Source: Escherichia coli
GTDB lineage: Bacteria > Pseudomonadota > Gammaproteobacteria > Enterobacterales > Enterobacteriaceae
NCBI RefSeq assembly: GCF_030013595.1
Contig: NZ_CP122768.1
DNA length: 64,000 nucleotides
Strand: one strand, 5' to 3'
A model generated the notes under the pieces. That model did no database searches. It was not told where the DNA came from and saw nothing but the letters and a program-made list of their open reading frames with translations. The translations under genes were made by a program, and so were the position numbers. The stretch's first letter is position 1; every line of letters begins with the position of its first letter. This document shows positions 1 through 64,000 of the stretch, in pieces.

Positions 1-958
1 TTCTCTGCGCATTAGTCGCGGGGAGATTTTCCTTGCTTTGCGCGATCTGAGCAGCAAACTGGTAGTGGAGGAGTTGCAGGAACTGGCGTTAAAAGATGAC
101 TCGCCATTGCTGGATCGTATCATTTCCCATATCGATCAGTTTTTTATCCGCCACCAGAAAAAACTTGAGCGTCTGACTTCGATTGCCATTACCTTGCCGG
201 GAATTATTGATACGGAAAATGGTATTGTACATCGCATGCCGTTCTACGAGGATGTAAAAGAGATGCCGCTCGGCGAGGCGCTGGAGCAGCATACCGGCGT
301 ACCGGTTTATATTCAGCATGATATCAGCGCATGGACGATGGCAGAGGCCTTGTTTGGTGCCTCACGCGGGGCGCGCGATGTGATTCAGGTGGTTATCGAT
401 CACAACGTGGGGGCGGGCGTCATTACCGATGGTCATCTGCTACACGCAGGCAGCAGTAGCCTCGTGGAAATAGGTCACACGCAGGTCGACCCGTATGGGA
501 AACGCTGTTATTGCGGGAATCACGGCTGCCTCGAAACCATCGCCAGTGTGGACAGTATTCTTGAGCTGGCACAGCTGCGTCTCAATCAATCCATGAGCTC
601 GATGTTACATGGACAGCCGTTAACCGTGGATTCATTGTGTCAGGCGGCATTGCGCGGCGATCTGCTGGCAAAAGACATCATTACCGGGGTGGGCGCGCAT
701 GTCGGGCGCATTCTTGCCATCATGGTGAATTTATTTAACCCACAAAAAATACTGATTGGCTCACCGTTAAGTAAAGCGGCAGATATCCTCTTCCCGGTCA
801 TCTCAGATAGCATCCGTCAGCAGGCCCTTCCTGCGTATAGTCAGCACATTAGCGTTGAGAGTACTCAGTTTTCTAACCAGGGCACGATGGCAGGCGCTGC
901 GCTGGTAAAAGACGCGATGTATAACGGTTCTTTGTTGATTCGTCTGTTGCAGGGTTAA
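1..958 (+). CDS. mlc: Mlc (DgsA) ROK-family repressor, 5' end outside window
   Basis: Reading frame open from window start (ORF track 38..958); ROK-type C-terminal sequence with CYCGNHGC zinc motif; synteny with ynfK/clcB. Confidence 0.85.
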   Translation, partial: SLRISRGEIFLALRDLSSKLVVEELQELALKDDSPLLDRIISHIDQFFIRHQKKLERLTSIAITLPGIIDTENGIVHRMPFYEDVKEMPLGEALEQHTGVPVYIQHDISAWTMAEALFGASRGARDVIQVVIDHNVGAGVITDGHLLHAGSSSLVEIGHTQVDPYGKRCYCGNHGCLETIASVDSILELAQLRLNQSMSSMLHGQPLTVDSLCQAALRGDLLAKDIITGVGAHVGRILAIMVNLFNPQKILIGSPLSKAADILFPVISDSIRQQALPAYSQHISVESTQFSNQGTMAGAALVKDAMYNGSLLIRLLQG

Positions 959-1082
959 CATTTTTTAACTGTTCTACCAAAATTTGCGCTATCTCAATTT
1001 GGGCCAGGAAAGCATAACTTAGACTTTCAAGGTTAATTATTTTCCTGGTTTATATTTGTGAAGCATAACGGTGGAGTTAGTG

Positions 1083-1778
1083 ATGCTGAAGCGTTTCTTT
1101 ATTACCGGTACAGACACTTCTGTAGGGAAAACGGTGGTTTCCCGCGCATTGCTACAAGCGTTAGCCTCCCAGGGAAAAACGGTTGCGGGATATAAACCCG
1201 TAGCAAAGGGGAGCAAAGAGACACCCGAAGGGCTGCGTAATAAAGATGCCCTGGTGTTGCAGAGTGTTTCAACCATCGAACTGCCTTATGAAGCAGTTAA
1301 TCCTATCGCGTTAAGCGAAGAAGAAAGTAGCGTGGCGCACAGTTGCCCAATCAATTACACCCTCATTTCAAACGGCCTGGCAAACCTGACCGATAAAGTC
1401 GATCATGTCGTGGTAGAAGGGACTGGCGGCTGGCGCAGTCTGATGAATGATTTACGTCCGCTCTCTGAATGGGTGGTGCAGGAACAACTGCCGGTGTTGA
1501 TGGTTGTCGGTATTCAGGAAGGTTGCATTAATCATGCACTACTAACAGCTCAGGCGATTGCCAACGACGGGCTGCCGCTCATTGGCTGGGTGGCTAACCG
1601 AATCAATCCAGGACTTGCGCATTATGCGGAAATCATTGATGTGCTGGGTAAAAAACTTCCGGCACCGCTCATTGGTGAACTGCCTTATCTGCCGCGCGCC
1701 GAACAGCGTGAACTGGGGCAATACATCCGCCTAGCTATGCTGCGCAGTGTGCTGGCGGTAGATAGAGTCACGGTGTAA
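1083..1778 (+). CDS. ynfK: dethiobiotin synthetase paralog (BioD-like)
   Basis: 231 aa from ATG 1083; N-terminal P-loop GTDTSVGKT; position between mlc and clcB. Confidence 0.85.
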
Positions 1779-2987
1779 CGTCCGCGAAATTACCGACGCA
1801 ATTACGCAGGCAATCAATAAACCGGGGAGTAGCTGATACTCCCCGGTCATTTCACATATCATCAACGTCGACATAATCGGCGCGTGCGTGGTCGCCGCCA
1901 ACAGTGTCGCCATTCCGGTTAATCCGAGTAAAAGCGTAATTTCTTCGCCATCAGGGAACCATAATCCCAGGCTACGACCATACAACATGCCAATGGCAAG
2001 ACCGATAAATAGCGTCGGTGTAAAGACACCACCGGGCGCGCCAGAACCACTACTCGCCAGCACGGCAAACAGTTTACAGAGGAAGATCCCGGCAATGATC
2101 ATTAACAGTGGCGGAGCGGTTAAAAAGGATTGTACGGTGCTATAGCCGTTGCCCCACACTGCAGGTGTGAACAGGGAAAGCAGACCCACGATCAACCCGC
2201 CCAGTGCCAGTTGCCAGGGCGGCGCAAGCTTGAGACTTACAAATTCACGATGACAGGCGTTCATCAACGTTAACAACAGTGGTCCGCACAGACCTGCCAG
2301 CACACCTGTACTGATAATCAGCGCATAGTCACGAGCCTGAACCGTCACTGAGAGTTGTACACTGTAGAGTAACGCGTCGCTATGATTAATCAGATTGCTA
2401 ACCAGCAACGCCACGACGGCGGAAATAATCACCGGGCCGAGAGAGGCCAACATCATAGTGCCAAACAGCACTTCGGCTATAAATAAACTGCCAGCAAGCG
2501 GGGCGCGATAGGCCGCAGCCATTCCCGCCGCAGCTCCACAGGCGATCCATAATTTCCACTCCTGGCGTGGCGTAAAACGTTGGGCAAAACAGGAGGCGGC
2601 AAGGGCAGCTAAAAGAATCATCGCACCTTCGCGACCAATTGCACTGCCGCTGGTTACTACCAGCAGAGAGGCAAGGGATTTAACCAGGCTTGCTGCGTAA
2701 TCAAACTGCCCATCGGTTTGCAACGCTTCCATGTAATCGGTCGGCGCATGAGGGCGTTGCTGGGTAAATTTCTGCCAGCCCATCAGCAACAAACCCGCCG
2801 CCAGTCCGCCGAGCGCCGGAGTTAGCAGCCGTCGCCAGGGGGAAAGATTTGTCGCTGCATTGACCAGACTGCCCGAGTCATTATTGAGGAACAACCACTC
2901 CAGTAGCAGCATCGCATGACGAAACCCGGCAACGGCAAAGGCCGCAAGAATACCGACGACTGTTGCGATAAGCAGACGGCGGAACAT
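1731..2987 (-). CDS. clcB: ClC-type voltage-gated chloride channel
   Basis: 418 aa from MFRRLL (ORF track 1731..3023 has an in-frame upstream extension); polytopic membrane protein with GREG and GVFTP ClC motifs; 3' end overlaps ynfK convergently. Confidence 0.85.
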
Positions 2988-3180
2988 AGTGCGCAGATCC
3001 GGATAGATGTGTAGATGATGCATGAGCAGAAATGGGCAATGAAATACGGGCGACTATTTTGCGGCAAAAGAAGCCAGACGCAAAAGCAGTGCGTGCTTTA
3101 AGAGATAAAAAACGTGACACTGTAACCTATTATTGCCGAATTGCGCCTAATCGACACCATCCGGCAATATTACGGTGATC

Positions 3181-3795
3181 CTATCGAAAGAGTGGTTTAA
3201 CCGCGACAGGAATTAACAGTTGTGATTGCCATTGCGCCAGCGTTAAGCGAGCCAGTTCACCCAGTGCACGGTAGAAAGGGTGTTCTGCTTTTTCGATAAA
3301 AACGTCAAGAAAACGTGTTGACCACGGAAAAAGGTGCCATGCCAGCAATTCTTCGCATTCTGTCTGGCGACCATTCTCCGCCAACCACGCAGCCATCAAC
3401 AGCAGTGAACCAAAATGATCTTCCGGTTCGTTTTGCTTCATTTCAAACTGAATGCCTTTCTCGCGCATCCACTGACGAAGTGCCAATGTTGAATCGCCAA
3501 ACAGCACAGATTCGCGATCCAGCCAGACCGACCCCCACGGCGGTGATGGCAGAGCCCACGGACCGACAAACAAACGCTGCCAGGCCTGGGCGCGAGTCTC
3601 TTCACTCTGTGCCTGAAAAGCCGTCACCAGCGGCGCTAATGACGCTTCTGGTAGAGGCCACTGAGTTTCCCAGCCGTCACGGGTGAGTACCGCAACCAGA
3701 GGTGCGGCTTCCGCACTCTCTGGAGCGTAATAAAACAGCGCGCCCAACACGCGCGCCGCGACAGAAAAATTATCTTGCTGTGAAAAATGGGTCAT
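3181..3795 (-). CDS. dmsD: Tat proofreading chaperone DmsD
   Basis: 204 aa from MTHFSQQDNF; matches recalled DmsD sequence; synteny downstream of ynfH. Confidence 0.85.
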   Translation of the reverse strand: MTHFSQQDNFSVAARVLGALFYYAPESAEAAPLVAVLTRDGWETQWPLPEASLAPLVTAFQAQSEETRAQAWQRLFVGPWALPSPPWGSVWLDRESVLFGDSTLALRQWMREKGIQFEMKQNEPEDHFGSLLLMAAWLAENGRQTECEELLAWHLFPWSTRFLDVFIEKAEHPFYRALGELARLTLAQWQSQLLIPVAVKPLFR

Positions 3796-3837
3796 TCCTA
3801 ACATCCTGAAATGTGCGGGTTGCCCCGCACCAATTTG

Positions 3838-4692
3838 TTAACCTGCAATAGCCATTCCTACCGTCATGTGCAGGCCATAAAAGAGCACACGCCCGATCAT
3901 CTCACCGCCAAGTATGAGGATTAGCCCCAGAACAAGTCCGGCAACGTGAGGTTCACGGCGACGAATGAGCGGACAAAGCCAGCATCCTAGACCTGCGCAT
4001 AACAATACCACACGCCAGACCTGTAAGGAGGCGTAATCTGGTACCAGTGCGCTGGCTTGTTGTACGGATGAGTGAATAGACGCCAGAGACAAACCTTGCA
4101 GCACAATCACCCCGGCACAAGCGATCAGCGCCAGAACGCTAATGATGGCAAAGGGTGTGGTATTAAATGTAATGCGGGCTGCCCGCAGAATTGCGGCAGC
4201 AAGTATTGGACCGCTCAACAATACTGTCAGGAAGAAAGCCAGCGTAGTGTAACCGTTATGCCAGGTTGGCACTGTGTCGATTTGATACACGCAGGTCATC
4301 ATCCAGACGAAAATGACGCCGAGCGCCATGCTGACAAGTAACCAGAGTTTCCCCAACGCTTGCGGCATTTTACCGATGATCGCCACCAGCCACCATAATC
4401 CGCCAACGGCAAAAAATATGGAACCGGCAGCAATCTCGTTACTCAGACCAGAAGCTCCGATTCGATTCAGCGAGTTAAACGCTCGCAGTGGCGATCCCAG
4501 GTGCATGACAGAGGCAATAAACCCGATGCCCATCAACAGCCAGAGGAAAAACATGCCACGGACAATACGCTGACGGTCTGCGTCATTATTGGCGGCGAAC
4601 CAGCCAATTCCGCTAACAATCAGCGCGCCTACTACGCATTGACCCAATACGGTAAAGATAACCAGTGGCCATTCATGCCATCCATTTCCCAT
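3838..4692 (-). CDS. ynfH: DMSO-reductase-type membrane anchor subunit
   Basis: 284 aa from MGNGWHEW (ORF track extends upstream to 4932); start overlaps ynfG stop (ATGA); multi-TM. Confidence 0.85.
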   Translation of the reverse strand: MGNGWHEWPLVIFTVLGQCVVGALIVSGIGWFAANNDADRQRIVRGMFFLWLLMGIGFIASVMHLGSPLRAFNSLNRIGASGLSNEIAAGSIFFAVGGLWWLVAIIGKMPQALGKLWLLVSMALGVIFVWMMTCVYQIDTVPTWHNGYTTLAFFLTVLLSGPILAAAILRAARITFNTTPFAIISVLALIACAGVIVLQGLSLASIHSSVQQASALVPDYASLQVWRVVLLCAGLGCWLCPLIRRREPHVAGLVLGLILILGGEMIGRVLFYGLHMTVGMAIAG

Positions 4693-4693
4693 T

Positions 4694-5290
4694 TTACACT
4701 TCCTCCGGATTAGCCAGATAACCAGTGGTATCGCCGGTCGGGCGGCTGTTGGCGTTAGGTTTGATAACGATATTGGGTTTTGTGAAATGCGCGCGCGGTA
4801 GTGGCGCGACGGCAGCCAGAGTGCCGTGCTTCTGGCGCAGCTCTTCAATTGGACCGAACTCAAGTGCACGCAGCGGGCAGGATTCGACACATATGGGTTG
4901 TTTCCCCTCGGCGACGCGCGAATAACAACCATCGCACTTCGTCATGTGTCCTTTTTCAGCATTGTACTGTGGCGCGCCGTACGGACAAGCCATGTGGCAG
5001 TAGCGGCAGCCGATACAAACATCTTCATCAACCACCACAAAGCCATCTTCACGCTTATGCATTGCGCCGCTGGGGCAGACTTTTGTACATGCGGGGTCAT
5101 CGCAATGGTTACAGGAGATGGAGAGATAATAAGCGAACACGTTCTGGTGCCAGACGCCGCCAGCATATTCATAAATACGGCGGAAACTGACTTCCGGGCC
5201 AAGATCTTTAAAATCTTTGCACGCCAGTTCGCAGGTTTTACAGCCAGTACAGCGGCTGGAATCGATAAAAAATCCATATTGTGTGGTCAT
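4694..5290 (-). CDS. ynfG: DMSO-reductase-type 4Fe-4S ferredoxin subunit
   Basis: 198 aa; four CxxCxxCxxxCP-type cysteine clusters; between ynfF and ynfH. Confidence 0.85.
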   Translation of the reverse strand: MTTQYGFFIDSSRCTGCKTCELACKDFKDLGPEVSFRRIYEYAGGVWHQNVFAYYLSISCNHCDDPACTKVCPSGAMHKREDGFVVVDEDVCIGCRYCHMACPYGAPQYNAEKGHMTKCDGCYSRVAEGKQPICVESCPLRALEFGPIEELRQKHGTLAAVAPLPRAHFTKPNIVIKPNANSRPTGDTTGYLANPEEV

Positions 5291-5300
5291 GGGCTACTCC

Positions 5301-7727
5301 TTAAACCTTTTCGATCTGGACAAGATTGCTGTGCGACGGGTTTCCCTTTGCCAGCGGTGAAGGGCGGTGAGAGGTCAGAATATTGATACTGCCGCCGTGA
5401 TCGACCCGGTCACCAAACATATCCGCTTTAAGCCACGCACCTTGCCCGATGGCGGTAACGCCAGGCAGAATACGCGGAGTCACTTTTGCGGCAATCAGCA
5501 TTTCTCCATTATTGTTAAATACCCGCACGGTATCGCCATGACGGATACCGCGTGCCTGAGCATCAATAGGGTTGATCCACACCTCTTGTGGGCAGGCCTG
5601 CTGTAACACATCAATATTGCCGTAGCTGGAGTGGGTACGCGCTTTGTAGTGGAAGCCCGTTAACTGCAGTGGATAGGTTTTCCGCAGGGGATCGTCCCAG
5701 CCATCAAAACCTGGGGTATACGCAGGAAGGGGATGAATAATTTCATCTTTTTTCAATTCCCAGGTATCCGCAATCGTCGCCAGTCGTTCAGAATAAATTT
5801 CGATTTTCCCCGAAGGTGTTTTCAACGGGTTTGCCTGTGGATCTTCACGGAATGCGCGGAAAGCGACGTAGTGTTCTTCCGGGCATTTTTTCTTAAAGAT
5901 CCCGGTCGTTTTCATCTCCTCGTAGTCGGGCATCTCAGGGTTACGTTCCTTCGTTTTCGCATGGAGATATTTGATCCATTCATGCTGACTGCGACCTTCA
6001 GTAAAGGTTTGATAAACGTCTGGTCCTAAGCGTTTGGCAACTTCACTCAGCATCCAGTAGATGGGTTTGCGTTCAAATTTTGCTGAGGTTGCGGGTTGGG
6101 CGAGGATCACATAGCCCATATTCCCGGCAGATTCGTGAGAGATAAGGTCTTCTTGCTCTGTTGGCATCAGGTCGGGCAACAGGATATCGCAATACTTAGC
6201 CGAGGCAGTCATGAAGTGGTCAATGCCAACAATCATCTCGCACTTGCTGTCATCCTGAAGCACCTCATGGGTGTGATTGATGTCGCCATGTTGATTGATC
6301 AATGTGTTACTGGCGTAGCACCATAAAAACTTGATGGGGACATCCAGTTTTTCTTTTCCACGAACACCATCACGGGTCGCGGTCATTTCCGTACCGTGGT
6401 CGATGGCATCTGTCCATGTAAAGACGGAAATCTGCGTTTTAACAGGATTCTCAAGCATCGGGAACCATTCTACCCCCAGATCCCAGCTACCTTCGCGTAC
6501 ACCTGAGTTGCCGCCGTTTATGCCGACGTTACCGGTGAGAACGGAAAGCATGGCAATAGCGCGGGACGTTTGTTCGCCGTTGGAGTGTCGTTGTGGCCCC
6601 CAACCCTGACAAATATAAGCAGGTTTTGCTGAACCGATCTCTCGTGCCAACTGGATAATTTTTTCTGCCGGGATGCTGGTGATTTTTGCTGCCCATTCCG
6701 GCGTTTTAGCTATGCCGTCAGGCCCTTCGCCCAGAATATAGGCTTTATAATGCGCGTTACGTGGTGCGTTGGCGGGCAGCGTTTTTTCATCGTAACCAAC
6801 ACAATATTTGTCGAGAAATGGCTGATCGACCATGTTTTCAGTAATCAGTACCCAGGCAATCGCACAGGCCAGTGCGCCATCGGTGCCTGGGCGAATTGGC
6901 AGCCATTCATCTTCACGCCCGGCAGCAGTGTCGTTATAACGTGGATCGATGACGATCATGCGTGCGTTTGAACGTTCTCGGGCTTGCTCGACGTAGTAAG
7001 TGACACCACCGCCGCTCATCCGGGTTTCTGCCGGGTTATTTCCGAACATAACGACCAGTTTCGTATTGGCTATATCATCCGGGCTGTTGCCATCATTGGC
7101 ACCGAACATATAACTCATTGCGGCACTGATTTGAGCGGTACTGTAGCTGCCATAGCGACTGAGAAAACCACCGCAAGAGTTCATCAGACGGTACGGGACG
7201 TTCGAGTTGGTGATGTTTCCGCCATCTACGCCTGTTCCGTACAGGACATGTACAGCCTCATTGCCGTAATCTTTAAGGATCCGCCGAAGATTATCACTGA
7301 TGGTATCCAGGGCTTCATCCCAACTTATCCGTTCAAATTTACCTTCACCGCGCTTGCCGACGCGCTTCATGGGATATTTCAACCTGTCAGGATGATTCAT
7401 CCGTCGGCGGATAGAGCGCCCGCGTAAACATGCCCGAACCTGATGATTACCGTAGACGTCGTCACCTGTCGTATCAGACTCCACCCAGTACACGGTGTCA
7501 TCTTTCACATGCAAACGTAACAGACAGCGGCTCCCGCAGTTAACGGTGCAGGAACTCCAGACCGCTTTCTCTTCTACCGGTGTCTCTGCCGCTCGGACCA
7601 TTTGGGAAAATGGCAGAGTGAAAGCACTGCTTGCCAGCGCAAGACTGCCAAGTGCGGAGGTTTTCATCAGACTTCTACGGCTGATTTCAGCCTTCATGAG
7701 CGCCTCTGTGGTATGGATTTTCATCAT
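5301..7727 (-). CDS. ynfF: molybdopterin oxidoreductase catalytic subunit (DmsA paralog) with Tat signal
   Basis: 808 aa; twin-arginine motif SRRSLMK; N-terminal CxxCxxxC cluster; intact paralog of the split ynfE. Confidence 0.9.
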   Translation of the reverse strand: MMKIHTTEALMKAEISRRSLMKTSALGSLALASSAFTLPFSQMVRAAETPVEEKAVWSSCTVNCGSRCLLRLHVKDDTVYWVESDTTGDDVYGNHQVRACLRGRSIRRRMNHPDRLKYPMKRVGKRGEGKFERISWDEALDTISDNLRRILKDYGNEAVHVLYGTGVDGGNITNSNVPYRLMNSCGGFLSRYGSYSTAQISAAMSYMFGANDGNSPDDIANTKLVVMFGNNPAETRMSGGGVTYYVEQARERSNARMIVIDPRYNDTAAGREDEWLPIRPGTDGALACAIAWVLITENMVDQPFLDKYCVGYDEKTLPANAPRNAHYKAYILGEGPDGIAKTPEWAAKITSIPAEKIIQLAREIGSAKPAYICQGWGPQRHSNGEQTSRAIAMLSVLTGNVGINGGNSGVREGSWDLGVEWFPMLENPVKTQISVFTWTDAIDHGTEMTATRDGVRGKEKLDVPIKFLWCYASNTLINQHGDINHTHEVLQDDSKCEMIVGIDHFMTASAKYCDILLPDLMPTEQEDLISHESAGNMGYVILAQPATSAKFERKPIYWMLSEVAKRLGPDVYQTFTEGRSQHEWIKYLHAKTKERNPEMPDYEEMKTTGIFKKKCPEEHYVAFRAFREDPQANPLKTPSGKIEIYSERLATIADTWELKKDEIIHPLPAYTPGFDGWDDPLRKTYPLQLTGFHYKARTHSSYGNIDVLQQACPQEVWINPIDAQARGIRHGDTVRVFNNNGEMLIAAKVTPRILPGVTAIGQGAWLKADMFGDRVDHGGSINILTSHRPSPLAKGNPSHSNLVQIEKV

Positions 7728-7784
7728 TACTCACTTATTGCTTTTCAAACAAAATGTCATGCCAGAATTTATGGTTGTAGTGGG

Positions 7785-8810
7785 TTATATTTTTTCGATC
7801 TCGACCAGATTAGTGTGCTGCGGGTTTCCCTTCGCCAGTGGTGAAGGGCGCAGAGTGGTTAGCGTATTCACACAGCCGCCATGGTCGATTTTATCGCCAG
7901 ACATATTGGCCTCGTGCCAGGCTCCCTGGCCCATAGCGCTAACCCCAGGGAGAATGCGTGGTGTTACTTTGGCTGGTAGCCGAACTTCGCCACGATGGTT
8001 AAACACCCGCACCATATCGCCGTTGGCAATCCCACGTTTCTGTGCATCTATAGGGTTGATCCACACCTCCTGACGGCAGGCTTCCTTCAGGACATCAATA
8101 TTGCCGTAGGTCGAGTGGGTACGGGATTTGTAATGGAAACCAAACAGTTGCAGTGGGAAGGTTCTACGTTCAGGGGAGTCCCAGCCTTCAAAGGTTGAGG
8201 CATAAACTGGCAGTGGGCTTATCACTTCATCTTTTTCCAGTTCCCAGGTACGGGCAATTTCCGCCAGCTTGCTGGAATAAATTTCAATCTTACCGGAAGG
8301 CGTTTTAAGTGGATTTGCCTCGGGGTCGTCACGAAATGCTTTGTAGGCGACAAAATGACCATTGGGATCTTTACGCTTATAGATACCCATTTTTTTCAGT
8401 TCGTCGTAAGACGGTAACGCCGGATCTTTGGCAAGCATTTTGGCGTACAGATGTTGTAACCATTGTTCCTGCGTGCGACCTTCTGTGAACTTTTGATAGA
8501 CGTCAGGTCCAAGACGTTTCGCGACTTCACTCAGGATCCAGTAAATCGGTTTGCGTTCGAATTTTTCGCTGGTGACTGGCTGAAGGAAAATGAGATATCC
8601 CATGTTACCTGCGTAGTCGTTAGGAATAATATCTTCCTGCTCAACGGTCATCAGGTCTGGCAGCAGAATGTCGGCATATTTTGCCGATGAGGTCATAAAG
8701 TTTTCGATGACCACAATCATTTCGCATTTCGATTCGTCCTGCAGAATTTCATGCGTTTTGTTGATGTCAGAATGCTGATTAACCAGGGTATTTCCCGCGT
8801 AGTTCCAGAT
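7785..8810 (-). pseudogene. ynfE: ynfE C-terminal fragment (gene split by insertion at 8811)
   Basis: In-frame ynfE sequence from codons I-W-N-Y (8799-8810) to stop at 7785; ORF track upstream extension 8811-8951 is element DNA read in the wrong context. Confidence 0.85.
8801..8810. repeat. left copy of 10-bp direct repeat AGTTCCAGAT flanking the ynfE insert (att core or target duplication)
   Basis: Identical 10-mer at 18242-18251; both copies encode ynfE residues IWN. Confidence 0.8.
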
Positions 8811-8876
8811 GGACTCCACTGTCAGACGGATGGACGGACTTGAAGTAGTTGACTCAACGCTACTTAAGGTCCTGAT

Positions 8877-10485
8877 ATGACTGACATTAACTATGATAAT
8901 ACTGTATATCCATCCAGCTCTTTCTCTGGGTCTCCCTATCTGTATGGGCAAGTCTACACCTCAAGTCCTGACACAAGGCTGACACAAATCAATCTACTCA
9001 GCGTAGCTAAGCCTCAGTTAGTCCGTAGAGCCAATGGTCGATATACTATCCGCTTCAGACTCAAGGGACAGACCACACCGTTTCTTTCAGTATCGACCCG
9101 AAGCACAGACAGGAGAGTAGCCACAATGCGTCAGAGAGAGCTTGCAGCCACAGCTAAGGCCTTCATGTTGGATAGGCCTGAAGTCTCACTACAGGAGCTT
9201 ACAGAGCATCTCCGGTCTATGGCTGAGCAGTTCCTGACAGACGCTAGTGACGATTACTGGAATGGACTTGAGGTCGCTACTTTGGTGGACGAGAAGTCCA
9301 ACCTGAAGGAGCTAGCCGCTACGCAAGCCTTGAGTCTGGACCAGCAGAAGGGCATAAGGTTAGCGCTTGAAGTCCTGACCGCAGCACAGCAGAGGGTAGA
9401 TACTGGTGATACGTCCAGTCTAATCAAGCTGATTGGTGGTGGCGTAAGCCAGCTTACTGATGGAGATGACAATAACCTTACTAATAACTCAACTATATGC
9501 GACTCTACGTTGATTCTGAGGAACGAGCAGGGGGTCAGCCCGCAAGTATTCACGAGAGAGCGCCAACCATCTGTAGTTTTTTCAAGCCTAGTGTCCTCAC
9601 TGCTGGCTGAGAAGGTCCAGACCCTGAAGTCCTCCAGCTACAAGGACCTGTCGTCCTCACTGAATACCGTCTCTCGGTTTCTGCCTGAAGATATGGACCT
9701 GATGTCCCGCTCTGAGTGGCTGGCAGTGAGGGACGCTATGCTGGCTGCTGAGGTGAGACCATCGACAATCAACAAGCTGCTGACCAAAGCGAAGATGTGT
9801 CTCGATTATGGCCTGATGAATGGGCAACTTGAGGGCCGCAACCCTATTGAACGGATGAAGCTGACCAAGGATACCGACTCCAAGCGCAGAGCGTTCACAG
9901 ACGAGGAGCTGGAGAGACTTCTGGTCCGTGTTGAGGCTGAGTATCAGTTCACACGACACACGGCTCACACGACCTCTGAGGCCCGTAGATGGGCGTCTCT
10001 GGTGTCTGTGGTCACTGGCGCGAGGTCTGCTGAGGTCTGCCACCTGACTAAACGTGACGTTGTAACCTTGGACAATGGACTGGTCTGTATCGACATCAAT
10101 GAAGATGGGGACGGGAAGTCTGTGAAGAACAAACATTCAGTCCGACTTGTGCCGTTAACCGATGGGGCCTGTGGTTTCAGCCTGAAGTCCTTCCTCAAAT
10201 GGGTAGACACTCAGCCTGCTGATGGTCCCCTCTTTGGTATGACTCCGAGTGCCTACTCTAGTTGGTTTAACTCTAGGGTCCTGACTGAGGCCCTAGGAGA
10301 CGCTGAGAACGTTTCTCCACAGTCTGAGACATTGGCTGGCGACCCGAATGAAAGAGCGTGGAGTCAATCTGGTGGACGCTCAAGGCATCTTAGGTCACAG
10401 CAGTCAGTCCATTACGTATGACCTGTACGGGAAAGGACACGCTGTTGGTAGGCTGGCTGAGGTGCTGAAGACAGCTTTACTTTAA
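8877..10485 (+). pseudogene. tyrosine recombinase/integrase, apparently frameshifted near 10297-10330
   Basis: N-terminal arm-binding-like segment (GRYTIRFRLKG...STRSTDRRVA); catalytic domain residues in frame A up to 10421; conserved HSLRHWLATRM...LGHSS...YDLYGKGH C-terminus is in the +1 frame ending at 10485. Confidence 0.65.
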
Positions 10486-10644
10486 GTAGGAAGACCCAAG
10501 GTGGAGACCATATACGGCTTGATGGTTGAGACCTTGGGTCACTGAAGTCTGACTGAAGTTAGGGAGGGTGATAATAATCATAATCCCTCCTGACTATAGG
10601 CCCACTGGTTCGCCTTCGGCTGTCCGACTCTAAGTCTGTCTGTG

Positions 10645-10776
10645 GTCTTATTTAAACTGGTTCCCTAACTCAGGTCCTCCAACTTGGTGTCTTATTTAAA
10701 CTGGTTCCCTAACTCAGGTCCTCCAACTTGGTGTCTTATTTAAACTGGTTCCCTAACTCAGGCCCCTCCAAATTTC
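10645..10776 (+). repeat. 44-bp tandem direct repeat, about 2.7 copies (candidate iterons/origin or regulator binding array)
   Basis: Unit GTCTTATTTAAACTGGTTCCCTAACTCAGGTCCTCCAACTTGGT at 10645-10688 and 10689-10732, third copy diverges after about 30 bp. Confidence 0.8.
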
Positions 10777-10792
10777 GTTGTCTGTCAGCGAC

Positions 10793-10818
10793 TTAAATAT
10801 CCCCTCACCTTAGAAGAG
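10793..10818 (+). promoter_or_regulatory. phage single-subunit-RNAP-type promoter P1 (class A, CCCCTCAC upstream)
   Basis: TTAAATATCCCCTCACCTTAGAAGAG; T7-supergroup -17..+6 architecture, predicted +1 G at 10813. Confidence 0.55.
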
Positions 10819-10833
10819 TTTAGGGTTCAGACC

Positions 10834-10857
10834 CTTAACTATCACCTTAGGAGAGAC
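10834..10857 (+). promoter_or_regulatory. phage single-subunit-RNAP-type promoter P2 (class B, AACTATCAC upstream)
   Basis: CTTAACTATCACCTTAGGAGAGA; predicted +1 G at 10850; 45 bp upstream of ORF 10902. Confidence 0.55.
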
Positions 10858-10901
10858 GGGCCGTCCTCCACCCAATCAAAACCTTAAGAGGAGGACCATA
10901 C

Positions 10902-11402
10902 ATGGCTATTAAAATTCAGTGCTACACCGAGTCCGACAATGCGGCTTTCTTCGGTGACGATTCCGACCTCCAGCACCAGCTACCAGCACCGACATATGAC
11001 GAACCTAAGGCCCGCACAGGTAAGCCTCCTGTGGTCATCGACAACCGGGCTGTCCGTGCGTGGCTGATTGAGACTGGGTGTCTCTCCTATACGCAGCTTG
11101 TTGAGGCGTACCCGTGGGCTGACGATGTGTTCACAGGACTCTCACGGGCTACCAGTGGCGCTGTCGGTGCTGGACTCCCGGTATCTAAGGCGTACCTGTT
11201 CTCTGCCTTATATGGCACCAACGACATCTTCTCCCGTAACACAGCCAAATCCTACGCTGACATCACTGGGCGTTCACCGTCTCCTCGCTACCTGCGCCAC
11301 GTCAATAGCGTGCTTCAGGCTACGGCTGTGAATCTGGCTAAGGTTCTGAAGGACCGAGGGGATTTCACATGGTGGGATTACAACGATCAGTGCCTGTCCT
11401 GA
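10902..11402 (+). CDS. hypothetical protein, first gene downstream of P1/P2
   Basis: 166-aa ORF with strong RBS AAGAGGAGG; no family recognised. Confidence 0.6.
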   Translation: MAIKIQCYTESDNAAFFGDDSDLQHQLPAPTYDEPKARTGKPPVVIDNRAVRAWLIETGCLSYTQLVEAYPWADDVFTGLSRATSGAVGAGLPVSKAYLFSALYGTNDIFSRNTAKSYADITGRSPSPRYLRHVNSVLQATAVNLAKVLKDRGDFTWWDYNDQCLS

Positions 11403-11424
11403 GAGCCGCGCCAGCTCTGGGCTG

Positions 11425-11448
11425 GAATACCCCCTCACTATAGGGACA
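11425..11448 (+). promoter_or_regulatory. phage single-subunit-RNAP-type promoter P3 (class A; T3-like CC at -11/-10)
   Basis: GAATACCCCCTCACTATAGGGACA; 13/13 match to T7 consensus from -9 to +4 (CTCACTATAGGGA). Confidence 0.7.
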
Positions 11449-11451
11449 CCC

Positions 11452-11477
11452 CCTAAACTATCACTATAGGGGGGACC
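11452..11477 (+). promoter_or_regulatory. phage single-subunit-RNAP-type promoter P4 (class B)
   Basis: CTAAACTATCACTATAGGGGGGACC; TCACTATAGGG core. Confidence 0.65.
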
Positions 11478-11712
11478 AACCTTGCCTCTGCTTCTGATGC
11501 GTCAGAACACGCGAGGTCCTCCCGACATTAAGTATTCTCCTAAGTAATCAAGGCCCGTGACCGCCTCTGACAGACCTCCTGTATCGACCTCCAGCTCGTT
11601 AGCGTTCTTTAGTCGTCTCGGTTAGTAGGTAACCGGCTCATTTAAACCGTCTGGTCTGTTTCCTCCGGCTCTACAAAAATAATGTCCATCATTTTTTAAT
11701 GGACACTATCGT

Positions 11713-12360
11713 ATGAAACACCGGACCTGGATCACTGAAGCTTTACGTCTTCACTTTGAAGAACATTTACCCCGGGTTGTGGCCGGGCGTCGCCTGGGTG
11801 TACCAAAATCAACAGTTTGTAGTATGTTCGTGCGCTTTCGGAGAGCTGGCCTTTCGTGGCCTTTGCCCGCAGGCATGTCGGAGCAGGAACTTGATGCCTG
11901 CCTTTACGGACAATTTTCCACGGTACCAGTCGTACGTCCTGAAAGCACCGTTATATCCGAAGCCCCCGTGGTAAAAAAACGTCCCCGGCGGCCCAACTTC
12001 CCTTATGAGTTTAAAATCGCCTTAGTGGAGCAGTCACTGCAGCCCGGAGCCTGTGTGGCGCAGATCGCCCGGGAAAACGGAATCAACGATAACCTGCTCT
12101 TCAACTGGCGCCATCAATACCGGAAAGGTGGCCTGCTGCCTTCCGGAAAAAATATGCCGGCACTGCTTCCCGTGACGTTAACGCCGGAGCCGGATAATAA
12201 AATCCCGGCCCCCGCACAGGAACCAGAGCAGATAAATACACCGTCCGACAGTCTGTGTTGTGAGCTGGTTCTGCCGGCCGGAACTCTCAGGCTTAAAGGT
12301 AAACTGACGCCGGCGTTATTACAGACACTTATCCGCGAAATAAAAGGGAGCAGCCACTGA
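11713..12360 (+). CDS. IS66 accessory protein (orf1/TnpA-like)
   Basis: 215 aa, first ORF of IS66 triad; identical to copy-2 ORF. Confidence 0.8.
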   Translation: MKHRTWITEALRLHFEEHLPRVVAGRRLGVPKSTVCSMFVRFRRAGLSWPLPAGMSEQELDACLYGQFSTVPVVRPESTVISEAPVVKKRPRRPNFPYEFKIALVEQSLQPGACVAQIARENGINDNLLFNWRHQYRKGGLLPSGKNMPALLPVTLTPEPDNKIPAPAQEPEQINTPSDSLCCELVLPAGTLRLKGKLTPALLQTLIREIKGSSH

Positions 12361-12707
12361 TGATATCTCTCCCTGCAGGTTCGCGTATCTGGCTGGTTGC
12401 AGGTATCACCGATATGCGAAATGGCTTTAACGGCCTGGCATCAAAAGTTCAGAACGTCCTGAAGGATGACCCGTTCTCCGGACACCTGTTCATCTTCCGC
12501 GGACGCCGGGGTGACCAGATAAAAGTGTTGTGGGCTGACAGTGACGGACTGTGCCTCTTCACCAAACGCCTGGAGCGGGGCCGCTTCGTCTGGCCAGTCA
12601 CCCGTGACGGCAAGGTGCACCTTACTCCGGCTCAGTTATCCATGCTTCTTGAAGGTATCAACTGGAAGCACCCGAAACGAACGGAACGCGCTGGAATCCG
12701 CATATAA
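12360..12707 (+). CDS. IS66 Orf2 (TnpB-like)
   Basis: 115 aa, overlapping start with preceding stop (ATGA); typical IS66 orf2. Confidence 0.8.
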   Translation: MISLPAGSRIWLVAGITDMRNGFNGLASKVQNVLKDDPFSGHLFIFRGRRGDQIKVLWADSDGLCLFTKRLERGRFVWPVTRDGKVHLTPAQLSMLLEGINWKHPKRTERAGIRI

Positions 12708-12726
12708 CCCGTTGTAAAGTGAGGAT

Positions 12727-14298
12727 ATGGACACCTCACTTGCTCATGAGAACGCCCGCCTGCGGGCACTGTTGCAGACGCAACAGGACACCATCCGCCA
12801 GATGGCTGAATACAACCGCCTGCTCTCACAGCGGGTGGCGGCTTATGCTTCCGAAATCAACCGGCTGAAGGCGCTGGTTGCGAAACTGCAACGTATGCAG
12901 TTCGGTAAAAGCTCAGAAAAACTTCGTGCAAAAACCGAACGGCAGATACAGGAAGCACAGGAGCGAATCAGCGCACTTCAGGAAGAAATGGCGGAAACGC
13001 TGGGTGAGCAATATGACCCGGTACTGCCATCCGCCCTGCGCCAGTCTTCAGCCCGTAAACCGTTACCGGCCTCACTTCCCCGTGAAACCCGGGTTATCCG
13101 GCCGGAAGAGGAATGCTGTCCTGCCTGTGGTGGTGAACTCAGTTCTCTGGGATGTGATGTGTCAGAGCAACTGGAGCTTATCAGCAGCGCCTTTAAGGTT
13201 ATCGAAACACAACGTCCGAAACAGGCCTGTTGCCGGTGCGACCATATCGTACAGGCACCAGTACCTTCAAAACCCATTGCACGCAGTTATGCCGGAGCGG
13301 GGCTTCTGGCCCATGTTGTCACCGGGAAATATGCAGACCATCTGCCGTTATACCGCCAGTCAGAAATATACCGTCGTCAGGGAGTGGAGCTGAGCCGTGC
13401 CACACTGGGGCGCTGGACAGGTGCTGTTGCTGAACTGCTGGAGCCGCTGTATGACGTCCTGCGCCAGTATGTGCTGATGCCCGGTAAAGTCCATGCTGAT
13501 GATATCCCCGTCCCGGTCCAGGAGCCGGGCAGCGGTAAAACCCGGACAGCCCGGCTGTGGGTCTACGTCCGTGATGACCGTAACGCCGGTTCACAGATGC
13601 CCCCGGCGGTCTGGTTCGCGTACAGTCCGGACCGGAAAGGTATCCATCCACAAAATCACCTGGCCGGTTACAGCGGTGTGCTTCAGGCCGATGCTTACGG
13701 TGGTTACCGGGCGTTATACGAATCCGGCAGAATAACGGAAGCCGCGTGTATGGCTCATGCCCGGAGAAAAATCCACGATGTGCATGCAAGAGCGCCCACC
13801 TACATCACCACGGAAGCCCTGCAGCGTATCGGTGAACTGTATGCCATCGAGGCAGAGGTCCGGGGCTGTTCAGCAGAACAGCGTCTGGCGGCAAGAAAAG
13901 CCAGAGCCGCGCCACTGATGCAGTCACTGTATGACTGGATACAGCAACAGATGAAAACACTGTCGCGTCACTCAGATACGGCAAAAGCGTTCGCATACCT
14001 GCTGAAACAGTGGGATGCACTGAACGTGTACTGCAGTAATGGCTGGGTGGAAATCGACAACAACATCGCAGAGAACGCCTTACGGGGAGTGGCCGTAGGC
14101 CGGAAAAACTGGATGTTCGCGGGTTCCGACAGCGGTGGTGAACATGCGGCGGTGTTGTACTCGCTGATCGGCACATGCCGTCTGAACAATGTGGAGCCAG
14201 AAAAGTGGCTGCGTTACGTCATTGAACATATCCAGGACTGGCCGGCAAACCGGGTACGCGATCTGTTGCCCTGGAAAGTTGATCTGAGCTCTCAGTAA
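12727..14298 (+). CDS. IS66-family DDE transposase (Orf3/TnpC)
   Basis: 523 aa with leucine-zipper-like N-terminus, CxxC...CxxC zinc motif and DDE region. Confidence 0.85.
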
Positions 14299-14582
14299 AT
14301 ATCAATACGGTTCTGACGAGTCGCTTACGTTAGTAGCTCGTCTACTCACTACATTGGCTTAAGTCTATCACCGCTCACCATCTGGAGTCCTTACAGCTCG
14401 TCCTGACATGCGGTCTCACCTTATATGCACATGGAGAACATGGCCACTCCAGACCAACACTAATCAACATTAACCCTATTCACTTTCGTTAAGCATTTTT
14501 TGGTGGGTCCGTTTGGATGCATTGAATAGGTGCGGACTCCACGTGGAGACAGAAAGTGCTTTACTAAAGGAGCATCCTTTAT

Positions 14583-14972
14583 ATGACTATTAAATCCATC
14601 GTTATCAACGGTAAGACCATCCTGTCTACACCTAACGCCATCAATGAGGGTGTCTGGTTCGACATGCTTGAGGTCCATCAAGCTGCTGGCTTGCCTGCTA
14701 ACAAGACGTTCTCACAGTGGCGCAGCCGACAGTCTCGTGCATTAGAAGAGGCTGGAGAGGTGTCGTTTGACAGTGTACAGAAGACCCTGTGTGGCAGCTT
14801 TGTGGCAGTGCTGGCCTACCTTATGTGGGCGGACCTTACTCTCTGGCTGGCGGTGGTTCGTTACGTTGCGTCTGAGACTATCGGCGTCCTGCCTGACCGC
14901 TTCAAGTCTATCGACGGTGATAACCCCGAGTTAGAAATGTCAGAGGATAACAGCGAGTGGGAGGACTTCTAA
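14583..14972 (+). CDS. KilA-N domain protein (short)
   Basis: 129 aa; N-terminal motif WFDMLEVHQAAGLPANK...WLAVVRYV resembling KilA-N; strong RBS AAGGAG. Confidence 0.55.
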   Translation: MTIKSIVINGKTILSTPNAINEGVWFDMLEVHQAAGLPANKTFSQWRSRQSRALEEAGEVSFDSVQKTLCGSFVAVLAYLMWADLTLWLAVVRYVASETIGVLPDRFKSIDGDNPELEMSEDNSEWEDF

Positions 14973-14973
14973 G

Positions 14974-15714
14974 ATGACCATGAGCCAGCTTGAAGCATTA
15001 CCTATCGTCATCGAGGGTCATTCATTCATCTGCAACGACCAGCGCATGTGGAACCTGAACGAGATTCACCGAGTGTTAGGTCTTCCAGCAAGCAAGATGC
15101 CGTCTGAGTGGAATAACAAGATTCGCACACAACTTGACCGCTCCGGAAATTTCCGGACCGTGAATGGTGACGGCGGTGGTACATGGGCGACCGAGGCTGG
15201 GACCGTGGCTTATGCTATGTGGGTCTCTACAGATTTCTACCTGATGGTCATCAATGCTTTCATCTTTATGCGTAACGACGCAATCGTCCGAGAGCGTGTA
15301 GCGGTCAAACAGGCTGACGAGGCTAACGCTAACCTCTCCATCGCAGCACCTAAGGCAGACATCTTTGACGGTCGTCTGACCAATGGTGGCTCTGTTCCGT
15401 GGAACTGGGCGTGTAAATCTTTGGGTCTTGCCCCGATGAAACTGAAAGAGGGCTTGAAGCGCTCCGGTAAGTTCGTCCAGAAGTGGAACCCTGACAGTTA
15501 CGCCGACGAGCTTCGACCTCAGGAGAAGGCGTTCAGTATTGGACTATTCGTCACTAAGTCAGTCATGGGTAAAGACACATGGCAGGTGACAGCTAAAGGC
15601 TACGCATGGATGCAGGGGAACGCCCAGAAGTGGAGAGAGCTAATAGCTGATGGTGACCGCTTAAAGGCTGCTGAGCGTCGAGCACAGAAGCGTCTTAACC
15701 GTGGAGGTAAGTAG
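14974..15714 (+). CDS. KilA-N domain protein with C-terminal extension
   Basis: 246 aa; MWNLNEIHRVLGLP...NGDGGGTWATEAGTVAYAMWVSTDFYLMVI typical of KilA-N; start 2 nt after preceding stop. Confidence 0.6.
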   Translation: MTMSQLEALPIVIEGHSFICNDQRMWNLNEIHRVLGLPASKMPSEWNNKIRTQLDRSGNFRTVNGDGGGTWATEAGTVAYAMWVSTDFYLMVINAFIFMRNDAIVRERVAVKQADEANANLSIAAPKADIFDGRLTNGGSVPWNWACKSLGLAPMKLKEGLKRSGKFVQKWNPDSYADELRPQEKAFSIGLFVTKSVMGKDTWQVTAKGYAWMQGNAQKWRELIADGDRLKAAERRAQKRLNRGGK

Positions 15715-15716
15715 TC

Positions 15717-15941
15717 ATGGCTATGATTGACCCTCGTACACCTATCGGCAAAGCGACCCTTCGTTACCGTGGTCTGCCTACACGTCATCTGCTGTCCCTG
15801 CTGAGACTTGGAGTCGAAGACCCCGAACGCCCGTACTACAGTCGAGACGAGCTAATAGCTATGTTGGTGGACCGTGATTTAGACAATCAGTTACGCCGAG
15901 CCTTTGCGAAGTCTAGCGCAGCTAGGGAACTGGAGTCCTGA
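15717..15941 (+). CDS. hypothetical protein
   Basis: 74-aa ORF, start 3 nt after preceding stop, same strand. Confidence 0.45.
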   Translation: MAMIDPRTPIGKATLRYRGLPTRHLLSLLRLGVEDPERPYYSRDELIAMLVDRDLDNQLRRAFAKSSAARELES

Positions 15942-16146
15942 ACCTTATGGGGCAGAAAAACCGCCGCATAAACCTATCGTCTGCTGACCGAAGTTTCGAC
16001 GCATTGAGCCAGACGGAAAAGTTTTCCTGCTGGTAAACCACCTTAATTTAAACACCTTTTGAGAATGACCGATGCGGGGAGACCCGTAGGCATAACTGTG
16101 TCTGCGATACCGATAGTTCTCACCTTCTCAATAGGAGTACTACCTT

Positions 16147-16638
16147 ATGTTATTCAACAACAACGACTGGAAACTATCAGTCACCGACATCAATCCCTAT
16201 GAAAATACTGTGAGTCTGGACGGTCAGTCCTATCCGCTGTCTCTGGCGATTAAGACCCTGATTCCGGGCTACCTGTCAGGCTTACCGTCCACCAGCCGCG
16301 AGGCGATGGAGTTACTGGAAGCTCTGGCTGAAGCTGGCGTGTCCATTGGCAACTTCTTCAGTAATGACCTGATGACCGCCTATGGTCGCCGCCAGCAGAA
16401 CAAGCGAGCCGAAGCTGAGCGTATTGCTAAAGAGCAGCGCATTCAGGCTGAGCGTATGCGTGAAGAGAACATGACTGATGCAGAGTGGCAGAAAGAGCTA
16501 CAGCGCCGTGAACAGGTCAAAGCTGAACGCCGGACCTATGGTGAGCACCTCCGCAGTGCTACCCATTCCGCTGGGCGCTCCCGTGCTTCTATGGTCGCTG
16601 ACATTGAGTCCACGGACAACTGGATGGACAGCCTCTAA
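16147..16638 (+). CDS. hypothetical charged coiled-coil protein (scaffold-like?)
   Basis: 163 aa; RBS AGGAG; C-terminal K/R/E-rich helical segment. Confidence 0.5.
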   Translation: MLFNNNDWKLSVTDINPYENTVSLDGQSYPLSLAIKTLIPGYLSGLPSTSREAMELLEALAEAGVSIGNFFSNDLMTAYGRRQQNKRAEAERIAKEQRIQAERMREENMTDAEWQKELQRREQVKAERRTYGEHLRSATHSAGRSRASMVADIESTDNWMDSL

Positions 16639-16704
16639 GACACAGACACACAAGTGGTCCTGACCTGATGTCGGGACCCACAGTATCCAAACTAATTTAG
16701 GAGA

Positions 16705-17700
16705 TTGATTATTATGACGATTAAAGACGCTTTCCAGTTCGGCATTGAGCCAGTACGTATCAGCGACACCGACAACATTCAGATTAACGAAGGTTTGCCA
16801 ACTAACGCAGACCCGCAGGTCTATGCCCTCCAGTTAGCTAAGACGGTTAAGGCTATGCTGAACGGTGTACTTAAAGACGCTCAAGAGAACATCCCGTTCC
16901 CTGTAGAAGTCCTGCCGACCCGCAATAGCCTGCCTACTCCAATCATTGCTCACACTCTGGCTGATCGCTCTGTGGTCGTTCCTGTCCGTGGTGGTAAGCG
17001 ACCTGAAGTCGTGACCGTTCCGTCTGGACAAGAAATCGTGGTCGAACCAATCGAGCAGGCTATTCTCATCTCTGAGCAGACCAAGCTCTGGGACGCCAAG
17101 TCATCCACCGGATTCACTCAGGGCACACTTCAGCAGGACGCTATGAACATCTGTGAGAATGTGGTCCGTACCATCAACGCTCGCATGGTCGACGTTCTGG
17201 AGTCCTCCAAACTGTTGAAGACCGTAGAGCTGCCAGTCCTGACTGGAAGCCTGACCACTAAGGCAGACGCTATCATGGACGCTCTGTTTGAGAACACCGA
17301 GTCCTCTTTCGGCTCTGAAGTGTCTGATTACGGCATCATCGCCCATGAGTCCCAACTGAAAGCGCTGTCCCGTCTGGCAGCTAAACAGGGCTTCTCTGGT
17401 GGAGACGCTATCGTGGATATGCTGGGTACCGACATCGCCTATTACAACGGTGAAGACAAGGGTGTATTCATGCTGGCTAAACGCTTCACGGCCCTGAGCT
17501 TCGGCTGCTTCCGTCACGACGGTGAGAATATTACGGTCGTCCTTTCACGTGATGGCGACTCTCAGTCCCACGACTTGGAAATCCTCGGTAAAGTGTTCGT
17601 TGTCGCTGAAGCTGCTACGACCATCAAGATGGGCACTGGCTCAGCTACTGCCGTCCTGCCTGTAGTCAAACGCCTGAAGTTCACCAAGACCGAAGCGTAA
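16705..17700 (+). CDS. hypothetical 331-aa protein (possible virion/structural protein; unverified)
   Basis: Long ORF with RBS AGGAG directly downstream of coiled-coil ORF; no motif recognised. Confidence 0.5.
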   Translation: MIIMTIKDAFQFGIEPVRISDTDNIQINEGLPTNADPQVYALQLAKTVKAMLNGVLKDAQENIPFPVEVLPTRNSLPTPIIAHTLADRSVVVPVRGGKRPEVVTVPSGQEIVVEPIEQAILISEQTKLWDAKSSTGFTQGTLQQDAMNICENVVRTINARMVDVLESSKLLKTVELPVLTGSLTTKADAIMDALFENTESSFGSEVSDYGIIAHESQLKALSRLAAKQGFSGGDAIVDMLGTDIAYYNGEDKGVFMLAKRFTALSFGCFRHDGENITVVLSRDGDSQSHDLEILGKVFVVAEAATTIKMGTGSATAVLPVVKRLKFTKTEA

Positions 17701-17844
17701 GACCAATGGGTAAGAGGTAAGTCTGGACTGAATATCAGCAGGACTTCAGGTGGTGGCCTGTCACTGTGATTAACTAACTACGGTCTGGACCAATGGTCTG
17801 GGCCTTATTACTGGTATGGTAGTATACAGGCGAAGGAGGACCCA

Positions 17845-18000
17845 ATGTCTATGACTTCCGCAGACCTAAGGTCCCTCCTGACTCTGGTCTATAAACTCGT
17901 GTTCCTCTCTGTGGGTCTCTACATGGTTCTCTCTGGTCGACTCGGTGTGGATGTGTTCGACACTCTGTCTAAGGCTGTGGGTGGACTTCTAGGTCCTTAG
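17845..18000 (+). CDS. small hydrophobic protein (51 aa, one predicted TM helix)
   Basis: ATG 17845 with RBS GAAGGAGG; LVFLSVGLYMVLSG hydrophobic core; below ORF-track length cutoff. Confidence 0.4.
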   Translation: MSMTSADLRSLLTLVYKLVFLSVGLYMVLSGRLGVDVFDTLSKAVGGLLGP

Positions 18001-18241
18001 GTTTGGACTCACAGTGGGACCGATGATTTCTGACAGAAAAATGTGAATGACCATCTAATACATTAAGCCAGCAGACTTCCCCCCATAGTCCCGCCTCAAG
18101 TCCAGACCGAGGCCACCGGGGGTCCTGACCAGCCGTCTAGACATCCCGTCTAATGACACAAGTCTGGCACAAAGCCTGACACAAAGTCCTTGACTCAATG
18201 CAGGACCTCAGGCCTACTAAGGGTCCGCTTCAAGTCCTTGA

Positions 18242-18251
18242 AGTTCCAGAT
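18242..18251. repeat. right copy of 10-bp direct repeat AGTTCCAGAT
   Basis: Identical to 8801-8810; ynfE sequence resumes here. Confidence 0.8.
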
Positions 18252-19652
18252 GAACTTAATGGGCACATCCAGTTTATCTTTGCCGCGGACGCCGTCGCGG
18301 ATTGCCGTCATTTGCGGGCCATGATCGATAGCATCCGTCCAGCTGAAGCAGGAGATTGACGTTTTGACCGGATTATCCAGCACCGGTAGGCGTTCTATGG
18401 TAATGGTATAGGTCGATTCACGCGCGCCACTATTCCCGCCGCTGATGCCGACATTGCCCGTCAAAATAGGCAACATAGCAATAGCGCGTGCGGTCAGCTC
18501 ACCGTTTGCCTGGCGTTGCGGCCCCCAGCCCTGGCAGATATAAGCGGGTTTTGCTGTGCCAATTTCACGCGCCAGTTTGATGATACGGTCCACCGGGATA
18601 CCGGTAATTTGCGAAGCCCACTGCGGCGTTTTCGCTGTTTTATCGTCACCTTCACCAAGAATATAGGCTTTATAGTGACCATTTTTTGGTGCATCTGCGG
18701 GTAAGGTTTTTTCGTCATAGCCGACGCAGTATTTATCAAGAAAAGGTTGATCAACGAGATTTTCGTTAATCAATACCCAGGCAATACCCGCAACCAGCGC
18801 GGCATCGGTGCCCGGGCGAATAGGAAGCCATTCGTCTTCACGACCGGCAGCCGTATCGGTATATCGCGGATCGATAACAATCATTTTTGCGTTCGATTTC
18901 TCGCGCGCTTTTTCAAGAAGATAAGTGATGCCACCACCGCTCATGCGGGTTTCTGCCGGGTTGTTACCAAACATCACGACCAGCTTGCTGTTTTCAATAT
19001 CCGTGGTGCTGTTGCCATCATTACTGCCGTAGGTGTAGGGCATGGCACAGGAAATTTGCGCGGTGCTGTAGGAGCCATACTGGTTGAGTGAGCCGCCGTA
19101 GCAGTTCATCAGGCGTTTGACCGCCGAGGCGGATGGCGAAGAGCGGGTCATATTGCCGCCAACAATCCCCGAAGAGTACTGAATATATACAGCCTCATTG
19201 TCATATTGTTCGACGGTTTTTTTCAGGCTACTGGCGATAGTATCCAGGGCTTCATCCCAGCTAATCCGTTCGAATTTGCCTTCGCCGCGTTTGCCCACGC
19301 GTTTCATTGGGTAATTCAAGCGGTCGGGATGATTAATACGCCGACGGATGGAGCGACCGCGCAAACAGGCGCGTACTTGATGATTGCCATACTCATCGCT
19401 GCCGGTGTTGTCAGTTTCCACCCAGGTCACTTCATTATCTTTAACATGCAGACGAAGTGCACAGCGGCTACCACAGTTGACGGAACAGGCACCCCAGACC
19501 ACTTTCTCGCTGGCCTGTTGTACTGCTGCCGCTGCACTGCGCAGGGTGAACGGTAAAGAAAAACCGCCTGCAGCCAGCGCCAGAGAACCTATCGCGGTAG
19601 ATTTAACGAGTGTTCTGCGGCTGATGCCCACCATTTGTTCATTTTTGGACAT
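18243..19652 (-). pseudogene. ynfE: ynfE N-terminal fragment (Tat signal, catalytic subunit) ending at insertion junction
   Basis: 470 ynfE codons from MSKNEQMVGISRRTLVKS to IWN at 18243; ORF then runs 16 codons into element DNA to a stop at 18195. Confidence 0.85.
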
Positions 19653-19850
19653 AACTCACTCCCTGTTCTTTATCGTTATATAAAAGTTTATATATTGAAT
19701 ATTTAGCGCGCTAACAATAGAGGGAGTCTACCTATTTTGGGTTAAGAATTATTAATCCATATCAATAGAAGGGTATGAGTAATAAAGTGGGATTATGTTG
19801 TATGTTCAAATCGCCGGATGTGTCGTATCCGGCGTGCTGTCGATAATGTG

Positions 19851-20156
19851 TTACTGCGGTTCGGCAGGCGCGCCATCCTGGGTAGACTGCGCGGGAGCAG
19901 AGACGTTACCGCTGGTGGTGCGGGTGTAGAGAATTTTATGCGTATCATTAGCGCAATGCCCGACGACCTGGGAATCAGGCTGATCAACCTGGTCATTGGG
20001 TACAATACTTAACGTGAAGCTGCTTTCGGGAACGCCATTATTGATAATGCGCTGTGATATATCGCTCTGTATGCGCTCACAGGATCCCGGCGCGGCGAGT
20101 ACCGCGGGTGAGGCGAGGGCGAGCAGAAGCGCGGCACAGCAGGTTGAGAGTTTCAT
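19851..20156 (-). CDS. ynfD: DUF1161 periplasmic protein
   Basis: 101 aa from MKLSTCC with signal peptide; synteny. Confidence 0.8.
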   Translation of the reverse strand: MKLSTCCAALLLALASPAVLAAPGSCERIQSDISQRIINNGVPESSFTLSIVPNDQVDQPDSQVVGHCANDTHKILYTRTTSGNVSAPAQSTQDGAPAEPQ

Positions 20157-20263
20157 CATAAGCTCCTTACGCGAAGATAACTTCTTTAAGCATAGCATTT
20201 AACGTGTAAAGTACTGTATTTGCTACTATGATTGAGAATCATCTCTACTCTCTGGTGACTGTT

Positions 20264-20974
20264 GTGAAATACAAATTACTGCCATGCTTACTCGCGATAT
20301 TCCTCACAGGATGTGACCGCACAGAGGTAACACTTTCATTTACCCCTGAGATGGCCAGTTTCTCTAATGAATTCGATTTTGATCCGCTGCGTGGTCCGGT
20401 AAAAGATTTCACTCAGACATTAATGGATGAGCAAGGTGAAGTGACGAAACGTGTTTCTGGGACTTTGTCGGAAGAAGGCTGTTTTGATTCACTCGAATTA
20501 CTGGATCTGGAAAATAATACCGTGGTCGCTCTGGTACTGGACGCCAATTATTACCGTGATGCCGAGACGCTGGAGAAGAGAGTACGTTTACAGGGAAAAT
20601 GCCAGCTAGCAGAATTACCTTCTGCCGGGGTGAGTTGGGAAACCGATGATAATGGCTTCGTGATTAAAGCCAGCAGCAAACAGATGCAGATGGAATATCG
20701 CTATGATGATCAGGGGTATCCGCTGGGTAAAACCACGAAAAGTAACGACAAAACATTATCTGTCAGCGCCACGCCATCAACGGATCCGATCAAAAAATTA
20801 GATTACACAGCGGTTACTTTACTGAATAATCAACGGGTTGGTAATGTAAAACAGAGCTGTGAATATGACAGTCACGCCAATCCGGTGGACTGTCAGCTAA
20901 TCATTGTTGATGAAGGAGTAAAACCCGCCGTCGAACGGATTTACACCATCAAAAATACTATCGATTATTATTAA
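20264..20974 (+). CDS. ynfC: UPF0257 lipoprotein
   Basis: 236 aa from probable GTG start; lipobox LTGC; synteny. Confidence 0.8.
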   Translation: MKYKLLPCLLAIFLTGCDRTEVTLSFTPEMASFSNEFDFDPLRGPVKDFTQTLMDEQGEVTKRVSGTLSEEGCFDSLELLDLENNTVVALVLDANYYRDAETLEKRVRLQGKCQLAELPSAGVSWETDDNGFVIKASSKQMQMEYRYDDQGYPLGKTTKSNDKTLSVSATPSTDPIKKLDYTAVTLLNNQRVGNVKQSCEYDSHANPVDCQLIIVDEGVKPAVERIYTIKNTIDYY

Positions 20975-20976
20975 TG

Positions 20977-21537
20977 CTATTGTGCGGTCGGCTTCAGGAG
21001 AGTCTGACCCGGTGTTTTGTGCTCTGCCAGATACTGATGCTGGAATATACACATGCGAATAGCATTACGATATTGACCATTAATAAAAAACTCATGCATC
21101 AATTCACCTTCAACCGTAAAGCCAAGCTTGCGGTAAATGTGAATCGCTTTTTCATTCTCTTTATCAACGATCAGATACAGCTTATAGAGATTGAGAACGG
21201 TGAAGCCATAGTCCATTGCTAATTTGGCGGCACGGGTTGCCAGACCTTTCCCTTGATACTCCGGGGAGATAATTATCTGAAATTCTGCGCGGCGATGAAC
21301 ATGGTTAATTTCCACCAGCTCCACCAGACCGGCTTTTTCGCCGTCACATTCCACCACAAAGCGCCGTTCGCTCTGATCGTGAATATGCTTATCGTACAGA
21401 TCAGAGAGTTCAACAAAGGCTTCGTAGGGTTCCTCAAACCAGTAACGCATCACACTGGCGTTATTGTCGAGTTGATGTACATAGCGTAAATCTTCACGCT
21501 CCAGCGGGCGTAGCTTAACACTGTGGGCGCTTGGCAT
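20977..21537 (-). CDS. speG: spermidine N1-acetyltransferase
   Basis: 186 aa GNAT-family sequence matching recalled SpeG. Confidence 0.9.
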
Positions 21538-21571
21538 AACGTGTCCTTACATTCCTTAAATCAATAACAGG

Positions 21572-21913
21572 TTAGGGGGTAATAACGCGGCCAGTTCGAC
21601 GGTCCAGGCAGCGCAAAGTATTTGGCTCCCAGTAGGCATTGATGTTGGCGCTTTGCTCACATTTATCGCGGTTATCAAAAGCGGCGTCGGCTTTATCCCA
21701 CTCTTTTTCAGTGCGTTTATTCACTTTCTGGCGCAGATTGCGCGTGTCATTCCATTGCTCTTTTTCCATAGCGGCGTGCTGGCGGCTTTGTGCACTGTCG
21801 CCAGACTCAATCACCAGTTTGTTAGTTTCGGCATGAACAGTTGTGCTCAATGCCAGTGCGCAAGGCAGCAGAAAAGCGAGCAGGCCAATTCGTTTGCTGA
21901 GAGTAATTTTCAT
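21572..21913 (-). CDS. ynfB: UPF0482 secreted protein
   Basis: 113 aa with signal peptide; synteny. Confidence 0.8.
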
Positions 21914-22047
21914 AATTCATTCCCTGTATGAATGATTAAAGGTGATTCTACACCATCCACTGCGAACGCAAAACGTACCAGGAGGATGTTTATATTGATG
22001 ATATTATGTCGTCCTATAACTATACATGATGTCAATAAGTGACAAAG

Positions 22048-22374
22048 ATGATTAAAACAACGTTACTATTTTTTGCTACTGCGCTGTGTGAAATTATTGG
22101 ATGCTTTCTGCCCTGGTTGTGGTTAAAACGAAACGCCAGTATCTGGCTGTTACTTCCGACGGGGATTTCTCTGGCACTGTTTGTCTGGTTGTTAACGTTG
22201 CATCCTGCGGCGAGTGGGCGTGTTTACGCGGCTTATGGTGGCGTTTATGTCTGCACGGCGTTGATGTGGCTGCGCGTTGTGGATGGCGTGAAACTGAGTC
22301 TTTATGACTGGACGGGGGCATTGATTGCGCTTTGCGGCATGTTGATCATTGTTGCGGGCTGGGGGCGCGCGTAA
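22048..22374 (+). CDS. ynfA: UPF0060 small membrane protein
   Basis: 108 aa from MIKTTLLFF; multi-TM. Confidence 0.8.
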
Positions 22375-22579
22375 GGACATAAATCCATTTTATCAATAAG
22401 ATACAAGGAAGTGTCAGCTGACAAAAGGTATTCTATTTCATCTTTTGTCAACCATTCACGGCGCAAATATACGCCTTTTTTTGTGATCACTCCGGCTTTT
22501 TTCGATCTTCATACTTGTATGGTAGTAGCTCAGTTGCGTAGATTTCATGCATCACGACAAGCGATGCAAGGAATCGAAC

Positions 22580-23794
22580 ATGAAGATCGTAAAGGCTGAA
22601 GTTTTTGTTACCTGTCCGGGGCGTAATTTCGTCACATTAAAAATCACCACTGAGGACGGTATTACGGGCCTTGGGGATGCCACCCTCAATGGACGTGAGC
22701 TTTCCGTGGCCTCTTATTTGCAGGATCACCTTTGTCCGCAGCTTATTGGTCGCGATGCGCACCGTATCGAAGATATCTGGCAGTTTTTCTATAAAGGTGC
22801 TTACTGGCGTCGCGGCCCGGTGACGATGTCGGCCATTTCAGCGGTTGATATGGCGCTGTGGGATATTAAAGCCAAAGCTGCCAACATGCCGCTTTACCAG
22901 TTACTAGGCGGCGCGTCTCGTGAAGGGGTGATGGTTTATTGCCATACCACCGGTCACAGTATTGATGAAGCTCTGGATGATTATGCTCGTCATCAGGAGC
23001 TGGGATTCAAAGCCATCCGCGTGCAGTGCGGAATCCCTGGTATGAAAACCACCTACGGCATGTCGAAAGGTAAAGGTCTGGCTTATGAACCCGCAACTAA
23101 AGGACAGTGGCCGGAAGAGCAGCTGTGGTCGACGGAGAAATACCTCGATTTCATGCCGAAATTGTTTGACGCGGTACGTAACAAGTTTGGTTTTAATGAA
23201 CATTTGCTGCATGACATGCACCATCGCTTAACGCCTATTGAAGCGGCGCGCTTTGGTAAAAGCATTGAAGATTATCGCATGTTCTGGATGGAAGACCCGA
23301 CGCCTGCGGAAAACCAGGAATGCTTCCGTCTCATTCGCCAACATACCGTCACACCCATCGCGGTGGGTGAAGTCTTCAACAGCATCTGGGACTGCAAGCA
23401 ACTGATTGAAGAGCAACTTATCGATTATATCCGCACTACGCTGACCCACGCGGGTGGTATTACCGGTATGCGCCGGATTGCCGATTTTGCTTCGCTGTAT
23501 CAGGTACGTACTGGCTCACACGGTCCTTCCGATTTGTCACCAGTCTGCATGGCTGCGGCGCTGCACTTTGATCTGTGGGTCCCCAATTTCGGTGTCCAGG
23601 AATACATGGGTTATTCCGAACAAATGCTCGAAGTCTTCCCGCACAACTGGACTTTCGATAACGGCTATATGCATCCGGGAGACAAACCGGGTCTTGGCAT
23701 CGAATTCGATGAAAAGCTGGCGGCGAAATATCCCTATGAACCTGCTTATCTGCCAGTCGCACGTCTGGAAGATGGCACGCTGTGGAACTGGTAA
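22580..23794 (+). CDS. rspA: starvation-sensing protein RspA (enolase-superfamily mannonate dehydratase-like)
   Basis: 404 aa from [14 protein letters not shown]. Confidence 0.9.
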
Positions 23795-23805
23795 GGAGTA
23801 AGATA

Positions 23806-24825
23806 ATGAAAAGCATTTTAATTGAAAAACCGAATCAACTGGCAATTATCGAACGCGAAATACCCATCCCGTCAGCGGGTGAAGTACGAGTAAAAGTGAA
23901 ACTTGCCGGAATTTGTGGTTCAGATAGCCATATTTATCGTGGGCATAATCCTTTTGCGAAATATCCGCGCGTCATTGGTCATGAATTCTTTGGCGTCATT
24001 GATGCAGTGGGTGAAGGCGTGGAAAGCGCCAGAGTCGGTGAACGCGTTGCTGTCGATCCGGTGGTCAGCTGTGGGCATTGCTATCCGTGCTCTATAGGTA
24101 AGCCGAACGTTTGTACGACACTGGCTGTATTAGGTGTGCACGCTGACGGTGGTTTCAGTGAATATGCCGTGGTGCCGGCAAAAAATGCGTGGAAAATTCC
24201 TGAAGCAGTGGCCGATCAATATGCGGTGATGATCGAACCTTTTACCATTGCGGCTAACGTTTCCGGTCATGGTCAACCGACTGAAAATGATACCGTTCTG
24301 GTTTACGGTGCCGGTCCAATCGGCCTGACGATCGTTCAGGTATTAAAAGGCGTCTATAACGTTAAAAATGTGATTGTTGCCGATCGCATTGATGAACGAC
24401 TGGAAAAAGCGAAAGAGAGCGGGGCAGACTGGGCGATTAATAACAGCCAGACACCGCTTGGCGAGATTTTCGCTGAAAAAGGCATAAAGCCGACATTAAT
24501 TATCGATGCGGCTTGTCATCCTTCTATCCTGAAAGAGGCTGTAACGCTGGCTTCTCCGGCGGCACGTATTGTATTGATGGGGTTCTCCAGTGAACCGTCT
24601 GAAGTGATTCAGCAAGGAATTACCGGAAAAGAACTCTCTATTTTTTCTTCACGCTTAAATGCAAATAAATTCCCGGTCGTTATCGACTGGTTAAGTAAAG
24701 GGTTAATTAAACCAGAAAAATTAATTACCCATATGTTTGATTTCCAGCATGTTGCTGATGCCATTAGTTTATTTGAACAGGATCAAAAACATTGCTGCAA
24801 AGTCTTACTCACTTTTTCTGAATAA
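23806..24825 (+). CDS. rspB: starvation-sensing protein RspB (zinc-dependent alcohol dehydrogenase family)
   Basis: 339 aa; GHEFFG zinc-ADH motif; overlaps rspA end. Confidence 0.9.
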   Translation: MKSILIEKPNQLAIIEREIPIPSAGEVRVKVKLAGICGSDSHIYRGHNPFAKYPRVIGHEFFGVIDAVGEGVESARVGERVAVDPVVSCGHCYPCSIGKPNVCTTLAVLGVHADGGFSEYAVVPAKNAWKIPEAVADQYAVMIEPFTIAANVSGHGQPTENDTVLVYGAGPIGLTIVQVLKGVYNVKNVIVADRIDERLEKAKESGADWAINNSQTPLGEIFAEKGIKPTLIIDAACHPSILKEAVTLASPAARIVLMGFSSEPSEVIQQGITGKELSIFSSRLNANKFPVVIDWLSKGLIKPEKLITHMFDFQHVADAISLFEQDQKHCCKVLLTFSE

Positions 24826-24882
24826 TACCAATAACGGCGAGTAAGTAGTACGCATCTTACCTCTTTTTTAGAGATAACCATT

Positions 24883-24975
24883 ATGACAATAGAAAAACAC
24901 GAAAGAAGCACTAAGGATTTGGTGAAAGCAGCAGTATCGGGATGGCTGGGCACAGCGCTTGAATTTATGGATTTC
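24883..24975 (+). pseudogene. ydfJ: 5' fragment of MFS transporter gene ydfJ truncated by prophage integration
   Basis: MTIEKHERSTKDLVKAAVSGWLGTALEFMDF then divergence; in E. coli K-12 the Qin prophage occupies this locus. Confidence 0.55.
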
Positions 24976-25012
24976 AAGAGTCATACGTGTCAACTATTTG
25001 ATAAATATTAAA

Positions 25013-25801
25013 TTAATTTTTCATTGCTTCGTTATGGGGCATGGTTGGGGCAAACTCGCTTAACTGTGTATTTAACAAAGCTACCTGTGCATTATTGTTT
25101 TCAGACATCCATTTTCCGTATACCTGAAATACCATTTGCGCATCTGCATGGCCCATCTGGTTTGCTATAAATGCCGGGTTAGCACCAGCTGTCAGCGACC
25201 AGCAGGCATAAGTATGTCTCGACTGATATGATTTTCGATGGCGGAGTCCGGCACGTTTTATCGCTGCGTCCCACATCTGCCTTATTGAGTCAACGGTAAA
25301 ATGGTCACCATAATTTTTTACTCTCGCTGACACTTCAGGTTGAAAAACAAAGGTGCATTTATGTTTTTCTGTTCTGCCATACTCTCTGAGGTGAACATCA
25401 ATGATATGCTCTTTGCTCAGTCTCGTTAATGTCATCTGACTCCGGAGAGCGTCGATTGCTGGCTTAATAAGATGAATGACCCGATTGGTTCCCGCCTGTG
25501 TTTTTGGTACCGTGAAACGGTCTTTTGCTAAATTTCTCCTGATCATCATTGTTCCATTTTTCAGATCTATGTCCTCCCATCCAAGTGCACACAGCTCACC
25601 AGGGCGAACGCCAGTATAAACAGAAACACACCATAAATTTTTGGCTTGCTGATTTCTGCACGCATCGATAAGACGGATGAATTCCTCCCGCGAAAGAGGA
25701 TCCGGAATGGTTCTTGATTCCTTTAATGGCGAGATCCCCTTAAACGGGTTATCTGCCAGGTAACCGTTATCAACACCAAACTGGAACACGGCGTTAAGAT
25801 T
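25013..25801 (-). pseudogene. prophage tyrosine integrase, C-terminal catalytic part (gene split by IS66)
   Basis: R...HxxR...Y catalytic domain (LRHRKSYQSRHTYA, MGHADAQM..VYGKW); reading frame continues to the IS junction at 25801. Confidence 0.85.
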
Positions 25802-25831
25802 GTAAGCGACTCGTCAGAACCGTATTGATAT

Positions 25832-27403
25832 TTACTGAGAGCTCAGATCAACTTTCCAGGGCAACAGATCGCGTACCCGGTTTGCCGGCCAGTCCTGGAT
25901 ATGTTCAATGACGTAACGCAGCCACTTTTCTGGCTCCACATTGTTCAGACGGCATGTGCCGATCAGCGAGTACAACACCGCCGCATGTTCACCACCGCTG
26001 TCGGAACCCGCGAACATCCAGTTTTTCCGGCCTACGGCCACTCCCCGTAAGGCGTTCTCTGCGATGTTGTTGTCGATTTCCACCCAGCCATTACTGCAGT
26101 ACACGTTCAGTGCATCCCACTGTTTCAGCAGGTATGCGAACGCTTTTGCCGTATCTGAGTGACGCGACAGTGTTTTCATCTGTTGCTGTATCCAGTCATA
26201 CAGTGACTGCATCAGTGGCGCGGCTCTGGCTTTTCTTGCCGCCAGACGCTGTTCTGCTGAACAGCCCCGGACCTCTGCCTCGATGGCATACAGTTCACCG
26301 ATACGCTGCAGGGCTTCCGTGGTGATGTAGGTGGGCGCTCTTGCATGCACATCGTGGATTTTTCTCCGGGCATGAGCCATACACGCGGCTTCCGTTATTC
26401 TGCCGGATTCGTATAACGCCCGGTAACCACCGTAAGCATCGGCCTGAAGCACACCGCTGTAACCGGCCAGGTGATTTTGTGGATGGATACCTTTCCGGTC
26501 CGGACTGTACGCGAACCAGACCGCCGGGGGCATCTGTGAACCGGCGTTACGGTCATCACGGACGTAGACCCACAGCCGGGCTGTCCGGGTTTTACCGCTG
26601 CCCGGCTCCTGGACCGGGACGGGGATATCATCAGCATGGACTTTACCGGGCATCAGCACATACTGGCGCAGGACGTCATACAGCGGCTCCAGCAGTTCAG
26701 CAACAGCACCTGTCCAGCGCCCCAGTGTGGCACGGCTCAGCTCCACTCCCTGACGACGGTATATTTCTGACTGGCGGTATAACGGCAGATGGTCTGCATA
26801 TTTCCCGGTGACAACATGGGCCAGAAGCCCCGCTCCGGCATAACTGCGTGCAATGGGTTTTGAAGGTACTGGTGCCTGTACGATATGGTCGCACCGGCAA
26901 CAGGCCTGTTTCGGACGTTGTGTTTCGATAACCTTAAAGGCGCTGCTGATAAGCTCCAGTTGCTCTGACACATCACATCCCAGAGAACTGAGTTCACCAC
27001 CACAGGCAGGACAGCATTCCTCTTCCGGCCGGATAACCCGGGTTTCACGGGGAAGTGAGGCCGGTAACGGTTTACGGGCTGAAGACTGGCGCAGGGCGGA
27101 TGGCAGTACCGGGTCATATTGCTCACCCAGCGTTTCCGCCATTTCTTCCTGAAGTGCGCTGATTCGCTCCTGTGCTTCCTGTATCTGCCGTTCGGTTTTT
27201 GCACGAAGTTTTTCTGAGCTTTTACCGAACTGCATACGTTGCAGTTTCGCAACCAGCGCCTTCAGCCGGTTGATTTCGGAAGCATAAGCCGCCACCCGCT
27301 GTGAGAGCAGGCGGTTGTATTCAGCCATCTGGCGGATGGTGTCCTGTTGCGTCTGCAACAGTGCCCGCAGGCGGGCGTTCTCATGAGCAAGTGAGGTGTC
27401 CAT
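25832..27403 (-). CDS. IS66-family DDE transposase (Orf3/TnpC)
   Basis: 523 aa identical to 12727..14298 product. Confidence 0.85.
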
Positions 27404-27422
27404 ATCCTCACTTTACAACGGG

Positions 27423-27770
27423 TTATATGCGGATTCCAGCGCGTTCCGTTCGTTTCGGGTGCTTCCAGTTGATACCTTCAAGAAGCATGGATAACTGAGC
27501 CGGAGTAAGGTGCACCTTGCCGTCACGGGTGACTGGCCAGACGAAGCGGCCCCGCTCCAGGCGTTTGGTGAAGAGGCACAGTCCGTCACTGTCAGCCCAC
27601 AACACTTTTATCTGGTCACCCCGGCGTCCGCGGAAGATGAACAGGTGTCCGGAGAACGGGTCATCCTTCAGGACGTTCTGAACTTTTGATGCCAGGCCGT
27701 TAAAGCCATTTCGCATATCGGTGATACCTGCAACCAGCCAGATACGCGAACCTGCAGGGAGAGATATCAT
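27423..27770 (-). CDS. IS66 Orf2 (TnpB-like)
   Basis: 115 aa identical to copy 1. Confidence 0.8.
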   Translation of the reverse strand: MISLPAGSRIWLVAGITDMRNGFNGLASKVQNVLKDDPFSGHLFIFRGRRGDQIKVLWADSDGLCLFTKRLERGRFVWPVTRDGKVHLTPAQLSMLLEGINWKHPKRTERAGIRI

Positions 27771-28417
27771 CAGTGGCTGCTCCCTTTTATTTCGCGGATA
27801 AGTGTCTGTAATAACGCCGGCGTCAGTTTACCTTTAAGCCTGAGAGTTCCGGCCGGCAGAACCAGCTCACAACACAGACTGTCGGACGGTGTATTTATCT
27901 GCTCTGGTTCCTGTGCGGGGGCCGGGATTTTATTATCCGGCTCCGGCGTTAACGTCACGGGAAGCAGTGCCGGCATATTTTTTCCGGAAGGCAGCAGGCC
28001 ACCTTTCCGGTATTGATGGCGCCAGTTGAAGAGCAGGTTATCGTTGATTCCGTTTTCCCGGGCGATCTGCGCCACACAGGCTCCGGGCTGCAGTGACTGC
28101 TCCACTAAGGCGATTTTAAACTCATAAGGGAAGTTGGGCCGCCGGGGACGTTTTTTTACCACGGGGGCTTCGGATATAACGGTGCTTTCAGGACGTACGA
28201 CTGGTACCGTGGAAAATTGTCCGTAAAGGCAGGCATCAAGTTCCTGCTCCGACATGCCTGCGGGCAAAGGCCACGAAAGGCCAGCTCTCCGAAAGCGCAC
28301 GAACATACTACAAACTGTTGATTTTGGTACACCCAGGCGACGCCCGGCCACAACCCGGGGTAAATGTTCTTCAAAGTGAAGACGTAAAGCTTCAGTGATC
28401 CAGGTCCGGTGTTTCAT
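27770..28417 (-). CDS. IS66 accessory protein (orf1/TnpA-like)
   Basis: 215 aa identical to copy 1. Confidence 0.8.
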   Translation of the reverse strand: MKHRTWITEALRLHFEEHLPRVVAGRRLGVPKSTVCSMFVRFRRAGLSWPLPAGMSEQELDACLYGQFSTVPVVRPESTVISEAPVVKKRPRRPNFPYEFKIALVEQSLQPGACVAQIARENGINDNLLFNWRHQYRKGGLLPSGKNMPALLPVTLTPEPDNKIPAPAQEPEQINTPSDSLCCELVLPAGTLRLKGKLTPALLQTLIREIKGSSH

Positions 28418-28501
28418 ACGATAGTGTCCATTAAAAAATGATGGACATTATTTTTGTAGAGCCGGAGGAAACAGACCAGACGGTTTAAATGAGCCGGTTA
28501 C

Positions 28502-29016
28502 TTAAGATTTGTCATGTAATTATTTACAGTTACAGCCGATCTACCTGGTTGTGTAACAATATAGTTACTTTTGGGGCTCTGGTATCCAGTCAGTAGCTCT
28601 TTACGAACCTCCAGTAATTTTTCTTTATTAATCGATGAGGCAAGATTTTTTTCACCGATTATGCTCAGGATATTTTTGATGACGGCACGGTATGTGTTGA
28701 GTGATGTTTTTGCGACTTCAGTTTCTTTCAGTGCCAGAAATTTTTCAGCCAGTTCTTTTATGGTTAAATCTTGTCGGGTCTCACCAAATTTTTCCAGATT
28801 GCGTGAGGAGGGAAACTGTTTTGCATAGTCGAAAACACCAGTTTTTATTGCGTAACAAACAGAGGCGCGTAGCTCACCTGCAACGCGCCTGTTTTTTGCT
28901 GTGTCAGGAACCCCCAGGTTTTCCCTGACTCTTACGCCTTTATAAACAAACCAGATACGTAATTTCCCTCCATGGTTTTCCACGCCTGTCGGATATTTCA
29001 TTTCAACTTCTCTCAT
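28502..29016 (-). pseudogene. prophage tyrosine integrase, N-terminal part
   Basis: 172-aa N-terminal arm/core-binding region ending at IS66 junction. Confidence 0.8.
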
Positions 29017-29035
29017 TAGTTAGTGTGGCTTTTAG

Positions 29036-29287
29036 TCAAGTAAGATGACGTCTTGGTCTTGCTGATGCCTGGCGCTCAATCCAGCGATCAATTTCTTCCA
29101 GGTTGTAAAAGCATGGACTGTTATCCCATGGCATACCGTCATGAGCGACATGCTTATATTCCCTTCCTTCCATAAACGATTTTTCCCGGGCCTTTTTTAA
29201 CGTACCTTTTTTTATTCCTTTCAGCGCAATTAACTGCTCTTCGGATACCCATTTGCCGGGAGAGACAATCATGATTACTTCGCTCAT
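29036..29287 (-). CDS. excisionase-like protein
   Basis: 83-aa ORF immediately upstream of integrase, same strand. Confidence 0.55.
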   Translation of the reverse strand: MSEVIMIVSPGKWVSEEQLIALKGIKKGTLKKAREKSFMEGREYKHVAHDGMPWDNSPCFYNLEEIDRWIERQASARPRRHLT

Positions 29288-29359
29288 CGATTTCTTTATC
29301 TCTTACATCAGACGAGCGCCGGTTGCAGAATACCAGTCACAACCGGCGACAGTTGAACA

Positions 29360-31831
29360 TTAAGAATCAGCCTGACTCGGGATCAGTTTTTGCCAGATAA
29401 CTGAAACGTATTTTGCTTGGTAACGGGCGTCATCAAGTGCATTATGGCGCTCACCTTCGAATGGAATAGCCGTTCTGGCATCGAAATCTATGGCTTTCCC
29501 CAGCTCAACGATTGTGCGTACATCGCGATCGTTGTAGTAACGCCACGGGCAGGGGATCCCCTGCCGTTCGTATGAACGGCGCAAAATCGTGTTGTCGAAG
29601 TTGGCTCCATTTCCCCAAACCTGAACAAAAAATTCACCGGAGTTTTCGTCGATAAATTCCCGCAATTGTAACAGTGCATCATCTAACGGGATTTCATCGG
29701 TCATAATGGCAGATTGTGCTTCGCGTGATTGCTTAAGCCACCATTTAATGGTGTCCCGATCAATGACTCCGCCAGCAGTTTCCAGATCGATAGTCTTACT
29801 AAATTCCGGTCCTATATCTCCGGTTTGCGGATCGAAAAATATTGCACCTATTGAGATGATCGGTGCATCAGGATTTTTTCCCATGGTTTCAAGGTCGATC
29901 ATTAGATGGTCACACGTCCTGCTGGTGGATGTGATTTTGTGATGACCGTTCACCTTAATTGAGTGATCTGCCGTCTCGCCAGTTTCATTATCGCTATTGT
30001 GATGCTGATTGCCGCCAGTGTTCTCCTTGTGTGGATGTTCAGCGCCTTCCATTTCCTCCGGATCATCTTCCTGAACTTCAACCTGATACTCTTCATCGAA
30101 TGTTTCTTGGTATGTTGCGTCGCCCATCACCGCGCCACAATCAGGGCAGTTGCCGCCGCCGGTCTGACCGCAGGCGGTGCAGACTTTTTCCACTTCCTGT
30201 TGCGCCACTGGTTCAGGCTGTTTCGTTTCTGGCTCGTTTTGTAACGCATTTGGGCTGTTTTGTTCCGCTTTTTGGTAGTTCCGTTCCGATTCATGCTGGT
30301 TCTGGTTCACAGAATCGCGGGTCTGGATCCCCTTAACCCATTTCGGATCATTCGGGTCACTAATCCCTTCAACAAATTCACCATGTGATGCAGCAAGCAA
30401 CTTATCGGCGTCAGGCTGGCTGATATTGGCTGCCTGCATAATTTTGTTTACTTCGTCAGCGGTAACTTTTATCGGCTCTGGTTGTTCTGAATCTTCAGCG
30501 GTATCTACATTTTGCGGTAAGCCCGTGTATGTGCCATTTTTTCGGGCAAAATATTCTTCTTTTGTGATTTCAGTGGCGCCAGCAGCCAGTGCCTTATCTA
30601 GACCAGAAAGTTTGTTTGCGCGACCGTATTTTTCTCCGTCCTTATCTGCGAAGAGGAAATAGAACGGCCCCTCACGCTCTACAGATGGTTCAGCTTCCGG
30701 CGCGGTTTCATTTTTTGGGATATCAGATACCTCAGTTTCCACTGCATCAGTTTGTGTTTCTGATGACTGGAGAACATCAACAGTGCCCAGGTCTGTTTCT
30801 TCATTCTCAAACACGCCCTTTGTCGTCAGGTATTCGCAGATATATTTGTTCAGTGCTACGGGATCTTTGTGAATGTCGATCGGACGCTCACGGACAAGGC
30901 CAAAAATAGTTTGGCGGTCGTAGCGAAGGGCATCAGGCTGTTTGCGCATTGATGCCGAGATACGCTTCCAGTCTTCGCGGTCGTTGTCGATAACTTCTTT
31001 TTTTGCCCAGCGATGGATGCTGCCGTCAATGTTTCCGGCATCCACATCACCAGGCCAGAGAGCGTAGGCCAGTTCGTCATCCAGTGTTTTCCATGTCTGC
31101 TTGTATTCGCGATGAATGGCAGCAATGACCGGGCTGATTTTTCCTGTTGAATTTTCAGTGTACTGTTGATTGGCTCTGGCGCGGGCGAGATCAACAACAG
31201 ACGTGTATTTTCCGGTTTCCTTGCGTTCACCTTCGCGACGTTTTTTCCAGATGCGCATCTCTGCCTGAATTTCGGGCCATTTAGCACCAGGAATACATTT
31301 ATGCTTAACCCACCCAATGGCGTGCAACTTAAGCTCCGGATACATGGCGTTAACTTCTGGCATTTTCATCAACGCTTCAACGATATGTCCGTCGAATGTT
31401 GCCATGTCTTCCTGCAACAATTCCTGTGCGCTAATAACCATATCAACGGTGATGTTTTCACATGTGTCGAACTTAACCATGACAGCGTTCTGTACTTCAG
31501 GGGCCAGCTTGTCAAAAGTGACGTTCATCGGATCGGATTCAGTCTCAACCGGGACAAAAGAAGCAGACTCCTCATCCCAGCGGTTTTCCTGCATATATTC
31601 AGCATCCCATGAATCGAGGGCAGGGCGGGGTATGCCAGGTTTATCCTCGCAGACAATAAATTTATAAGCGCAGTCCTGAGCAGCCGGATAATGTTCCAGG
31701 AACTGCCAGTGAAATTTTGCTCGAGCACGGCGTTCGTCGCCAGCTTCAATGGCTGTGGCTACAGCCACAGCGCCTTCTTCCCTTGTTGCCAGTTCGTCAG
31801 GAATAGCGGCGCAAATAAAGACTTTACTCAT
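29360..31831 (-). CDS. prophage exonuclease-family protein (C-terminal DEDD-type 3'-5' exonuclease fold)
   Basis: 823 aa; C-terminus has DLET...GxNxxFD...H..LDDA exonuclease motifs; acidic central region. Confidence 0.65.
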   Translation of the reverse strand: MSKVFICAAIPDELATREEGAVAVATAIEAGDERRARAKFHWQFLEHYPAAQDCAYKFIVCEDKPGIPRPALDSWDAEYMQENRWDEESASFVPVETESDPMNVTFDKLAPEVQNAVMVKFDTCENITVDMVISAQELLQEDMATFDGHIVEALMKMPEVNAMYPELKLHAIGWVKHKCIPGAKWPEIQAEMRIWKKRREGERKETGKYTSVVDLARARANQQYTENSTGKISPVIAAIHREYKQTWKTLDDELAYALWPGDVDAGNIDGSIHRWAKKEVIDNDREDWKRISASMRKQPDALRYDRQTIFGLVRERPIDIHKDPVALNKYICEYLTTKGVFENEETDLGTVDVLQSSETQTDAVETEVSDIPKNETAPEAEPSVEREGPFYFLFADKDGEKYGRANKLSGLDKALAAGATEITKEEYFARKNGTYTGLPQNVDTAEDSEQPEPIKVTADEVNKIMQAANISQPDADKLLAASHGEFVEGISDPNDPKWVKGIQTRDSVNQNQHESERNYQKAEQNSPNALQNEPETKQPEPVAQQEVEKVCTACGQTGGGNCPDCGAVMGDATYQETFDEEYQVEVQEDDPEEMEGAEHPHKENTGGNQHHNSDNETGETADHSIKVNGHHKITSTSRTCDHLMIDLETMGKNPDAPIISIGAIFFDPQTGDIGPEFSKTIDLETAGGVIDRDTIKWWLKQSREAQSAIMTDEIPLDDALLQLREFIDENSGEFFVQVWGNGANFDNTILRRSYERQGIPCPWRYYNDRDVRTIVELGKAIDFDARTAIPFEGERHNALDDARYQAKYVSVIWQKLIPSQADS

Positions 31832-31924
31832 TTTGTTTTAACCTCATGACAGATTTAAGGATGAACAAATCCCTGCCATTGCTGGCATATAAGAATGAAA
31901 CCGGATATTTATTACGGAACTGTT

Positions 31925-32116
31925 TTAAAGACCTGCCGGGATTTCGATATTATCCTGGTGAATAACTTTATCGACCGGGTAACAGTTACCGGGAATTTTC
32001 TGTTCGGTTGCTGCAGTCATACACTCCTGCATTGTCCTGTGAACACTGTCTGCAATATCAACTGGCTCTCCGGAAACAAGAAAAACTGTCAGAACAAGCG
32101 CAAATGCTGAATTCAT
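31925..32116 (-). CDS. ydfD: YdfD small lysis/toxic peptide
   Basis: 63 aa from MNSAFALVLTVFLVSG matching recalled YdfD; overlaps dicB stop. Confidence 0.7.
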   Translation of the reverse strand: MNSAFALVLTVFLVSGEPVDIADSVHRTMQECMTAATEQKIPGNCYPVDKVIHQDNIEIPAGL

Positions 32117-32301
32117 TGTGTACATCCTTTTGGCATCAGACGTAAACGAGCCAGCATTGAAACAATGCATATTTTATTTAATAGCTCCCGTTCTTGTTTT
32201 CTCTTGTTAATGGCATCTTCAGTAAATACAGGGTTACTGATAGTGACACCAATTTCAAAACAACCTTCAGACGTATTAACGTTTGGTAATAACGTTTTCA
32301 T
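32113..32301 (-). CDS. dicB: cell-division inhibitor DicB
   Basis: 62 aa MKTLLPNVNTSEGCFEIGV... matching recalled DicB. Confidence 0.85.
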   Translation of the reverse strand: MKTLLPNVNTSEGCFEIGVTISNPVFTEDAINKRKQERELLNKICIVSMLARLRLMPKGCTQ

Positions 32302-32470
32302 TATCGCGTCCTCAACAATGAATTTTGTGATGCAGTGCCTGGTGCCTCCAGGTGACGTTAACCAGTTAACAATTAACGCCGGATACAGAGAATCCACCCA
32401 TAACACTGTTTTTGGTTTTAACTGTTCCGCGTGCGCTTAGCCGCATTCACCGCATCACAAAATTCACTTT

Positions 32471-32528
32471 AAAAACGGCGGCAGAGCAGTCACGGAGTAA
32501 AACTGATACCGCCAAACGTCACCAGAAA
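32471..32528 (-). ncRNA. dicF: DicF small regulatory RNA (ftsZ antisense)
   Basis: Minus-strand sequence TTTCTGGTGACGTTTGGCGGTATCAGTTTTACTCCGTGACTGCTCTGCCGCCGTTTTT matches recalled DicF; located upstream of dicB. Confidence 0.8.
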
Positions 32529-32803
32529 ATTGATAACAGAGGGCGTTGCAGCGGGGTTGTCACTTAAGCGTATGGTCAACCTGACAACTCGGTGTCCTCA
32601 ACGGGGAAGGAATAACCCCGCCATACTTACCGCCGCGCCATTTCGCGGGTTGCCACAACCGGAAGCGCACGGTCGAATTAAATTTAACGACACCGTACAG
32701 TGAGACGAACTTCGCCGTGCGCTTTCGTGTTGTGTGCCTGCTTTTAACCACGTCAGGCGAGGTGGTATCCTTCTTATCCCGAATAACCAAGAAGGAAATC
32801 TAT

Positions 32804-33004
32804 ATGACTAAAGAAGAATTTGTCTCTTATATTTTTGATAAAAAGGTTGAAATGTATGCCGCTACTTACGGGTCCTGTAATCCTCTGAATAAACCAGAGG
32901 GGAAAGATGATTTCGACAAAATTTACCGCTTCTTGGAGGACCGCTATATCAAAAGGTTAGAGGACGCAGGGATCAAATCCCCAGTGAAGTCACCATTGTC
33001 CTGA
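32804..33004 (+). CDS. hypothetical 66-aa protein, opposite strand to dicB operon
   Basis: ATG with RBS AAGGA in an AT-rich patch; no family recognised. Confidence 0.4.
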   Translation: MTKEEFVSYIFDKKVEMYAATYGSCNPLNKPEGKDDFDKIYRFLEDRYIKRLEDAGIKSPVKSPLS

Positions 33005-33350
33005 GAACTTGCAGGACGTCATGATCGTAACTTCCATCCAAACCGCGACGGCAAATTGCTTCTCGTATTACCGGAAGCAGTTCGCTGGAAATCTCGGTGC
33101 ATATTTCACCTGATAATACGCCTGGCTCAAGTGAGAATATTGGTGAACTTACGGTCTTGGTCTCGACAGTTTCAGAGTCAGTGCCAACATTATAAAGCTC
33201 AACGAAAGCGGTCTTGATTTTCCGGGCCAGATCTTTTGCTGGCTCGCTTGCAATATCTTTCCCGATTTCTCGCAGCACAGAATGCAATGTATGAGCTGCT
33301 GTTTTCTGTACATCAGACGGTAAATCTTTAAATTCCATCGTCAGCCTCAT
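32973..33350 (-). CDS. hypothetical prophage protein (dicB operon)
   Basis: 125-aa ORF between ydfA-like and dicF. Confidence 0.5.
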   Translation of the reverse strand: MRLTMEFKDLPSDVQKTAAHTLHSVLREIGKDIASEPAKDLARKIKTAFVELYNVGTDSETVETKTVSSPIFSLEPGVLSGEICTEISSELLPVIREAICRRGLDGSYDHDVLQVLRTMVTSLGI

Positions 33351-33502
33351 CAGTCAGTGTTTCTGGCTAACCAGCAACGCGCGCCAGATTCGGTTTTAAA
33401 CGTTTTGCTTTTGGTATACGTCATCGCGGTGAACGTGCCGTCCTGGTTGGGGAACACGCCACATACCAGAGATTCGCTGTTGCCAAGATCGATAGTATCC
33501 AT
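33350..33502 (-). CDS. ydfA: YdfA-like small protein
   Basis: 50 aa from MDTIDLGN..., first gene of dicB operon. Confidence 0.6.
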   Translation of the reverse strand: MDTIDLGNSESLVCGVFPNQDGTFTAMTYTKSKTFKTESGARCWLARNTD

Positions 33503-33615
33503 GCTGACCTCATTTCCCCTTAACGCCGGGGTAGCGGAACTGTTTGCTGAGAACACCGTGCGGTGTCTTGATGGAAAGTAATTTAGAATAACCTAACATA
33601 AGAGGCAAGTGTTTT

Positions 33616-33635
33616 TTGTTAGATTAGTCTAACAA
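33616..33635. promoter_or_regulatory. palindromic operator TTGTTAGA-N4-TCTAACAA (dicB-operon promoter side)
   Basis: Perfect 8-bp inverted halves with 4-bp spacer; second copy at 34128-34146. Confidence 0.6.
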
Positions 33636-33670
33636 AAAGAGTGGGCGCAACTAATCACTTGAAAAGAATG

Positions 33671-34078
33671 TTATTTTATTGATTTATTTTTACGCGCTTT
33701 AAGCATTTCTTCGAAGAGTTTGTTGAAGTTTTCTACTCTTGCGCGCATTTCAGACAGCAAGGCTTCCTGCTCGGAAGATGGAAGAGCATCGAATAATTCG
33801 ATCAATTCTTTGTGGTTGGGAGTTAGCTCTGTTTCCACATGAAGTTCTTGTGCCGGCACTGGTGCCTTGTCTTCGTCACCAAACATTAGCCATGTAGGTG
33901 AGCACTTCAGAGCATCCGCTAAAGCAAACAATCGTTTTCCGACTGGCTGGGTTTCGTCTCTTTCCCATTGTGAAATTGTGACGTGAGCAACCCCAGCGAG
34001 GCGCGCAGCTTCTCGTTGTGTTAAGCGTAATTCTTTTCGTCGCGCCAGAACTCGCTGGCCTAGGGTTCTTGTATCCAT
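33671..34078 (-). CDS. dicA: DicA-like HTH (XRE-family) repressor
   Basis: 135 aa; N-terminal HTH LTQREAARLAGVAHVTISQWERDET; C-terminal part close to recalled DicA. Confidence 0.75.
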   Translation of the reverse strand: MDTRTLGQRVLARRKELRLTQREAARLAGVAHVTISQWERDETQPVGKRLFALADALKCSPTWLMFGDEDKAPVPAQELHVETELTPNHKELIELFDALPSSEQEALLSEMRARVENFNKLFEEMLKARKNKSIK

Positions 34079-34127
34079 AGTTAGGTAATTCTAATTTTTC
34101 TTGACTTAGGTATCCCGCGCACAATAA

Positions 34128-34146
34128 TGTTAGAAAAGTCTAACAA
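34128..34146. promoter_or_regulatory. palindromic operator TGTTAGA-N4-TCTAACA in dicA/dicC divergent promoter region
   Basis: Same half-sites as 33616-33635; lies between divergent regulator genes. Confidence 0.6.
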
Positions 34147-34155
34147 TAGGAGGCT

Positions 34156-34386
34156 TTGATGCTTAAAGCTGACGCAATTACTTTTTTTGGCAGCAAAACA
34201 AAGCTTGCCAATGCCGCAGGAGTGAGACTGGCAAGTGTTGCTGCTTGGGGGATACTGGTTCCTGAAGGTCGCGCGATGCGTCTACAGGAGGCATCTGGCG
34301 GGGAGCTTCAGTATGATCCCAAAGTTTATGACGAATATCGTAAGACGAAGCGGGCGGGGCGGTTGAACAATGAAAATCACTCCTGA
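34156..34386 (+). CDS. dicC: DicC-like Cro-type regulator
   Basis: 76 aa; C-terminal half EGRAMRLQEASGGELQYDPKVYDEYRKTKRAGRLNNENHS matches recalled DicC. Confidence 0.75.
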   Translation: MMLKADAITFFGSKTKLANAAGVRLASVAAWGILVPEGRAMRLQEASGGELQYDPKVYDEYRKTKRAGRLNNENHS

Positions 34387-34891
34387 ACAGGCTCGTGAGG
34401 CTCTGGATGCCTGGATATGTCGACCAGGAATGACACAGGAGCAGGCGACGATATTAATCACTGAAGCATTCTGGGCTTTGAAAGAGCGCCCGAACATCGA
34501 TGTTCAGCGTGTCACAGATGAAGGTGGCGCGGTTGATCAGCGAGCGCTTGGCGTTAATCGAGTGAAGATATTCGAACGCTGGAAGGCTATCGACACTAGG
34601 GATAAGCGTGAAAAGTTCACGGCGCTAGTGCCTGCAATTATGGAGGCTATCCGGATTAATGATTTCAGGTTGTATCGTGAAATTAGTGACGGAAAAAGCA
34701 TCACGTACATGATCGCCGGGTTAAACAAAGAATATGGCGATGTGGTGGAGTCCGGACTGCTTTTTGCTGATCCTGCCGTAGTGGATCGTGAAACTGACGA
34801 ACTTATAGAAAAAGCAATTGCTTTCAAACTTGCGTATCGACTGCAATACCAACAAAAAGCTGGATGGAATTATGAGCCTTCTTTTTGCTGA
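34370..34891 (+). CDS. hypothetical early-region protein (CII/YdaT-position)
   Basis: 173-aa ORF overlapping dicC-like stop. Confidence 0.45.
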   Translation: MKITPEQAREALDAWICRPGMTQEQATILITEAFWALKERPNIDVQRVTDEGGAVDQRALGVNRVKIFERWKAIDTRDKREKFTALVPAIMEAIRINDFRLYREISDGKSITYMIAGLNKEYGDVVESGLLFADPAVVDRETDELIEKAIAFKLAYRLQYQQKAGWNYEPSFC

Positions 34892-35837
34892 ACGCCCACT
34901 GGTTATAAACACACAGCTTGCGATGAAGATTGGCTTAAATGAAGCCATTGTGTTGCAGCAGTTGCATTACTGGTTGAGAGATACCAATTCCGGCATGGAA
35001 TGTGATGGTGTTCGCTGGATTTACAACACAACGGAACAATGGCTGGAACAGTTCCCATTCTGGCCAGAGTCAACGTTAAAGCGCGCGTTTGCAAGTCTGA
35101 AAACGCTGGGGCTTTTGCGTTGTGAAAAGCTCAATAAATCAAAGCGCGATATGACCAATTTCTACACGATCAACTATGGGAGCGAGCTTTTAGATGGTGG
35201 CAAATTGAACGAATCCATCGGTTCAAAATGCGCCGCTCCATCAGGTCAAAATGACACGATGGAAGAGGTCAAAATGAAACGCTCCATTGGTTCAAAACGA
35301 CCCAATGTCATCGGGTCAAAATGGCCTGATGATCTTACAGAGAATACAACAGAGATTACTACAGAGAATAAAAACACTTTTCGTCCGGAAGCTTCGCAAC
35401 CGGACCCGCAGACCGCTGAACAGGATTTTTTAACCCGGAACCCCGACGCGGTTGTGTTTAGTGCGAAAAAACGCCAGTGGGGTAGCAGGGAGGATTTGGC
35501 GTGTGCGCAGTGGATTTGGGGGCGGATCGTGAACCTTTACGAACAGGCTGCCAGCGACGATGGAGAGATCATGCGACCAAAAGAGCCTAACTGGACAGCC
35601 TGGGCCAATGACGTGCGCACAATGCGGATGCTGGATGGCAGAAGCCACAGACAAATTTGCGAAATGTTTGGTCGGGTACAGCGAGATCCATTCTGGGTAA
35701 AAAACATCATGAGCCCGTCAAAACTCCGCGAAAAATGGGACGAACTGGTCATCCGCTTGGGACGTTCACCTGTACAGCGTTGTGTGAATCATATTTCTGA
35801 ACCGGATACAGAAATTCCGCCTGGTTTCAGGGGATAA
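34872..35837 (+). CDS. replication initiation protein (lambda O-like) with internal iterons
   Basis: 321 aa; repeated SIGSK/VIGSK peptide motifs encoded by direct DNA repeats around 35210-35330. Confidence 0.65.
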   Translation: MSLLFAERPLVINTQLAMKIGLNEAIVLQQLHYWLRDTNSGMECDGVRWIYNTTEQWLEQFPFWPESTLKRAFASLKTLGLLRCEKLNKSKRDMTNFYTINYGSELLDGGKLNESIGSKCAAPSGQNDTMEEVKMKRSIGSKRPNVIGSKWPDDLTENTTEITTENKNTFRPEASQPDPQTAEQDFLTRNPDAVVFSAKKRQWGSREDLACAQWIWGRIVNLYEQAASDDGEIMRPKEPNWTAWANDVRTMRMLDGRSHRQICEMFGRVQRDPFWVKNIMSPSKLREKWDELVIRLGRSPVQRCVNHISEPDTEIPPGFRG

Positions 35838-35877
35838 GTGTTGATTTCAGGTCATGAGGTAATTTTAAGGAGGACTT

Positions 35878-36273
35878 GTGGCAAAAGTTTTTACACAGGA
35901 AGAGCGGGAAAAAATTAAAGAGCAGGTGGTCGAACTTGTGCGCCAGAGCGGTCGCGAGACATTACGACAGTTGGAAGCTAAAACAGGTGCGACAAGATAT
36001 CTGATGAGCATTCTTGCCAGAGAGCTGGTTGCCAGTGGTTATGTATACAACTCCGGCTACGGGTTATTCCCGTCTGAACAGGCACGAAAGGACTGGCAAA
36101 ATGCCCGCAAAAAACTCTCTAGGGCGAAGGTGAAGAAACCCGCTGTGGTTGATCCGGACCTTATCTGGTCACTACCTGATGGAGAAATACGTCGCTACGA
36201 CAGTCGTCTAAACATAATCTGTCGCGAGTGCCGGAAGAGCGAAGTTATGCAGCGCATATTGTCGTTTTATTAG
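35878..36273 (+). CDS. hypothetical protein
   Basis: 131-aa ORF with RBS AAGGAGG. Confidence 0.5.
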   Translation: MAKVFTQEEREKIKEQVVELVRQSGRETLRQLEAKTGATRYLMSILARELVASGYVYNSGYGLFPSEQARKDWQNARKKLSRAKVKKPAVVDPDLIWSLPDGEIRRYDSRLNIICRECRKSEVMQRILSFY

Positions 36274-36615
36274 GGAAATGTTCGGTATCTATTTAAGTGA
36301 CGAGATTAAAGTGCATTAGTTAAGATGTAAATTGACATTTTCATGGCATAGGGTAGAGGTAGCGTGGTTGTCTGCTTTGTGCCATGAACTGATGTCGCTT
36401 GTGTGCGTGGCAATTAGTGTATAACGGATATCATCAGACTCCAGCAGTAGCATTGCTTGAGCATACTAACATATGAAATCTTTAGTTAACGTAAGATAAA
36501 TTAGATTTAGTTTTTTTGAGTATGAGCTCATAAATAATCAAAAAAACTTGATACGCCATATGACTTTGATTTATTTTGGGAAAATATAAAGGTAATGTAA
36601 TGTAAAGAGGAAAAT

Positions 36616-38103
36616 GTGGACATTAGAGACTGGCTACCAGAATTTCAAGTTTCAGCAGAAACAGATCGGGACTTACAGACCTATTTTTTTAAGCTACCGG
36701 CGATAAAGGATATTATTGAAAGTAGGGCTTGGTTGGTTCTTGGAAGAAAAGGTACTGGTAAAACAGCCATTTATGAACACCTTAGAAGAGGAAAACCAGC
36801 CAATCTCAACGGGTTTTACTCAGTATGTCTAAATTTTAGTGACTATCCATGGCCAGCCCATCAACTTTACAAGGATGCAATGGCTGGAGAACTTTCCGCT
36901 TATCAAAAAAGTTGGATGTATCTTTTTTATATTAAGGCATTATCTAAACTTATTGAAATAAAAAATGATGCTGGAGAGACTTTAAACAAAGATCTAACGT
37001 GGGCACATAATTATATCAAAACTATCTTTGGTAGTCCCGACCCAACTCTTAGGGAGGTTTTGTTTTCAAAAATAACCAGATTAAAAACCATAAAAGGGCC
37101 CAGTGCTGGTCTTAATGAAGTATCATTGGACGCAGGTGAAATTTCGTTAGAGGAAGTTGCTGAGAATGCTCAGCTAAAGCAAAAGCTAAGAGCTAATGCT
37201 TTCACATTGCTTACGTATTTTGAAAAAATTTTTAAAGATAACATTGGTAATGAAAAAATAATTATCGCCCTTGACCAATTAGACGAAAACTGGCTAGAGG
37301 GGCAAATTGAAGAATATAGTAAGGTTTTAATAAATCTGCTAAATGTCTGTAGAAACATAGCATCTGATGAACGCCTCAATGATAAATTAAAAGTCATTCC
37401 CTTCCTACGAACGGATATTTATCATTCTTTGAAATTCAATGATAAAAACAAATTATTGCAAGATAGTGCTATCATAATCTCATGGAATGAAAATAATCTA
37501 AACGATATGTATTATGAGAGGATAAAGAAATACAAACCTAATGATCTCATATTAGATGACGAAAAGGACAGATCTGGGAAAGTATTTGAGGTTTCATTCG
37601 TTAGGCAGGGGACTCCTCCATTTAAATATATATGTCGCCGTTCTTTCTTTAGGCCTAGGGATATTATTGTCTACTTCAACAAAATTAGGGCATGTCATAA
37701 AAATAATGTCTCAGGTCTTTACACTTCCAATGAGCTTTATGAAGCTGACCGTGAAGCATCTATAAGTGTGTACAATGAGGTGATTGATGAATGGTCCAAC
37801 CAATTCCCTGAAATTGAGAACTTACTAACTGTTCTTCAAACTATCCAAGTAGAAACATTCGATTTTAATGATTTCTCCGAGAAGTGCCGTAATGAATTTG
37901 CAGGTATTTCTGATGGGGTGATACGTCAATATATCAACTTCCTGTTTGATAACTCACTTATCGGACAAAAAAAACAAGGTAGATGGGAATACGTAAGTAG
38001 TTTGCCTAACTTAAAAATTAATCTACAAAATGAGTTTAGGACACATCATGCTTTAAAATACAGGTTGCATTTAATAGAAAGCAGACCGAGCCAAAATATT
38101 TAG
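36616..38103 (+). CDS. uncharacterised P-loop NTPase (candidate defence/abortive-infection moron)
   Basis: 495 aa from GTG with RBS AAGAGG; Walker A GRKGTGKT, Walker B-like IIIALDQLDE; gene and upstream region markedly AT-rich. Confidence 0.6.
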   Translation: MDIRDWLPEFQVSAETDRDLQTYFFKLPAIKDIIESRAWLVLGRKGTGKTAIYEHLRRGKPANLNGFYSVCLNFSDYPWPAHQLYKDAMAGELSAYQKSWMYLFYIKALSKLIEIKNDAGETLNKDLTWAHNYIKTIFGSPDPTLREVLFSKITRLKTIKGPSAGLNEVSLDAGEISLEEVAENAQLKQKLRANAFTLLTYFEKIFKDNIGNEKIIIALDQLDENWLEGQIEEYSKVLINLLNVCRNIASDERLNDKLKVIPFLRTDIYHSLKFNDKNKLLQDSAIIISWNENNLNDMYYERIKKYKPNDLILDDEKDRSGKVFEVSFVRQGTPPFKYICRRSFFRPRDIIVYFNKIRACHKNNVSGLYTSNELYEADREASISVYNEVIDEWSNQFPEIENLLTVLQTIQVETFDFNDFSEKCRNEFAGISDGVIRQYINFLFDNSLIGQKKQGRWEYVSSLPNLKINLQNEFRTHHALKYRLHLIESRPSQNI

Positions 38104-38451
38104 CTTACATCCATCTCCATTAAGAAATCTTGCTATTGTTCTTATGGATCGTCTTTCTGACTGATTTCATATTGGCGAGGTAAAGGTAGTTAAGTAGAAT
38201 GGCTGCGGGTGCTTGAGGCTATCTGCCTCGGGCATGAACACCAAAGGCAGATAGAGAAAAGCCCCAGTTAACATTACGCGTCCTGCAAGACGCTTAACAT
38301 TAATCTGAGGCCAATTTCATGCTAGACACATGTAGGTTAGCCTCTTACGTGCCGAAAGGCAAGGAGAAGCAGGCTAGTGTTAACACCAAGCTGTAATGTC
38401 CCCTTTGAACCATTCTAAAATGTCCCCAGACAATTCTCTGGGGGATTTTTC

Positions 38452-39792
38452 ATGATCAAAGAGACTGTTACGATGAGTCATAAGGAACTCCACCGACTTC
38501 AGATTATTCAGGAGTCAATTAATCGACATATTACTCAGGAACAAGCTGCGGCACGCATTGGCATTTCTATTCGGCAGGTTAAACGTCTGGTGCAACGGTA
38601 TAGAAATGAAGGGCCTTCTGGTCTGGTTTCCCACCGACGTGGAAAGCGTCCTAATAATTCCTTTTCTACTGAATTCAGAGCAACAGTAATTTCACTCCTC
38701 AAAGGCCGTTACGCTGATTTTGGACCTACGTTTGCGTGCGAAAAATTGCGCGAGATACACGGTTTATCTTTATCCGTTGAAACTCTCAGAAAGTGGATGA
38801 TAGAAGAGGGGTTATGGCGTGAACGCCGTCGTAAAATTGCCCGTATATATCAACGCCGCATGCGACGACCATCTTACGGTGAACTGATCCAGATTGATGG
38901 CTCACCTCATGACTGGTTTGAAAATCGAGGCCCCAGATGTACACTGATCGTTTTCATTGATGATGCCACCAGTGCGTTGATGGCGTTGCGTTTTGTGCCT
39001 GCTGAAACAACCCGGGCTTACATGGAAACCCTCCGGGGTTACCTTAATGATCATGGCGTACCGCTCGCTCTCTACTCTGATAGACACAGTATATTCAGGG
39101 TAAATAACCCAGAGCGGGAAGGTGAGCTGACCCAGTTCACTCGTGCGATAAAGACACTGGGCATCGAGCCAATCCATGCCAACAGCCCGCAGGCAAAAGG
39201 GCGGGTAGAGCGCGCCAATCAGACACTACAGGACAGGCTGGTCAAAGAAATGCGGCTTCAGAATATCAGTGATATTGAAACAGCAAATGCATGGTTGCCG
39301 ACCTTTATTGAAGCCTATAACAACCGGTTCGCTACGTCGCCTCGTACTACTGATAATGCTCATCTTGATGAGCACCATTCTGAAGAGGAACTGGGTTATA
39401 TCTTCAGCCTACAGGCGAAGCGCGTTCTGTCTAAAAATCTCACTTTCCAGTACAAAAGCAGTGCGTTTCAGGTACGCAGTGAGGGCCGGGGATATCGACT
39501 TAGGCATTCGGTTGTTACTGTATGCGAGAACTTTGACGGTGAAATTAACGTTCTGTATGACGGGAAAGCGCTGGGCTGGGAAAAGTATGTTGATGGCCCG
39601 GAGCCTATACCACTGGATGATGAAAAGAGTGTCCATGAACGAGTGGATAATGCCCGTATTGATTTACGCTCAAAATACTATGTTAAACCTAAAGCTGACC
39701 ATCCCTGGCTTACGCGCCGAACGCAAAGTCATCAGCAAGTTAAGCCCCCGAAGTTACCTAAAAAGAAGCCTGATCCCGATAAAAAAGATTGA
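38452..39792 (+). CDS. DDE transposase, ISNCY/IS1202-group-like
   Basis: 446 aa; N-terminal HTH and integrase-core (DDE) region; basic C-terminus; element ends not resolved. Confidence 0.65.
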   Translation: MIKETVTMSHKELHRLQIIQESINRHITQEQAAARIGISIRQVKRLVQRYRNEGPSGLVSHRRGKRPNNSFSTEFRATVISLLKGRYADFGPTFACEKLREIHGLSLSVETLRKWMIEEGLWRERRRKIARIYQRRMRRPSYGELIQIDGSPHDWFENRGPRCTLIVFIDDATSALMALRFVPAETTRAYMETLRGYLNDHGVPLALYSDRHSIFRVNNPEREGELTQFTRAIKTLGIEPIHANSPQAKGRVERANQTLQDRLVKEMRLQNISDIETANAWLPTFIEAYNNRFATSPRTTDNAHLDEHHSEEELGYIFSLQAKRVLSKNLTFQYKSSAFQVRSEGRGYRLRHSVVTVCENFDGEINVLYDGKALGWEKYVDGPEPIPLDDEKSVHERVDNARIDLRSKYYVKPKADHPWLTRRTQSHQQVKPPKLPKKKPDPDKKD

Positions 39793-40185
39793 AACCAAGA
39801 TCGATTCGGTTGAGTGCATATCCATTCATAGGGTAGATTCTTAAGTCGCGTTTCTGGTGTTCATTTTCGGGTGGTTTGTTACTTGTTTTACCGGGGATAT
39901 GCCAGAAACGCGCTGAGTCAGTCTGGGCGGTGCGCGTAATGAGGCGTTATGGTAAATAGCCTATGCTAATGTCCGCTAAGAGCAAGAAGCGGAAGTTGGC
40001 AGTTTTGTGGACTGTCCCCACAAAAGTGACTACAGAAATAGTTGCAATTCATAATTGATCATGGGTTGTCAGTTAAACTCGTGGCGATTTAAATAGACTA
40101 ATTGGGAGTGCGTCCATTACTTATATCTTGTAATGTTAACTATCAGAAATGATACAAAGATAATATGTCTTTAAAGAAAAGGCTG

Positions 40186-40214
40186 ATGGCGAAAAGTGGC
40201 CCGATGAGGGCCAC
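40186..40214 (-). terminator. Rho-independent terminator downstream of flxA
   Basis: Minus-strand hairpin GTGGCCCUCAUCGGGCCAC followed by UUUUC. Confidence 0.5.
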
Positions 40215-40228
40215 AATACGGCTGTCAC

Positions 40229-40561
40229 TTAGACGTAAATATCAATGGTGCCAGCGGTATTTGTATCGTCTTTTTTCTCTTCTTTTTTATCAGGCTGAAC
40301 TGTCGCGTCTTCATTCTTTTTCTCTGCCTGCTGCCTTAACAACTGCTCCAGTTGAGCCCAGAGGCTTTCAATTTGCTTCTGTACCAATGCAGCCATTTCT
40401 TTTTTCTGCTGTGTCGTCATCCCCTCTTCCGATGAGATTTTCCCAAGCTTTTCAGTCAGCACCTGAATTTGTCTTGTGATTTTGGCTATTTCTGATGTTC
40501 CTTCCGGGGCGGAGTTGTTTGAAATAACGGTTGAGGTATTTCCCTGAATTGTGACAGACAT
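40229..40561 (-). CDS. flxA: FlxA (FliA-regulated prophage protein)
   Basis: 110 aa MSVTIQGNTSTVISNNSAPEG... matching recalled FlxA. Confidence 0.8.
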   Translation of the reverse strand: MSVTIQGNTSTVISNNSAPEGTSEIAKITRQIQVLTEKLGKISSEEGMTTQQKKEMAALVQKQIESLWAQLEQLLRQQAEKKNEDATVQPDKKEEKKDDTNTAGTIDIYV

Positions 40562-40584
40562 AGATTTCTCCTTTTAAAAAAGCA

Positions 40585-40611
40585 CTATCGGCATGCACAA
40601 AAAAATCTTTA
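40585..40611 (-). promoter_or_regulatory. sigma-28 (FliA) class promoter for flxA
   Basis: Minus strand TAAAGATT-N11-GCCGATAG versus consensus TAAAGTTT-N11-GCCGATAA, 24 nt upstream of flxA start. Confidence 0.7.
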
Positions 40612-41093
40612 ATCGTATTTCTTGTGTCATTAATTGTTTGATGTTCAGATTGTTTTCCTCGCGGGCTGGCGCGCCTCAGAAAGTAAAGCTTGTTGACAGG
40701 GGTAAACGTTCGGCAATAATTTTCTGCCGCATGCGGGTGTTGCATAAAACGTGTTACGTTCCTTTATCGACAGGTCAGGTCACCGCTCACCCGCCGACGA
40801 GAAAGCAACACTGACATGCTAAAGCAAAAAATAGATGAATAAGTTGAGTTGTGCATATGTAGCCTGACCGTCACAAAGTATATGGTGTCTGTACCAGTAA
40901 GATGATGGCCGGACTCTTTAAAAACGAGCTGACCTGCACAATACAGGATGGACTTAGCAATGGCTGCTCCTGGCAGAAAGCGGACAGTGATCACCGTTCT
41001 TACGACTACTTTCTGACTTCCTTCGTGACTTGCCCTAAGCATGTTGTAGTGCGATACTTGTAATGACATTTGTAATTACAAGAGGTGTAAGAC

Positions 41094-41333
41094 ATGGGTA
41101 GCATTAACCTGCGTATTGACGATGAACTTAAAGCGCGTTCTTACGCCGCGCTTGAAAAAATGGGTGTAACTCCTTCTGAAGCGCTTCGTCTCATGCTCGA
41201 GTATATCGCTGACAATGAACGCTTGCCGTTCAAACAGACACTCCTGAGTGATGAAGATGCTGAACTTGTGGAGATAGTGAAAGAACGGCTTCGTAATCCT
41301 AAGCCAGTACGTGTGACGCTGGATGAACTCTGA
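41094..41333 (+). CDS. relB: RelB antitoxin
   Basis: 79 aa MGSINLRIDDELKARSYAALEKMGVTPSEALR... Confidence 0.9.
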   Translation: MGSINLRIDDELKARSYAALEKMGVTPSEALRLMLEYIADNERLPFKQTLLSDEDAELVEIVKERLRNPKPVRVTLDEL

Positions 41334-41620
41334 TGGCGTATTTTCTGGATTTTGACGAGCGGGCACTAAAGGAATGGCGAAAGCTGGGCTCGACGGTACG
41401 TGAACAGTTGAAAAAGAAGCTGGTTGAAGTAATTGAGTCACCCCGGATTGAAGCAAACAAGCTCCGTGGTATGCCTGATTGTTACAAGATTAAGCTCCGG
41501 TCTTCAGGCTATCGCCTTGTATACCAGGTTATAGACGAGAAAGTTGTCGTTTTCGTGATTTCTGTTGGGAAAAGAGAACGCTCGGAAGTATATAGCGAGG
41601 CGGTCAAACGCATTCTCTGA
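41333..41620 (+). CDS. relE: RelE mRNA-interferase toxin
   Basis: 95 aa MAYFLDFDERALKEWRKLG...; start overlaps relB stop. Confidence 0.9.
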   Translation: MAYFLDFDERALKEWRKLGSTVREQLKKKLVEVIESPRIEANKLRGMPDCYKIKLRSSGYRLVYQVIDEKVVVFVISVGKRERSEVYSEAVKRIL

Positions 41621-41691
41621 ACCAAAGCATGACATCTCTGTTTCGCACCGAAGGTGACACTTCTGCTTTGCGTTGACAGGAGAAGCAGGCT

Positions 41692-41847
41692 ATGAAGCAG
41701 CAAAAGGCGATGTTAATCGCCCTGATCGTCATCTGTTTAACCGTCATAGTGACGGCACTGGTAACGAGGAAAGACCTCTGCGAGGTACGAATCCGAACCG
41801 GCCAGACGGAGGTCGCTGTCTTCACAGCTTACGAACCTGAGGAGTAA
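41692..41847 (+). CDS. hokD: Hok-family membrane toxin HokD (RelF)
   Basis: 51 aa MKQQKAMLIALIVICLTVIVTALVTRKDLCEVRIRTGQTEVAVFTAYEPEE; below ORF-track cutoff. Confidence 0.85.
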   Translation: MKQQKAMLIALIVICLTVIVTALVTRKDLCEVRIRTGQTEVAVFTAYEPEE

Positions 41848-42063
41848 GAGACCCGGCGAGGGAGAAATCCCTCGCCACCTCTGATGTGTCAGGCATCCTC
41901 AACGCACCCGCACTTAACCCGCTTCGGCGGGTTTTTGTTTTTATTTTCAACGCGTTTGAAGTTCTGGACGGTGCCGGAATAGAATCAAAAATACTTAAGT
42001 AGCGCGCAGGGATAAGAGGGATGGTCCCTTAAAGGGGAGAGCTAATTATCCGGAAGGATTCTG

Positions 42064-42315
42064 ATGATGAACATCGAAGAACTGCGTAAAATTTTTTGTG
42101 AAGATGGCCTCTATGCTGTGTGCGTTGAAAATGGAAATCTTGTTAGTCATTACCGCATTATGTGTTTGCGAAAGAATGGGGCTGCGTTAATTAATTTTGT
42201 GGATGGTCGAGTGACAGACAGATTTATCTTGCGCGAAGGTGAGTTTGTCACTTCATTACAGGCACTGAAAGAGATCGGAATAAAAGCAGGCTTTTCAGCT
42301 TTTGCAGAAGAATAA
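42064..42315 (+). CDS. rem: Rem protein
   Basis: 83 aa MMNIEELRKIFCEDGLYAVCVENG... matching recalled Rem. Confidence 0.8.
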   Translation: MMNIEELRKIFCEDGLYAVCVENGNLVSHYRIMCLRKNGAALINFVDGRVTDRFILREGEFVTSLQALKEIGIKAGFSAFAEE

Positions 42316-42622
42316 ACTCATCTACAATCTTGCGCGGGGCTGAACTCCCGCTGAGTAACACCGTGCCACCGGAGAAAACCGATGGCACGCAACGTAAAAT
42401 ATTACAATTCTGATAATTCGCCCGTTCTTGCCTGCACGCACGAGCGGTATTCTCACGCATTCAAGTCTGAATGGTTCCAACACCCTCCATGCACTGAAGA
42501 GCAGGCTGAATGGATAATTCAGTGTTACCGCAGGCGCGGATACGAGGTTAAGAAAGCCCTTAGTCTCGACTACCGTCACTGGATAATCTCAGTCAGATTG
42601 CCTTACTCCGAACGCCCACCAC

Positions 42623-43711
42623 GTGCGTCCCGCACTTTCCAGCAACGGATCTGGAGGTAACGTGCGGGTATTACTTAGACCTGTTCTGGTGCCTGAGCTT
42701 GGGCTGGTGGTCCTTAAGCCGGGCCGTGAATCCATACAGATATTTCATAATCCTCGAGTGCTGGTGGAACCGGAACCAAAAAGCATGCGTAATCTGCCAT
42801 CCGGAGTCGTTCCTGCCGTTGGCCAGCCGCTGGCGGAAGACAAAACATTGCTGCCGTTTTTTAGTAACGAACGGGTGATTCGTGCTGCTGGCGGCGTTGG
42901 CTCATTGTCTGACTGGCTATTACGTCATGTTACATCCTGCCAGTGGCCTAATGGCGATTACCATCACACTGAAACAGTCATTCACCGTTATGGTACCGGC
43001 GCAATGGTGTTGTGTTGGCACTGCGACAACCAACTGCGTGACCAGACATCGGAATCACTGGAGCTGCTTGCTCAACAAAATCTGACAGCATGGGTGATTG
43101 ACGTCATCCGTCACGCAATAAGCGGTACGCAGGAGCGGGAATTATCTTTGGCTGAATTATCCTGGTGGGCGGTCTGCAATCAGGTGGTGGATGCACTACC
43201 TGAGGCTGTATCGCGTCGTTCGCTGGGATTACCAGCGGAAAAAATCTGCTCGGTGTACCGCGAAAGCGACATCGTACCGGGAGAGCAGACCGCCACCAGC
43301 ATATTGAAACAACGCACAAAAAATCTTGCACCGTTGCCTTACGCCCACCAGCAACAAAAACTACCACAGGAAAAGACGGTGGTAAGCATCACCGTTGATC
43401 CAGAGTCTCCGGAATCTTTCATGAAGCTGCCTAAACGTCGCCGCTGGGTTAAGGAGAAATACACACGTTGGGTTAAGACACAGCCGTGTGCTTGCTGCGG
43501 TATGCCAGCCGACGATCCGCATCATCTGATTGGTCACGGGCAGGGCGGAATGGGAACAAAAGCACATGATCTCTTTGTGTTGCCTTTGTGCAGAAAGCAT
43601 CACAACGAGCTGCATACGGATACAGTGGCATTTGAAGAGAAGTATGGCTCCCAACTGGAGCTGATATTTCGTTTTATCGATCGCGCGCTGGCAATTGGCG
43701 TACTGGCGTAA
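42623..43711 (+). CDS. ydfU: YdfU-like DUF968 protein (HNH-like C-terminus)
   Basis: 362-aa ORF; C-terminal CACCG...HHLIGHG...CRKHHNELH cysteine/histidine motif; true start uncertain (overlapping ORF 42382..42660). Confidence 0.65.
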   Translation: MRPALSSNGSGGNVRVLLRPVLVPELGLVVLKPGRESIQIFHNPRVLVEPEPKSMRNLPSGVVPAVGQPLAEDKTLLPFFSNERVIRAAGGVGSLSDWLLRHVTSCQWPNGDYHHTETVIHRYGTGAMVLCWHCDNQLRDQTSESLELLAQQNLTAWVIDVIRHAISGTQERELSLAELSWWAVCNQVVDALPEAVSRRSLGLPAEKICSVYRESDIVPGEQTATSILKQRTKNLAPLPYAHQQQKLPQEKTVVSITVDPESPESFMKLPKRRRWVKEKYTRWVKTQPCACCGMPADDPHHLIGHGQGGMGTKAHDLFVLPLCRKHHNELHTDTVAFEEKYGSQLELIFRFIDRALAIGVLA

Positions 43712-43724
43712 GTGGAGAACGAGC

Positions 43725-44477
43725 ATGAACCTTGAAGCCTTACCAAAATATTACTCCCCAAAATCTCCAAAATTGAGCGATGACGCTCCAGCGACAGGCA
43801 CCGGTTGTTTAACAATTACGGATGTAATGGCAGCGCAGGGGATGGTGCAGTCGAAAGCACCACTTGGGTTGGCCTTATTTCTGGCAAAAGTTGGTGTTCA
43901 GGACCCTCAGTTTGCGATTGAAGGCCTGCTAAATTACGCGATGGCACTGGATAACCCGACATTGAACAAATTGAGTGAAGAAATCCGGTTACAGATTATT
44001 CCTTACCTCGTGAGTTTTGCCTTTGCTGATTACTCCAGGTCTGCGGCAAGTAAGGCTCGCTGTGAGCATTGTTCAGGTACGGGATTTTATAATGTATTGC
44101 GCGAAGTGGTGAAACACTACAGACGCGGGGAATCTGTAATCAAGGAAGAATGGGTGAAGGAACTATGTCAGCATTGCCATGGTAAGGGCGAAGCCAGCAC
44201 AGCGTGCAGAGGGTGTAAGGGTAAAGGGATTGTTCTGGATGAAAAAAGAACCCGGTTTCATGGCGTACCGGTATATAAGATTTGTGGGCGTTGTAATGGA
44301 AACCGGTTTAGTCGTTTACCGACCACGCTGGCACGACGTCATGTCCAGAAGCTGGTACCAGACCTGACCGATTATCAGTGGTATAAGGGGTATGCGGACG
44401 TCATTGGTAAACTGGTAACAAAGTGCTGGCAGGAAGAAGCATACGCGGAAGCGCAATTGAGGAAGGTGACGAGATAA
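43725..44477 (+). CDS. quuQ: late-gene antiterminator Q (QuuQ-like)
   Basis: 250 aa from MNLEALPKYY; cysteine-rich zinc-binding region CEHCSGTG...CQHCHGKG...CRGCKGKG. Confidence 0.8.
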   Translation: MNLEALPKYYSPKSPKLSDDAPATGTGCLTITDVMAAQGMVQSKAPLGLALFLAKVGVQDPQFAIEGLLNYAMALDNPTLNKLSEEIRLQIIPYLVSFAFADYSRSAASKARCEHCSGTGFYNVLREVVKHYRRGESVIKEEWVKELCQHCHGKGEASTACRGCKGKGIVLDEKRTRFHGVPVYKICGRCNGNRFSRLPTTLARRHVQKLVPDLTDYQWYKGYADVIGKLVTKCWQEEAYAEAQLRKVTR

Positions 44478-44583
44478 ATGATTTTTGCTGAAGATGGCGA
44501 CATGATGTTTGCATTTTTCAAAAAATATGGATAAAATTTTTTCAACGATGGGCTTTGTATACCCGACGTTAAGAAAAAGTAGA

Positions 44584-44610
44584 AAACCCGCTGATGAGCG
44601 GGTTTTGTGC
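44584..44610 (+). terminator. Rho-independent terminator in late-promoter region downstream of Q
   Basis: CCCGCTGATGAGCGGG hairpin followed by TTTTGTGC. Confidence 0.6.
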
Positions 44611-44898
44611 TTTAAATGGGGCAATGGTAATGTTGAATCTCATCCCGGGACTCATGTCTGTTAACTTATTATTTAGCTGGTGACTTGGTTATTTGCCTGA
44701 TGTTTAAAATGTTTTCTTCCAGTACAATGTCCCTAAACACAATGAGTCTGCTTATTATATTATTAGCAGAGCTATTACGGCCAAAGTACAGCATAAGCTT
44801 TTAAAGCCAATCAACCAGTCATCAAGACAGACGGGGTTATTCATAAAAACTCTCCATGTGTGATCCGATGGGGCCTGAAATTAAAGCTTTAATATAGC

Positions 44899-45111
44899 TC
44901 ATGAAAGGTAAACATTGGCAGCTGAAGGGCCACGCAGACCATTTATCCGGCAAAATTCCACGCGTAATCCGGTGGTAATTTCTTCTGCATCGCGGAGATT
45001 GAGCGCTGAAACATGAAGCTGGACATCGATACGACCATCGGATGGGGTGATAAGACCCTTGCCGCTTTTGCCGTCAAAGGTTTTGACAATTCCTGTCATT
45101 TTACGGGACAA
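44899..45111 (-). CDS. cspF: cold-shock-domain protein (CspF/CspH-like)
   Basis: 70 aa [13 protein letters not shown]... CSD fold. Confidence 0.75.
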
Positions 45112-45411
45112 AAAAATTCCTTAATACTGATAACTTGGCGCACTATACACACGTTCCTGAAGAAAGCTATAGTTTTTTGATGGGGTTGAAGATGGCTGGA
45201 TGTCTAAAATAAACATTGCTTCATATGTTCAACTATGCGTTAATGATTGCGTCGGTTTGAAGAACAGACGATATACGAAGTAGTTTACTAAAGCAGTTCT
45301 CATTTCAGGTGTTATTCACTTATTCCTTCTTTGAGTCTCTCCAATTAAGTACGAAGTCGTTTCTGTTATGCAAACCATTTATGCCGAAAGGCTCAAGTTA
45401 AGGAATGTAGA

Positions 45412-45627
45412 ATGTCAAATAAAATGACTGGTTTAGTAAAATGGTTTAACGCTGATAAAGGTTTCGGCTTTATTTCTCCTGTTGATGGTAGTAAAGATGT
45501 GTTTGTGCATTTTTCTGCGATTCAGAATGATAATTATCGAACCTTATTTGAAGGTCAAAAGGTTACCTTCTCTATAGAGAGTGGTGCTAAAGGTCCTGCA
45601 GCAGCAAATGTCATCATTACTGATTAA
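45412..45627 (+). CDS. cspB: cold-shock protein CspB
   Basis: 71 aa [23 protein letters not shown]... Confidence 0.85.
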
Positions 45628-45990
45628 AATTCATCGCTCGTCTGTATACGATAACGAAGAAGGCTGATGCCTGAGTAGAGATACGGACAGAGTAGTGAAT
45701 ATTGGATTTCTTTAATAAAAATTAAGGAGGTCCAATACATGAAACAATGGTCAGCATATTTGGCAAAATCTTAATCAGGAAAAGTATGCTAACCATTGTG
45801 GTGAAGTGCAGGTTTGCTGCATGAATAGTTTTACAGCAGAAGCTAACTGCTGGCATGGCAAAACAAAGTGCGTAAGTGGATGACTCCCACAAAAAGCACC
45901 ACAATCTCAAACCCGCTCAGGCGGGTTTTTTATTATCTGCTTTAAATATATTATTAAAATATAAAAAATACTTGTTACTAATAAAATCAA

Positions 45991-46212
45991 TCAGGCTACA
46001 GCTTTAAGATTTGTCTGGAATACTTTGTTGCAATGAGGGCAGATCAAAAGGGCACCTTTTTGTACTCTTGAAAAACTGTGTTCTGACTCTTGGGTGCAGT
46101 TTGGGCAGGAACATTTAACGAGATAATTACGGCGTGATTTTGAGTCTTTACGTTCTGACATAGGCTTTTCCTGTATAAATGGCCGTATACAGTACACTAA
46201 ATATGAAAACAT
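45991..46212 (-). CDS. hypothetical zinc-ribbon protein
   Basis: 73-aa ORF with CxxC...CxxC (CSCPNC...CPHC). Confidence 0.45.
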   Translation of the reverse strand: MFSYLVYCIRPFIQEKPMSERKDSKSRRNYLVKCSCPNCTQESEHSFSRVQKGALLICPHCNKVFQTNLKAVA

Positions 46213-46380
46213 TTCTCGTATTATTATTTTATATATGACTTTCTTTCAAAATAATTACTCACATTTTTAATGTGTATGTTTCTTTAGCGCCGTTGAGAAC
46301 AGCGTGTGCTGTCAAAACTACCCCGTAGACTCCGATCTTTTCAAACATATTGCACCATCCGTGTACATCGGGGTGAGGAT

Positions 46381-46596
46381 ATGAAATCAATGGATAAGTT
46401 AACAACAGGTGTTGCCTATGGCACATCGGCGGGTAATGCTGGTTTCTGGGCATTGCAGTTACTCGATAAAGTAACTCCGTCACAGTGGGCTGCAATCGGT
46501 GTGCTGGGTAGCCTGGTTTTTGGCCTGCTGACGTATCTGACAAATCTTTATTTCAAGATTAAAGAAGACAGGCGTAAGGCTGCGAGAGGAGAATAA
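46381..46596 (+). CDS. phage holin (EssQ/EssD-like)
   Basis: 71 aa [26 protein letters not shown]... with TM segments and charged C-terminus; precedes lysozyme. Confidence 0.8.
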
Positions 46597-46600
46597 TCCA

Positions 46601-46907
46601 ATGACTCAAGGCTATGAACTGGTTGTGAAAGGAGTCCGTAATTTTGAGAATAAAGTTACGGTAACTGTAGCCTTACAGGACAAAGAACGCTTTGACGGTG
46701 AAATTTTTGGCCTGGATGTCGCCATGGACCGTGTTGAAGGAGCTACGCTGGAGTTTTATGAGGCAGCAGCCAGAATGAGCGTCCGGCAAGTCTTCCTGGA
46801 AGTAGCAGAAAAATTGTCAGAAAAGTTGAGTCTTATCTGCAGCATCAGTACTCCTTTAAGATTGAAAATCCTGCCAATAAGCACGAGCGTCCTCATCATA
46901 AATATCT

Positions 46908-46911
<4 letters not shown>
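46601..46911 (+). pseudogene. ydfR: YdfR-like (DUF1327) gene with apparent frameshift near 46815-46820
   Basis: N-terminal 80 aa in one frame; conserved C-terminus ...SYLQHQYSFKIENPANKHERPHHKYL is in +1 frame ending at TGA overlapping lysozyme ATG; shift lies in an A-run. Confidence 0.6.
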
Positions 46912-47935
<1,024 letters not shown>

Positions 47936-48296
47936 GGTAATATTAAATCGGAACATTTACATCGCGGAATGTAAAATTTAAATAAAAAGGACTCTTCCAT
48001 GAGCCAAAATTCCTGAAATCTTAAGGGTAAGATAAAAGGTCTTAATCAGAATGACACGTTTTATTAATAAATAAAGCTATTCTTTCATTGCTGTGTTTTT
48101 CTTTACAAAAGTAATCCTTGCTATGGGTGGTTAATCATGCGTTAATGGTGTTCTGGTTTGTTACAAATTTATCTGAAGCAGTCATTGTTATAATTTTATT
48201 ATTTGTACCTCTTGAGATTTCCTTGTTGGTTTTTCTCTCTGATATTTTTTTCGGACCATTCTGCCCAAGGGCTAATTTCTTCAAAAGGTAATAATT

Positions 48297-48509
48297 ATGT
48301 CTAACAAAATGACTGGTTTAGTAAAATGGTTTAACCCTGAAAAAGGTTTTGGTTTCATCACGCCGAAAGATGGCAGCAAAGATGTGTTTGTCCATTTCTC
48401 AGCAATTCAGAGCAACGATTTCAAAACATTAACTGAGAATCAGGAAGTTGAATTTGGTATTGAGAACGGACCTAAAGGTCCTGCCGCTGTTCATGTAGTG
48501 GCGCTTTGA
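48297..48509 (+). CDS. cspI: cold-shock protein CspI-like
   Basis: 70 aa [23 protein letters not shown]... Confidence 0.85.
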
Positions 48510-49179
48510 GGTAGACAATATTACAAACCATATTCACTTTAGATGCCCGTGTTGTCATGGTTCCCAGTATAGAACATCATCTTTTGATGTTTCTGACATG
48601 AATCCTTTCGGGGCAAAATGTATCTTTTGTAAATCAATGATGATTACATTTGATAATATTTCACAATACTTAAATGCCAGCCGTCTGTCGTTGGATTTAA
48701 AAAAGTGAAAATGAAGGCTCCTTCGGGAGCTTTTTGGCTTGGTGTCTATTCGATGGATACTCACATACTACGGTAACATCATGAAAAAAATCATAGTTTT
48801 TTTTAACTCTGAACCAGCAGTGGTAGTGCCAGCGATGACTGGAGTTAACACCATCATGCGTGAATATCCAAATGGCGAAAAAACACACCTTACTGTAATG
48901 GCCGCAGGGTTTCCATCTCTGACCGGAGATCATAAAGTCATTTATGTAGCCGCGGATCGACATGTTACTTCAGAAGAAATTCTGGAAGCAGCAATAAGGC
49001 TCTTGAGTTGATTTGATGCTATTGCATTGATAATTCAGGAAAATTCTCTTTGTCTGTTTGTGTAAAATTTAGACTATCGTATGTTGATTATTGCGATGTT
49101 TCATCTTATCTTTTACACGTTTGCACCATATAATCGACTTACTGTGTAACTGGAAAGTCATAACAGACTAAAAGAGGAA

Positions 49180-49356
49180 ATGATGAATATTGAAAACTTA
49201 AAAACAAAAGCAGAAGCAGATATTTCTGAATATATAACAAAAAAAATTATTGAACTTAAGAAAAAGACCGGGAAAGAAGTTACCAGTATTCAGTTTACCG
49301 CACGGGAAAAAATGACGGGTCTTGAAAGCTATGATGTCAAGATTAATTTAATCTGA
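49180..49356 (+). CDS. gnsB: GnsA/GnsB-family small protein
   Basis: 58 aa MMNIENLKTKAEADISEYITKKI...TGLESYDVKINLI; below ORF-track cutoff. Confidence 0.7.
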   Translation: MMNIENLKTKAEADISEYITKKIIELKKKTGKEVTSIQFTAREKMTGLESYDVKINLI

Positions 49357-49507
49357 TGTATTCAATAATAAAATTTATCCATAAACCTCGTTTTTACGGG
49401 GTTTTGTTATATTTGAATGGTTCCGAATATCTAAATCACAATTGTTGATGGTTTTTATTAAACCAATGCAGTCCGGCTCAGGAGTGAGAGAAGCCGGACG
49501 TTATGGT

Positions 49508-49918
49508 TTAGCGTGGTAAGATCTGTGTAGTTTTCTGGATGCTTTCAGTAAATAGTAATGAATTATCAAAGGTATAGTAATATCTTTTTTGTTCGTGGAT
49601 ATTTGTAACCCACCGAAAAACTCCTGCTTTAGCAAGGTTTCTTCTGTATTCCTGAAATGTGATCTCTCTGGATTTCAGCTTATTAGAGGTCGTTTCTATA
49701 AGATGCCTATCCTTTGAAAATTTGACAGACACAATGTTTTTTAGGCCCTTTAATAACACTGTATTATCATTTTTTAATACAATATGAACATTCTCTGTGG
49801 CTAAATAGTAAATGTAATGTGAGACATTGTGACGTTTTAGCTCAGAATAAAACCATTGATAGTTTAAATCGTTTCGAACTTTATCAAATATTTGTTTAAA
49901 AATGACTACCTGATCCAT
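49508..49918 (-). CDS. ydfO: YdfO (DUF1398) protein
   Basis: 136 aa from [23 protein letters not shown]... Confidence 0.8.
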
Positions 49919-49975
49919 AGATAAACCTTCCATGTGATATGAGGGGGCGTAGTCTGCACGATTATCTAAATTGCT

Positions 49976-50209
49976 TCAATCTGGTCTGACCTGTTTTCTG
50001 AGCAATTCAGTAATGTCACTCTTTTCTTTGTTTGCTTCAGAAGAAACTCTTTTTTCTGAGCACAGTCTCCGGCGGCAGGCTTCAATGACCCAGGCTGAGA
50101 AATTCCCGGACCCTTTTTGCTCAAGAGCGATGTTAATTTGTTCAATCATTTGGTTAGGAAAGCGGATGTTGCGGGTTGTTGTTCTGCGGGTTCTGTTCTT
50201 CGTTGACAT
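49976..50209 (-). CDS. hypothetical small basic protein (possible ribbon-helix-helix)
   Basis: 77-aa ORF just left of cos; RNIRFPNQMIEQINIALE resembles RHH beta-strand/helix. Confidence 0.4.
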   Translation of the reverse strand: MSTKNRTRRTTTRNIRFPNQMIEQINIALEQKGSGNFSAWVIEACRRRLCSEKRVSSEANKEKSDITELLRKQVRPD

Positions 50210-50408
50210 GAGGTTGTCCCGTATTCAGTGTCGCTGATTTGTATTGTCTGAAGTTGTTTTTACGTTAAGTTGATGCAGATCAATTAATACGATATCTGCG
50301 TCATAATTGATTATTTGACGTGGTTTGATGGCGTAGATGCACGTTGTGACATGCAGATGATAATTATTATCATTTTGCGGGTCCTTTCCGGCGATCCGAC
50401 AGGTTACG

Positions 50409-50420
50409 GGGCGGCGACCT
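50409..50420 (+). other. lambda-type cohesive end site cosN (12-nt GGGCGGCGACCT)
   Basis: Surrounding sequence matches recalled lambda left end/cosB (GGGCGGCGACCTCGCGGGTTTTCGCTATTTATGAAAATTTTCCGGTTTAAGGCG...). Confidence 0.85.
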
Positions 50421-50597
50421 CGCGGGTTTTCGCTATTTATGAAAATTTTCCGGTTTAAGGCGTTTCCGTTCTTCTTCGTTGTAACTTAATGTTTTTATTT
50501 AAAATACCCCCTGAAAAGAAAGGAAACGACAGGTGCTGAAAACGAGCTTTTGGGCCTCTGTCGTTTCCTTTCTCTGTTTTTGGCCGTGGAATGAACA

Positions 50598-51117
50598 ATG
50601 GAAGTCAACAAAAAGCAGCTGGCTGACATTTTCGGTGCGAGTATCCGTACCATTCAGAACTGGCAGGAACAGGGAATGCCCGTTCTGCGAGGCGGTGGCA
50701 AGGGTAATGAGGTGCTTTATGACTCTGCCGCCGTCATAAAATGGTATGCCGAAAGGGATGCTGAAATTGAGAACGAAAAGCTGCGCCGGGAAGTTGAAGA
50801 ACTGCGGCTGGCCAGCGAGACAGATCTCCAGCCAGGGACTATTGAGTACGAACGCCATCGACTTACGCGTGCGCAGGCCGACGCACAGGAGCTGAAAAAT
50901 GCCAGAGACTCCGCTGAAGTGGTGGAAACCGCATTCTGTACTTTCGTGCTGTCGCGGATCGCAGGTGAAATTGCCAGTATTCTCGACGGGATCCCCCTGT
51001 CGGTGCAGCGGCGTTTTCCGGAACTGGAAAACCGACATGTTGATTTCCTGAAACGGGATATCATCAAAGCCATGAACAAAGCAGCCGCGCTGGATGAACT
51101 GATACCGGGGTTGCTGA

Positions 51118-51143
<26 letters not shown>
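50598..51143 (+). CDS. nu1: terminase small subunit
   Basis: 181 aa, near-identical to recalled lambda Nu1. Confidence 0.9.
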
Positions 51144-54824
<3,681 letters not shown>

Positions 54825-54844
<20 letters not shown>

Positions 54845-56144
54845 TCTCCCGCATATTGCCAGCATGGCCTTTAATGAGCCGCTGATGCTTGAACCCGCCT
54901 ATGCGCGGGTTTTCTTTTGTGCGCTTGCAGGCCAGCTTGGGATCAGCCGCCTGACGGATGCGGTGTCCGGCGACAGCCTGACTGCCCAGGAGGCACCCGC
55001 GACGCTGGCATTATCCGGTGATGATGACGGACCACGACAGGCCCGCAGTTATCAGGTCATGAACGGCATCGCCGTGCTGCCGGTGTCCGGCACGCTGGTC
55101 AGCCGGACGCGGGCGCTGCAGCCGTACTCGGGGATGACCGGTTACAACGGCATTATCGCCCGTCTGCAACAGGCTGCCAGCGACCCGATGGTGGACGGCA
55201 TTCTGCTCGATATGGACACACCGGGCGGAATGGTGGCGGGAGCATTTGACTGCGCTGACATCATCGCCCGTGTGCGTGACATAAAGCCGGTATGGGCGCT
55301 GGCCAACGACATGAACTGCAGTGCAGGTCAGCTGCTTGCCAGTGCCGCCTCCCGGCGTCTGGTCACGCAGACCGCACGGACAGGCTCCATCGGCGTCATG
55401 ATGGCTCACAGTAATTACGGCGCTGCGCTGGAGAAACAGGGCGTGGAAATCACGCTGATTTACAGCGGCAGCCATAAGGTGGATGGCAACCCCTACAGCC
55501 ATCTTCCGGATGACGTCCGGGAGACACTGCAGTCCCGGATGGATGCAACCCGCCGGATGTTTGCGCAGAAGGTGTCGGCATATACCGGCCTGTCCGTGCA
55601 GGCTGTGCTGGATACCGAGGCTGCAGTGTACAGCGGTCAGGAGGCCATTGATGCCGGACTGGCTGATGAACTTGTCAACAGCACCGATGCGATCACCGTT
55701 ATGCGTGATGCACTGGATGCACGTAAATCCCGTCTCTCAGGAGGGCGAATGACCAAAGAGACTCAATCAACAACTGTTTCAGCCACTGCTTCGCAGGCTG
55801 ACGTTACTGACGTGGTGCCAGCGACGGAGGGCGAAAACGCCAGCGCGGCGCAGCCGGACGTGAACGCGCAGATCACCGCTGCGGTTGCGGCAGAAAACAG
55901 CCGCATTATGGGGATCCTCAACTGTGTGGAGGCTCACGGACGCGAAGAACAGGCCCGCGTGCTGGCAGAAACCCCCGGTATGACCGTGGAAACGGCCCGC
56001 CGCATTCTGGCCGCAGCACCACAGAGTGCACAGGCGCGCAGTGACACTGCGCTGGATCGTCTGATGCAGGGGGCACCGGCACCGCTGGCTGCAGGTAACC
56101 CGGCATCTGATGCCGTTAACGATTTGCTGAACACACCAGTGTAA
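54825..56144 (+). CDS. C: head protease/scaffold C (Nu3 nested in same frame)
   Basis: About 439 aa from probable GTG at 54825 (ORF track 54690..56144 has upstream extension); lambda gpC-like. Confidence 0.8.
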
Positions 56145-56153
56145 GGGATGTTT

Positions 56154-56486
56154 ATGACGAGCAAAGAAACCTTTACCCATTACCAGCCGCTGGGCAACAG
56201 TGACCCGGCTCATACCGCAACCGCGCCCGGCGGATTGAGTGCGAAAGCGCCTGCAATGACCCCGCTGATGCTGGACACCTCCACCCGTAAGCTGGTTGCG
56301 TGGGATGGCACCACCGACGGTGCTGCCGTTGGCATTCTGGCGGTTGCTGCTGACCAGACCAGCACCACACTGATGTTCTACAAGTCCGGCACGTTCCGTT
56401 ATGAGGATGTGCTCTGGCCGGAGGCTGCCAGCGACGAGACGAAAAAACGGACCGCGTTTGCCGGAACGGCAATCAGCATCGTTTAA
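56154..56486 (+). CDS. D: head decoration protein D
   Basis: 110 aa from [14 protein letters not shown]. Confidence 0.9.
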
Positions 56487-56541
56487 CCTTACCCTTCATC
56501 ACTAAAGGCCGCCTGTGCGGCTTTTTTTATGGGATTTTTTT

Positions 56542-57567
56542 ATGTCGATGTACACAACCGCCCAGCTGCTGGCGGCAAATGAGAAGAAATTTAAGTTTGA
56601 TCCGCTGTTTCTGCGTCTCTTTTTCCGTGAGAGCTATCCCTTCACCACGGAGAAAGTCTATCTCTCACAAATTCCGGGACTGGTAAACATGGCGCTGTAC
56701 GTTTCGCCGATTGTTTCCGGTGAGGTTATCCGCTCCCGTGGCGGCTCCACCTCTGAATTTACACCGGGATATGTCAAGCCGAAGCATGAGGTGAATCCGC
56801 AGATGACCCTGCGTCGCCTGCCGGATGAAGATCCGCAGAATCTGGCGGACCCGGCTTACCGCCGCCGTCGCATCATCATGCAGAACATGCGAGACGAAGA
56901 GCTGGCCATTGCTCAGGTCGAAGAGATGCAGGCAGTTTCTGCTGTGCTTAAGGGCAAATACACCATGACCGGTGAAGCCTTCGATCCGGTTGAGGTGGAT
57001 ATGGGCCGCAGTGCGGCGAACAACATCACACAGTCCGGTGGTACGGAGTGGAGCAAGCGTGACAAGTCCACGTATGACCCGACCGACGATATCGAAGCCT
57101 ATGCGCTGAACGCCAGCGGAGTGGTGAATATCATCGTGTTTGATCCGAAAGGCTGGGCGCTGTTCCGTTCCTTCAAAGCCGTCAGGGAGAAGCTGGATAC
57201 CCGTCGCGGCTCTCATTCCGAGCTGGAGACAGCGGTAAAAGACCTGGGCGAAGCGGTGTCCTATAAGGGGATGTATGGCGATACGGCGATCGTCGTGTAT
57301 TCCGGACAGTACGTGGAAAACGACGTCAAAAAGAACTTCCTTCCGGACAACACGATGGTGCTGGGGAACACTCAGGCACGCGGTCTGCGCACCTATGGCT
57401 GCATTCAGGATGCGGACGCACAGCGCGAAGGTATTAACGCCTCTGCCCGCTACCCGAAAAACTGGGTGACCACCGGCGATCCGGCGCGTGAGTTCACCAT
57501 GATTCAGTCAGCACCGCTGATGCTGCTGGCTGACCCTGATGCGTTCGTGTCCGTACAACTGGCGTAA
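56542..57567 (+). CDS. E: major capsid protein E
   Basis: 341 aa from MSMYTTAQLLAANE. Confidence 0.9.
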   Translation: MSMYTTAQLLAANEKKFKFDPLFLRLFFRESYPFTTEKVYLSQIPGLVNMALYVSPIVSGEVIRSRGGSTSEFTPGYVKPKHEVNPQMTLRRLPDEDPQNLADPAYRRRRIIMQNMRDEELAIAQVEEMQAVSAVLKGKYTMTGEAFDPVEVDMGRSAANNITQSGGTEWSKRDKSTYDPTDDIEAYALNASGVVNIIVFDPKGWALFRSFKAVREKLDTRRGSHSELETAVKDLGEAVSYKGMYGDTAIVVYSGQYVENDVKKNFLPDNTMVLGNTQARGLRTYGCIQDADAQREGINASARYPKNWVTTGDPAREFTMIQSAPLMLLADPDAFVSVQLA

Positions 57568-57608
57568 TCATGGCCCTTCGGGGCCATTTTCTCTCTGTGG
57601 AGGAGTCC

Positions 57609-58004
57609 ATGACGAAAGATGAACTGATTGCCCGTCTTCAGGTGCTGGGTGAGCAACTGAACCGTGATGTCAGCCTGACGGGGACGAAAGAAGAACTGGT
57701 GCTCCGTGTGGCAGAGCTGGAAGAGGAGCTTGATGACACGGATGACGCTGCCGGTCAGGACACATCTGTCAGCCCGGAAAATGCGCTGACCGGACATGAA
57801 AATGAGGTGGTATCAGCGCAGCCGGATACCGTGACTGATACGGCTGATCTGGTCACGGTTGTGGCACTGGTGACGCTGCATACTGATGCACTTCACGCCA
57901 CGCGGGATGAGGCTGTGGCATTTGTGCTGCCGGGAACGGCGTTCCGTGTCTCTGCCGGTGTGTCAGCTGAAATGACAGAGCGCGGCCTGGCCAGAATGCA
58001 ATAA
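57609..58004 (+). CDS. FI: DNA-packaging protein FI
   Basis: 131 aa from MTKDELIARLQ. Confidence 0.85.
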   Translation: MTKDELIARLQVLGEQLNRDVSLTGTKEELVLRVAELEEELDDTDDAAGQDTSVSPENALTGHENEVVSAQPDTVTDTADLVTVVALVTLHTDALHATRDEAVAFVLPGTAFRVSAGVSAEMTERGLARMQ

Positions 58005-58015
58005 CGGGAGGCGCT

Positions 58016-58369
58016 GTGGCTGATTTCGATAACCTGTTCGATGCTGCCATTGCCCGCGCCGATGAAACGATACGCGGGTACATGGGAACGTCAGCCACCA
58101 TGACATCCGGTGAGCAGTCCGGTGCTGTGATACGTGGTGTTTTTGATGACCCTGAAAATATCAGCTATGCCGGACAGGGCGTGCGCGTTGAAGGCTCCAG
58201 CCCGTCCCTGTTTGTCCGGACTGATGATGTGCGGCAGCTGCGGCGCGGCGACACGCTGACCATCGGTGAGGAAAACTTCTGGATAGACCGGATTTCGCCG
58301 GATGATGGCGGAAGCTGTCATCTCTGGCTTGGGCGGGGCGTACCGCCTGCCGTTAACCGTCGCCGCTGA
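58016..58369 (+). CDS. FII: head completion protein FII
   Basis: 117 aa MADFDNLFDAAIARADETIRGYMG. Confidence 0.9.
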   Translation: MADFDNLFDAAIARADETIRGYMGTSATMTSGEQSGAVIRGVFDDPENISYAGQGVRVEGSSPSLFVRTDDVRQLRRGDTLTIGEENFWIDRISPDDGGSCHLWLGRGVPPAVNRRR

Positions 58370-58380
58370 AAGGGGGATGT

Positions 58381-58959
58381 ATGGCCATAAAAGGTCTTGA
58401 GCAGGCCGTTGAAAACCTCAGCCGTATCAGCAGAACGGCGGTGCCCGGTGCCGCCGCAATGGCCATTAACCGCGTTGCTTCATCCGCGATATCGCAGTCG
58501 GCGTCACAGGTTGCCCGTGAGACAAAGGTACGCCGGAAACTGGTAAAGGAAAGGGCCAGGCTGAAAAGGGCCACGGTCAAAAATCCGCAGGCCAGAATCA
58601 GGGTTAACCGGGGGGATTTGCCCGTAATAAAGCTGGGTAACGCGCGGATTGTCCTGTCCCGACGCAGGCGTCGTAAAAAGGGGCAGCGTTCAGCCCTGAA
58701 AGGTGGCGGCAGCGTGCTTGTGGTGGGAAACCGTCGTATTCCCGGCGCGTTTATTCAGCAACTGAAAAATGGCCGCTGGCATGTCATGCAGCGTGTGGCC
58801 GGGAAAAATCGTTACCCCATTGATGTGGTGAAAATCCCGATGGCGGTGCCGCTGACCACGGCGTTTAAACAGAATATTGAGCGGATACGGCGTGAGCGTC
58901 TTCCGAAAGAGCTGGGCTATGCGCTGCAGCATCAACTGAGGATGGTAATAAAGCGATGA
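58381..58959 (+). CDS. Z: tail completion protein Z
   Basis: 192 aa lambda gpZ-like. Confidence 0.85.
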   Translation: MAIKGLEQAVENLSRISRTAVPGAAAMAINRVASSAISQSASQVARETKVRRKLVKERARLKRATVKNPQARIRVNRGDLPVIKLGNARIVLSRRRRRKKGQRSALKGGGSVLVVGNRRIPGAFIQQLKNGRWHVMQRVAGKNRYPIDVVKIPMAVPLTTAFKQNIERIRRERLPKELGYALQHQLRMVIKR

Positions 58960-59351
58960 AACATACTGAACTCCGAGCAGCCGTACTGGATGCACTGGAG
59001 AAGCATGACACCGGGGCGACGCTTTTTGATGGTCGCCCCGCTGTTTTTGATGAGGAAGATTTTCCGGCAATTGCCGTTTATCTCACCGGCGCTGAATACA
59101 CGGGCGAAGAGCTGGACAGCGATACCTGGCAGGCGGAGCTGCATATTGAAGTTTTCCTGCCTGCTCAGGTGCCGGATTCAGAGCTGGATGCGTGGATGGA
59201 GTCCCGGATTTATCCGGTGATGAGTGATATCCCGGCACTGTCAGATTTGATCACCAGTATGGTGACCAGCGGCTATGACTATCGGCGCGACGATGATGCG
59301 GGCCTGTGGAGTTCAGCCGATCTGACTTATGTCATTACCTATGAAATGTGA
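58956..59351 (+). CDS. U: tail terminator protein U
   Basis: 131 aa lambda gpU-like. Confidence 0.85.
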
Positions 59352-59358
59352 GGACGCT

Positions 59359-60099
59359 ATGCCTGTACCAAATCCTGTAATGCCGGTGAAAGGGGCCGGG
59401 ACCACCCTGTGGGTTTATAAGGGGAGTGGTGACCCTTATGCGAATCCGCTTTCAGACGTTGACTGGTCGCGTCTGGCAAAAGTTAAAGACCTGACGCCCG
59501 GCGAACTGACCGCTGAGTCTTATGACGACAGCTATCTCGATGATGAAGATGCAGACTGGACTGCGACCGGGCAGGGGCAGAAATCTGCCGGAGATACCAG
59601 CTTCACGCTGGCGTGGATGCCCGGAGAGCAGGGGCAGCAGGCGCTGCTGGCGTGGTTTAATGAAGGCGATACCCGTGCCTATAAAATCCGCTTCCCGAAC
59701 GGCACGGTCGATGTGTTCCGTGGCTGGGTCAGCAGTATCGGTAAGGCGGTGACGGCGAAGGAAGTGATTACCCGCACGGTGAAGGTCACCAATGTGGGAC
59801 GTCCGTCGATGGCAGAAGATCGCAGCACGGTGACGGCGACAACCGGCATGACGGTGACACCCGCCAGTGCTTCCGTAGTGAAAGGGCAGAGCACCACGCT
59901 GACCGTGGCATTCCAGCCGGATGGCGCAACCGACAAGAGCTTCCGTGCGGTGTCTGCGGATAAAACAAAAGCCACCGTGTCGGTCAGTGGTATGACCATC
60001 ACCGTGAAAGGTGTTGCTGCAGGCAAGGTCAACATTCCGGTCGTATCCGGTAATGGTGAGTTTGCTGCGGTTGCAGAAATCAACGTCACCGCCAGTTAA
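59359..60099 (+). CDS. V: major tail tube protein V
   Basis: 246 aa from [14 protein letters not shown]. Confidence 0.9.
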
Positions 60100-60114
60100 T
60101 CCGGAGAGTCAGCG

Positions 60115-60537
60115 ATGTTCCTGAAAACCGAATCATTTGAACATAACGGTGTGACCGTCACGCTTTCTGAACTGTCAGCCCTGCAGCGTATTGAGCATCT
60201 CGCCCTGATGAAACGGCAGGCAGAACAGGCGGAGTCAGACAGCAACCGGAAGTTTACTGTGGAAGACGCCATCAGAACCGGTGCTTTTGTGGTGGCGATG
60301 TCCCTGTGGCATAACCATCCGCAGAAGACAAAGCTGCCTTCCATGAATGAAGCCGTTAAACAGATTGAGCAGGAAGTGCTTACCACCTGGCCCACAGAGG
60401 CAATTTCTCATGCTGAAAACGTGGTGTACCGGCTGTCCGGTATGTATGAGTTTGTGGTGAATGATGCTCCTGAACAGGCAGAGGACGCCGGGCCTGCAGA
60501 GCCTGTTTCTGCGGGAAAGTGTTCGACGGTGAGCTGA
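60115..60537 (+). CDS. G: tail assembly chaperone G
   Basis: 140 aa lambda gpG-like. Confidence 0.85.
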   Translation: MFLKTESFEHNGVTVTLSELSALQRIEHLALMKRQAEQAESDSNRKFTVEDAIRTGAFVVAMSLWHNHPQKTKLPSMNEAVKQIEQEVLTTWPTEAISHAENVVYRLSGMYEFVVNDAPEQAEDAGPAEPVSAGKCSTVS

Positions 60538-60953
60538 GTTTTGCCCTGAAACTGGCGCGTGAGATGGGGCGACCCGACTGGCGCGCCATGCTTGCCGGGA
60601 TGTCATCCACGGAGTATGCCGACTGGCACCGCTTTTACAGTACCCATTATTTTCATGATGTTCTGCTGGATATGCACTTTTCCGGGCTGACGTACACCGT
60701 GCTCAGCCTGTTTTTCAGCGATCCGGAGATGCATCCGCTGGATTTCAGTCTGCTGAACCGGCGCGAGGCTGACGAAGAGCCTGAAGATGATGTGCTGATG
60801 CAGAAAGCGGCAGGGCTTGCCGGAGGCGTTCGTTTTGGCCCGGACGGGAATGAAGTTATCCCCGCTTCCCCGGATGTGGCGGACATGACGGAGGATGACG
60901 TAATGCTGATGACAGTATCAGAAGGGATCGCAGGAGGAGTCCGGTATGGCTGA
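60115..60953 (+). CDS. T: tail assembly chaperone G-T fusion via -1 programmed frameshift at GGGAAAG (60513-60519)
   Basis: Slippery heptamer at end of G; -1 frame continues VFDGELSFALKLARE... to 60953 as in lambda. Confidence 0.75.
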
Positions 60954-63525
60954 ACCGGTAGGCGATCTGGTCGTTGATTTAAGTCTGGATGCGGCCAGAT
61001 TTGACGAGCAGATGGCCAGAGTCAGGCGTCATTTTTCCGGTACGGAAATTGATGCGAAAAAAACAGCGGCAGTCGTTGAACAGTCGCTGAGCCGACAGGC
61101 GCTGGCTGCACAGAAAGCGGGGATTTCCGTCGGGCAGTATAAAGCCGCCATGCGTATGCTGCCTGCACAGTTCACCGACGTGGCCACGCAGCTTGCAGGC
61201 GGGCAAAGCCCGTGGCTGATCCTGCTGCAACAGGGTGGTCAGGTTAAGGACTCCTTCGGCGGGATGATCCCCATGTTCAGGGGGCTTGCCGGTGCGATCA
61301 CCCTGCCGATGGTGGGGGCCACCTCGCTGGCGGTGGCGACCGGTGCGCTGGCGTATGCCTGGTATCAGGGCAACTCAACCCTGTCCGATTTCAACAAAAC
61401 GCTGGTCCTTTCCGGCAATCAGGCGGGACTGACGGCAGATCGTATGCTGGTCCTGTCCAGAGCCGGGCAGGCGGCAGGGCTGACGTTTAACCAGACCAGC
61501 GAGTCACTGACGGCGCTGGTGAATGCCGGTGTGCGTGGTGGTGAGCAGTTTGAGGCGATCAGCCAGAGTGTGGCGCGTTTCTCCTCTGCATCCGGCGTGG
61601 AGGTGGACAAGGTCGCTGAAGCCTTCGGGAAGCTGACCACAGACCCGACGTCGGGACTGACAGCGATGGCACGTCAGTTCCATAACGTGACGGCGGAGCA
61701 GATTGCGTATGTTGCTCAGTTGCAGCGTTCCGGAGATGAAGCCGGGGCATTGCAGGCGGCGAACGAGGCCGCAACGAAAGGGTTTGATGACCAGACCCGC
61801 CGCCTGAAAGAGAACATGGGCACGCTGGAGACCTGGGCAGACAGGACAGCACGGGCATTCAAATCCATGTGGGATTCGGTGCTGGATATTGGTCGCCCGG
61901 ACACTGCCCAGGGAATGCTGGAGAAAGCAGAAAAGGCTTTTGATGAGGCGGACAAAAAATGGCAGTGGTATCAGAGCCGGAGCCACCGGCGCGGTAAAAC
62001 CTCAGCATTTCTTGCCAATCTCCGGGGAGCATGGGAGGACAGAGCGAATGCGCAACTTGGGCTTTCAGCCGCCACGTTGCAGGCCGATCTTGAAAAGGCC
62101 AGAGAGATGGCAGCAAAGGACTGGGCCGAGTCTGAGGCATCACGGCTGAAATATACCGAAGAGGCGCAGAAGGCTTACGAACGCCTGCAGACGCCGCTGG
62201 AGAAATATACCGCCCGTCAGGAAGAACTGAACAAGGCACTGAAGGACGGGAAAATTCTGCAGGCAGATTACAACACGCTGATGGCGGCGGCGAAAAAGGA
62301 CTATGAAGCGACGCTGAAAAAGCCGAAACAGTCCGGCGTGAAGGTGTCTGCGGGCGATCGTCAGGAAGACAGTGCTCATGCTGCCCTGCTGACGCTTCAG
62401 GCAGAACTCCGGACGCTGGAGAAGCATGCCGGAGCAAATGAGAAAATCAGCCAGCAGCGCCGGGATTTGTGGAAGGCGGAGAGTCAGTTCGCGGTACTGG
62501 AGGAGGCGGCGCAACGTCGCCAGCTGTCTGCACAGGAGAAATCCCTGCTGGCGCATAAAGATGAGACGCTGGAGTACAAACGCCAGCTGGCTGCACTTGG
62601 CGACAAGGTTACGTATCAGGAGCGCCTGAACGCGCTGGCGCAGCAGGCGGATAAATTCGCACAGCAGCAACGGGCAAAACGGGCCGCTATTGATGCGAAA
62701 AGCCGGGGGCTGACTGACCGGCAGGCAGAACGGGAAGCCACGGAACAGCGCCTGAAGGAACAGTATGGCGATAATCCTCTGGCGCTGAATAACGTCATGT
62801 CAGAGCAGAAAAAGACCTGGGCGGCTGAAGACCTGCTTCGCGGGAACTGGATGGCAGGCCTCAGGTCCGGCTGGAGCGAGTGGAAAGAGAGTGCCACGGA
62901 CAGTATGTCGCAGGTTAAAAGTGCAGCCACGCAGACCTTTGATGGTATTGCGCAGAATATGGCGGCGATGCTGACCGGCAGTGAACAGAACTGGCGCAGC
63001 TTCACCCGCTCCGTGCTGTCCATGATGACAGAAATTCTGCTTAAGCAGGCAATGGTGGGGATTGTCGGGAGTATCGGCAGCGCTATTGGCGGGGCTGTTG
63101 GTGGCGGCGCATCCGCGTCAGGCGGTACAGCCATTCAGGCCGCTGCGGCGAAATTCCATTTTGCAACCGGAGGATTTACGGGAACCGGCGGCAAATATGA
63201 GCCAGCGGGGATTGTTCACCGTGGTGAATTTGTCTTCACAAAGGAGGCAACCAGCCGGATTGGCGTGGGGAATCTCTACCGGCTGATGCGCGGCTATGCC
63301 ACCGGTGGTTATGTCGGTACACCGGGCAGTCTGGCTGACAGCCGGTCGCAGGCGTCCGGGACGTTTGAGCAGAATAACCATGTGGTGATTAACAACGACG
63401 GCACGAACGGGCAGATAGGTCCGGCTGCTCTGAAGGCGGTGTATGACATGGCCCGCAAGGGTGCCCGTGATGAAATTCAGACACAGATGCGTGATGGTGG
63501 ACTGTTCTCCGGAGGTGGACGATGA
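60946..63525 (+). CDS. H: tail tape-measure protein H
   Basis: 859 aa lambda gpH-like. Confidence 0.9.
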   Translation: MAEPVGDLVVDLSLDAARFDEQMARVRRHFSGTEIDAKKTAAVVEQSLSRQALAAQKAGISVGQYKAAMRMLPAQFTDVATQLAGGQSPWLILLQQGGQVKDSFGGMIPMFRGLAGAITLPMVGATSLAVATGALAYAWYQGNSTLSDFNKTLVLSGNQAGLTADRMLVLSRAGQAAGLTFNQTSESLTALVNAGVRGGEQFEAISQSVARFSSASGVEVDKVAEAFGKLTTDPTSGLTAMARQFHNVTAEQIAYVAQLQRSGDEAGALQAANEAATKGFDDQTRRLKENMGTLETWADRTARAFKSMWDSVLDIGRPDTAQGMLEKAEKAFDEADKKWQWYQSRSHRRGKTSAFLANLRGAWEDRANAQLGLSAATLQADLEKAREMAAKDWAESEASRLKYTEEAQKAYERLQTPLEKYTARQEELNKALKDGKILQADYNTLMAAAKKDYEATLKKPKQSGVKVSAGDRQEDSAHAALLTLQAELRTLEKHAGANEKISQQRRDLWKAESQFAVLEEAAQRRQLSAQEKSLLAHKDETLEYKRQLAALGDKVTYQERLNALAQQADKFAQQQRAKRAAIDAKSRGLTDRQAEREATEQRLKEQYGDNPLALNNVMSEQKKTWAAEDLLRGNWMAGLRSGWSEWKESATDSMSQVKSAATQTFDGIAQNMAAMLTGSEQNWRSFTRSVLSMMTEILLKQAMVGIVGSIGSAIGGAVGGGASASGGTAIQAAAAKFHFATGGFTGTGGKYEPAGIVHRGEFVFTKEATSRIGVGNLYRLMRGYATGGYVGTPGSLADSRSQASGTFEQNNHVVINNDGTNGQIGPAALKAVYDMARKGARDEIQTQMRDGGLFSGGGR

Positions 63526-63851
63526 AAACCTTCCGCTGGAAAGTGAAACCCGGTATGGATGTGGCTTCGGCCCCTTCTGTAAGAAAGGTGCGCTTTGGTG
63601 ATGGCTATTCCCAGCGAGCGCCTGCCGGGCTGAATGCCAACCTGAAAACGTACAGCGTGACGCTTTCTGTCCCCCGTGAGGAGGCCACGGTACTGGAGTC
63701 GTTTCTGGAAGAGCACGGGGGCTGGAAAGCCTTTCTGTGGACGCCGCCTTATGAGTGGCGGCAGATAAAGGTGACCTGCGCAAAATGGTCGTCGCGGGTC
63801 AGTATGCTGCGTGTTGAGTTCAGCGCAGAGTTTGAACAGGTGGTGAACTGA
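63522..63851 (+). CDS. M: tail tip protein M
   Basis: 109 aa lambda gpM-like. Confidence 0.85.
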   Translation: MKTFRWKVKPGMDVASAPSVRKVRFGDGYSQRAPAGLNANLKTYSVTLSVPREEATVLESFLEEHGGWKAFLWTPPYEWRQIKVTCAKWSSRVSMLRVEFSAEFEQVVN

Positions 63852-64000
63852 TGCAGGATATCCGGCAGGAAACACTGAATGAATGCACCCGTGCGGAGCA
63901 GTCGGCCAGCGTGGTGCTCTGGGAAATCGACCTGACAGAGGTCGGTGGAGAACGTTATTTTTTCTGTAATGAGCAGAACGAAAAAGGTGAGCCGGTCACC
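63852..64000 (+). CDS. L: tail tip protein L, 3' end outside window
   Basis: MQDIRQETLNECTRAEQSASVVLWEIDLTEVGGERYFFCNEQNEKGEPVT matches recalled lambda gpL N-terminus. Confidence 0.85.

What the first reader, a model, noticed from the sequence alone, without database searches (positions are those of the whole stretch)
41094..41847. Stacked toxin-antitoxin loci relBE and hokD in the prophage
RelB (79 aa), RelE (95 aa) and the Hok-family HokD/RelF (51 aa) lie in one operon as in K-12 Qin. These stabilise the prophage and can contribute to phage exclusion and persistence.
Basis: established knowledge. Interest (0 to 1): 0.25.

Follow-up and report, generated by a model that had tools for sequence, protein, structure and literature searches.

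The report
relBE transposon inserted into hok/sok
The well-known relB-relE-hokD gene trio is really there, but it is not two native toxin-antitoxin loci side by side: relBE is the end module of a 3.3-kb jumping gene that landed precisely at the start of a prophage hok toxin gene, cutting it off from its own antidote RNA, and the same element hits hok genes again and again on plasmids and prophages.

Summary
Observation confirmed. relB (41094-41333), relE (41333-41620) and hokD (41692-41847) are intact. RelB and HokD are identical to K-12; RelE carries one conservative change, L34I.

Interpretation partly supported. relBE is a complete type II toxin-antitoxin (TA) module. hokD is only the toxin ORF of a hok/sok locus that has been split. 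Its promoter, leader and Sok region (Rfam sok, 111 bits) lie 3.3 kb upstream at 38172-38373.

The DNA between them (38378-41678) is a transposon:
- an intact IS1202-family 'ISEsa1' transposase;
- TGT...ACA ends with 19/26 inverted repeats;
- a 15-bp target duplication (GGAGAAGCAGGCTAT = hok Shine-Dalgarno to AT of the ATG);
- relBE as a sharply bounded 712-bp right arm reading outward into hokD.

Uninterrupted 'empty' sites exist. One plasmid site reconstructs at 100% over 430 nt.

Of 98 right-end junctions, 85 abut a hok start in the same register. They cover 6 distinct target sequences and 16 Hok proteins in 4 Hok groups. Cargo varies: flxA/ydfV, nickel plus chromate resistance, or a cation diffusion facilitator (CDF) transporter.

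K-12 keeps only the right part of the element. Published work lists ISEsa1 as having no target duplication and no target. The genes are textbook; their origin and the hok targeting appear undescribed.

The parts
38172..38200 (+). Promoter-like site (TTGGCG-17-TAGAAT) of the original hok mRNA, now separated from hokD
   Evidence: It lies 7 nt upstream of the start of the Rfam leader match.
38207..38373 (+). Severed 5' half of the hok/sok locus: the hok mRNA leader starting with the tac-like GGGTGCTTGAGG, the upstream in-frame ATG at 38319, and the region that encodes the antisense Sok RNA
   Evidence: Rfam RF01794 'sok', 111.2 bits (gathering score 59), E 2.8e-26. The same element is contiguous with hokD in uninterrupted loci (L002, 116 bits ending at the hok ATG).
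38363..38377 (.). Left copy of the 15-bp target-site duplication (GGAGAAGCAGGCTAG; the last base is a window-private T>G variant)
   Evidence: (repeat D11). 35 other copies read ...GGAGAAGCAGGCTAT.
38378..41678 (+). Whole 3301-bp transposon (ISEsa1-type, IS1202 family) with TGT...ACA ends
   Evidence: Boundaries come from empty versus filled site comparison. Identical ends in L004, L006 and L008. 3274-3307-bp copies in 40+ contigs.
38378..38403 (+). Left terminal inverted repeat (TGTTAACACCAAGCTGTAATGTCCCC); an inner repeat copy lies at 38409-38427
   Evidence: (D8).
38423..38444 (+). Hairpin plus T-run just upstream of the transposase start. It probably blocks read-through from the hok promoter.
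   Evidence: 8-bp stem, 5 GC pairs, tail ATTTTTCATG. The function is inferred.
38452..39792 (+). Transposase gene, 446 aa, full length. K-12 'ydfW' is its last 49 codons (39643-39792).
   Evidence: Pfam HTH_28/29/32 plus rve_3. NCBIfam ISNCY transposase equivalog 463.8 bits, cut-off 250. One residue different from plasmid WP_004196353.1. ydfW identity.
39998..40966 (.). Variable cargo segment of this copy: flxA (40229-40561, minus strand) and most of the ORF called ydfV (40764-41069, minus strand, which crosses the arm boundary)
   Evidence: Homology with the 12.8-kb version stops at 39997 and resumes at 40967. FlxA Pfam match. ydfV has no family match.
40967..41678 (+). Conserved 712-bp right arm: relBE promoter/operator, relB, relE and the right inverted repeat
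   Evidence: A sharply bounded unit (query 1-4 to 712) in about 680 plasmids and in L008, L009, L011, L013, L015.
41030..41093 (+). relBE promoter/operator region with TTGTAAT/ATTACAA palindromes, identical to K-12
   Evidence: Sequence. No differences from K-12 here. The operator role comes from established knowledge of K-12 relO.
41094..41333 (+). relB antitoxin gene (79 aa)
41333..41620 (+). relE toxin gene (95 aa, L34I)
41653..41678 (+). Right terminal inverted repeat (GGTGACACTTCTGCTTTGCGTTGACA); an inner repeat copy lies at about 41629-41646
   Evidence: 19/26 ungapped match to the left end. It is the single best inverted match in the 64-kb window; the next best is 17/26. 21/28 over the terminal 28 nt, and inner copies 12/16 at 24-25 nt spacing at both ends.
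41679..41693 (.). Right copy of the target duplication (GGAGAAGCAGGCTAT): the hokD Shine-Dalgarno through AT of the start codon
41692..41847 (+). hokD (relF) toxin ORF, 51 aa. It is the captured 3' half of the split hok/sok locus.
   Evidence: Identical protein in uninterrupted loci L002 and L003.
41897..41909 (+). fbi-like element (CCTCAACGCACCC), complementary to the displaced tac 5' end at 38207-38218
   Evidence: Read directly from the sequence. It pairs with the junction/Shine-Dalgarno in the predicted fold. Inference only.
41916..41943 (+). Intrinsic-terminator-like hairpin and T-run ending the relB-relE-hokD transcript

Best explanation
The relB-relE-hokD 'operon' is the right-hand junction of a transposon insertion.

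Ancestral state: the prophage carried an ordinary hok/sok type I locus (promoter, leader with tac, Sok gene, hok ORF, fbi, terminator) between its replication genes and rem/ydfU/Q.

The insertion: a 3301-bp element (38378-41678) inserted exactly between the Sok-promoter side of the leader and the hok Shine-Dalgarno. It duplicated 15 bp (GGAGAAGCAGGCTAT).

The element consists of:
- a left arm with an IS1202-family 'ISEsa1' DDE transposase;
- exchangeable cargo (here flxA and the ydfV ORF);
- a fixed 712-bp right arm that is the relBE module, with its autoregulated promoter reading outward and no terminator before the inverted repeat.

Consequences:
(a) Shown by sequence: hokD has lost its own promoter, leader, upstream ORF and all Sok complementarity.
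(b) Shown experimentally for the near-identical K-12 sequence: hokD is transcribed as the third gene of the relBE transcript.
(c) Inferred: relBE works as a normal type II TA. RelB represses the promoter and neutralises RelE. relBE serves as the element's own addiction module. HokD is kept poorly translated because its Shine-Dalgarno and AUG are base-paired in the new mRNA.
(d) Inferred: the orphan leader/Sok half is a relic.

The element chooses hok start regions on purpose. Every insertion therefore rebuilds a relB-relE-hok tricistron on whatever plasmid or prophage it enters. K-12 later deleted the left 1.2 kb of the element together with the Sok half, which hid this history.
For: Split locus:
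- hokD-only loci match the window from 41678 onward, and their immediately upstream 249 bp match 38128-38376.
- Rfam sok gives 116 bits contiguous with hok in L002. In the window it gives 111 bits at 38207-38373 and nothing near hokD.

Transposon anatomy:
- Exact direct repeat at both junctions (D11).
- TGT...ACA ends with 19/26 inverted repeats, unique in the window.
- Mirrored inner repeats at both ends.
- Intact ISNCY/IS1202-type transposase.
- These features match the IS1202 family as described in PMC10132070.

Mobility:
- The same ends bound a 12,843-bp version with nickel/chromate cargo and a perfect 16-bp duplication in a plasmid hok locus (L008).
- In-silico excision of that copy matches two plasmids at 100% over 430/430 nt.
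- A 3.3-kb copy sits in another plasmid hok with its own duplication (L006).

Target specificity:
- 85 of 98 right-end junctions are IRR|GGAG..ATG-hok in one register (IRR = right inverted repeat). They show 6 distinct 16-mers and 16 Hok proteins in 4 Hok groups.
- 5 of 5 sampled plasmids (IncF, IncI, IncHI2) are the same, including a 91%-diverged arm.

Right arm as a fixed unit: about 680 plasmids carry the right arm and 621 carry the transposase arm.

Co-transcription of relBEF, lost on promoter deletion: PMC3598666.

Predicted pairing of the hok Shine-Dalgarno/AUG in 8 of 8 contexts.
Against: - No transposition, transcription or toxicity was measured here.
- Most hokD-site copies probably descend from one ancient insertion, so the count of independent events (at least 6, by distinct duplicated sequence) is far below the 85 junctions.
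- Four junctions (L009, L011, L017, L074) are not at hok. L017 has only a 6-bp duplication, so specificity is not absolute or those copies are rearranged.
- The 1609-bp ISfinder definition of ISEsa1 could not be inspected. A shorter autonomous IS may also exist.
- An inverted-repeat-like 17/26 match at 40934-40959 next to the right-arm boundary is unexplained.
- The RNA pairing partner of the hok Shine-Dalgarno differs between loci (fbi in the window, an upstream right-arm segment in plasmids). The silencing idea rests on energy predictions only.
- Ramisetty & Santhosh 2016 (not readable here) already stated that relBE integrated into hokD from plasmids.
Confidence: 0.85

Rival explanations
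1. relBE and hokD are two complete toxin-antitoxin loci that the prophage carries side by side as one stabilisation/defence operon.
For: All three ORFs are intact and almost identical to K-12. They are co-transcribed in K-12 (PMC3598666). The arrangement is found in 1162 E. coli genomes.
Against: hokD has no Sok, leader or promoter next to it. These lie 3.3 kb upstream, beyond a transposon. About 3500 genomes carry the hokD segment (from window 41678) without the relBE junction; the two such loci examined (L002, L003) have an intact hok leader and L002 a full Rfam sok match. relBE comes with transposon ends and a target duplication.
Confidence: 0.04
2. relBE is a 'naked' mobile TA cassette (promoter plus two genes, no terminator). 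It integrated into hokD by illegitimate or homologous recombination from a plasmid, and the neighbouring transposase is unrelated.
For: Published proposal (Ramisetty & Santhosh 2016, as cited in PMC6379469 and PMC5120126). A diverged relBE (87%) sits without any transposon ends between malT and a phosphodiesterase gene in Pantoea.
Against: The duplicated target flanks the whole 3.3-kb (or 12.8-kb) unit, not relBE alone. The outer end beyond relE is an inverted copy of the end next to the transposase. Excision of the whole unit restores a perfect hok locus. The left and right arms occur in similar numbers of plasmids and bracket the cargo.
Confidence: 0.04
3. There was a single ancient insertion into one hok locus. 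The element then spread to other hok loci by homologous recombination through the flanking hok sequences. It has no real target preference.
For: hok loci share enough homology for recombination. One contig has a left flank from the PndA-like hok and a right flank from hokD, a clear recombinant. Many junctions are the same hokD event.
Against: Recombination in the flanks would carry the donor's duplicated 15-16-mer along. Instead, each of three loci has its own locus-specific sequence duplicated on both sides (GCAGGCTAT, GTCAGCTATG, GAAGGCCAT); a fourth (PndA-like, GGGGCTATGATG) shows the same 16-mer at a left flank (a hokD recombinant contig) and right flanks (L018, L099) seen on different contigs. 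The plasmid empty site is restored at 100% identity. Related IS1202-family members are known to be site- and orientation-specific (PMC10132070).
Confidence: 0.07

Closest known systems
relBEF (relB-relE-hokD/relF) operon of the E. coli K-12 Qin prophage
   Same: Same genes, order, promoter/operator and terminator. 99.6% DNA identity. RelB and HokD are identical and RelE is 94/95 identical.
   Different: The window keeps what K-12 has deleted (window 34650-39607): the transposon left end, the full transposase, and the hok promoter/leader/Sok half. K-12 retains only 'ydfW', the last 49 transposase codons. RelE has the private substitution L34I.
hok/sok (parB) of plasmid R1 and related plasmid or prophage hok loci
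   Same: The HokD ORF belongs to the Hok/Gef family. The two separated halves together make a canonical locus. From general knowledge, the other K-12 chromosomal hok loci are also inactivated by IS elements inserted close to the toxin ORF (Pedersen & Gerdes 1999, not re-read here).
   Different: Here the locus is split exactly at the hok ribosome-binding site. The toxin ORF is re-wired to a type II TA promoter, so Sok can no longer pair with the transcript that carries hokD.
IS1202-family elements: ISAjo2 group that targets dif/pdif sites, 'transporter IS' with passenger genes, and Tn7-like TnsB relatives (PMC10132070)
   Same: Large HTH plus DDE transposase. TGT...ACA ends. Imperfect terminal repeats of about 26 bp with an inner second copy. 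Orientation-specific insertion next to a conserved site. Passenger genes.
   Different: The target is the start region of hok toxin genes, not dif. The duplication is 15-16 bp. A TA module forms the fixed right arm.
ISEsa1 as catalogued (ISfinder; 1609 bp, IR 15/22, no TSD, no known target, per PMC10132070 Table 7)
   Same: Same transposase and left end. 99.9% identical copies occur on many Enterobacterales plasmids.
   Different: The functional unit found here runs 3.3-12.8 kb to a right end beyond relE. With those ends it has clear 15-16-bp duplications and a target. The catalogued 1609-bp length roughly equals the conserved left arm (38378-39997, 1620 bp). This suggests the catalogued right boundary is the cargo junction; that is an inference, because the ISfinder entry was not available.

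Membership tests
RelBE type II toxin-antitoxin module | Antitoxin of the RelB/DinJ ribbon-helix-helix family encoded first | tested here: met
   Pfam PF04221 112 bits. NCBIfam NF008412 equivalog 133 bits against cut-off 96. Full-length match to PDB 4FXE_A and identity to K-12 RelB.
RelBE type II toxin-antitoxin module | RelE/ParE-fold mRNA interferase toxin with intact active-site residues | tested here: met
   94/95 identical to ribosome-bound RelE 4V7K. K52, K54, R61, R81 and Y87 are present in the translation (the residue list is from established knowledge). The only change is L34I.
RelBE type II toxin-antitoxin module | Tightly coupled gene pair behind an autoregulated promoter/operator | tested here: met
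   ATGA overlap at 41333. The upstream 117 bp are identical to K-12, including the TTGTAAT/ATTACAA palindromes. Repression itself was not tested.
RelBE type II toxin-antitoxin module | Toxicity of RelE and neutralisation by RelB | not testable with these tools
   Needs expression assays. Inferred from near-identity to the characterised proteins.
[quoted passage not shown] | Hok/Gef family toxin ORF | tested here: met
   PF01848 82.9 bits. The protein is identical to K-12 HokD.
[quoted passage not shown] | Sok antisense gene and hok mRNA leader directly upstream of, and on the same transcript region as, the hok ORF | tested here: not met
   No RF01794 match in 40500-42500 even at E<=10. The full match is displaced to 38207-38373. 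The only repeat found linking the leader half to the relBE-hokD side of the junction is the 15-mer duplication (20 largest families shown).
[quoted passage not shown] | Own promoter, upstream overlapping/leader ORF, and tac-fbi long-range pairing within one mRNA | tested here: not met
   The promoter-like site 38172-38200, tac 38207-38218 and the upstream ATG 38319 are all left of the insert. Only fbi (41897-41909) remains with hokD.
IS1202-family transposable element (ISEsa1 subgroup) | Large transposase with N-terminal HTH domains and an RNase H/DDE core | tested here: met
   HTH_28/29/32/23 plus rve_3. NF033594 ISNCY transposase 463.8 bits against cut-off 250. RefSeq annotation reads 'IS1202-like element ISEsa1 family transposase'.
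IS1202-family transposable element (ISEsa1 subgroup) | [quoted passage not shown] | tested here: met
   19/26 ungapped match, the unique maximum in the window. 21/28 over the terminal 28 nt, and inner copies 12/16 at both ends. The family description comes from PMC10132070.
IS1202-family transposable element (ISEsa1 subgroup) | Target-site duplication and a matching empty site | tested here: met
   15-16-bp duplications in three loci where both ends were read on one contig, plus a fourth (PndA-like) pieced together from different contigs. Empty sites: L002/L003 and CP026189.1/CP026198.1 at 100% over 430 nt. This contradicts the published 'no TSD' for ISEsa1, which used a 1609-bp definition.
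IS1202-family transposable element (ISEsa1 subgroup) | Demonstrated transposition activity | not testable with these tools
   Only comparative evidence is available: at least 6 distinct insertion sites.

The most novel reading that the evidence does not exclude
The element is an 'addiction-module hijacker' that evolved to recognise the hok translation start.

By inserting there it does three things:
- it disarms the resident hok/sok killer system of a plasmid or prophage;
- it substitutes its own relBE module;
- it captures the hok toxin ORF as a silent third gene.

The right arm (or the resident fbi) masks the hok ribosome-binding site in the intact relBE-hok mRNA. When RelE or other mRNA interferases are released, they cut the transcript. 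The stable hok-containing 3' fragment then accumulates; this was seen as the most abundant relBEF fragment in K-12 (PMC3598666). That fragment becomes translatable. The junction would thus work as a two-stage kill switch rather than a fossil.
Probability: 0.15. Interest if true: 0.8.

Novelty: new variant of a known kind. Interest (0 to 1): 0.55.

Why it matters
relBE of E. coli K-12 is one of the reference type II TA systems, and hokD has long been the odd hok gene without regulators. If relBE is the fixed end module of a hok-seeking transposon, several things follow.

- It explains both facts at once.
- It corrects the catalogued structure of ISEsa1, published as having no target duplication and no target.
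- It identifies hok/sok loci, present on thousands of IncF, IncI and IncHI2 plasmids and on lambdoid prophages, as attachment sites through which nickel, chromate and other cargo move between replicons.
- It gives an example of one addiction system displacing another.
- It warns that relBE deletions and 'chromosomal TA' phenotypes in K-12 concern a transposon remnant with a toxin gene downstream.
- The precise, orientation-specific insertion could be exploited as a targeting tool.

Tried and rejected
- Looked for a Sok or other known RNA next to hokD. Only sub-threshold isrK/rsmX-like hits on the hokD 3' UTR/terminator (25.6 bits against 50), treated as noise.
- Considered that the hok promoter might drive the transposase through the left end. 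Rejected as unlikely, because a hairpin plus T-run sits just before the transposase start.
- Considered that the transposon end mimics tac so that fbi silences hokD. The fbi pairing appears in the window's fold, but in plasmid hok contexts the partner is a different, upstream segment. Kept only as a weak inference.
- Looked for a true IS right end near 39990 (the catalogued 1609-bp length). No convincing inverted repeat there; the best internal candidate is 17/26 at 40959.
- L010 (Pseudomonadales MAG) turned out to hold only a solo 26-nt end fragment with no TA genes.
- PADLOC has no model hitting RelB, RelE or HokD.
- Literature: no paper in the held library describes ISEsa1 ends, duplications or hok targeting. 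Ramisetty & Santhosh 2016 could not be opened. One search failed on term length.
- The simple collinear comparison with K-12 failed upstream of 39608 because K-12 carries a deletion.
Full report
**1. The observation**

The window contains three ORFs at the stated coordinates:
- relB, 41094-41333, 79 aa;
- relE, 41333-41620, 95 aa, overlapping relB by ATGA;
- hokD, 41692-41847, 51 aa.

All three give strong family matches. Pfam scores are RelB 112 bits, ParE_toxin 50.9 bits and HOK_GEF 82.9 bits. NCBIfam gives the RelB equivalog at 133 bits (cut-off 96) and RelE/StbE at 53 bits (cut-off 27.9).

Against a K-12-lineage genome (C600), RelB and HokD are identical and RelE has one conservative change, L34I. 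The DNA between 40977 and 41361, which includes the promoter/operator, is identical. RelE is 94/95 identical to the crystallised protein (4V7K), and RelB matches 4FXE_A over its full length. The residues known to matter for RelE catalysis (K52, K54, R61, R81, Y87; established knowledge) are present. A terminator-like hairpin follows hokD at 41916-41933.

**2. What the surroundings show**

A search of 5426 complete E. coli genomes gave an uneven picture. The whole relB-relE-hokD block is in 1162 genomes. A segment starting exactly at window 41678, 14 nt before the hokD ATG, is in 4724 genomes, often in several copies and also on plasmids.

In such hokD-only prophage loci (L002, L003) the 249 bp immediately upstream of hokD match window 38128-38376, which is 3.3 kb away from hokD in the window. 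In L002 that upstream DNA and the hok start form one full-length match to Rfam RF01794 (116 bits, gathering score 59), ending at the hok ATG. This family is named sok; the match lies on the hok-sense strand and spans the hok mRNA leader. In the window the same element scores 111 bits at 38207-38373. Nothing of the kind lies within 1 kb of hokD, even at E<=10.

A promoter-like site (38172-38200) sits just before the leader. The window therefore holds a hok/sok locus split in two. The promoter, leader, tac, upstream ATG and Sok region are on the left. The Shine-Dalgarno, hok ORF, fbi and terminator are on the right.

**3. The insert is a transposon**

The junctions read as follows:
- left: ...GGCAAGGAGAAGCAGGCTAG|TGTTAAC...
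- right: ...GTTGACA|GGAGAAGCAGGCTATGAAG...
- uninterrupted locus: ...GGCAAGGAGAAGCAGGCTATGAAG..., with the 15-mer present once.

The duplicated 15-mer is GGAGAAGCAGGCTAT. The last base of the window's left copy is a private T>G variant; 35 other copies have T.

The 3301-bp insert (38378-41678) has these features:
- It starts TGT and ends ACA.
- Its ends are inverted repeats, 19/26 ungapped. This is the single best inverted match to the left end in the whole 64-kb window; one other position reaches 17 and none reaches 18.
- Both ends carry a second, inner copy of the repeat core 24-25 nt further in.
- Its first gene (38452-39792) is a full-length 446-aa transposase with HTH and integrase-core domains. 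It matches the NCBIfam ISNCY transposase equivalog at 464 bits against a cut-off of 250. RefSeq annotates it elsewhere as 'IS1202-like element ISEsa1 family transposase'. It differs by one residue from the plasmid copies.

TGT/ACA ends, roughly 26-bp imperfect repeats, an inner binding-site copy and a large HTH plus DDE transposase are the published hallmarks of the IS1202 family (PMC10132070).

**4. relBE is the fixed right arm of the element**

On the Phytobacter plasmid pCAV1151-215 (L008) the same left end and transposase are followed by 10.5 kb of cargo: ncrABCY, chrBA and other genes. Then come relB-relE and the same right end, giving a 12,843-bp element. K. pneumoniae p1194_1 has the two arms at the same distance.

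Homology between the window and this large version covers 38378-39997 (left arm) and 40967-41678 (right arm). The DNA in between is exchangeable cargo, which in the window is flxA and the ORF called ydfV. On IncHI2 plasmids a cation-diffusion-facilitator (CDF) gene adjoins the right arm.

The 712-bp right arm is a sharply bounded unit (query positions 1-4 to 712) in about 680 plasmids of Klebsiella, Enterobacter, Escherichia, Citrobacter and Salmonella. That is close to the 621 plasmids carrying the transposase arm. A more distant relBE (87%) on a Pantoea megaplasmid matches only 41026-41644. It has no inverted repeat and no hok neighbour. This is what a non-transposon relBE looks like.

**5. 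Mobility and target choice**

Three hok loci carry the element with their own locus-specific duplication on both sides, read on one contig each:

| Site | Duplicated sequence |
|---|---|
| Prophage hokD | GGAGAAGCAGGCTAT |
| Plasmid L008 | GGAGAAGTCAGCTATG |
| Plasmid L006/L073 | GGAGAAGAAGGCCAT(G) |

For a fourth, PndA-like hok, the same 16-mer (T)GGAGGGGCTATGATG is seen at a left flank (on a recombinant contig whose right flank is hokD) and at right flanks (L018, L099) on different contigs.

Joining the L008 flanks with one copy of the 16-mer gives a 430-nt sequence. It matches two plasmids at 100% in a single piece, which is a perfect empty site.

I then scanned three collections for the right end: one genome per species, viral contigs and metagenomes. 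I also sampled five plasmids from four genera and three incompatibility groups. This gave 98 right-end junctions.
- 85 are IRR|GGAG...ATG-hok in exactly the same register and orientation (IRR = right inverted repeat).
- They show 6 distinct 16-mers.
- They lead into 16 different Hok proteins of four groups: HokD-like, MKLPR/MKLPP-type, MK(L/M)PNQP-type and MMPQRTF-type.
- All 5 sampled plasmids fit, including a lineage whose right arm is only 91% identical.

Exceptions:
- four non-hok right flanks (L009, L011, L017, L074); in L017 both ends were read and share only a 6-bp duplication;
- one inversion (L013);
- one solo end fragment (L010);
- six hokD-site copies with a secondary event right after GGAG.

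Many hokD junctions certainly descend from one insertion, so the conservative count is at least six independent events. One recombinant with flanks from two different hok loci shows that homologous exchange also happens. Exchange cannot explain locus-specific sequences duplicated on both sides.

**6. How it most likely works**

Shown by sequence:
- hokD has lost its promoter, leader, upstream in-frame ATG and all Sok complementarity.
- hokD keeps its Shine-Dalgarno, which is part of the duplication, along with fbi and the terminator.
- relBE reads outward through the right end with no terminator in between.

Shown experimentally for the near-identical K-12 sequence: one relBEF transcript is detected with relB, relE and relF probes, and its induction is lost when the relBE promoter is deleted (PMC3598666).

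Inferred:
- relBE acts as an ordinary type II TA module. RelB represses and neutralises; RelE cleaves ribosome-bound mRNA. It serves as the element's own maintenance module.
- HokD is poorly translated. Its Shine-Dalgarno and AUG are predicted to be paired in all eight contexts folded. The 325-nt segment from the relE stop to the terminator is unusually stable (z = -4.2). The pairing partner differs between loci, so this is only a hint.
- The orphan leader/Sok half is probably a relic. A hairpin plus T-run at 38423-38444 would stop read-through from the hok promoter into the transposase gene.
- Choosing hok start regions gives the element a conserved landing site that sits almost exclusively on conjugative plasmids and prophages. 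Insertion there disarms the resident killer locus and replaces it with the element's own.

**7. Relation to K-12 and to the literature**

K-12-lineage genomes lack window 34650-39607. That region holds the Sok half, the left end and most of the transposase. What K-12 calls ydfW is the last 49 codons of the transposase. About two thirds of E. coli genomes with the relBE-hokD junction still have the left end: 783 against 1162.

Earlier work has covered parts of this:
- hokD was noted to lack its regulators (Pedersen & Gerdes 1999; from memory, not re-read).
- relBE was said to have integrated into hokD from plasmids (Ramisetty & Santhosh 2016, as quoted in PMC6379469). That work viewed TA cassettes themselves as the mobile unit (PMC5120126).
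- The only analysis of ISEsa1 found in the held library lists it as 1609 bp, IR 15/22, with no target duplication and no target (PMC10132070). The other 15 papers naming it include it in gene or IS lists (one of them opened).
- A recent hok survey does not mention the element.

The 1609-bp figure is close to the conserved left arm (1620 bp). The catalogued right boundary may therefore be the cargo junction. I could not inspect the ISfinder entry.

**8. Verdict**

The finding as written is real but ordinary, since these are known genes. Its 'stacked TA loci' reading is only half right. What is actually there is a hok/sok locus split by a hok-targeting IS1202-family transposon whose right arm is relBE. 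This explains the famous relBEF arrangement, and within the searchable literature it appears undescribed.

The claims about prophage stabilisation, phage exclusion and persistence could not be tested. The persistence claim is contested (PMC5120126).

Confidence in the structural explanation is high, about 0.85. Confidence in the regulatory inferences is modest.

Noticed in passing
window 36616-38103 (+): A 495-aa ORF with a Walker-A-like GRKGTGKT motif sits immediately upstream of the hok promoter. It has no Pfam match and only a weak PADLOC hit (PDC-M28C, E 4e-5). It occupies a variable 'moron' slot: other prophages have DUF4209 or QueH genes there. It may be an anti-phage defence gene.
   Followed up: partly
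window 40934-40959: Second-best inverted match to the transposon left end (17/26, ending ...TTAGCA). It lies 8 nt to the left of the boundary where the conserved relBE right arm begins (40967). It could be a relic right end of an older, shorter element. Unexplained.
   Followed up: partly
window 39643-39792 and 34650-39607: K-12 'ydfW' equals the last 49 codons of the ISEsa1-type transposase. K-12-lineage genomes lack the 4958 bp between 34650 and 39607, joining ydfX to the transposase remnant.
   Followed up: yes
window 40229-40561 (flxA) and 40764-41069 (ydfV): flxA, known as a Qin prophage gene, is cargo of the 3.3-kb transposon and travels with it onto Salmonella IncI and Enterobacter IncF plasmids (L099, L006). 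The ydfV ORF has no family match and straddles the cargo/right-arm boundary, so it is probably not a real gene.
   Followed up: partly
L062, L071, L075, L089, L091, L095 (right flank of the element): Six contigs read IRR|GGAG followed by (A/T)TGTATGGGTCCACCACATATTGC... instead of the rest of the hokD start. L071 still has the hokD leader on its left. This looks like a secondary insertion or rearrangement at the same spot. The incoming sequence was not identified.
   Followed up: no
L017 (viral contig), L009, L011, L074: Copies or right ends at non-hok sites. L017 is a complete 3301-bp copy flanked by only a 6-bp CGCCTT repeat. Off-target insertion or later rearrangement is possible.
   Followed up: partly
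L013 (Citrobacter portucalensis) 8737-8808: The right inverted repeat abuts an inverted copy of the hok leader/left flank, which suggests an inversion between two element copies or ends.
   Followed up: no
L010 (Pseudomonadales MAG) 2300-2337: A solo 26-nt sequence almost identical to the right inverted repeat (GGGGACACTTCTGCTTTGCGTTGACA) sits in a high-GC chromosome next to a 710-aa helicase-like ORF. There is no relBE or transposase nearby.
   Followed up: partly
window 41856-41937 (+): Sub-threshold similarity of the hokD 3' UTR/terminator to the Salmonella prophage sRNA isrK (25.6 bits against gathering score 59 for sok context; isrK gathering score is 50). A promoter-like site follows at 41956-41985 ahead of rem. 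The same weak hit occurs in the uninterrupted locus L002.
   Followed up: no
window 41830-41833: HokD Tyr47 is encoded by TAC followed by G. This is the TACG context in which A-to-I editing recodes Tyr to Cys in hok mRNAs, according to bioRxiv 10.1101/2025.08.07.668861. Not examined further.
   Followed up: no
viral and metagenome loci, element size classes: The commonest hokD-site copy in viral contigs is 3274 bp, with a 27-bp deletion near the 5' end of the transposase gene around window 38514-38526. Other copies of 2261, 4600 and 4655 bp exist, so the element is decaying or being remodelled in many hosts.
   Followed up: partly
L103 (Pantoea dispersa megaplasmid) 1501-2119: An 87%-identical relBE sits between malT and a phosphodiesterase gene. 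Homology is limited to window 41026-41644, and there is no inverted repeat or hok. It is a candidate for the kind of locus from which the transposon acquired relBE.
   Followed up: partly
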